A DNA stretch of 62,834 bases, the filler included, from Perkinsus olseni (lineage: Eukaryota): NCBI GenBank assembly GCA_013115125.1. It is 16 parts of 16 records of this genome, joined end to end, with 100 filler letters (N's around TTAATTAATTAA, not from the genome) between each part and the next. Parts side by side here need not be neighbours in the genome. Positions count along the whole stretch, not along the records: positions 43,498 to 47,291 come from JABANN010001349.1; 15 more parts are not named here. The stretch is one strand, 5' to 3'. The notes below the pieces were generated by a model. It did no database searches, was not told the origin of the DNA, and was given only the letters and a program-made list of their open reading frames with translations. A program made the translations under genes and the position numbers. This document shows positions 1-62,834 of this stretch, one piece after another. Positions within the stretch are counted from its first letter, which is position 1. Each line of letters starts with the position of its first letter.

Positions 1-153
1 GAGTGGATGCGCGTTTGAAGTTGCCAAAGCAAGGGAGTGCTGCTTGGCGTGAAGCGAATCATGTCAGGACTGGTCTTGCCGTCTCGATTAGAAGAATCCT
101 CTCATGGATTTGCTGAGCCCTCAGCGGCAGACTGCCATGGTGTGGCCGTATAG

Positions 154-467
<314 letters not shown>

Positions 468-1094
468 GCGATGACGTATAGACGATTCCCGAATGGGACA
501 CAGTTGTTGATTCATCTGATTATTATTGAGTTCACAGTAGTACTATGATAGTACAGTGAGGCCCATTTTGATATGCAAATCGCGTTTCACCACGTAGAGG
601 CACGGTTGCATATCGGAATGGGACACTTGACACCCGCGCTCTCTAAATCGATGATACGGTCGATGAAGTGGCTGATCGATATATCAGTGGATCTCTCTCT
701 TCAATATAAGTAAGCTTAACTTTGACTTGTGAACTTTCCTGATGATCCTTTTCCGTAGACTAGCCTCCTGTAGAACAGTCTCGTCTGATGACCTCCACTC
801 GCGAACCTAACATCCTCGAGCGCTCGGTATTACCGGGTCGGTAAAGAACTACGGTTCTTTTGGGGATTCGAGTACGTACCAGGCGCAGACCAGCCACAGT
901 GAGTCCTGCGGCTATGGCCGCAGTATCTTGAAGACAAATGGATCGACTCCCGCGGAGGCTGTAGGGTCGCTCAAATCGTTACCAAGAAAACATTATGAGT
1001 CATAATTTATGACAAACTGACAAACGAAAGGTGGCTTGAGTTCACGCGTTTAGCAGAACCGCCTCCCTTTCGTCGAGGAAGATATACCGCGGTA

Positions 1095-1141
1095 GTACCG
1101 CGACAGTACTAGGATATAATATCCTAGTACTGTCGCGGTAC
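1095..1141. repeat. Perfect palindrome, 23-bp arms, 1-nt centre
   Basis: gtaccgcgacagtactaggatat-a-atatcctagtactgtcgcggtac. Confidence 0.95.
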
Positions 1142-2603
1142 GGTTATCCATCGGGAGGCATTGTCATGGTGCGCTTCAGCGAATCAGCTTTTGCATCACT
1201 CTTTTCTGGTCGGTCCAAAGTTTCTCGAGGGAACTTGTCCCGGAGTGAGTCTTTTCGAGGGACGTCCAAGATGAACAGCAATGTCTGCCGACCGCTCTAG
1301 GACCTCAGCTTCTGGCAGAGTGAGTCAGAAAAATCATCACTCCGAGACCTAGGTCGCGTTTTCTTGTATTATACGAGATGATGAGCTACAAGAACTCATC
1401 ACTCAGAGAGGCTAGTTTGTGTTGCGCTACGACTCGTAGCCTACGAGTGTGAATCATCAGTAGTGGGCACCAATAATGTACTGTACTTCACTCAGAGAGG
1501 CTAATGTTAGTGCACAGCAGCAACGAATTAACTTGGTCTGGGACGGTGGGTTCAACTATAGCACCCAGGGTGACAGGGACGCAAGGCAAGCGGTCCCACT
1601 GGGACCTCGATCAACCTCCATAAGAGCAAACCAAACAGATATTTTAAAACGAGTAGCTCATATCCACCGTGGTCATCATGAGCCATCAACTGATCACCAC
1701 CAACTCATCAAGAGTTGGAGTCTCCAACTTGGACGACTGTGTTCGTTTCCAGATCGACCGGCGAGGATGCCAGATCAGGCAGCCGCCCATGTATACCGGG
1801 TCAGCCGGGCCGTTCCGCAGCCTTTTTTACGAAATTCCCCTCAGTAACCGTTGGCGCCTCAGCAATTTGACCTAAGCTTGAAACCCCACCCGAGTTGGAC
1901 CACCTCGGAACTCTCACAACTTTTAAGTTAAAAGCCTGGTCTTCGCTACTATCGCTAGGAGACAGGCTGCCTGTTCCTGCTTATGCGTGCAGAGTAGTCT
2001 GGACAATGTCCAGTGGACATTAGCTTTGTCACGTAGAATTGCCTTGAGTGGACAAAATAGACACGCGTTTGTACCATGAGATACTAGTAATGTCACACTA
2101 CGGGACAACAGGCGCTAGTGTCTCGGATTAACGGCTCTGATGATTAGCTTGATAGTAATCAGTGGTCCACACCAGCCAGGGCACTGAGAATGCATGTGAA
2201 GTTCACAATGTGAACCTGTGTATCCTGCCTTGGAGTTGTGACGTATCGCCCTCGTGCTCCACTCAACATTTGGAGATAAATGCAATACCTTGGGCGTGCA
2301 GCTAGCAAAACTGGCTCTTCCCCGAGAATCCACGCGCGCGCAAGCCTCGAGCTAAGCTTAGGATACAGACTGTATCCTCGGCTTATCACAAATCATTAAG
2401 TCCAAGAGGTTGGATGTTTGATTTACCAAGCGAAAGAATTTGTCAGCTTGTTTCGCTGGCTTCGCCTCTGGGGCCTCTCTATGATAGGGGCCCAATCCAA
2501 GAATACAACTCCCGTACGGATAGGCATTCCGTTGATGCGCTTGGACTGTCGTCCCTAGCTGGACTTTCCCGGATCACTCACTGCTCTTGAGCAACCAAGC
2601 CCA

Positions 2604-3908
2604 GTGATGTTTGACCTGCGTTGGGCAGGAGGTTTCTCGTCGTGCCGCATGTTGGCCCCTACCACTCTGCTATTTATCTACATCCTCTGCTCCGGTACAC
2701 CTTCGGGTGCGGAAGAGTGTACCTCTACGGAGTTCTATAAGGAGCTTTATACCCCATGGGATTACAAGCAGACGCCTTGGTCTGACGGGTGTCCCACGCA
2801 TGGCAACTATACCTGGGATTACTACTTCAATTACACCCTGGACATGGGTGTTAGAAACTATAGGCTTCTCTGTTACATTATTAGCCGTGAAAGCGTACTG
2901 AGGACTTGGGATTTCTTTGGACCTCCCTGGGACAAACATGGGTTCATGTCTTTCAGGAGGCGAGTGAATAGCCAAGGCGGCAGAATACTGGCCGACTTGC
3001 AGAACTTCGAGTTCTCATCTCCTCATAGGGAGGGAACGTTCAACAAGGCAGTCTTCGTCGAGAGTGTTGAGAATTTCACCAAGGACTATCCCGTCGATGG
3101 CTTCGTTTTTGGCTTGCCGTTACGGGACCCTAAATACTGGAAGACTGGCACCATTCAGGCCATAAAGGAGTGTTTTGAAGCTATCAAGGAGCTAAAGTTG
3201 GTTAGCGGATCCAGGTGAGACGGACTGTCGGGCTTCGGAACTGAGGGATGGCAGGCGCTGTGTCTTCTTGAACTCTATCCCCAAGATCGCTCGAGTCCGT
3301 GTCTAAAGCATTTCCAGCTACGCTGTCAGTTTCTCATCGATACCTTCGCATAGGGTAGAGGCCGCCGCATTGGGAAATATCGCGGATCTCAACTTCGTCG
3401 ATCTAGCCCCGTCTGACCCGGACTTCATCACAGATTGTTATGCTAAGAGGGCCATAAAGAACGCCACTTTGGCAGGCGTGAAGAAGTAAACTATCGTCCT
3501 TGGCGTAAGTGGCTGCGTCGGCTTAGGAGACGACGGATTCTAGGTCCATTATTATTGTCGATCGTATCTTCTGGAACGCTGGAAACCCGAACTCATTGAG
3601 CCAAAGACAAGATTTTAGGCTTTCGCTCAACGAGTCATTGGGCGAATGACACTATCTGAGCCATTGTATTCGACAGTAGAATTTCAACTGCTGTGATGGA
3701 AGCATCTTCCTCTCAGATATCGGTCTCAGCCTACCCCCGAGTTCAAGTATATTCGACCGCAATACTCGATGATCATGGGGATCCCAAGGGCGACGGTGTG
3801 ATCAAATTATCGGGTGGAAACATCTACTTCAATTCTCAAAAGCGTGCTACAGACAAGCTCTTGCTGGCAGAGAGGTTTGGACTACATGGCATTTCTCTTT
3901 GGGGGGGG
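2604..3908 (+). pseudogene. Secreted GH18 chitinase-like protein, non-catalytic, multi-exon, with in-frame stop; 3' truncated by gap
   Basis: Signal peptide; ENFTKDYPVDGFVFGLP at the position of GH18 FDGxDxDxE; middle exon AGVKK*TIVLG (TAA 3487-3489) matches GH18 GVPxxKLVLG; last exon YFNSQKRATDKLLLAERFGLHGISLW matches GH18 ..K..ya...gLgG..iW. Confidence 0.6.
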
Positions 3909-4008
3909 NNNNNNNNNNNNNNNNNNNNNNNNNNNNNNNNNNNNNNNNNNNNTTAATTAATTAANNNNNNNNNNNNNNNNNNNNNNNNNNNNNNNNNNNN
4001 NNNNNNNN
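3909..4008. other. Artificial contig linker N44-TTAATTAATTAA-N44 (first of 15; others start at 7907, 11899, 15861, 19823, 23766, 27709, 31642, 35565, 39488, 43398, 47292, 51186, 55072, 58957)
   Basis: Identical 100-nt spacers with stops in all six frames; intervening contig lengths decrease monotonically. Confidence 0.99.
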
Positions 4009-4211
4009 TTGGGAAAGGGAAATATCCGGGAAATTCCCTTTCCCGGAAATACTCAGAGTTTTTCCCAGTTTGGGCAAACCCGCAGTTCAATTATTGAACT
4101 GCCCCACTGGAGCTTTCGACGCGACAGCCAGCGAGAGCACACCGATACATCATCAGACACGCGGTATGAGAACAACATGAAATCAGTGCAGAGAGATAGA
4201 ACCCACGGACC

Positions 4212-5205
4212 TCAGTCGTCTGTTGACCTCCCGATGCAACGTCGGAAGGCTCCGGCAACTCCTGACCGCTGTCGACCTCCCCGCTTACACCGAGGCGCGC
4301 GACTCTTCAGCCACGACTCTACAGATGCGAGCTTATTAACGACGGGCCCCTTGGGAGTCCTCAGACCGACAATCCCGGCATCATAATCGACATGGATATC
4401 ATGCTCCACGAAGAAGGCTCTGCCCAAAACGAATGCATGCGAAGAACAGTAAGACTTCACTCCATCAACTAGTAAGAGTCGACACCAGCTCCCTTCACAA
4501 ACTCGCACATGATCAGCTAGCAGCACCTCAAAAGTGAAGTTCACGTCAACTTCCACGACCCCACGGTGGCTTCACAAGGGAGAATATAGCCGTGCAATTC
4601 GCCTGTCCTGTGGCCCCGCCGAGCACAATGTGGCCACCTATCCCAACAGAAAACTCCGACACATGGATGGAGAATGCGAGATGAGGTATCTCCCCGGCCT
4701 TCACGAGTTGCTTGAGGAAGGAAGGCGTCTCAATCTCAGCTTCAGGCTTCAGTGGAGGGGGGCTGAGCCCGAGCAGAGCATACGGTTGAACACCGTCATC
4801 CGTGCGCGAGCTTCCAACCAGCAGAGCTACGCGCAAGCTGCTGATATCTCGTTCGCCTACCTTCAATGTCACATTTCGATAGACAAACTTGACGACCTCT
4901 CCGTCTGCGTACCTTAACTTTTCTACCTTCTGAGCCAGCAAGGTGTCGAGATCACACGGGTCGGTTGGAGGGCAGAAGTAGCAACCCGAGATGAGGTATT
5001 TGCAGGAACCACGGCCGTAGAGACTTTCATACCAACCACCGTACACTAGATATGTTATATGACTAGCAGTGTCGACATCAAAATTGATCAGATGCCCATC
5101 AAAGTTCATTTTCACTGTGTTGCTCTTCATTGACAGCGACAGTGGCGCAGAAGCGGACGCCAACTCCCACAAAACAGCGGAGTGGAGGAGAACCGTTGTG
5201 AGCAT
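4212..5205 (-). pseudogene. Pepsin-like (A1) aspartic protease, frameshifted and apparently internally deleted
   Basis: Signal peptide MLTTVLLHSAVLWELASA (ATG 5205); FDVDTASHITYL (first Asp motif), YADG flap, ALLGLS, FSIHV..GHIVLGG; frame change near 4550 to C-terminal FVLGRAFFVEHDIHVDYDAGIVGL. No second DTG motif seen. Confidence 0.7.
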
Positions 5206-5451
5206 TGAAAGTGGGGAAAGCCTGAAGTAACTCAACCGTATGCTGCTGCCCCTATTGTGCCTTCTAGACTTAGCTGCACCTTCCCTACTTGTGGGAGGAA
5301 CTCTGACAGTTGTATGAGCGTGCAACAGTTGCACCGCAACTAAACTTCAGACGGATTCCGTCTGAAGCTAAACTCCTTCAAACTCCTTAACAGCGAGTTG
5401 ATACTCTTCTCGCTAACTGTCGATTTCAGCAGAATAATTTTGCTCCTCTGT

Positions 5452-5940
5452 TTACCTCTCTTCAGTCAGCACAGATTCACTTCTTGTTAGCGACGTCATT
5501 TTTCTTACATGGAAGAAAAAAAGCGTATCGTACTGGGAGCCACTGGGAGGCTCTGGATGAGTCAAGCGATAGGCCGTAGACCCGCCATCACTTTCTGTCG
5601 TATCGCTGTAGTCAATGTCTGTCTGTCGCCATTCGTCCACCTTGCATAAATCTGGGCTCGCTACTCCGCCGACCGTACCCCCTCCCCTTCCATCTGCCTC
5701 CTTGTTAAAGACGCACTGCTCACTGATGTACTGAATCTCGTCTGGTCGGTGTGGATGGGCCAGAGCCCCGTGTCGCGAGATCGTCGTTATTTCATCTCTC
5801 CAGATGTATATACAGTGAGCAAGCAGCTCATTGAAGTAATGACAGTAATACCCTTGCTTCCCAAAGAAGAAGCTCCTACCGGGGGTTGGTTGACCCAACC
5901 AGACAAGTGATACTCCAATGGTCAGAGAGTTGTTGGTCAT
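5452..5940 (-). CDS. Lineage-specific putative secreted Cys-containing protein, paralogue of 12858-13707
   Basis: ATG 5940 MTNNSLTIGVSLVWLG; YYCHYFNELLAHCI..TISRHGALAHPHRPDEIQYISEQC aligns by eye with the 12858 ORF. Confidence 0.55.
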   Translation of the reverse strand: MTNNSLTIGVSLVWLGQPTPGRSFFFGKQGYYCHYFNELLAHCIYIWRDEITTISRHGALAHPHRPDEIQYISEQCVFNKEADGRGGGTVGGVASPDLCKVDEWRQTDIDYSDTTESDGGSTAYRLTHPEPPSGSQYDTLFFFHVRKMTSLTRSESVLTEER

Positions 5941-8006
5941 TCGCAAAGGACTCCAACAAGGACACCGTATGTCCTCAAAGAAGCTTCGCATCAGATGCAG
6001 TTCCCCGCGATGGGGACCCCATCCGTGTCCGAAACTCCGGACCAGGGTCCCTGGCCATAGACGATTAGCGAGTGCGCGATGATCCAGGATGCTTATAGAA
6101 TGCTTGCTGATCACGAGTACTCAACCCCACCCCGCTCAAGTTCAAAATGCTAGTGGGATGGCGAACTTTCAGCGGAGAGAGCCGAACTTTTCGTGGAGTC
6201 CCCTCCTCGCTAGACTCTTGCGAAGGTGTGCTTATCGACTCCTTCAGGTGCTTAGTATTGATGGAAGCTCGAATGAGTGACGGAATCGATATTTTCGAGC
6301 GCCCAATGGGCACCACACATGTCTCGGGAAGAGAGGCAGCTGTGTGGTCGCCTGCGTTATTAGTGATGACACCATGAGCAGGTTGCGAGCCATGAGCCTC
6401 ATCGATATGAACAAAAGTTGCGTCACGCTCTTTTGCTCATTGTTTTTTAACCACTTTCTCACCGTGGTTGTGTTGAGTTCCCCCAGTGGGCCGGCTACTG
6501 GCAGTGATCTGCCTTGAGAAGAACCAGCGGGGGTGAAATTCCTCCCGCAGAGGTGTAGAGCGCGCACAGGTGTACGCAACGATTGGAGTCCACACGGAGG
6601 AAGGTGCTTCAAGCTACAGCTAGCTCTCTTCATTCGAAAAGAAGAGTTCGATGTATCAAGTATGATGTAACTCGCGGATGGACGCTCGAAACAGCCCTCC
6701 GCTCCCTGACTGTGCAGGTAGGGTACCACAATTTGCTGCCTCGGTCCTAATTGGACACGGAGTCTGGCATTTTCTGTGGTGCCCTACTGAATAATGACTG
6801 ACAGGTCGTCATCAGTAGTTCGAGGTGAGAGGCTACCAGGTATAGCAGTTTCAATACACTAGCTCTGTCAGCGGCTATTCACACCCCCAATCTCTGCATC
6901 ATGGGAATTTCACGTACCCAACCGCTCCGTGCGAGGAACACATGACCGACACGAACTCTTCTTGACCGTCTGGAAACTCACGGGTTGCATGAGCTTGAGG
7001 ATAGCATGTCGAGCCTAGGGCAGCCAGGCCACTGCAACGACTACAACAACCTACGTAAGGGTAGATCGAGCTCCGTTCGTTGATGTGTTCAAGACACAAG
7101 TTGAGTTCAATGCTTGACAATTTTCCAATTTCTGCGTAACAGACGAGCGATTCCTTTCTTCAGTTCGTGCTTGGCGAGGTTCACCAAATACAATGTGTTT
7201 AACGCATCAACCAACGACGCCGTCATTATGACGGTGAGCAGGTCTATTAATCGATGAGTTACTCACCTACTGTACGCGCGCAGCCATCACTACTGCGACA
7301 TGCGTAGTACTGCTAAATTCATCCTTTTATGCGCACTATTCTTGATCGAGTCCTACGCGAGGAATATTGAACACCCTATCGAGAACGATCGCGGTCGAAA
7401 GTGGCAACTCACGCCTCCAGAGGTTACATGGGCGCCAGCGATGCTCTTTCTGGGTTGATATCGCCATCACAATAGAGGTTTCGTGACGAAGAGGTGTCGA
7501 TGAGTCTGCCCGAGGCCTTCTGTGTTCGCGCATTTGATGCGACAGCTTGAGCTGAGTGTAATGCTCATATCGCTGATCCTGTCTTGCTCTTGATCGGAGC
7601 CTCTGATGAGGAGCTACACTGAATATAAGCTAAGTGGCGGATGACAAGAAAACAGCGGATAAGAAATCGGATTCCGGATGGCAAAACCCGGGTATTGTGT
7701 TCTCAATCAGGCAGATCCCCAAGGGGAGAAGGTAAGGGCCGCTAAAAGAATGTTTCCCTCGAGAGTAGAAAATGCTCAATGTTATTAGTGACGGCGGGAG
7801 CTCGTGTACGCGTTTACCGGAGACACCTGCACACTGTAATCCAGGGAACACAATACCCAGATATAGGAGAGGTTAATCTCAATTGATTATCCAATCTCAA
7901 TCAATCNNNNNNNNNNNNNNNNNNNNNNNNNNNNNNNNNNNNNNNNNNNNTTAATTAATTAANNNNNNNNNNNNNNNNNNNNNNNNNNNNNNNNNNNNNN
8001 NNNNNN

Positions 8007-8040
<34 letters not shown>

Positions 8041-9214
8041 CTTGTTGTTGTTGTTGTTGATACACTGTATTATGATGTATATCACCATATTCTCCATCAT
8101 GTTCTCTATTATTCCTATCCTCATCATTATCACTGTGATCAGAATATGATGACGACGGCTCTTCATCGGAGTTAATGATGACTTCGCCGGATGCTCTTCC
8201 ATGTGATGTATCTACAACACATAGTTGCATGATAACAATCATATTGTGTTCGTGACAGTAGTGAATAGTATTTACAGTATATACAGTCTTGTTGAATCTT
8301 ATTATTATTACTACTACCAGGATAAACAACATTATAGTTGATGATCCTAGAGCCCTTCCTATAATGGGGTCTGGCGAAGACTAAGGGTGATATCAGCATT
8401 GGAGTAGGGCTAGTAATGGTATCTAAATAAATATGGGATGATGACGATGATGATGATGCTGTAACTAATACTACTATAGCAAGAACTGTTAGGGTGGAGA
8501 ACTACTAGTACTACCTTCATGGTTTGAATGATAATAATAATAATCATCTTCACCCCATGCACCATAACCCTTCAATAATATATACGCCCAACGTACATCG
8601 GTGAGTGAGAGTATCTAATATAATAATATATGACGAGTAAAGATGAAGTATGATGGCGTCCTACTCCATCAACACTTTTATCATTCTTATTGCTACTGCT
8701 GCTGGTCACAGTAGACTCATCACTACTCCTCTCTGCGGCACTAATACCATCATCATCAGCTGTTGATGATGATGATGATGCTGCTGTTGGTAGGACTTCA
8801 CGAACATCCTCATTATATGTGTATAACAACCAACGAAGGGCTTCATTACAGATAGTATCCCCCTGAAGGGTAATACCCATTATGAGCAGATTCACCACCA
8901 TCCTTGTAGTACCTCCTGTAACCAGCCTTCCATACTTGTACCATTAGTTACTGCCATGAACTGATGTGGTGAAGATGATGAAGAGAATAGACCCCTCTGT
9001 TCTATCCATGTATTATCCGGTAGATCTCCAACTCCAATCTACATACGGGATTATTGGTCATAGCAGTAATAGATTAGACATGATGAGTAGTATTAGTAGT
9101 AGTAGCACTACTTACAACCTTCCACAATGCCCTGTGCACCGAATTAGGTAGTCTCGATTCATATACTATAGCGCATACTACGGCTGCTACTGGACTAAGG
9201 CCCTACTCATAAAC

Positions 9215-9258
<44 letters not shown>

Positions 9259-9270
9259 ACGATGGGTGTG

Positions 9271-9303
<33 letters not shown>

Positions 9304-9739
9304 CTTCATGAATAGCTGCTGCTGCTATATGATGATGAGGTGATATAGTAAGTTGTGGGCTTATCCTACCAATAGATACCCCTCCAGATGATGATGACGC
9401 TGCTGCTGTTCTACTATCATAATCATCATTCACTGGTATGTCTACCGTAGCACGTAGACCAATACCTGTTGATGATTATGATGATTAGTATAACAGTACT
9501 ACTGGAGATCATCATTGTTGTTGTTATTATTACCATCAGGGAATTCACCAACAGCCAAGGAGATATTGTTATCACTGACTTGATCGGTTCCCCTCTGTTG
9601 TTGCTGTTGGGCGTTGATGACACTCTCCTCTTCAGCATCAGCATCAGCATCCTCATCATTATCTTGGAAATGTATTAAATCATGCCATGCTTGCCGATAG
9701 AGTTGTAGACGGGATAATACCGGTGGGGACTTCAATAGC

Positions 9740-9771
<32 letters not shown>

Positions 9772-10668
9772 GCTGAAGATGGACGATGATGATGATGATG
9801 ATGATGATAACTACTGCAGGTGTGGATATCGTATTAAGTAGCATCACCGTGGTCCTGTGGTATTTATAGTAGTATTATCATAGTTGATGAACTTCGATGA
9901 TGAGGTATTGAGATTCCGATGATGATGATGATGATTCGGATTATTGTCGAATGTTCTCCCATCATCATCATCATTCGTTCCTTCATCTGTAGTGTAACCC
10001 AATATATGCCAAAGATATGACGATGGATTATGATGATGATGAGGTTGGACTGGAAAGCCTTCTACTCTCACTACTACAGGCATCACCACCATCATCATCA
10101 TCATATACCTGAATAATCATAACCTTGCACACGCTACTGCTGTTGTTGTTGTTGTTGCTTCCCTTACCAGAATGCAAATGTGCGTAGAGTAAGCATCGAC
10201 CATACTCTAGTACGACGAGGAGGATGTCGTGGTAGATGATGGGATGAGAGGTAGACGATGCTGCTCATGACACTACTATCATCACTACGAATATCAACAC
10301 TACTACTAACACTGGTATGAATTATTCTTAACCGATAAGTTGTAACGGTAATGGTAACGGGAAGAGGTATAACTATTCACAAGTAAGGTGGCGGCAATGG
10401 TGATGACTATATTCAACAATGAGTATTAGCTATTATAATGATAGGGTATCTCTATCAGGTCCACTACTAAATGAAGACAGTAATGGTAATAACAATAGTC
10501 CAGAGGTGATAAATGAATATTCCGCTTACAACTAGGAAGAGGAGGAGGAGCATGACCAAGATAAAGAAGACGACAGGGTGGTTGTTGTTGTTAAAGCATC
10601 ATAACCTTCTTGTTTCTTCTTCTCCTAGTGTTGTTGTTGTATGCTCTCTCCTTCACTCCTCCTCCTGC

Positions 10669-10742
<74 letters not shown>

Positions 10743-11827
10743 GACATTGTTTGACTCTCATGGCCACAATAACAGTTTCCAAATGATTGATGCGTTCATT
10801 AAGATTCCTAATCACTAGTTTAGATCGTCTGTCTATCTCTTCACCATTACGTTGTACGTATATAACCTAATAATGAATACACTACTACTACTACCACTCC
10901 TTCATGTTCATATCATGATTATTATTACCTGCCGCAATGCATCAACTAGTTGATCTTCAATTCTCTCGCCACCTTCAACAGCTTTCCGTTGACACTGTTT
11001 CAATACTTCCTCACGTTCGAGCATCACCGGCTGAGTAACAACACCAACAATTGACATCTCTGTCGTGGCGGCTGCTGCTGCAGCCACAGACGTACATCGT
11101 AATCATCCAATGATGAGGATGATGATGCATCGTCATCTTCATCACTAATTGGTGATGAGGATGATCTATTGGTATTATTATTATAGTTCCTCTTAGTGTT
11201 GTTGTTCTTGTTGCGGCTTCTGTGCATTAGATAACCTCTGTATGATGATGACGATGTTCTTGATCTCATCTCTGAGGCAGCAAGTCCCTATCATTATCAT
11301 CATTACGTCCCTACCACTACTACTACCAGATGAGAATGCATTTAACTGTGTTAAGTCAGTGAGCCTATCCTTCAATGAGGTTATGTGCTCCTTCAACATT
11401 GTTATCTCCTCCAGGTCTGCATCATCATCGTTATTCCCATCATTGTCACCTTATTGTCAATAATAACAATTGCAGCATATTAACAAGGAATGGTGTTGTT
11501 GTTGTTGATAATACGACTATTACCCCCACTCTTCCCTGATCCTCCTCTTGTTCTTGTTCTTGTTGTTGTAGTAGTAGTTATTGATAGCAACTTAGCATTG
11601 TCTATGCATGCCTCTGTACATATATCCAATAAGGATCGTACCAGACCAGGTAGTATAGCAAACTAAACAACTGAAACCTTTCACTGCTGGTGGTAGAGGC
11701 AGTTGTAGTATGGCAGTAGTACCATATGATATATCTCCTGCACATCATCACTCACCCACCTCCTGATCATCTCAGGTAGTTGTTCATTCAAAGATGATGA
11801 TGATGTTGTAGGAGGGGGAGGAGGAGG

Positions 11828-11898
<71 letters not shown>
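8007..11898 (-). CDS. Fragment(s) of AT-rich, low-complexity multi-exon gene(s) with poly-Q/S/D/H tracts; product and exon limits unknown
   Basis: Several minus-strand ORF pieces with coiled-coil-like stretches (LKEHITSLKDRLTDLTQLN, IRNLNERINHLETV) interspersed with microsatellite-filled introns. Confidence 0.3.
10668..10743. repeat. (TTG)n microsatellite (poly-Q on minus strand)
   Basis: About 25 perfect units; similar tracts end contigs at 11827-11898 (GTT), 23694-23765 (ATT) and 55003-55071 (ACA). Confidence 0.95.
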
Positions 11899-12857
11899 NN
11901 NNNNNNNNNNNNNNNNNNNNNNNNNNNNNNNNNNNNNNNNNNTTAATTAATTAANNNNNNNNNNNNNNNNNNNNNNNNNNNNNNNNNNNNNNNNNNNNCT
12001 TATTCAAGTTAGCCTTTTTCTTGAGACCTTAATGGCACTGAGTTCAGTCCAGGGCGGCTTACCCCCAACAGACGGGTTAGCCAGTCGATATTCAAGTTCG
12101 GAGGCGTTGGAAATCAACGGGCCTTCCCGGAGGTGAATGGTCAAACCGAAGACCGCCGATGGAAACAGCGCAGACGCGATGCGGAAGAGGCGACCGAGGC
12201 TGTTAACAGTCATGAGGATGGTGGCAGCTATAGCGTTGACGATGAGGAATCTGTAGGGGCCCCGGGGCGCTCGAGATAGATACCCGCGCGAAAGATCGGA
12301 TGCGAATCGATTGGAAAGGCAATGAGCTCGTGCGGCCGCCGTTGTTGGGATCGCTAAGGCCTCTACAGAAATCGGCCTAAGATCCTTAGGCTGAGAAGCG
12401 ATAATCTAATTCATCTGTCGACTGGCGGATTTCGGGGCTGGAAACCATGAAGGAAGAAAGCAGAAGTACAATACGATTCGATTATTACCCTTAAGGGGAT
12501 GAGCCGTGGCTACCTCATCACCAGCCTGAACCATATATACTCGGAGACTTGTTTGTCTGATTGCTAACCTGATGGTAGATTAGCGACCCAACCGGGCACC
12601 ATGCTCGCTTTGAGTCTCGCCTGCGCCCTCACCAGTCGTTGTCGTGAAGCAACGGAGCGACTTGGTGTCATGTGCTCGGTTGCTAAAGCTCGCGTTCGCT
12701 CAATGTCTTTGCCGAACAACGCAGCTGGCAGTCTGCAAACAGTCACTATTGAGGGAACGGATGCTTCCGGAATCCCGAAGTTTGATAGCAATCCCGGCCG
12801 GAAGCATGGTAAGCAGGCCCTGGTTTGATAGTGCTCATCTTTTAGTCTTTTTTACAA

Positions 12858-13707
12858 ATGAGAATCCATCTCGTAGCCGTCGGTATAACACTGGTTGGAT
12901 TGGTTAAGGCTGAATATAAGTACTACTGTGAATTCACGGAGGCTCTGCTCGCGCAGTGTATTGGTAGACGTAAAGGAGATCTGGTAGATACTCTGTCACA
13001 GCATGGTGCCTTGACTCATCCAGATCATCCGAATGAAGTTCGGTATGTTAGCGACGTTTGCCACATAAAGGACATCCCTACCAATTCCGCGAGTGGTTCC
13101 CTTCATGTGATGTCCCGCCCGAAATGTACGATTGAAACAGAGATTGGTGTCGGAGCCCCGAAATTACAATATATCATATGAAAGGCAGAGGGGGATTACC
13201 TTCTCTTATATTACAAGCTTCAAAATCAATTTTATACCTGCATACTACTATCTCACCAATGAGCTTACGGGAATGGATAATTTATTCTATAAGCTAAAGC
13301 CGATTGCCCTGCTGTATCCTCAGCTGCAGAGTGCCCTATCCACGCTAGAAAGTGTGGGCCACAGTCGCCAGGCGACTTTCGTGAGCCACGGGCCCAGGTA
13401 TTGGATGGCAAACATCACCGAAGAGCTTAGCCCTGATGGTCCTCGTTGGCAATTTGAGTTCCAAATGCGAACGGAGGGTGGTACGTTGAAGGATTGGGCC
13501 GTGGTGAAGACTGTTGACCATGTTATGAAGCTCGAGACAACATCGGGCCACAACGATGGCGACGCTCCTGTGCGAGCGGAAGCATTCGTCTTTCGATTCT
13601 CATGCAAGGAAATACCGCATACTGCGGTCATGGTCACTCACGACGACGCACCCGTCATCCTATTCCATATAGGTATGCGGCCCAGGCGTTTATCTGAATT
13701 CGGGTGA
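12858..13707 (+). CDS. Lineage-specific secreted protein with a frameshift near 13150-13180 (pseudogene or sequencing error)
   Basis: Signal peptide MRIHLVAVGITLVGLVKA; YYCEFTEALLAQCI..TLSQHGALTHPDHPNEVRYVSDVC; continues in overlapping ORF 13132-13707. Confidence 0.55.
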
Positions 13708-16525
13708 GAGGCAAGGAGGAAACCCGCGCTGTTGAGAACAGAGTTCCTTAGATACTTCCCGTCCACACGATATCCGAGACGCTATAGACAAGCGCAAAGG
13801 TGAGTTGGCCTGATACTCACGTTCAGTGGTTCCTGCAACTCGCAGCCTCGGTGAATCCGATGAGATGAATGACGATACAGGACTGTCCTGTATCGCTCTG
13901 TAAGAGGACCGTTGAGCAACTCGAAAGTCAAACGCCCTCGCTGCAATGCCTGGCGGATTTGGGTTCTGTTTCAGGCAGAAGAGAAGTCGTGATACAAGAA
14001 ATGGTATCCACAGGGATGGAATAGCGGACCCCTTCTGGTACACTTCGCTCACCCACAACTGTGCTCTTATCTCTCACGCCTCAGGCCTTGGTGAATAGTA
14101 TTCACTGAATACCACCCCCAGAAGGTCGAAAATATCAGAGTCTCAGATAAGACAGAGTGATCAAGACGACCACCCAAATTTTTCGTGTTGTTTTCATTTA
14201 TAATTAAATATCCCACTCCTGGTCGCGTGGGTCTGGTAGGTCGGTTCGGTACGAACCGGCCCGTGAAGCACCGACGAGGGCAAGACACTTGGCGACCCAG
14301 AGCCTGAGTCTGCTGACAGTGCGTGTCTACACCCTTTTCGGTACTTGCTCCCATTACCAGACCCGACAAGCAACAGGCGAGTTCTCCCTGACCGAAGTCC
14401 GCCCAGCTACTCAGCTCGAATTTGGAACCCCCAAGGCTCTAGTGGGCCTGAAGCTCCAGACCTGGACCTTTGTCTTTCACGCGTAGTCGTTGACATGCAA
14501 CTGTCTCGCGCCACATAACGATCGTGTAGGGGGTGCTGAGTTTGCGCTCAATAAACTGCTAACTCTCTCACTAAGTTGAGCGAAACCCGAACAGCGCCTG
14601 ATACCTGGGCCCAGAAAGCAGCCGCGACCCGGCGGGTCGGACCCGGGAAAATCAATCATCGCCGTCTAGCCTTAACTGGGTCACGCAGGTGGGACGTAGT
14701 CAGAGCTCGCTCGCCTCACGGTTTCATGCCTGCGCCACCAACTACTACGATGGCGGAGCGACGCGACCATCCGTATCGGTATTTAACCTAGTTTAACAAG
14801 TTAACCTTCATAAACGCTGTACCGGTGTTGATAAAGGTGTGTTGCCAAAGTACGGACCTCGAGTGTAGTAGGCTGGTCAGAACGACAAGGGGTAATCGGG
14901 ATCGGGTCGATCCATAGGCATACTGCATTAAAAGCCCGGTCGCGCAAGTGATACTCAAGATTCTTGAGTTGCACTAGTTGCGACTGAAGTAGGAAACTGC
15001 AGCCGAATTATTCCCAACTCTGGAAACTCTTTCTTGAGTCAAGAAAACTACTGACCATTTTCGACCCGCCTTTGTGATCCTGAGGCATCTTCGACCCTTG
15101 CTCAGAAGCTAAGTTCGGTCACTTTTGATCCATTCTAGTGCACCTAGTGAAGGAGATAAAAAAATTTCAGTGCGTCGTGTATTCTGCATGCCATGCAGTG
15201 CATGGAGTACAGTAGGTTATACCAATTACTTTCCCTACATCCCACATGACATATGAGAATATGGGCTCCTGAAGTCCGGCACCTGGACCACAAAAGTCTT
15301 TTACCAAAAGAACGAAAACACGAAACCACGTCGTTGCTCGCCGACTTGTCGCATGGCATGCAATGCATGCTATCAAGATTGGCGGTCAGTGACTGACCGT
15401 CAGTCAGTAGCAGCCTCTCCCCTCGGTTGTGTCTTCGCTAATACTCGAAGTTTTCAGAAATCTCCCCCGTCGAGCACTTCCGCCGAAGTAGGGTGAGCGC
15501 GAGACCTCACTGCCTCCGCCGCTGCCGCCTGCTCCTGGGATTTCCCTAAAGTTGCTCAGCGTCTTACGTCTGCGCTCAGTTTCCTGTCAGTGTACACTAA
15601 GAGTGTACCGAATCGCAGTTTCCAGTCCGAGAGTGTACTCGAACGCAGTTGCTAGTTCTCTCTCAGTGTCTACTTGGAGTTTCTAGTACGTTCATAGCAT
15701 GGTTGCTGCAAAGCCTCCTTATCCAGTCCGTTCAGACGCGTGATGTGCGATTTAGCGAACTCTGGGAGCTCGCATCACGCAGTCTTACGGGCTGTTCAGT
15801 AAATCGATCCCGGGACTCGGGATCAATCCCAGGACTGACCGAAGCCTTTTTCTGTTCAGTNNNNNNNNNNNNNNNNNNNNNNNNNNNNNNNNNNNNNNNN
15901 NNNNTTAATTAATTAANNNNNNNNNNNNNNNNNNNNNNNNNNNNNNNNNNNNNNNNNNNNGCCAGGTTGCGATAGTTATACCAACAAGGGCTATCAGACA
16001 GAAGATCAGATAGGCCAGTTGTGACCAGACCGGGAACGTCGAGGCCATGGGGACAGGAGTGACACAAACACTAACAATGAAGGAATGAGAAGTGAGACTA
16101 TAGACCTACGACACAGGTGGCGATGTGTGGAGAGAATTTCGAGTTCATATGGAGTCTTAGAGTTACTACTGAGCATCGCGGAAGTAGGGAGAGCAGCTCC
16201 TTCGTCATGACCACGGCAGCTGAAGGTCATCCGACGGGCGTCATACACCTCAGCGCCCACAGCTATGCAAAAACAGCGCACCTTCATCAACGAGAATAGT
16301 TGACCCTTCATTATGAGCCCAGCGTGAACGCATTACCCCATGCAACAGGTGCGTAGAATTTGAGACCCTTTCTCACTCATGATACCGCTTTCTCCCGGTG
16401 CTCCCACTCAACACGACCACGCAAAATGAAATTCAGATTCTGTTATAGAAGCCTACATGTGGAGCTATTTATTGGCTGGTGAGAACAGTTGCTAGACAAG
16501 CCAACCCAATGTTATGGTGGTGGTT

Positions 16526-17356
16526 TCACTCCGCTTTCACTTTGACTAATCTCCCCACTATCCTTAAAAAGACGAAGCCCACAACAGAGCGTAGCAGCAG
16601 ATAGTCAATCACATCAGTCACTCCATCAGGGGCTCGCACACCACAGGTCCAATACCAATTAGAGTAGTCCAGAGGAAGAGACTGGAGACAGTCAAAAGTG
16701 AAGGACAAGTCATCACGCATTCTCTGAGGGCAGAGGAACTTTCCTCTGGAAAGGAGGCCCCATGTAGATGACTCAACTTCCTCGGTACAGTCGTAGTTCA
16801 CGAAAGGCTGGCCATAACCAATTCGCATGTTCTTCTCACTAGTCGGACTAAACCAGATCCATGTTATATACGTCCCGAGCACTATCGTCGCCCCAAGTGC
16901 AAAAAGATAATCCACTTTGACGGTGTGTCCACGTACGGCTGCCAGGAGAGCGGCGACGAAACAAGAAGCTTCCAGAGCATAGAGGGCCAGGAATGGGCGC
17001 TCAAGGAGGATTCCAACAACTAGGTACATCATCGTCATCAATCCCGTAAGAACGGGCACTGAGAGAGCATTCATCACTGTCCCCAAGACAGTGCCGAGGG
17101 ACCTCGTATAAGTAAAGGCGAACGCCACCGACGCGGCTAGGGCGCCAAAGAAGAACGTGCCAAGGATTTGGACCTGACGCGAGGCTAGTAATACAAGAGT
17201 TGGACGGCTGTTGAAGTACCACCACCTGTGCGATGGTCGGGTAGTAGTAAGACTCGCTCTCGTGAAAGTTGTCCCACATGAGATGGTAACCCGCAATATC
17301 GAACAGAGGGAAGATACCGAGCGAAGAACAGCCTGAACAGAGGTATGGATAGCCAT
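16526..17356 (-). CDS. Multi-pass membrane protein of unknown family (coding may extend to about 17900 with breaks)
   Basis: 276-aa ORF with at least 5 hydrophobic helices; upstream hydrophobic ORF fragments on the same strand. Confidence 0.45.
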   Translation of the reverse strand: MAIHTSVQAVLRSVSSLCSILRVTISCGTTFTRASLTTTRPSHRWWYFNSRPTLVLLASRQVQILGTFFFGALAASVAFAFTYTRSLGTVLGTVMNALSVPVLTGLMTMMYLVVGILLERPFLALYALEASCFVAALLAAVRGHTVKVDYLFALGATIVLGTYITWIWFSPTSEKNMRIGYGQPFVNYDCTEEVESSTWGLLSRGKFLCPQRMRDDLSFTFDCLQSLPLDYSNWYWTCGVRAPDGVTDVIDYLLLRSVVGFVFLRIVGRLVKVKAE

Positions 17357-20300
17357 AAACTATGACCGGTACAGCCTTGCACAGGTGACAGGCACGTAGT
17401 GTAGCGAAGCAAGGGCGGTAGTAGACAACTCCAGCCTAGGACGAACCAGGTTGATGGCTAGAATGAGCGCGGTCATCCAACTGATTGTGAGGGCTACTGA
17501 GCGACCTGTAGTGTTGGAGGGCCGAAACAGGAGATGTGTTGAAAACTCTCGCGCGCAGTCGGGAGTCAAGTTGACTCAGCCAACCCACCGCCATTTCGAT
17601 CAGAACGGATCCGAGCGCGAAGGAAAGACGACCAGAACTGACCGTCTGGAGAGGGGACCTCACCCGCTAGGCCCGCAAGCGAAAGACGCTCTCCGAGGGA
17701 CAACTTCTGTTGCTTCGAAAAAGCTGCCGATGCCTGCTGCACTACGATGTAAGTCAAGGCCGTATAAGGGCCGGCCAAGACGTATCTGAGCAAAAACGTA
17801 TACAGTAGCGTAGAGAATAGCTCGAGACGACACCCACAGCGGCTCCAGCCGGTCATGGATCATCACAGTAGCCTGCGTGAAATACGTGTTACCAATCTGA
17901 CAGGGAAGCATCACGGCACCAGCACTGCGGTGGCCCGTTCAGGGAAACTGCTTTTGTCACCACCACGCCACCTGAGGGTTGGTCATCTGGCTGATCTCAA
18001 AGAGGCTGGAGCCTATCAGCAAGCCGAGCCATAGGGCTAGGGAATTCTTGTTAGGTGACGTATCTGAGAACGCAGTAGAGCACAGCTCTGTGTTGATGCA
18101 GCCTCACTTCTCCAGGCATGGACGAAGGTCAGGAGGGCGATGGAGCACCACATAGCCTCTATCACCACATTTGACGGGTTGTAACTGTCGAGGGTTCACC
18201 AGAAGGTTCAACAGAATAGTACTTCTACGTCCATAGATCAGCCGGATTGTAAACTGTTATTAGGGAGGTGTTGATGATGGGGACTGGCTCGAGGAGGGCC
18301 TCTCCTGATTTAAGCATAACTGACATGACAGGGAAGAGGAAGATGTCGCTCTGCCAAGAATACGGAGAAAATGCAAGATGCAAAAAGGACGCCACTATGC
18401 CACATGGCATCAGCTCGAGCTCGAGAAAATAATGATCATATACTGGCTCAGTACTCCGTTCGTTCGGCCGTCGGCCTCGCGCCACGTTGCACAGTGAAAT
18501 CTAAGGGAGCCGCTAGGAGAAACATGAGCATGCGTGCAGAACATATCCGCTCCTCCTCCTCCCCAGCCGATCATCCCTCGAATAACCTTTCGTGGCGAGT
18601 AGTTCGTTGAGAACTTAATACCCGTCTGGCGGTCTGATGAGCACCCAGTTGGGAAGTGCCATCTAGGAGTTATCCTCTTTGCATCTCGTACGTTGTGGAT
18701 TCGCAGAGAACTTCTCTGAGACAAGCCACTCCGGCAGCCATTGCTATTGTTTTCCCCAGGGCTAGACCCCTGCGAATCGCTCCTGGTGTGGCTTGTCAAC
18801 CTCTTCGGTATGTAGTTGTGGCGCTTTGACCGGGGATTTTCGACACTATCTGCAGTCTTGCCCATTCTTGGCAATTGCGCAGAAGGCGGAGGCTGGGGGC
18901 TCCCTAAACCATCTATAAAAGGTTGTTACGGACTTGAAGCGCCGTAAGGTCTCCAGCCGTCTGATGAAGACTGAAAGCCTTGAGCCAGTAGGGAACACTT
19001 GGATATCCTCTTTGCTGACCGGAAAGGCATCCACCCGGGCTAGCAGCGGAACCGGCAGTACTAGTGCAACACACTGAGAACACTGCAGCAGAAGTCAAGC
19101 AGTAGCGTAGTTATAATGTAACTAGGCTTCTCTAGGTCCATTGAATCTTCGATCATATCACTCGGAGCAACGGTCGGAGGAATAATTCCCAATTCCTGAC
19201 ACCCCTACGACACCTGTCACACTACAACTCTATATTATAGACTTAGAGTCTATTATCGGATGGACCTTACTCGGGATAATGGATGAGACTGGACCAATAA
19301 CAGGGACATCACGGGGGGCTCTCGTAGCTTCCTCAGGATAGCCCCCATCATGAACATATCGAATTCCCTACGGTCAAGAGAGAAGAATCCTGCCAGGCGT
19401 TCCATTGCCGCGAACCTCATGCCGTCTGGCAGGATTCCGTAGGAGTAGACAGAACTGCAGAGAGCGGAAGAAAGCCGCTAAAAACCTATCGATGTTGCAA
19501 CCAACGCCGATAGTGGAACTGATGAGAAAAATATGTCGTACCATAGACGTGATATACGAAAATACTCTGTGCGAGAGCTGGTGATAGATAAAATGAGTGA
19601 CGAGCCTCACTTACCAGGGTAACATCTTGAAGTTCTCCTTTCTCACTGAGCCCAAGGATAGTCCATGTGGTAGTTTCGCACAGCTGATAGATTTCAGAGC
19701 GGCACACACGAGAGGGTCGGTTCCGCATAAAAAGAAGTTTATACGGCTAGCTCCCTCTTCAACAGCTCGAGTGTAGGCACTCGTAACGAACTCCTCGAGC
19801 TCTTCAGTTCCCGGTACCGAGTNNNNNNNNNNNNNNNNNNNNNNNNNNNNNNNNNNNNNNNNNNNNTTAATTAATTAANNNNNNNNNNNNNNNNNNNNNN
19901 NNNNNNNNNNNNNNNNNNNNNNACGGTTGTGACGGTCACAGACAAGTAAGGAGCGCTCGCCCACCTCGATCTCCCTCAGGGGGTGATCGACACAATCTAG
20001 TGATAAACCTCTTGTGTAACGTGTTAAGGTCATTAATAACGTGGGATGTGTAGGTATTATGACAAGCATCTTGAATGAGTATCGGAGGAGTTGATATCTT
20101 AGATGATCCAGTGTTATGCAGTCGGGAGTAGGGTTGTGCCACTGTCCGGTTGTAATGTAGCTTATGATGTAGTACTAATGCTATCATACAGTGACCCGTA
20201 TATATTACCACCAGTGGCTGCTGAAAGATGGAATAAGAAGGAGAAGAGTATAAGGGAAGTTACTAAAACATCTAAATCGTCAAGGAGGTCATCAACAACA

Positions 20301-22339
20301 GCGATAACATCAATAATGGATCATCACTTAAACCCGCCGTCCAATTCATCATCTGCGAATACCATCACAATACCAATAATAAATAATAGTGCTTCCACCA
20401 AGTATGATGATACAACCAGAGACAATAACCACCAGCAGCAGGAGGAGCAGAGTAGTAGTAGCGGCGGTGCAGTAGTAGAAGGGGATAACAGAGGGTATGT
20501 TGAAGAGAAGACCACAAGATTACATGACGACGATGATGAGGGCATGCAGAGGAGCATGCATAAGGTAATAATACACCATGATAATAGCATAAATGATGAT
20601 TGCTTGGTAGATACCGATAGGTGGCGGCGGAGGGACTACTGGTTTTTTATTAACTTCATCATCATCATCATCATCATCAACTTCAATAGCATTACAGAAA
20701 TATTACGCTCATGATACTCCTGCTGAGAGTTTGAAAGCAGCGAGAAAGACGGTACTAGATGCAGTTAAAGCTATGGATAAAAAGTAATACTATTATAACA
20801 ATCATCGTCGTTACTCACCCTGTGACTTAAGATTCTCCGTATCATGGGACGACGCAGCAAAGAGCAACAACTTACCAAATGCTGTTAAAGTAATACTTAC
20901 GATGTTGAATGGTAGTAATAATAATGGTACTAGGATATCACCAATGGCCATGATGATAATACAAGCGATGATACAGACAATGCTACCATTGATAATGATC
21001 ATGATACATCATCATCATCATCTATTCCTTTTGGTAATACTATGGGCTACGACTACTACTACTACGGCTACTCTTCTTCTTGCTCCAATCTCAATATCCG
21101 CGTATTGGGTCATGCAGTTGCCATGAATACTATTATTAACACGGTATCCTTGTCGTCGTCGTCGTTGTTGTTGTATGCGGAATGGTGATTGAAGTAAAAT
21201 ATCGGGGGGTAGTATGAATGATACTGAGTAGGTACATTGAGCGGAGATGATGTTGATGATACGACAACAAGAAGAAGAAGGAAAGACTCAAATGACGGTC
21301 TAATTGGGTTATCGAAACGGATGAAGAAGCGAAACAACCACACTGCAACGACAACAACCAACACGACAACACAACACATGCTACCAAGGACACCATCATC
21401 GCCACCTAAATGGTTGTTTAGAAATAGGAGGTTCTTGGGTAGAGGTTATCATAATGAAGATGCTGTTGATAAAGATGATGAGCTGCATGACGATGATGGT
21501 GGTGGTAGAGTATCTCGTTCGCATCATCATGATCATCATGCGTCGTCGTCGTCGTCGTCTAATAAGGCATATCTTATACCACGATTGGGAGTATTACCAC
21601 CTGGACAATTGAGAAGAGCATCTAGTGTTGGTATGCTTATACCACCGAATGCTTCTACTGCTACTAGTAGGAGTATCCATCATAGTCTCAATAATACACC
21701 ATCTAAATCGATCGATAATGATATAACTGCCATTAACATCAATAATAATGAAGATGATGATGGTATTGTTGATAACTGTGATGCTATGCCTATTAATAAT
21801 GGTGGTGGTGGTTGCAGTACTGAGCAGAGTAAAGGTATACGGAGTAGTAGTAGCAAGAAGAAGAAGGATAATACTTATATTACCACAACTCCCACAATAA
21901 CAGGATTACATGTAATAACGATCACTATCATTGCTCGATAGACTAGATTGTAAAGTCGACTACATAATTGCATACAGGCAGATGTCATCAGATACGAGGC
22001 AGAGTAAAACACCTTCTTACGCGATTACATCATACAAGAGGGGAAGATGATATTAACCAACAATATGATGATGATGATGAGGAGGGGGAGAAGCATCATG
22101 AGTTAATGATGATGAATGAGTACCCTTGCTGTTGGACTGAAGTATGTGGTAGTACTGGTGGTAATAATAGTAATAATAATACCACACCACGGAGTATTCC
22201 TCTGGTAACCAGTGTCCCTAATAATCCTAATACACATTGTGTAATACAACACAACAACAACAACAACAGCGATGTTAGTATATCAACAAGCATAGTTGTA
22301 TTAATATCATCATCATAATCATTGTTGTTGTAGATACTA

Positions 22340-23571
22340 TTGCTTGGTGAGATGTACTTGCCACCATTAACATCATCATCATCATCCTCAACAACAAGTG
22401 ATGGACCAGGGGGGTTCATAGCTACTCAGATTGCAGTTGATAAGTCAACCGGGGATATTGCTGTCGGTAGTATCCATAATCATTATCGTCCACTGGCGAT
22501 ACTATTATTGTTGATACAGGTACGAGTAATGGTATGATATTTGTATGGATAAGAGACCATGATGCATCCCATAGTAGATCCCCTACTCTGCAGCTTAAGG
22601 GTAGTAGTATTGTAATAATAATGACAAGAAGAATAAAGATTATGATGATGACACGAATGGTAATGGTCCAATGACATAAGTATTGTTATTATTAGGTCAT
22701 ATTGATAGTATTACGTCCTTACATTACAGTAGCAGTATACCCTCCTACTACCACTCCTATCCGACTACTACTACAATATTGGTAAGTTCATCTCTGGATG
22801 GTTCAACTGTGATATGGACACCAAGAAAAGCAGCATCATTACAAAAAGGATACACGCATGATACTACTTGGACCAATGATGATGATGATGCAGTAGTATG
22901 CTACGATACCAAGCCATTGGCAGTTATAAGGCACTTTAAACCTATTACTGGACCATTGGGTATAGAGGGTACAGGTATAAACATACCAACTTATGCTAGT
23001 AATAACAATGAGAGACAATGGATACCAGAGTTAATGAAGTTGTTGTTAGGTACTGTATTACCAACTAATGATAATGGACTCCGAACACCATTGTTGTTCG
23101 TCGCTTGTGCTGATGGTGCTGTTGAAATGTACTAATCATCATCTACTACCAATACCACTACTACTATCATTCAGTTACGAGCTGGCTATGGATAGGGCAT
23201 CATTACAATCACCACATTATATCAATAATCATCATGATGATGACGATGCTGCTGCTGATGGTGGTGGTAGTATTAATGGATCGTATTATCCTAAGAGGAC
23301 CCATACAGTCAGAATAGAGGGTATGGCTACTGCTGTTGCATTATCCCCTGATGGTAATACTACTACTACCACCACAACTAGTTCTTTTGTCATTGTTATT
23401 GTTGTTGATGTTAGGTTTGAGGTTGGCTGTAGGCTCAGCTGTTGGCACAGTGACTATGTTCCTATTAAAGACACTACGACTGGATGGTGTTATCGATTGT
23501 AGAAATAGATATGGTAAACTAAAAGGTGGTAGGAAGATAACTGGAATGCAATGGCAGAAAGATTCACAGAG
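22340..23571 (+). CDS. WD40-repeat protein, WDR44-like, multi-exon partial
   Basis: GHIDSITSLHY..LVSSSLDGSTVIW; ATAVALSPDG/LRLAVGSAVG; CRNRYGKLKGGRKITGMQW resembles WDR44 RSTRGRNKVGRKITGIE. Low-complexity ORFs at 20103-22318 may be upstream exons. Confidence 0.6.
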
Positions 23572-23692
23572 GTAATAATACCGACACAAACAACAACATC
23601 ATCATCATCACCCGTCCTGTTGTTGGCGTGTCCGTTCGTCTATAGTACATCAGCAGCTGATGAGCTTTTTTCGCTGCTGCTCTCGGACGCCG

Positions 23693-23765
<73 letters not shown>

Positions 23766-23865
23766 NNNNNNNNNNNNNNNNNNNNNNNNNNNNNNNNNNN
23801 NNNNNNNNNTTAATTAATTAANNNNNNNNNNNNNNNNNNNNNNNNNNNNNNNNNNNNNNNNNNNN

Positions 23866-24021
23866 TGTTGTTGGACTGTTGTTGTTGGACTGTTGTTGTT
23901 GGACTGTTGTTGTTGGACTGTTGTTGTTGGACTGTTGTTGTTGGACTGTTGTTGTTGGACTGTTGTTGTTGGACTGTTGTTGTTGGACTGTTGTTGTTGG
24001 ACTGTTGTTGTTGGACTGTTG
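23866..24021. repeat. 14-bp minisatellite (TGTTGTTGTTGGAC)n, about 11 copies
   Basis: Directly visible tandem array at contig start. Confidence 0.95.
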
Positions 24022-24024
24022 TAG

Positions 24025-24373
24025 TTGAGGAAAGGGAGCACCTCGCTCGAGTATATCGCGGTGATGGATGCCCTTCTAGGTTCGGCCGACCCGATGGTGA
24101 TGGATGCCAGAGTCGATTGGAAACTCTTCCGTTCGGTCGACTCCAACACGCTGCATAGCAGCGGTGGCGCACTGGACCCGTCAGGCTTCGTAGACGGTGA
24201 TCTATTCGAGCTCTTCTTGGTCATGGCAGATGAGTTGGCTGTAAGTTGCACATCGGCAACAGTTGTGGCTATTTTCTTGCCGGCAGATGAGGACGACTAA
24301 TACTCTGAACGATGGGACGGAGGCCCGGGACTTGGTGAAAGAAGTTCAGGCGATTGTTGATAGTTTCGCGTAG
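24025..24373 (+). CDS. DDB1: DDB1-like (CPSF-A family) C-terminus, last two exons
   Basis: WKLFRS..PSGFVDGDLFELFL resembles DDB1 WRSF..ATGFIDGDLIESFL; intron 24241-24286 (gtaagt..gcag); last exon MRTT..DLVKEVQAIVDSFA* (TAG 24371-24373). Confidence 0.6.
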
Positions 24374-24449
24374 ACTGACTTTTTCAATGCCCGCGATTTG
24401 GGTTCATCAATTTGGTTCAACAAATCAATTGTTCATAAGCTTATTTGTC

Positions 24450-26343
24450 TCCAGCCAAAGCGTTTATGAAGCTCACTCGGCTGGAGTCCCTCACAGATGG
24501 GCAGGCGTACGGGCCAACATTTTCTTTCTACAACTGAGTATGAAGTAACCTACATCGTGTAGGTACCGACACCTCCTTACAATTTAAACACAACATCTGT
24601 GTGGCTAGACACGACAACTCCAGGATCATCATCATCATTATCAAAAACAACAGCATATTCTTCCAGCGCTTTGTAAATTCGAAAATATTAGGAGGCGACT
24701 AAGCACCGATCAGGATTCATTACACTAGTGACCAATCAGAACTCTCGTTCACTCGCTTTGTAAATAATGAGGGCGTTTCTCTTTCTCGTCATTCCCAATA
24801 TCTGATATACTTCAAGAGGTGATAGTACTTATCACATAAACTGATGAAAGGACCCATTTGTTCCTCGACGGCCCTAATCACAGCCGAGCAGAGTTCTTCT
24901 CTGTACTGGCTAACCTCGTCTTCCCCTCTATCAACAACAGAGTACAATCTGTTTTTCTCCTTGAGGAATGGGGACTGGTTCAAACCCCTGATCGGGTCCC
25001 AGAGGGAGATGTCACAATCACGTGGGCGGCTATTCCGACTGTAGAAGCTTTTCTTGAGATTAAAGCTGACAAGCTCTCGCCCATGATCGTATCTGAAGCA
25101 TGGGAAGCGACCTCACAACGCTACATCGACTTCTCGTTGTGAATGGCTTACGATCCGTAAAAAGCATTCCAGACGTTAGTCTCGGGGCACCCGATGTAGG
25201 ATGAGTAGACGTTCTTGGCCCCGACGTAAATGCCCATTTTAGTGTCCCTTGTTTTATCGAAGTAGAAACACTTGGTGACATTGTAATCGTGGTTTTTGGA
25301 GAAGGCGAACTCCTCAGAGAAGAGTGAGAAATTTTGGGGCGGAGGGTAGGGCTGAGGATAGAAGGCCTTTCAGCGCGATCAACGCCCTTCGCTCAACCGT
25401 CTTACATAATAGAAATAGCGGGAGGCAATCCCTCCGTTCGCGTTACCTGGAGGTTGACTCGAGAGCGAAGCAATGGCAGGCAGAACGCCAATGATAAGCT
25501 GACGGGGCATTTAGGTGATCAACTTTTACACTGAGCGAGAGCATCGTCGAGGCTGACGTTTGCTGGCTTGGCCAACTTGTTGGCCGGGACCGAAGCTGTG
25601 CATAGCGGAGGAAAAATATGCTGCACGAAGCCTTCGTGTAGCCCTCCTTCGCGACGAAGGAGGGCTGTGTCGCTCGCCACAGTGGGCGAGCTAATTCCGG
25701 CTAAGCATCACCATCATCATCTTGGAGCAAAAGCTGTCTAGATGATGGGCACAAATTCTGGAATTCCCATGACGCAGAGGTTGGGAGCATAAAATAGTGA
25801 GTGAGCTTCGGTAAAATGGCACTGCCATCTATGACAGCTTATCACCATTAACAGAGGACGAGGACTTGCCATTGACAAGTCAATAGCCATGAAGTGGGTT
25901 ACCTCCACAGCTGGGTCGAGCGTCCATCCGCCAGTGATGTTTCACATGCTTCAACGGTTCTCCTCGCTGGTGGGTGGTCTGGCCAAAGCTTGGGGCGCAT
26001 GGTCCTGGAAAACTCAAATCCCGAGTACATCTGAGCGCGCGCTTCACCTCTGCTTCTCCTAATTCACTCTCGACGATCCCTCTTGCGTCGGGTCGCTACC
26101 AGGAAACAGATCTTACCGGAGTCCCTGCCCAATGCAAGATATCATCTGAGGGAGACTTCGGCGGTGCAGTACGAATACTCTGCATGCAATGAGATTCGAC
26201 CAAGCGTGCCGATCGAATGTGTTCCACGAATAAGGGTCAATGAGAACGTTGTTTTCGTTCAACGTGCGTATCAACGGGGACGAGGAACTCGCGAACGGCG
26301 TCGCCGTGAGAGCGACACTGATGGGGAGTAGTTGTGGCGACAT
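24450..26343 (-). CDS. Hypothetical multi-exon gene, limits approximate
   Basis: ATG 26343 ORF ending at a gtaag donor, followed by short GT-AG-bounded exons and a helical ORF piece at 24789-24983. No recognisable domain. Confidence 0.25.
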
Positions 26344-26427
26344 AAAGTTTTTAAACTATGTTCCAAATCAATTTGGAGCATTGTAGTCGGCACACGATAT
26401 GATATCAGCACCTGGTACGATACCAAT

Positions 26428-26888
26428 TATTGTTGAACCTTGTTTAACGATATTCGTTAAATAAACAAACGGTATTTGTTAACCAAAGGTTGTTTAACCT
26501 TATTAACCAAGAGTTGTTTGTAGCGCTACACAAATTGTAGAGTGGTGCAAATCCAGCGATGAGAGCGCGCGCGCCAGCACTAGCTCTGACTACCCTACAG
26601 TGTCGTGGCGAGTCCTTTCGGTTGGAGGAGCCCCGTTAAAGCGTACCATTGTCGATTCGTAGTCTCTCAGTTGCCCTGAGCCCATCATTTTTTTCTTTCT
26701 TTCTTTTCCTCGTAGGGGGGAAGTTACTTAACCAAATTGGGTGTGTCGGTGGTGGGGCCACGACAGTACCAATTTGGAGCCGCAGGCTACATTTCTGGCA
26801 AGGGTGGGCGAGTTTAGGTGCGAGTGTTGGGTGGGACGCACTTTCAGCGCGGGGTTTGCATAACCTTGTTAAACAAGGTTCAACAATA
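26428..26888. mobile_element. Putative MITE with 21-bp perfect terminal inverted repeats ending in TA
   Basis: tattgttgaaccttgtttaac (26428-26448) is the exact reverse complement of gttaaacaaggttcaacaata (26868-26888); the interior is non-coding. Confidence 0.5.
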
Positions 26889-27224
26889 TTTTGTTTCAAT
26901 GGACAATAACATGAGCATAATGCTCTGAGCATTATTGTCGTGTTAATGCCATTAATAACGACGGTACCTACGAGAGTGACGTACAGTTCACTAAGACCAG
27001 AAAAAAATCCTTGTCGATAACCTCACCGTCCTTGTAGATCCCCAATGCTATCAGTAGTCCTCAGCGGACCTGACGGGCCGTTTAACATGTCATGCTGTCA
27101 TGACTCAAGTCTCGACCAAAGCCAGGTCTTGAGTTGAGACTCTCAACTTGAGAGCACTGGTCAATAGAAGGAGACCTGATCGCATGACTTGAGTTGGAGA
27201 TAACAGTAGGTTACGGCGTAACCT

Positions 27225-27293
27225 AATCTTTCTGTCGGAGAAGTAGTATCGGCGTAACCGTTACGCCGATACTACTTCTCCGACAGAAAGATT
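27225..27293. repeat. Perfect palindrome, 34-bp arms, 1-nt centre
   Basis: aatctttctgtcggagaagtagtatcggcgtaac-c-gttacgccgatactacttctccgacagaaagatt. Confidence 0.95.
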
Positions 27294-27808
27294 TATCCGC
27301 TGTGCAGCTGCCGTGGCGGTCGAAATTAGACAAGCTGCGATGGACTCACACTGAGGTGCTCAGTCTGAACACCACGAAGGCGGTTGATTAAACTCGTCCA
27401 ACTCGTTATTGTGCAACGGCTAGCGAGAGTGATATCCTGACCTCAATATTGATTAATACGTGGCATCAACGAGACGCATGCAACACGTTCATGGATAGTG
27501 CAGCATCTAGTGCGCTGGTTTCGCGCAGTAACCGTTGGAGCTTGCAACTCATTTTCGTGCAACAGTAGCATAAGCTAATGATCGGAGCTCATTCGCCATT
27601 CGCTCATTCGCTCATTCTCGGCGACGGGCTACATTCGCGACGGAATGAAAAACCCTCGACCCTTGTTGACCAGAAAACAATCGACACAGTCTGAAGGACA
27701 GTAAGCCANNNNNNNNNNNNNNNNNNNNNNNNNNNNNNNNNNNNNNNNNNNNTTAATTAATTAANNNNNNNNNNNNNNNNNNNNNNNNNNNNNNNNNNNN
27801 NNNNNNNN

Positions 27809-39654: not shown

Positions 39655-40746
39655 GTGACTGCCTGTTTGGGTATGATTTGCATCGAAGCCAACTACAACA
39701 GCGTCCCTGCTTTCATTGTGGAGATGTTCGTTATCGTGTCTATTGGTAAGCTTGGTGCCCTCTACAGCAATATCGACTACGCCGGGACTGTGTTTGCATT
39801 CACGTGGATGCTTGTGGGTATTGTTCCTACGTTGGGCTCGGAGCCGACTGAGAGCGATATGATAACCTGGGCACTGTGGCGTCTGTTGATGACTCTGATT
39901 GGTACCCTCGGCAATATGGTCGTCGCCACGTTCGTATTCCCGACGTTCGCCTTCGAGAAGTTGAACGGTGAGACGGCTCACGAGCTTATGGCCCAGTCTC
40001 AGTTGGTGTCGATGGCGGTCGAGCAGCTCTGTGCTGTAGAGAAGGGTCCATCGGTGAACCCTGATGACAAACGCATAGAAAGCGGTGATGAGTTCTTCAA
40101 ATCTAGTGATTACCGATACCAGCTCCTACCTGACGCCAAAGCTGAGGGGCTTGTTCTGAACAAGACCGCCTTCATTGATGAAACCACACGCGCAGTTATA
40201 GGATCCCAGTACGATATTGATATGATGGGCCGTTCTGCCATGGTGGCGTTTACCAACATCGCCGATTGCACGCGCCAGATCGCCGACCCGACGATTTTTC
40301 TGTTACTGGACCCTCTACGTGAGAGCCTTCATAAAGTGGCGGTAGCATTGAATGATTCATCGTCTAAGATGGCGCTGAAGATACTTGACCAAAGCAAGAG
40401 AGGGCATAAGGATAGCGGCTCCTTTGAGCTTGCTGATGACAGTAGCCAGGTCAACGTCGAGATGCAGCGGGCCTTGGATATCTTCGTCGCCAGGAGAGAA
40501 GTCATCCTCTCGGGCGAGAAGAAGAATCTAGAGAACTGGGCCAGTGCGATTCAGGGCGGCTTCTACGGTCTCTTCCATTCACTGTACACGCTGCGTGTGT
40601 TTGTCGACGAGTGGTTTCACATGGAGACTAGGATCCTGAATCTTAAGCCCGCTACCCGCAGGTCTCGTGCACTCACTGGTGCCCCGCAGGAGTTGGTCCG
40701 TGATATCTCTAAGGCTACTCGACATGGTTCGAGAGATAAGCTCTAA
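39655..40746 (+). CDS. ALMT/FUSC (aromatic acid exporter superfamily) transporter, 3' part
   Basis: TM helices ..YAGTVFAFTW..ALWRLLMTLIG..FVFP..A.EKL followed by a helical C-terminal domain; aligns with 42808-43397. Confidence 0.7.
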   Translation: MTACLGMICIEANYNSVPAFIVEMFVIVSIGKLGALYSNIDYAGTVFAFTWMLVGIVPTLGSEPTESDMITWALWRLLMTLIGTLGNMVVATFVFPTFAFEKLNGETAHELMAQSQLVSMAVEQLCAVEKGPSVNPDDKRIESGDEFFKSSDYRYQLLPDAKAEGLVLNKTAFIDETTRAVIGSQYDIDMMGRSAMVAFTNIADCTRQIADPTIFLLLDPLRESLHKVAVALNDSSSKMALKILDQSKRGHKDSGSFELADDSSQVNVEMQRALDIFVARREVILSGEKKNLENWASAIQGGFYGLFHSLYTLRVFVDEWFHMETRILNLKPATRRSRALTGAPQELVRDISKATRHGSRDKL

Positions 40747-41647
40747 GTCACTAAGTCGCATCTACATCTCTTGCATGTTCCTCGGTTCATCGTCTCTATT
40801 TCCCAAGGAGGTTCTCCTCGAACTCAAGTTTCTCCCAGTTCCTGCTCACTGTATAGTTGATCTTTCGTCCCCTTACTCTGTACCTCATATCGCTCGCTGC
40901 GGGGTCATCGCATTCGGCACCAGATAAGCGAAGTATTTCGCGAGCCACCATTCCTGGGGTAAGAAGCTGAGGCGAGCCCGTGCTATGTTGAAGTACGAGT
41001 CCCAGGCTGTTCAAGCTACTCTTGGTCTTTATATGTGTTCATTGCCTCCGCTTCACAATCAGTGTGTGACAGTAATACTATTGTGTGGATTTTACGGTCG
41101 TTTACTCGAGTCCGTTTATCGCAGAGTTCGATCCCTGCTGAGTTAACATTCGTTTCCTCGCTCGGCCTTGTCGCGTTGGATCGATATTTCTGGACGTTGT
41201 GATCTCATCACTAATCGGGGCCTGCGAGTTGCGCGAGGCTCATTCCGCCCGATCGTCCTCAATCATCTAATCATCCGTTCATCAAATCAGATTGTTCTAT
41301 ATGAATGTCGCGGAAGACTCACAGCACTCAAGCGTCGTATAGCCTACCTCAGTATTCTCAGTATCGAGTGCGAGTGGCGATTTATTCCGGGATTATCGCG
41401 TGTATATGCGCAGTCCCGCAGTTCCTCCCCACCATGCAGAAGGTTCTGTTGCAACATTTCTATGTAAGATGATCACTCGTTCTCCCCGGCTCTTCTTATA
41501 AGCTCTTCGCTCGTTTCAACCACCGTCTCGGAGCGGAGGGTTCCTTCAATACAATACTTGTCTCACTGCAAAAACGTTAGCGTTAACGTGCCGATATAAA
41601 TCACGCAATGCTGGGTCCTATAACAGCGGTCTTTCTAGACGGCTTTC

Positions 41648-43397
41648 ATGTTTCAGGTCCTTGGTATCTTGTACGCCTTCGTATCAGCATCCCTGGATGC
41701 CAAAATGTACATGATGATTCCCTGGCGTCTCACCGTCGGTGTGCTCCTTGGCTCTGTGTGTGGATACATTATTGTTCTGCTCGTGACTGCCATGAATGGT
41801 GGGGTTTATAACCCTTTCTATGGGACTCTACTCATGTCTCCCTTCATGTTGGTATTCAGTCTGGCCGAGCCGACCTTAAAGTGTAAATTCTCTCAACTCC
41901 ATAGCTACATCGCCACCAACGTGACTATGGTATGTGTCGTTGTTTTCTCCGGGCCATTTACTCGGAAAGCCTTCTTATCGACTGTTTTCGCTGGACTACT
42001 TTCTTTCGTGGTCCCGGTAACCTTAACATGGACGCTCAATGTGCTTGGGTTGCTCCCTCGCACGGCACCTGAACCTTTGCCTGTGTTCGAGTACTCTCTC
42101 GGCAACAACTTCAAGTCGAATGCCTGCTATATACTGGACGGTGACCTCCATAAGCAAGAGCTTGATGAACTACGACGAGCCCTTGTGACCTCACGCAAAG
42201 CCGTATTGGCGAGTGTCACCGATGCCGAGCTTCGGCTCTGCATCTTCCAACTGACGAGCACGTTATACGGACTCAGACGGACCTCTGGTTGGGAGCCCTT
42301 CAGCCAGGCGGCGGTGACACACCTGTGGGGGCCGATGCAGATGGAGCTGAGAAACCTGATGACTTTCGTGACCGCCGTGTTAAGACACGAGGTGGAGTTG
42401 GACGACATTCCTGATTTGAAATCCACGGCTAGGAATGCGCTGCTTCGAATCAAAAGGATAAGCATCGAATACACCCGAGCAGTGGCTGACCAGAAATCTG
42501 TTGTGATCTCGACAAGAGAGATGGCTCGGGTCGAGTTTGCCATGCTCGCTATTCCGAGATTTGCTATCCTTGTGAACCACTATTTCGAGCTCAAGGCTAA
42601 GCGGAGCCCCCCGAAGCCCTCCCTAATGAGATACGTAAGCCTGGACAGCTACAGCTGTTCATTTATTCGGAACTCTCTGACACTCCCTATTGGTTTCTGT
42701 TCTAGGTACCGATTTATACTCCACTGAGGCACCCCATACAGTTCCTGAAGCAACCCATTTGGCCACCGGGCACTTCTCTACGCGACAAGCTAGCATTTCC
42801 TCTGAGGTTGACCATATGCTCGATGATTATGCTCGAAGCTACTCTAGCTGTCGCTCAGGTCTATCCGATCCTCCTTTATGAAGGTCTGTGGATTTGCCTC
42901 CCTGTGCTCACTTGTTTCTTGCCCACGGTCGGTCATGCTTTGGGCAAGGGTTTCAGACGTATGCTCGGTGTCACCATCGGAGGCTTGGCGGCAATACTGA
43001 TTGTCTACGTTAACCCTATGAATGTTCCTGCGGTGATGGTAGAGCTCTTCATAGTTGCGGCCTTGAGTAAGTTCTTCACAATGGACCCTGCCATCGGTTA
43101 TCTTGGATTCCAAACGATTGTTACTTTCTGCGTGGTGGGTGTATGCAATGCTCTCGATCCGACCCTAAATGATGGAGATAGGATGGAAGCAGCTTTATAC
43201 CGAATGCTTTTCACGCTGATCGGATTGGTAATCTCCATCTTCCTCGCTCTGGTTACGTTTCCCTCGTACTGCGGACGCCGTCTGGCTAAACAAACCAGCA
43301 AGGAGCTGTCGTCTGCCTCAAGCGTGGTATCGACTTTGATCAAGGGGCTGGCGTCGAGGAAGCATGACGGTTCGAAGGAACCGGAAGGTCAGCCACT
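41648..43397 (+). CDS. ALMT/FUSC-family transporter, second tandem paralogue; start uncertain, 3' truncated
   Basis: Intron 42635-42705 (gtaagc..tctag) joins ORF 41648 to ORF 42808 in frame; GLWICLPVLTCFLPTVGHALGKGFRRMLGVTIGG resembles ALMT WAVxTVVVVFExTVGATLxKGxNRxLGTLxAG. Confidence 0.75.
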
Positions 43398-43711
43398 NNN
43401 NNNNNNNNNNNNNNNNNNNNNNNNNNNNNNNNNNNNNNNNNTTAATTAATTAANNNNNNNNNNNNNNNNNNNNNNNNNNNNNNNNNNNNNNNNNNNNGTA
43501 TCCAGATTACCCGAGCTCCCACTGAGAGCCTGTCAGATATTCCAAGCTTCGGATATCAGCGCAGCATCCCATAGAAACTGCGGTGATGTCCGTTCCCGTC
43601 CAGTGTCAGGTCCTGCCTGCTAAGGCCACCCCCTACATTAATTGACAACCCTGCGAGGACAGATTCCTACATGAGACTAAGACATAGGCACACACATCGA
43701 TAAGAGAACCG

Positions 43712-45016
43712 CTACACTTCCTCTGACTCAGAGTCACTCTCTTCGAGGAGGGACATGAAAGTGCTTGATGCCAACTTCTGTACCTCCGCCAGATCCACAT
43801 AGACACTGGCGGGGACTCTACTTCTCCACGATCCCAGGGCGCAGATCTGTTGGAACGACGACCCGCTCTTCGCCAAGTCCGAGGCTGCACCCCGTCTCAG
43901 AGCGTGGCTTCCGAAACTCTCGGCGTCACCGACTCCAATGCCGGAGAGAGTCGAACGGAGTATGAAGAGGAAGGCTCTGTAAGACAGTAAAGGAAACAGC
44001 GGGTCACCATCGAGCAGTGACGAGTCTCTTCGCTCGAGAAGGGCCTTAGCTGCCTCCACAGGACAAGTCAAGGAGTCCGTCTTACAGCAACAGCTTCGCA
44101 CTTGTTTGTCGCCTGCGGGTAAATTCTTCCGTCTCGGAAGTACCAGGGTAACTTCCTTAGCCGAGTCGTTCACGATTAACTGCCCAACTGAAGCCACCAG
44201 GAGCTCCGAAGGGATCCGTAACAGGAAGTGATAGCCCATTATCGCCGCCAAAGAAAAGTCGATGAGCCCTCTACCGATCGCCCGCTTAACCATGTTTCTG
44301 AGCATCTGTATACTAACTCTGGGCTTCTCGGCAAGAGTCCTCGGCGGATTTCGCGACAAGCCCTGAGCCGTTTGACGAACCGCTATGGTGTCCCACTTCT
44401 TGCTCAGGTCTAGCCACTCGTGCCACTTCCTTAGGTGAGTTAAATAGCACTTTGCCGTGTCTTGATTACGGAAGGTCGATAGCCATAAGCAAACCAAGTC
44501 CTCGCGTGCTGGAAGCACGGCGTTACTTTCGGAAGAGCAGCCTTTGGAGAGGTCGAGCGCCGTGACAGCGAAGCGCATGTAGCACCGCAAACCCGAAGCG
44601 TACTGTCTTAGAGAGCTCTGGGAGACACATTTATATCTCAGTGAACCTACTGCGTCGGCTAGTCCTCCCAGAACGGATGCCGCCCCTTTCGACGACGCCT
44701 GCGTTTTCATCCAGCCTGGTACCTGCCTCGGCTGGAGCCCCTCGGCTTCGAGCGACGTGCGTGACGTGGATCTACTCTGCAAGCGCGTGGCTGTTGATAT
44801 CAGCAACTCCCAGATGGGTCCGCGAAGCGAACCGGAGTTGGCTCGAGCTACGAACATCCTCAGTAGATCTGCATGCCCGGTTGTGACGACAGTCTGGATA
44901 TCGTCGTCGGAGACTTCAGATCCCACTTCTTCCCAGGTTAGGAACCCCGACTTGAGGAGCCATGTGCATATCTCTTGAGCCGCAACCGACGGTTCCAGAG
45001 GAGCTTGGTCGGCCAT
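43712..45016 (-). CDS. Tyrosine recombinase of the retrotransposon
   Basis: First ATG 45016 (MADQAP); SSLRQYASGLRCYMRF binding domain; catalytic R (HFLLRIPSEL), K (RRKN), HxxR (GSHALRRGAA), W (LGSWRS), Y (VYVD). Confidence 0.9.
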   Translation of the reverse strand: MADQAPLEPSVAAQEICTWLLKSGFLTWEEVGSEVSDDDIQTVVTTGHADLLRMFVARANSGSLRGPIWELLISTATRLQSRSTSRTSLEAEGLQPRQVPGWMKTQASSKGAASVLGGLADAVGSLRYKCVSQSSLRQYASGLRCYMRFAVTALDLSKGCSSESNAVLPAREDLVCLWLSTFRNQDTAKCYLTHLRKWHEWLDLSKKWDTIAVRQTAQGLSRNPPRTLAEKPRVSIQMLRNMVKRAIGRGLIDFSLAAIMGYHFLLRIPSELLVASVGQLIVNDSAKEVTLVLPRRKNLPAGDKQVRSCCCKTDSLTCPVEAAKALLERRDSSLLDGDPLFPLLSYRAFLFILRSTLSGIGVGDAESFGSHALRRGAASDLAKSGSSFQQICALGSWRSRVPASVYVDLAEVQKLASSTFMSLLEESDSESEEV

Positions 45017-45256
45017 TGGGACGACACGTAACAGACGCAAACTAGGAAGAACACTGTCCACCCCGAAATAAGCAGCGAGAGCCCGGCGAGCTGGGGAAAA
45101 GGAGTCGCGGAAGAACTGAGCAGGTCCCCGATAAACCCCTTGCGCGAAGTGAGTTCGCGACGGAAGTACCTCGAGGAAGACCCTAGAGGACTGTCATTGG
45201 TTCTCAACGCAATGCGGGCCTCTCCCGAAACTGCGAAATCAACATGCTGGGGCACA

Positions 45257-47291
45257 CTAGTCCAAAGAAGGAAAACGGTGTTCCTTCCTGGAATACGACC
45301 TCACTATCTCATCGAAAATGCGCCTACTCGGCTTATCGGCTGGATTAAGCTCTGACGGCACTCGATCAATCCATATCTTGAGGTGGAATTTCTCGCAGGA
45401 ATGCCAGAACTTCGTGATCATGTGGTTCAAGTCCGCGTGCTTGGAGTACCCTTTCACTAAGGCTTGCTCAACGGCCACATTATCTACAAAAACTATAACC
45501 CAGCGCCCCGACACATATCTGCCGAAGGTCTCGATTGAAACCAGGGCGCCAAAAAGCTCAAGGGCAATGATCTGAGTCTTCCGGTCGAGGAGTCTGGCGT
45601 GAAACCACTCTGGTGCCTCACATGCTGCATAAATCGGTCGAACAAAGTCCTTAGCGCTAGCCACCGCGCCGATACCGCCCGCTGATGTTGCATCAGAGTA
45701 AATGCAAGCCTGGCGCACTGAAGAAATGTCTGATTCTTCCATGAGTGAGATGTGCCGGACAGCCTCGGCCCCCCGCAGCATCTCCTTTAGGCGCGTCAAC
45801 GCAGTAACAGCGAACGGACGATTCGTTGAGAGCTTCTGGACGTCGGGTCGGTGTATGTGACTCATTACCTCCCGTAGGTAAGGCCTGCACGCGTTGGATG
45901 GTAGAACCGTAGATGCGAATAAGAGCCTGCCGGCCAGCTTCGCAGCCGCCGAAGATGAGAGTCTATCTTCGGAGAGAGCCTCCTGAATCTTGTCGATGAT
46001 CTTGGCCTTCTTCTGCTCGGGTAGTGATAGGTGCAGACTGCCTCCAGAAGTCGCTATGCCGAGACCTAGGACGGATAGATCCGACGTGGGTCCGACGCAC
46101 TTTGGCTCCTTCAATCTCCAACCAAGGATAACGTGAAGCCACCGCCAGGCCTCATAGCCAGAGTCAACAGAGGATGCGCGTTCGGGGGCGAAGTAATCGT
46201 CAAGAAAGTTTATCAAGATCAGCGCCAGCAGTATCCTGCCCAGATGCGCCAGGGCCTGGGATACTCTACAGTAGTTAATGACTGAAGACGATGCGCCGAA
46301 AGGCTGTGCCACATGAAAGAAGGCCGAGGCTTCACCAGAAGACGGATCCCGAAGTAGGACGACAGTTACCTGAGCACGAGCAGCCTACAGAGCGGGAGCT
46401 CCCGAGCCGGACCCCAGAGCGACGGGGCTCACCTTGTGCGACTCACAGTCGCACGGAACCTGCCTATATGCAGCTGCATGGTCAGACTTCCACCATCTGA
46501 TGTCGGCGGACCCTATTGTCCTCGCATATTCCCGTGCCACGGCTACGGCCGCTTCCGGAGTAGGCAAAGAAACTTTATTCAGGAATATCATTGTGCGGTT
46601 TACGTTCGATCTCTTGAAATCGTCACAAGGACGAACTTTATCGGTTTGTACTACCGGAAAGCGGGGACTGGCCACAAAACCGCCTTCGAAGAGAGTGTCC
46701 AGTTTCCCAACCGGAATGGGGCCAATCATTGTCTTGGCCTCGGTCTCCTCAATCGCGCTCTTCCAAAGAGTCTCATCCCACTCGGATGGGTTGCCCTCCA
46801 GCTTCCTTGCCATCTTCCTCGCCAAGTCTGGACCCGCATCCAACAACTCTCCAAGGTCCATAACACTGCGCTTATTCAGCTTCCCCCGATTCCGTCTGAA
46901 AATCGACTCAGGAACCTCGAAGGTCCCTGTCAGGGGCAATCCGTTCTGCAGTTCCTCCGCGAGCGACGCGTCGGGGTAGCCCGTGGCCTCCAGCATCTCT
47001 TTAAATAGAGGGAGATTTAACTTTCCTGCCACAGCTCTCACCTCCTCCGGCATGCTGCGTACTGAGTCCTCTGTAGCCGACTCCAGCAGCTTCCGGCGGG
47101 TTTCCCAGAACTTCATGACCTCCAAACGCGCCTTTACAAGCACTTCTGGTCCCAGTCTTTCCTGTGCTGCGATAGCCGCTCGTACCGTGTCAGGTAGTCC
47201 CGGAGCTTCCTTGAGAGGGTGTGCCATGTCGCAGGAAACCGAAAGATGTTCCTCTGGCGAGGACGCCTTGATGGGCTTCCCTAAGTCTCCG
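45257..47291 (-). CDS. Reverse transcriptase-RNase H, two exons (47291-46433 and 46369-45257), 5' partial
   Basis: SPRFPVVQTDKVRPCDDFKRSNVN, KSDHAAAYRQVP, QPFGASSSV, FLDD; RNase H YSDA..IIALELFGA..VDN..RVPSELNPADKPSR. The frame is open up to the gap. Confidence 0.88.
46370..46432 (-). other. Predicted 63-nt spliceosomal intron within the RT
   Basis: AAG|GTGAGC...CTGTAGGCTGCTCGTGCTCAG|GTA; contains the only in-frame stop (TAG 46385-46387). Confidence 0.75.
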
Positions 47292-47899
47292 NNNNNNNNN
47301 NNNNNNNNNNNNNNNNNNNNNNNNNNNNNNNNNNNTTAATTAATTAANNNNNNNNNNNNNNNNNNNNNNNNNNNNNNNNNNNNNNNNNNNNCATGTTTGT
47401 CTCGCCTTCATTCTCGAAAATGACGTCACCGAGATCAGGATGGCCATAATCGACACCTGAAAACGGAATGAAACGACTAGCACAAACTTAGTGTTTGCTG
47501 GGTGCCGACCGGAGTCAATGAGAGCGACTGTAACGGGTGAGCTGTCATCTTGTTCACATCCCGTGTCCGGGTCGGCCAAACGATCATCTACTATCCGCTT
47601 GACGCGCATGTCGTCGAGAGCCCACTGCTGTCCGAAGTATCTGAAGAGTCGGATGCATACCGGTGGGTCACGAAGTGGCTTACGTATCATCCGGCGGGGA
47701 CAAAGAGAGAGCTCGTCGGCTCTGAGCTGCCAACTCAATCGGATAATCTTCCTCGGCTACGATGCCCATCATCCTCATTTGCTGCACGAAAGGGGAACTG
47801 AACAACAGATAAACGCTGGAAGGTGACTTTCTACCGGTGGGGAATGGCGGGACGGACTTACGGGTCGTTCGTGCCAACAATCTCGATCACACCAATCTG

Positions 47900-48587
47900 C
47901 AACATCATCAGATGATACATCGTCGCTGTTAAGTTAACCGGAATAGACAGATTCGAGTCCACATCGAAGTACGGAACCGTGGTCAGACTGACATAGGAGA
48001 CACCGCGTCATACGAACGAGGAACGGCAGCAGCCGGGGGCTTACTCGAAGATGATGCGGCATTTGTTAGCAGCCGCAACTCCTGTATTGTTGGGGCCCTG
48101 AAACAGACAGTCAGGACGATACTGAAGGGGAATCATCAATCACCTGCCCATATGAGCCAGCTTGACCAACACGAGTTGCCCTGTCAACTAGCGGATGAAT
48201 CTGAGAAGTGAACGCCGTGAAGGAGCAGCTCAAGGGGTCGCCCTTAACACTTGTGGTGAATCGAAAACCTGATGGGCCTTCAAGTATCTTGGAATATCAT
48301 CGAAATCAATGATCTCGCTGCCGGTGCCAGAGTTCTCGATGGTGAAATTGAAACACTTGACTGGCTTGCTCGAGTTGGCTCGCGAATAATACCTGAAGGA
48401 GAGCAACGCTTCGATATCGTCCTGTAGGTCACAAGAGGCACGCTCACATCTCGATGTCTATTGGGCTTGGGGTTGAACTGATGAATTGGGACACAGATAG
48501 GTGTCTGCCTGACGATGCGTCAGTGAGACAGGACAAGGCGACAATGCATAGAACGGCGATGGCAGCGAAGTTCGTAAACTCCGGCAT
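47900..48587 (-). CDS. Hypothetical secreted protein, multi-exon, 3' end uncertain
   Basis: ATG 48587 MPEFTNFAAIAVLCIVALSCLTDA signal peptide; gtgagc..ctacag intron near 48422-48447. Confidence 0.3.
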
Positions 48588-48880
48588 TCCGGATGGAGGC
48601 GAGTAAAGCTACATCACACAAAGTTCATCAATGCTTGCCAGCACATAGCAGCTAAGAGGGATCATTTCTCATCCTTTCAGGGCGGAGCTTCATTTTCATG
48701 CGCAACGGCATCTATCAGTTACATTCGCACTACGAATAAGATATTTGGAAGATATGCCGGGCTAGCGCACTTTCAAGTGTCGGCTTGTCTTATCCTGTTG
48801 ATACTACTGCGAAGCTAACGATGTGTGGCTTATGAGTGAAAAGACTCTGAGCACGTCATAGTTTTTAATTCACCAAATTT

Positions 48881-50533
48881 ATGGCTAATCACTCTGCGGC
48901 ATTCCTGCTCTCTGTCACCGCTAGTATAGCGCTCGTCAGTGGCAATACTACCGCCTGCGATGCTGAATGCGCCCTGACTTTCCCTGGCTCTTACTGCAAG
49001 TACTGGCAGTCCCCAAGTGTGTGCTTCGGCTCCAATATTCGATGCTCTTGCGACACCGCCTTCCTCACGGCCTCTCCCGTTCAATGTGATGCTGGGTGTG
49101 CCGCTGATACACCCGGGTCTTACTGCAAGTACTGGAAGTCTCCCAGTGTTTGCCACATCTCGAACATTCCGTGCTCCTGTGATCAGTCCACAACGCAAGG
49201 GCCGATCATCACTACTACAGGAACTACTAATCTGGTAACAAGCGTGGGGACCATACCAACCATTGCGCCGACAAGTACTGTTGCAGCCACTCGCACAGCG
49301 CGATCGACTACGGTCATAACAACTGGTACAGCACCAACGACCACCGTTGTGACTGCTAGTAGAGCTCCATCGACCACCGTTGTGACTACAAGCGCAGCAT
49401 CATCGACTACTGCGGCGACTACGGCAGTACAATCGACTGTTGTTATAACGACGAGTACATCATCATCGACTACTGTTGTGACTGCCAGTACAGCACCATC
49501 GACTACTGTTGTGACCGCTAGTACAGCACCATCGACTACTGCTGTTACTACTAGTACAGCACCATCGACTACTGCTGTTACTACTAGTACAGCTCGATCG
49601 AACGCCGTTGTGACTACAAGCGCAGCATCATCGACTACTGCGGTACCATCGACTACCTTTGTGACCACTGGCGAAGCATCATCGACTACTGCAGTACCAT
49701 CAACTACCGTTGTGACCACTGGTGAAGCATCATCGACTACTGCAGTACCATCGAGTACCGGTGTGACCACTGGTGAAGCATCATCGACTGCTGCATCGAC
49801 TACTGCAGTACCATCAACTACCGTTGTGACCACTGGTGAAGCATCATCGACTACTGTTGTGACTACTAGTACAGCGCCATCGACTACCGTTGTGACTAGG
49901 ACAGCGCCATTGACTACTGCAGTACAGTCGACTACTGTCATAACGACTGGTAGGGCACCGTCGACCGCGTTTGTGACTACTATTACTGCACAGTCAACCA
50001 CTGTGATTACTGCAGTACCATCGACAACTGTTGTAACGACAAGTACAGCATCGTCGACTACCGTCCTGTTCGCTAATTCATCACCATCGCCCACCGCGGT
50101 GTCTACTACTCGATTAGAGGAAAGCACATCGGCGGCGAGTAGTACAGACAGCTTGATTGAAACGTCGAGTGCCAAGACCCCTCCCTCGCTAACAACGAAG
50201 GTATTCACTTCTGTGGCTGGTTCCCCAACATCCACAACTATGAGCAACACTCCTGTTTCCACTGGCAGTATGGTATTTACCACCAGTTCATCAACTACTG
50301 TCACCTCACCACGGCTCATCACCGGGTTGATACAGGTGAGTACATCCGAAATAGATCCGTCTTTGCGTGAAGACAAAGGTGCGACGCCTGTGACTTCAAC
50401 GACAGTCGAGCTGCAGCCTCCTGCTGTAACCTCATTTGTGTTCCCTGCGACGAGCACGCTGCAGAATTCTGAAACTGCCGCGACGAGAACGGCGACCGGC
50501 ACCTTTACTACCGTTAGTTCGACGACTAACTAG
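48881..50533 (+). CDS. Secreted mucin-like protein with two N-terminal 6-Cys repeats and a long Thr/Ser-rich tail
   Basis: Signal peptide; two copies of CDAxCAxxxPGSYCKYWxSPSVCxxSNIxCSCD; about 440 aa of PSTTVVTT/ASSTTAV repeats. Confidence 0.85.
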   Translation: MANHSAAFLLSVTASIALVSGNTTACDAECALTFPGSYCKYWQSPSVCFGSNIRCSCDTAFLTASPVQCDAGCAADTPGSYCKYWKSPSVCHISNIPCSCDQSTTQGPIITTTGTTNLVTSVGTIPTIAPTSTVAATRTARSTTVITTGTAPTTTVVTASRAPSTTVVTTSAASSTTAATTAVQSTVVITTSTSSSTTVVTASTAPSTTVVTASTAPSTTAVTTSTAPSTTAVTTSTARSNAVVTTSAASSTTAVPSTTFVTTGEASSTTAVPSTTVVTTGEASSTTAVPSSTGVTTGEASSTAASTTAVPSTTVVTTGEASSTTVVTTSTAPSTTVVTRTAPLTTAVQSTTVITTGRAPSTAFVTTITAQSTTVITAVPSTTVVTTSTASSTTVLFANSSPSPTAVSTTRLEESTSAASSTDSLIETSSAKTPPSLTTKVFTSVAGSPTSTTMSNTPVSTGSMVFTTSSSTTVTSPRLITGLIQVSTSEIDPSLREDKGATPVTSTTVELQPPAVTSFVFPATSTLQNSETAATRTATGTFTTVSSTTN

Positions 50534-51364
50534 CCTCAGCCCCATCATTCTCTCGCTGATGTGAGATTTTTCAACTCAATGTAGCGAAACGAAGAGTATG
50601 CCATTGATCCGAGTCGAATTTTGAAAAGTTTGCTAGGGCTTGCTCTTTGCGTTGTGTATTTGGAGCTGGGGGGTTTTGCAAGCCCAGCTAGTTGCAATGT
50701 CGTCTGCGATGCAAGATTTTGAAGTAAGGTTGACTACTAGTCAATGACTAGTGCCAAAAGATTACTAAATCATAGTATACATGAAAACATGTAGCTTAAT
50801 GGACTTTTAACGTATATATGTGATATGTTCACCTGAAATATGTATTGGCGCGCAGTAATGATTATCGTCTTGTTGCCCGTTATGTGCAAAAGCACGATTT
50901 TACAAGTCAACAAGTAAGCTTTTTCCAATGGGCAGGAACTGAGCTTTACTCAGTAAGCAGCGATTGGTAACGTGTGAAATCCGTGCTGTTTGCAAATCAC
51001 CCTCGGCAAGATTACTTCCAAGGTTCACTCGACAACACAACAATCGTTCGTTACTCAGTGTGGCTACGTCATGCAATATCGCAACTCACAACAGAATGGG
51101 TTGTTTCAGACACAAAGCTTCATTCCAAAAAGTCATCTACGTACTCGGGCCGACAGTAGTCGGGGCATCAGTCACCTCGATGGTANNNNNNNNNNNNNNN
51201 NNNNNNNNNNNNNNNNNNNNNNNNNNNNNTTAATTAATTAANNNNNNNNNNNNNNNNNNNNNNNNNNNNNNNNNNNNNNNNNNNNTTGTCATTCTTGGAT
51301 TCAACAATGTCATTCTTGTCTGCTCACGTGTCAAACTTGCACGGGAAATGGTGTAGAGAAGTTC

Positions 51365-52150
51365 TTGAGGGATATACCAGAAGCTAGGCCAGGGTCATTG
51401 AAGATACCAATGGATAGATTCAGGCTAGCTAATCAACTCGACTTCGCCACTAGTGGTGCTGTTGTACTAACACTCAATAAGACAGCTGATCGAGAGACCA
51501 GCGCCTTGTTCCAAGTAATAGTAACAGAAACAGCAGCAGCAGCAGCAGACACTGGGAGAGTACACTGTTGTCAGTTCCGACTGATTAAGAAGCTTTACAT
51601 AGCTGTATGTGAAGGGTGGGTCGATGACGATGAGCTGATGAGGCCAAGAGTGATATCAGAGAGGATAGCAGCAGTAGAGGGAGAGTTCAGGTAGTAGATG
51701 ATGGTGAGCATCAGTCACCATCATCAACCACCACATAGGATGAAGATATCATCGGAAGGTCGGGCAAGCAAGACGGTAGCAGTACCTGTGTCAACAGGGC
51801 ACTGTGGTGCTGTGAAGTGTACGGTATATGTTCTACGATTAATGACTGGACGAAGGCATCAATTAAGGCTACATCTCGCACATGTTGGTCATCCAATATT
51901 AGGTGACTATACCTACTCTACTCACTTACCTAATGGTAATAACAACAACACTATTGCATCTGGTGAAGATGTGGTATTAGGTGGACGAGGGCCCTCTCTA
52001 CCCAGGATGCTACTGCATGCATGGCGACTCACGCTACCATTTGGGGACTTACTCAACTGTGGGGGCAAGTTACGGAAACGAGGCCAACTACGTCATGTTA
52101 AGGAAGGCATCACAATCAACGTCGAATCCGAACCGACCTTATTACGGTGA
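51365..52150 (+). CDS. RluA-family RNA pseudouridine synthase (RPUSD1-like), multi-exon partial
   Basis: ANQLDFATSG (catalytic Asp), KLYIAVCEG, TGRRHQLRLHLAHVGHPILGDYTY, RMLLHAWRLTLP. Confidence 0.88.
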
Positions 52151-52194
52151 CAAGAACACGAACAGGCTCATGTAGCTCATCGTATTACTGCAGG

Positions 52195-53950
52195 TACATC
52201 AGTCCTGCAGTGGACAAGGCACTGTTGGAGGAGGCTGCTGAGCTAGCTATGGGGGCTGCTGTTGATGTACCCCCTCCATCATCCGAGCCCTCGAGTCCAG
52301 ATATGGGCAAGAAGAAGGCTAGAAGGCGTACCGTAGAATGCAAAAGCACACCTAGTGACCACCTTCGTGAAGACCATAACAGTTCCTCAGTTTCCTATAA
52401 ATGTATTCGTTGAATTATTCCAAGTTGTTGAGGGACAGTCGAAAGGGATGCCAACGACAGTACCCGCTACTACAACCGCCAACCCATCATCGCTCGCCCC
52501 GCGGTACAAGACGGGAATTCCGTACCTCAGCGCATCGCTGGTGCTCGACAATAGTATTCCCCTTTTCCGCCACTTCCTCACGATGGTAAGGCTGATGATG
52601 ACGTCGTCCATGGTGATGGTCATCATCATCAGCGTTACAGCCCGATCAAGTATTGAGCCTAAGGTGGGACCAACACCTCAACCTAGTTCATGATGTTGTC
52701 GTATGTTGTTTAGCCCTCGAGTAAAGTACTATCATCTTCATCGGGCCGTGATAGATGCTCATTGGGAGTTGAGGTTGAACATCTTCCTGTGCCCAAGTAC
52801 ATCAAGGTTGGTGCCTCGATGATGACCGGTGGTGGTGGGGAGGAGGAGACCATGAGAGGAGGCTAGACTATATAACTATTAGAGATAAAACTTCGGTGGA
52901 TCACTACATCAGTGCGGGGCTGCCTCGGATCAGTCGTAGACGTGCCATCGAGGAAGGAAAGCAGCAGCAGCAGCACCATCATGATGAGTGCAGGAACTAT
53001 ATCATAGCCTCTGCAATAAGTCTAGCGATGGAGGATGATGATGATGATGACTTGAGCAGTATCCTCACATCGTCAACAGGATATGCCGGTTGTTCAACTT
53101 CCATAGACAGTTGGGCCGTGATGAAGCTGTACAACGCATCAATGGATAAGTCTAGAGAGATCGACGATCAGAATCATGTCTGCCAGTACGATCTTCAGTA
53201 TGTTGCCGCCACAGACACAGTAATCAGCAGCAGCAGCATCATCACCGGAAGAAGCAGCGGTCATGATTGATGATGATGATGCTTTAGGAAGAAGTGCAAG
53301 TCGAGATATACCTCGAGGATGGTGTGCATCGACTGGCACATCTTCATTATAGCAACGACTCCACAGCTGCTGCTGGGGAGTATGAAAAGGGCTCGCTACA
53401 TCCATCAGTGGTGGTTATGTCTTTCAGGCCGCTGTCGTCGCCACACTTGGCAACAGTAAAGATGGATGAGGTGGACTATCTACTTCAGAGGGTTAGCTCA
53501 GTGCGTCCTTCATCAGATGAGGATAATGATCGGATAACATGTCTAAGACAAGGTGTAAACTATGGAAGGAAAGTGCAGGAGAGGCACCCTAACCTTCATG
53601 CCATCTTGAATCTACCCTCAATACACGCTGATGATCACCTTGCCAACTCGGTCTCGATGAGAGATGCTGTGGAGATCGTAGCCAAAGTCATCCACTATGG
53701 GATTACGGGTAGGGCCTACCCTATGCAAGCTGGAGTGGGGACCAGTATCGGAAGAGTTTTGAGGAGGCGAAGATGATTCGACCTGTGTTCATGATGGTGT
53801 TGTTCTTGCTGTTGTTGTTGTATCCCGTTTTTGTGTTCGCTACAGTCCTCAGAAGGTTCAAGTTCCCTAACCATAAGCATTCGCTGCTGACTTCCTTCAC
53901 GCCCGCGAATCGGGCGTACCTCGAGCTAAGGGGAGGTGGCAGCTCTCAAA
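52195..53950 (+). CDS. Hypothetical exons downstream of the pseudouridine synthase (C-terminal extension or next gene)
   Basis: Chain of plus-strand ORFs (52147, 52355, 52896, 53294) separated by short low-complexity introns; no recognised domain. Confidence 0.3.
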
Positions 53951-55002
53951 GCCGCTTCCATCTTACCTACTGCCCGCCGCCGCCGAGAACGCTGAAAGTG
54001 ATTTTTTTGGTCTACGTATTGGCCACTTTTTTGCGGCTCTGCATGCTCTTCCCCCTTCAGTTCACACCCCGCGCAGTATCCTGCTGCGACTGCCTGGGTC
54101 CACGTAGAGGGTCTCTTGCCGGGAAGCGTTGAACAAGTAACAGATTGTGTAGAAGCACAGCGTCATCGTCATCAGGCTTGAAACTCTGTGTGTTGGCGTC
54201 GTGGGAGGGGCAGACGACCTCTCTGCTGAATTCAAATGATAGCTTGTAGCTATGGATATGGCTTCGGTGGACGTCCGTGTGTCTGGTCACGATAAAGGGT
54301 GTTGGATCGAGGTGTTGGTGATTTCGAGAGGATGCCTCTCGCTGAGAAGTGAGAGCTTGCCTACGAACCTTCCGGATCATGAGCCCAGTAACATGAAAAG
54401 TTCAAACTCATGAAAATTTTGTGTATCCCCGTGAAGAGTGTCAGGAATTAGAGCTCGAATGGAGCGACCACAAAGGAACAGGGAGGCCGGCCGAGTTGAC
54501 GTTCCTGAGTTCCTCCATCTTGTATCAGTTCATTCAAAGTGTCCCAAATGACCTATTTTATTCGCCATTGTACTCAGTCCGCCAATATCAGCTTTGTTAC
54601 ACCGACGAGCTGTCTCCCATTTTTATGATGCAGCAGCTTGCATAGGTTTGGTTCAACGTGGAGCTTGACTTCGTCGGGAATGTTGAATTGGTTTTATTAA
54701 GTATGGATTGGTGAATGCTAGGGTTCGCGCGATCTCAAGCCTCGTCATTCTACGCAGTCAGACTGAGTGAGTCCTATGCGCTGCAGTGAGACTTGGCCAC
54801 CGGAAGAAGCATCCAAGAGTGGTGGAGGAGCAGATGCCTCTGCTGATGTGGCTGACGTCGACAACACCTCAGGACTCTTGGGAAGGAGGCTCGTGCAGGG
54901 CATGTCCCCCATCATTACCTGGATATCCTTTTTATTTCTCGGGAAGCGATGGCCGTATATCCTCGCATCGAGAGCGAGGCTAGTATTAATTCGATCAGTT
55001 CG

Positions 55003-55071
<69 letters not shown>

Positions 55072-55870
55072 NNNNNNNNNNNNNNNNNNNNNNNNNNNNN
55101 NNNNNNNNNNNNNNNTTAATTAATTAANNNNNNNNNNNNNNNNNNNNNNNNNNNNNNNNNNNNNNNNNNNNTATATCGACGTTTCATGCCGTAGTACACC
55201 ATGATCATATCCTCGTGCTCAACTACGTTGACACATTCATGTAGCCTGAAGTATTGTGTTTCCAGTGATGATTGTCTTTCCAGTGGACGGGATGTTCATC
55301 CACTCTTTCCACTTGGCAGTGCTGTCACAGTGCCTAGCGTGTGGAGATGTTACTCAGAACTTGCATGTGTTCGTAGTTCGGCGGGACTATTTGCTTGACA
55401 TCAGCTTGAAGAGATAACCAACCTATATCTCCACGACAAGCCGCAACCTCGACCTCGCATGACGGCTAGCGGGAAGCGACAATCGAGATTTCGGGTAGAC
55501 CCTCGCCTCGATCGGGATTAGGAACTTTCCAGGGTGGGCGGAGCCGCCTCGAAAGCGCCCTTCGGATAGATTTGGATTTCTGCTGAATCGATGGTTAAAC
55601 AAATCTGTCGGAGTCCAAGACGGAGGAAACTTTGCCCTTACAAGCTGAGCACATGCAGACCGTTATGTGCATGAGTCACTAACGTTGGATCGATGGAAGA
55701 GCTTGAGTCTGGAATCTCGCTAGCATCATCAATGAGCAATGATGCCGCGTGCTATAAGACTGATAACTCAAGGCGTCACTCATGAGCGGCTGTAATACGG
55801 CTGCCGGCTTATCACGGTTAGCGGTTATAACGATAGCGGCAAACTACTAAAAACCCGTAGTGGAGAATCG

Positions 55871-56257
55871 CTAAAAAGATGTAAATGTTTTACCAAGTAT
55901 GTCTGAAAAGACGATCGGTGAAGTAGTCTCCAAGGCATACAGAATATCGGGAGTGGCGAACTTCAGCGTCTTGAAGTCTTCCTCGAAATCATAGGAGTCT
56001 TCCTCGAAATCATAGGAGTCTTCCTCGAAATCATAGGAGTCCTTCCAGAGAGGACAGACTCGTTCGAGAGTGTCACCAAGCTCCTTTATCGTATCCCTAC
56101 GGCCGGGGTAGGTTGCCGGCTCGTAGTGGTTTCCCTTTTTAACAAGACGGATCAGCTTGTTGCCAGTGGCCATTAATAGTATTGAGATCTCATCAAGTAG
56201 AGTTAACGTGCCGTCCCGCTGAGACAATCTCAAGATAACCGTAAGACGGTAAGACAT
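55871..56257 (-). CDS. Truncated paralogue of 56550-57404 with an internal 3x21-bp repeat (55975-56037)
   Basis: ERVCPLWKDSYDFEE(x3)DFKTLKFATPDILYA versus NRACYVWRDSFDFAEDFKMVRFATPDIMFA. Confidence 0.55.
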   Translation of the reverse strand: MSYRLTVILRLSQRDGTLTLLDEISILLMATGNKLIRLVKKGNHYEPATYPGRRDTIKELGDTLERVCPLWKDSYDFEEDSYDFEEDSYDFEEDFKTLKFATPDILYALETTSPIVFSDILGKTFTSF

Positions 56258-56549
56258 GGAGTCCCTAGAATTAACTGGTAACTCAATACCAAATGACTAA
56301 CTAGTAACCAATTCTACGCGGGGAAGCCCGTCTAAAAGCAGCCGACTCTTCATGGTTGGCGATTAAGGCGCCGTTGACAATTAAAAAACCCAGGATAAAA
56401 AGCGTTAAGGAGTTGAACGTCCCGAAATCTGCAGAAACGTGTCCACCAGACACGGGCTGTTACCGGAGTAGGTGAACCGCGTATGTGAGGCTGAGCGAAA
56501 GAAATACTCGGTAACGTTCGATGACGGTAGTTCTTCCTCACCGGAAATA

Positions 56550-57404
56550 TTAAACGGTTTGAAAAGGGTGTCTATAAAGACGATCGAATGTGTACATTCC
56601 AAAGGCAAACATAATATCAGGTGTAGCAAACCTCACCATTTTGAAATCTTCAGCGAAATCAAAGGAGTCGCGCCAGACATAGCAAGCCCGATTGAAACTG
56701 TCGAACAGGTCGCGTACTCTGTCACGGCTTGTTGTAGGGGTCAGCGAGTAGGGCTTACCAGGACCCTCCCTCACAAGCTGATAGGACTTCCATTCAGTCT
56801 CTCCTGCAGGGTATCCGTCTACTGCTTTGCAGCCAAGCTTCACATGAACGAATCCACCCTCTTGAACGTCGTAAAGCATTCTGAAGTGTGATGTCGAGGA
56901 ATTGGACAGGTATCTCCCGGGATTCAACGCGAGCCACTGCCGCCTGAGCACAATATTGTTGCCGCTGAACTCAACCTCCACGTTTCCGCTCTCGCCGACA
57001 GAGAAGGATTCGAAATCCCAGTCGCCGAGAGTGACTTGGGGGCATTTCTTTCGAATCTCTTCCAGCCAACGGGTACGTCGGCTGGCTTCAGGACCAGAGA
57101 ACTCATGAAGAATTTCGTCGTGGGGATCATCAGTCTCGTTCTCTCTCCGGAGTGAGAACCAGCCATCTCGGAATGAACTTCCACCACAGTCTATCTCGAA
57201 CATACCTCTACCCTCTTTCGTGACGTTGAAGATCATCGTTACGGGAGGGCCTTTCTTAGACCCATAGACGAAGTCTCCGTAGTCTGTTCGCGGTATAGCG
57301 GGAGGAAGAGGCTTCTTCCCATGTGACGGATTTTTGCGTGTGCCTCCGCCGCCATGTGCCAGGGAGGCCAAAAACGAGAGGGCCACGATGACTCGGAAAG
57401 ACAT
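56550..57404 (-). CDS. Lineage-specific secreted protein
   Basis: ATG 57404 MSFRVIVALSFLASLAHG signal peptide; intronless 284-aa ORF; adjacent paralogue. Confidence 0.65.
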   Translation of the reverse strand: MSFRVIVALSFLASLAHGGGGTRKNPSHGKKPLPPAIPRTDYGDFVYGSKKGPPVTMIFNVTKEGRGMFEIDCGGSSFRDGWFSLRRENETDDPHDEILHEFSGPEASRRTRWLEEIRKKCPQVTLGDWDFESFSVGESGNVEVEFSGNNIVLRRQWLALNPGRYLSNSSTSHFRMLYDVQEGGFVHVKLGCKAVDGYPAGETEWKSYQLVREGPGKPYSLTPTTSRDRVRDLFDSFNRACYVWRDSFDFAEDFKMVRFATPDIMFAFGMYTFDRLYRHPFQTV

Positions 57405-58320
57405 GTTGAGAGGATAGGAACCTACATGCAGGGGGGGTTGCGACCGAGGCGAAGAGTCCATCAGGAATGCTGTGAGCAGTTCCAGCGGCCATTCGGCTTC
57501 CGTCCGACCTACACGAGGGTTATGCTGGTTCGATTTAAAGAGCGAAGTGCCCCTGGTGACGCCGAAAGCATTCGGCGTCACGCCTGTGGGCCGTCGGAAG
57601 CTGTCTCCTGATCATCTGAGGTCATGGCGTTACGAGAAAACATTGTGACGATAGGATGGCCGTGTAACAACAGCGTGTAACAACCCGAACTCCCAAGGGG
57701 CCGTTCCGCGTCTCTCTGGATCGTCCACGTGTGTTTTGGCGTTACGTTTCCAGGGATGGACACGTGACGTCCACAATTAAGGAGCATCTCGACAGCACAG
57801 TGACGTGAGAGCTCGCTCCCGCTCAGGTTCTGTGTTTTTGGTGGTTGGTATTTGGTTGGACCCCTCAGTCTGCTATGCTAGTGATGTGCTCTGTGTCTGC
57901 TCGACCACAACTTCTCATCAATTCAGGTGAACTTCCCGAGCCGAAAGACATACCGAAGTCTCATGCCGTAGTGCACAATGATCATATCCTCACGTGCTCA
58001 AATACGTTGACACTTCGTTCACGAGTGCCTGTCCAGTGGACGGGGTATCCCGTCCGATCGGTTGGCGAAGTCGAGAAGACCGGTAGACACCCTGACCTCC
58101 AAATGCGCGTGTTTCGTAGCGACTGCATGAAATACGCCGCGCTGAAGATGTTACAAACGTATCAATGTGAAACGAGTCGCCGCGGTAGCACCATTTACTC
58201 GGTTGGCCAAGAACCAGTTCTTGAGGTACCATCTCCTTTATCAGATTCAGAAAGTAGGTAGGGACCGAAATGCATCGATCGAGGTTCGAAGTTGACTCTC
58301 ACCTCGATTAGAACAGAGGA

Positions 58321-58391
58321 TTGCCTAGAGCCTCTAGGCAACCGGTTGCCTTACCGGTTGCGTTCTAGAGAGGGTTAACCCTCTCTAGAAC
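58321..58391. repeat. Cluster of overlapping palindromes between divergent genes
   Basis: ttgcctagag-c-ctctaggcaa (58321-58341), aggcaaccggttgcct, and the 30-bp gttctagagagggttaaccctctctagaac (58362-58391). Confidence 0.9.
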
Positions 58392-58799
58392 CCTCTCTTG
58401 CCTTACCGTTGTGAAGACGATGCCCTGAAAATATCTTGAAAAACAGTTGTTGCTTACAGGCGATGCCGCGCCGGAGAAGCGGTGGCAGTACGGCTAGAGG
58501 GGACTCTACACATAATGGCAGTTGCCTTCAGAGCACGACGATCAGTTGAGGGGCCACCGGACACTCCGAAGAGGTTGGACAAGAAACACAAAATTTGTAG
58601 TGCGTTTGCCAAGCTCGCCAACGCACTATAAATGGTATCTGGTGAAACGCTCGAGCAAGTATCCGCCAGTAGTGAGGTGGATAATTTAAGCAGTCACCAA
58701 CTTTCGGTATTGCCGATTTGACCAATGGTTGGATGGGTTGGTGCTGACATCTTTATTGACACCCTGTTTTGTGGCAGATCCATTCCTCATCTTCTTCGG

Positions 58800-58956
58800 A
58801 TGTCATTCTTCGTCCTCTTCGTTGCTATCAGTGTCCTCCAGGGCATCACATACGTAACGGGCTCTACCACTGAGTGCGACGCTGACTGTGCTGCCACTTA
58901 TCCCGGGTCATATTGTAAATACTGGAAGACGCCCAGCACTTGCTTTGGCTCGGATG
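58800..58956 (+). CDS. Secreted protein with the same 6-Cys repeat as 48881; 3' truncated by gap
   Basis: MSFFVLFVAISVLQGITYVTGSTTECDADCAATYPGSYCKYWKTPSTCFGSD. Confidence 0.75.
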
Positions 58957-61900
58957 NNNNNNNNNNNNNNNNNNNNNNNNNNNNNNNNNNNNNNNNNNNN
59001 TTAATTAATTAANNNNNNNNNNNNNNNNNNNNNNNNNNNNNNNNNNNNNNNNNNNNTGACCTTGTGGATGATAGTGATATCTCTATGGGTACTGTATTGT
59101 GGCTCCTAACGGGCAAAGTATTCCCCTTCATTCCGGATAACATCGATCACCACTTATTCCCATACTCTACTCTTCATTACAACGGTGCCCACCGAGACCC
59201 AAAGGATTGGCGGCTACGTTTTGGAGCTTTCGCAGACTTATCCGTCGAGCTCAAGAAAGGTATTCGTCAAAGTCAAGATAGAGGACGTCCAGAATGGCTC
59301 AAGCTGTATTACTACTAAGGGCGTCCATCCTCATTGCTATTCACTGATGTATGATGTTCTCGATTGACGATGTTACTCCAAGCCGTGTTACTATCGTGTT
59401 CCCGAGTTGGCGTCTGGGGAAACCGCTTGCTTGAGTCCGCTGCAGCCGTAGCAACTTTCGTTGCGTGACCTAGTGAGGCAGTCTTGGACGCCCATGGATT
59501 TTGGCTCTCCCATGTCTATATCCCATATCATCATCATGCACTGTAGTTGTCTAAGTGCGCAGCCACGGAACCTCAGCTTAGCTTGAACCCAGTGAATGAC
59601 TTCATCAGTTGAAGAATGAATTTCAGGTTTCCATCAGCATTCACCGTCCGTGATGATCGAGCATCGCGAACCATGATTCACGAGTATCTCTACGACCTCG
59701 AGGGCAGCTCATAATAGTTTGCAGATTATATCAGTCTGATGTAGTCTGTGATATTGGAACGGCCAAGCGGTACTACTAGGCCGTTCGAGAATCGCCGCAC
59801 CATTTTGTCTGCATATTCCCGCCTGAACGCTTGGCGGGATGTACATAGCGAGGAGCTGGAGTAGCGGACAACGGTTCGAACTTCGAATTGGTCGAGAACA
59901 AACCGCCTTGAGGTCGTCTCCTGGTCAAGGCATCGAAGGGGCCCCTAACTCGAGGATGAGGGCGTAACGATGGGAAGAGTCACTAGAGCATCTTGTATCT
60001 TGTTCGAAGCCGCCCAGGCGAGCAGCAATCCAGATGTACGAGGCGAGATAGTTGGTGGGTCTTGAGGGTCGTTCGGGTCGCTCCCGGCCCCTACACAAAC
60101 TTTTCAGCATATGCTACTGTCTCATACTCAATGCGTCAGAACCACTGCGTTCTCCACTGTGAGTATCTCTCCCGCAGGTAGCCAAGCGTGTAACGATGTG
60201 GCCGGTGGTTCGTGGTTGCTGAAAAAACGAGAAGACATCTCAACCGAGAGGAATGCCATTGATCTATGTGAGTGCTTTGGTACCGAAGTTGCCGCCGATC
60301 GCCCCAACCCGTAGGTACCGGACCGAAGGGATCCGAGCACACTGAGGTGGAGTGCCAAGTCTGGGATAGCGGTCCTGTCGACAAGCTCGATGCCGTTCGA
60401 GACTACTACTGTCAGTTCGACGACATCTGGATCGAGACCTAGCCGGATGACTCTCCTTCCTCCAGGCACCGCTTCGCGGCTCACGGCGAGTAAGGAAGAT
60501 ATGACCGGCGGGCGTCTGAAGTTGCGAGGGCACTGCCAAATGGCTCGAAAAGTAACGAATTGTGGGGTTCCTGGCCACCCTGTCGCGTGGTGGCTGTCCC
60601 ATCTGCTTCGGTCAGGGACTGCGATTCGACACTTATACCGACAGTCTCAATGAGGAGATCGCTAGTCTAGGTGAGTCACAGCCTTCCGCCTTCCTCATCA
60701 CCTTGGCCGTATCCAGCACGCGAAAGGGTCGAATTGCTCCCTCAGATACTACCGAGCAAGTGTATTCAGAAGACCAGTAAGGGGCATTGTCGTCGCTTCA
60801 GGATGGAGGCGACGGTGAGTTTTTGGTCAGATGCAGCTCAGTACTTGGCTCGGATAAACCTGTTATCATCTTCCGCCCGGCTTTCGACAACCATAAGAAC
60901 GCCTGGTACTCATCCCCTCCCCAGTTGAATCGCCGAGACCCCCGCATTCTCAAGGTACGTCCACTTAGATGCTCTCTCAATCTACATCACCATCGCCCTC
61001 AGCGGCAGGAGATCAGACCAGGTGAAGCCACGGGCGGATTCCAATAAAAATAGATCGGATCATAGATCATCGCGAGCAGCACCAGTTGTTCAACGTTCAG
61101 GTTCAACTGCTGATCAACTCGAGATCCGACTTGATCGAGGATGCCATCTTTCGAGTGGCCCACCTCTACCAGCTCGTTGCACCGGATATTATATACCCGG
61201 ATGGCATCATCACCTCACAGACCTCTACGATTTGTTTTCGACAGGTCAGCCGCAACGCTACACCTCATTGTGAGACCTCCTAGCAGGTCATCTTCCCCGT
61301 CCCAGTGGGGCAGCTGTTCCTCAACACGATGAAGCCTCGCGGGCCGAGCAGTGCTATCATCGACTACGGACGGCGTCTCATGGAACAGTCCAGATTGCAA
61401 TCATCATTCCTCAAGAAAACCGTAGCTCTCCCTAATCTCCCCAGGTGCACCTGGAGAAGCGAACGCTTCATTCACTTCGCTCTCAGGTCGGGCGGATCGT
61501 GACTTCAGGATAACCCTCATACAACGGTATCCTTCGTTCAGCAGGCGCATCGCCAATCCTGACGAGGTCCTTCAAAGGGGGCTTCTCTTCAGGTGGGCTG
61601 CTCTAGCGCCATCGGTTAGCAGATCACGCGGATCAGGTCCAGTGGTGTATCAGTTCGTCGCGTCCCTTTCGCGACGATGACAATAAAAGATCAGATGGAA
61701 GCAGCAGCATCGACCGATCTCCTCATCGGTAGGACAGTCATCAACCCCGCTAAGACAGTCCCGATGCACTGCAGGGCCTCACGGTGGAGCACTCTTCTGG
61801 ATGATAGCTCAGCCAGTCTGTGGCCAAGTGATCGAGTTGGGAGCGCAGGGACAGTTTGCCTTACAATATGCCTACTTGTCTGGTGAGCGTTCTCTGGGTG

Positions 61901-62834
61901 CTTCTCGCTCAAGGAGCCCTCAGCTCGCGAGGCAGCATGCGTGCTTGCCTTGCTTAGTCGTCTTTGGGACTACATCCTCCATTATGATTTGGTAGGTTGG
62001 TCCGAGCGGCAGTACGCGATGCTCCCCGACCTAGTCGGCTACGACGACCCGTTATTTGAAGTGCCCGTACAACAGCTCCTCCCCATAGTCATGAACATGT
62101 AAAGCATCTGTTGTCTTACTTGACTCAAGAGGACAGCTTGGAGCGCCCGAAACTATGAACTTCGCACCAGTTCAATATGTCCGCACGTTTCTGCCGTAGC
62201 CTGTCGATTAGTCTGGCCCTCTTGGGCGGTCGAGATGCCGTCTGATAAGGTTTCGACAGCACCTTTAATATGCCGTGTAAGGTACAAGGGGTGGAAGGTG
62301 TGTATGAGCCGCCAGCATGGAGGTCACTGAGCATGTGTTGTAATCCTGTTCTCCAAGGAGTCTGTTTGTTGCGTAATAGTAATTTCAGCTAGCCTTCGAG
62401 CTGCTGGAGAGATGCTCTCCGTAAGTGATGACGCAACATCGCTGGTCTCGGTGATACCAATGCTATCAAACGACGTTCAAGAAGGGTAAAGCTCTCGGAT
62501 AGAGACAGACCACGAGACTACTCGCACGAGCGGAAGGTTAATACGTAGGCGACTACAAAGACATGCGTACACCATCGCAGTCATGCACCGAGGCCGTGCT
62601 GTCGTTGTGGAGTTGAGGTAACGAGCCGATTATGGAGCGGTAACACAAAACAGGGGACGAGCAAGGTTAGGTAACGACTCCGGCTCGAACTGTACCTCCA
62701 AGCACACGTGCTTTCCAAGAAAAGGACGGCATTGGCCAGGGAAAAAAGAATCATCTGATGATTGACCGGTCAATTTATTGGGCGAGTTTAAAGCGAGGCG
62801 CGCGCGATCGCGATTGGGAGGGAACATATGGGGA

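Follow-up and report, generated by a model that had tools for sequence, protein, structure and literature searches.

The locus analysed here raises a simple question: why does the reverse transcriptase (RT) of a retrotransposon from Perkinsus olseni carry a single stop codon in its core, in a frame that is otherwise open, and are the 63 nt around this stop an intron that the host spliceosome could take out? The host, Perkinsus, is a parasite of oysters and clams. An earlier note on this DNA had proposed such an intron, inside an otherwise intact element of the DIRS type, with splicing acting as a switch. Comparison with homologous proteins leads us to consider it probable, at a rough 0.6, that the 63 nt at 46432-46370 are a real short GT-AG spliceosomal intron inside the RT of a P. 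olseni tyrosine-recombinase retrotransposon.

The element and its interrupted reverse transcriptase frame

The window, by which we mean the whole stretch of DNA that was analysed (62,834 nt), is made of 16 contigs of about 3.8-3.9 kb chained by N44-TTAATTAATTAA-N44 linkers, and does not represent one locus. The element fills the whole of one of these contigs (43498-47291, 3.8 kb), which contains most of an RT/RNase H (RT/RH) frame, a 493-codon recombinase frame and 214 nt of 3' sequence. Gag is missing from this contig because the RT/RH frame is open to its 5' end, and both termini are absent as well, since the contig ends inside the element on both sides. The features of the contig and of its border are the following.

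46433-47291, minus strand: upstream exon, N-terminal part of the RT to just past motif A (..KSDHAAAYRQVP..ESHK), homologous to residues 517 onward of P0006, the closest full-length homolog
46370-46432, minus strand: candidate spliceosomal intron, 63 nt, phase 0, with donor AAG/GTGAGC and acceptor GCTCAG/GTA
46385-46387, minus strand: in-frame TAG, in translation the sole stop of the RT/RH frame from the contig end to the natural stop
45257-46369, minus strand: downstream exon, RT motif B (QPFGASSS), motif C (FLDDY) and RNase H, with its stop TAG at 45259-45257
43712-45016, minus strand: tyrosine recombinase ORF, from the first Met (MADQ..) at 45016 to the TAG at 43714-43712, with the motifs LLRIPSE, SHALRRG and GSWRS..VYVD
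43498-43570, no strand: last 73 nt of the contig on its 3' side, occurring in two different contexts at about double the depth of the element body, with contigs branching at 43541-43570
47292-47391, no strand: assembly linker (N44, TTAATTAATTAA, N44), which ends the contig of the element and is not biological sequence

Beyond 47291, the element extends for at least 2349 nt in public contigs of one sequencing run (X1). At the opposite end, the depth in a second run (X2) was 757-839 over 43498-43570 vs 378 for the element body, and loose contig ends were found near 43541-43570 in runs X2 and X9; judged from these data, 43498-43570 is possibly the start of a terminal repeat. Neither blastn nor tblastn found other copies of the element in the window. 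The description of the element as otherwise intact is unsupportable because its termini are absent from the contig, which also lacks gag, and intactness is limited to the RT/RH and recombinase frames.

The kind of element was established mainly through its protein family. An exhaustive search with the RT/RH protein gave 4703 relatives at E<=0.001 and 166 at E<=1e-30. No Pfam match was obtained for the element's own RT protein; among the 28 aligned family members, RVT_1 was matched in 12 and RT_RNaseH in three, and a search with the family profile picked out Ty3 RT/RNase H (structure 4ol8, E=2.5e-5), the two lining up at motif A (D..AYRQ.P), motif B (PFG) and motif C (Y.DD). It is therefore via the family that the RT with RNase H of a tyrosine-recombinase retrotransposon is recognised here. 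The recombinase ORF matched the Pfam family Phage_integrase (E=0.002) at 18.4 bits, which is under the cut-off of 27.1, and its look-alikes in the Atlas included 'Recombinase cre' (0.95) and a cluster in which 27% of the members carry PF00589. A PDB search by sequence gave no match for this ORF, and its R, HxxR, W and Y motifs were read as catalytic residues by eye.

The finer classification depends on what follows the RNase H and on the ends of the element. In the strict sense, members of the DIRS1-like superfamily carry a methyltransferase-like domain after RNase H, and the termini of the DIRS order consist either of inverted repeats with an internal complementary region or of split direct repeats. 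In our element the RNase H ends about 25 codons ahead of the RT/RH stop, and no Pfam match to a methyltransferase domain was found in the RT/RH or the recombinase frame; related gene models have gag upstream of RT/RH. An order of RT/RH followed by a tyrosine recombinase, with no methyltransferase, is one that we take to be Ngaro-like. The label 'DIRS-type' given before is thus too specific for an element that lacks the methyltransferase domain and whose termini lie outside the contig. Because that domain was not found we do not file it as DIRS1-like, and we place it instead, by its genes alone as the termini are outside the contig, among the tyrosine-recombinase retrotransposons, with a gene order like that of Ngaro.

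Borders of the 63-nt segment and homologous proteins

On the minus strand the frame from 47291 to 45257 is open apart from the TAG at 46387-46385, and the stop-to-stop ORFs 46385..47335(-) and 45257..46384(-) share a common frame, which agrees with the proposal of two RT frames parted by one TAG. The borders of the segment were also correctly placed in the earlier note, with GTGAGC after AAG and GCTCAG before GTA. GT..AG ends were found on the RT sense strand only, where they stand in a consensus GT-AG donor and acceptor context. The segment has a length that is a multiple of three, 21 codons with a single stop; once it is left out RT/RH amounts to 655 codons, followed by the 493 codons around the recombinase, and no other stop is present. 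The TAG is a real stop codon in this element because TAG also terminates both the RT/RH frame, which ends where P0006 ends too, and the recombinase frame.

The strongest evidence came from aligning the read-through protein to 27 homologs (MAFFT; identity 25-54%): in each of them a gap coincides precisely with the segment's 21 codons, and the residues to either side of it align well. When compared with P0006 (651 pairs, 45% identity), the segment is the only RT/RH indel of more than two residues. A GT..AG pair around the stop is not rare in itself, as there are 28 in-frame pairs whose removal would eliminate the TAG without closing the frame. The 63-nt pair was the best of these 28, with a summed score of 1762 over seven homologs when compared to 1605 for the retained form and to 1701 and 1692 for the runner-up pairs of 54 and 48 nt, and it also has the best donor among them (AAG/GTGAG). 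Furthermore, the chance that insertion borders defined by homology land on GT and AG is about 1/256. With the 63 nt taken out, the 27 homologs are collinear with the RT, and the spacing between motifs A and B is the same as in the Ty3 RT/RH, as judged with the family profile. Taken at the level of the alignments, the segment is an insertion when set against the protein family as a whole: it keeps the frame, bears a stop and is bounded by GT and AG, and a collinear RT is restored when it is removed.

Searches for shorter and for longer forms among the homologs, of which the first yielded P0007 alone and the second nothing, gave neither a protein with the spliced junction nor an ORF that ends inside the intron; P0006 and P0007 stand for families of 45-55% identity. 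Additionally, a metagenome scan for related loci gave one distant locus (L001, 26% identity), whose frame is continuous across the site and which is uninformative, and no related loci were found in the viral contigs that were scanned.

These comparisons also bear on the possibility that the TAG is simply read through by the ribosome, yielding an RT with a 21-residue insert. UAG readthrough is used by retroviruses, and a segment that is a multiple of three with a single stop is what this explanation would need. However, none of the 27 homologs has residues at the insert, which would fall between RT motifs A and B, the same TAG codon ends the element's RT/RH and recombinase frames, and no structure beyond chance was detected within the segment, all of which makes readthrough hardly credible.

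The composition of the segment differs from that of its surroundings (G+C of 71% vs 55% for the contig), and no clear branch-point motif was seen in it by eye. Regarding its folding, the GC-rich hairpin suggested previously stands only in part: the palindrome and the pair GAGCC and GGCTC are present, but the folding potential is not beyond chance, because the minimum free energy of -21.8 kcal/mol (z = +1.12) was equalled or bettered by 181 of 200 dinucleotide shuffles. A mononucleotide-shuffle control agreed that the fold is not significant. We therefore rejected the hairpin as a feature of the segment.

The segment could also be an introner-like mobile intron, brought into the element by the insertion of a small transposon that generates introns; in favour of this, its ends can pair over 5 bp (TGAGC with GCTCA) and AGGT is repeated directly on either side of it, over 4 nt. 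Introner elements bearing inverted as well as direct repeats have been described in the related parasite Amoebophrya in a section of PMC7789003, but a repeat of 5 bp falls far short of the 8-20 nt reported for Amoebophrya. We consider this origin very unlikely, as no second copy of the 63-mer is present in the 62.8-kb window, where only chance matches of up to 14 nt were found, and as the segment folds no better than its shuffles.

Public contigs, gene models and host introns

The earlier note had proposed to look for the AAG/GTA junction in RNA. No spliced junction is listed in the Logan contigs of four public runs, all of which cross the segment unbroken, and the retained form dominates in the contigs of the four. 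These runs comprise one of unknown kind (X1), two guessed to be RNA (X9 and X4) and one guessed to be DNA (X2), so that three are possibly RNA. Since rare variants are lost from contigs and the assignment of runs to RNA is itself a guess, this result limits the spliced form to a minority at most rather than excluding it. Throughout the contigs of these four runs, which come from four studies and carry two organism labels, the segment is present without a single difference.

A second in-frame acceptor, which had gone unmentioned in the earlier note, defines one further candidate.

46385-46432, minus strand: alternative 48-nt in-frame intron with the same donor and acceptor CTGTAG/, scoring 1692 vs 1762 and leaving five extra residues

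The proteins closest to those of the element come from automatic P. olseni gene models annotated as 'hypothetical protein' and are locally almost identical, which points to this species or a close relative as the host. The region is covered by three of these models (P0002, P0003 and P0004), which lie on contigs of 40, 43 and 164 kb. In P0004 an exon ends at the donor of the 63-nt segment and resumes just past the TAG, which corresponds to the 48-nt variant, and in P0002 and P0003 an exon starts at the 63-nt acceptor; the exact 63-nt intron in the RT frame is predicted by none of the three P. olseni models. The support that they give is weak because all three are frame-scrambled automatic models. 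In addition, P0003 and P0004 depart from the present sequence at 46367, where a base is changed, and near 46330, where they seem to have one base more; the copies behind these two models have therefore diverged and partly decayed, but still have the flanks of the segment in common with it. The three contigs that bear these models could be haplotigs or alleles of one locus in a heterozygous or polyploid genome.

The decayed copies raise the question of whether the whole lineage is defective. According to this explanation, the 63 nt would be an ordinary insertion that killed the RT of this copy or subfamily, with coincidental GT..AG ends, and the copies would have spread by DNA duplication, be alleles or have been mobilised in trans by intact relatives. 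It would agree with the retained form being the only one in the contigs of all four runs, with the frameshifted look of at least two related copies behind the P. olseni models, and with a G+C content (71%) unlike that of published Perkinsus introns. On the other hand, GT..AG ends would arise at random in about one case in 256, and more rarely still when GTGAG and CAG are considered, and yet the borders drawn from homology match them exactly; moreover, both the RT/RH frame of 655 codons and the recombinase frame of 493 codons are kept with no other stop and no indel of more than two residues. On this evidence we regard a defective lineage as unlikely, although it is the main rival of the intron reading.

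A different history would have the intron gained after immobilisation, by one resident and possibly domesticated copy whose apparent copies are haplotypes; the segment would then be spliced but silent on retrotransposition. The exon junction AAG/GT is a classic proto-splice site, with AGGT repeated at both borders, as would suit this scenario. It is however at odds with the doubling of depth and the branching of contigs at the 3' end, which are as for a repeat with terminal repeats, with an assembly that broke at both ends of the 3.8-kb contig, with gene models lying on three contigs (40, 43 and 164 kb) and with the preservation of all of the gag, RT/RH and recombinase frames. We therefore think a gain of this kind improbable.

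A host-type intron should resemble the introns of its host, and for this comparison we used published figures for the sister species P. marinus, not for the present genome, because the intron sets that could be drawn from the window were ambiguous or unreliable and Pfam matches were few. An ORF-joining heuristic gave 1757 ambiguous candidates, a greedy chain on a subtilisin-like gene was unreliable as a source of host introns, and Pfam matches were obtained in only two of the first 150 ORFs (of 235 ORFs of at least 75 aa in the window). Table 1 of PMC7789003 gives, for the introns of P. marinus, a median length of 49 bp, a mean of 124 bp and GT-AG ends in 99.3% of cases; the intron G+C reported in the same paper is 43.4%. 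By these figures for the sister species, the 63 nt and the GT-AG ends of the segment fit, in line with the host-like size and signals claimed in the earlier note, and its base composition does not (71% vs 43.4%).

Taken together, the reading of the segment as a spliceosomal intron has the comparative evidence on its side, namely a gap in 27 of 27 homologs, exact GT..AG ends and a host-typical size, and only the retained form is seen in the contigs of the four runs.

Splicing as a possible gate on polymerase production

A second candidate segment lies downstream, at the end of the RT/RH frame, and its status is that of a lead and not a finding.

45116-45304, minus strand: candidate in-frame GT..AG segment of 189 nt with three in-frame stops, donor ATA/GTGAGG and acceptor CCTGCTCAG/TTC, predicted only

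Removal of these 189 nt would fuse the RT/RH frame to the recombinase frame, and the P0003 gene model treats 45304..45116 as an intron. On the contig's sense strand the heptamer TGCTCAG is found three times vs 0.26 expected, and the two candidate acceptors account for two of these occurrences. The RT/RH tail that lies within the segment (YSRK..FPS) is conserved in P0006, and therefore any splicing of the 189 nt would be alternative.

How would an element live with a 63-nt intron in its polymerase? Retroelements are expected to lose introns at each passage through spliced RNA, and an intron in the RT core would therefore mark the RNA pool that is copied as against the one that is translated. 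In an element ordered as gag, RT/RNase H and recombinase, the host spliceosome would remove the 63 nt from part of the transcripts, and a complete RT/RNase H would be made from those only. On unspliced RNA, translation would stop at the TAG and give a truncated protein that ends just past RT motif A. This same unspliced RNA would be the form that is reverse-transcribed, because the DNA copies still carry the intron. In retroviruses, frameshifting or readthrough sets the amount of polymerase relative to the upstream products; inefficient splicing would do so here. Splicing as a switch between translated and copied RNA, as the earlier note had suggested, is plausible by analogy with known retroelements.

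A broader proposal, which we put forward as tentative and would not ourselves expect to hold in full, is that a Perkinsus lineage of tyrosine-recombinase elements has an obligatory host-type intron, which it retains as it replicates itself through RNA. Its polymerase would come from a spliced minority only, the unspliced majority would serve both as template and as source of the truncated product, and the efficiency of splicing would control the Gag-to-Pol ratio; the segment at 45304-45116, the signals of which are nearly the same, may gate a fusion of RT/RH with the recombinase likewise.

The Ogre intron and the intron-retaining Penelope-like elements are, in our comparison, the closest precedents. 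Ogre is a Ty3/gypsy LTR element of legumes in which an intron with stops interrupts the polyprotein region, part of the transcripts are spliced and the intron is kept in genomic copies, as summarised in a passage of PMC3735527 that cites Steinbauerova et al. 2008. In these respects it resembles the element described here; it differs in being a plant LTR element with a DDE integrase and an intron located between ORFs, the splicing of which has been experimentally shown, whereas the Perkinsus element belongs to an alveolate, encodes a tyrosine recombinase and has its 63-nt candidate intron within the RT core, between motifs A and B. Penelope-like elements also keep introns after retrotransposition, but most of those described in the relevant part of PMC8557442 precede the ORF or lie in the 5' UTR, and their retention is linked to the unusual GIY-YIG/TPRT mechanism of these elements. 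They also differ in having a telomerase-like RT and no tyrosine recombinase.

Elements of the Ngaro and DIRS type share with the Perkinsus element the order of RT/RNase H followed by a tyrosine recombinase ORF. A DIRS1-like element appears for P. marinus in a listing in PMC3266345, and DIRS-type elements (SymbioDIRS) are found in related dinoflagellates; in a passage of PMC5890265 the genes of the latter are described as intronless, in contrast with the candidate intron of the Perkinsus element. The word 'intron' has no occurrence in the available text of two DIRS/Ngaro surveys (PMC3783388 and PMC3266345), and the literature searched, outside which subscription journals largely fall, yielded no description of a tyrosine-recombinase retrotransposon with a natural spliceosomal intron. 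Lastly, alternative splicing separates RNA pools and sets protein ratios in copia, BARE and retroviruses, which is a likeness to the scheme proposed above; however, in the account given in PMC3735527, splicing in those elements takes out pol or introduces a stop, which leaves Gag as the only product, whereas in the Perkinsus element splicing would be needed to make Pol.

The gene models that cover the element are frame-scrambled, and therefore the annotation of such elements needs intron-aware curation. If splicing of the 63 nt is confirmed, a splicing-gated polymerase, known from Ogre in plants, would extend to tyrosine-recombinase elements and to alveolates, and the ratio of spliced to unspliced RNA would offer a simple readout of how retroelements are regulated in a parasite of molluscs whose introns are very short.

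Composition of the window

The window (1-62834) strings 16 small contigs of 3.8-3.9 kb each into one pseudomolecule, ordered by descending size and separated by N44-TTAATTAATTAA-N44 linkers (for example 47292-47391), and features on either side of a linker are not physically linked.

Features in the window
27809-31639, minus strand: uninterrupted 1277-codon frame with zf-CCHC, RVT_1 and Pao retrotransposon peptidase matches
34316-34418, minus strand: gene for the U6 spliceosomal snRNA, present in full length (match to Rfam RF00026 with 106.5 bits and E=9.3e-27)
39628-40743, plus strand: 372-codon frame matching ALMT, the family of aluminium-activated malate transporters, at E=4.3e-8
45116-45304, minus strand: second in-frame GT..AG segment, of 189 nt with three stops, read from the sequence
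47392-48590, minus strand: gene for a subtilisin-like protease, 5' part, with its structure read by eye
49186-50529 (minus strand) and 48869-50530 (plus strand): long overlapping frames on opposite strands over a repetitive stretch

Other genes and frames in the window

The zf-CCHC, RVT_1 and Pao retrotransposon peptidase matches identify the frame at 27809-31639, which takes up its whole contig, as a BEL/Pao-type LTR retroelement and, unlike the tyrosine-recombinase element studied here, it carries no interruption. The protease gene encodes a signal peptide followed by ..VALIDSG and GVDYGHPDLG, with a GT..AG segment of 53 nt between these two. Reading by eye also gave several more short candidate introns in this gene, whose structure is firm only for the split at the Asp motif. 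Additionally, the minus frame at 49186-50529 contains many repeats of VVDG(A/T)(A/V)(L/V)VVTT-like units.

The 3' end of the element and the junction between its frames

At the 3' end of the element contig (43498-43570), contig depth was about twice that of the element body and the assembly graphs of two runs forked, which together suggest that a terminal repeat starts at around 43570.

The 189-nt segment lies between the reverse transcriptase/RNase H (RT/RH) frame and the recombinase frame. Its donor is GTGAGG, it shares the acceptor heptamer TGCTCAG with the 63-nt candidate intron inside the RT/RH frame, and one P. olseni gene model, automatic and frame-scrambled, treats 45116-45304 as an intron. 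Removal of this segment would result in a fusion of RT/RH and recombinase.
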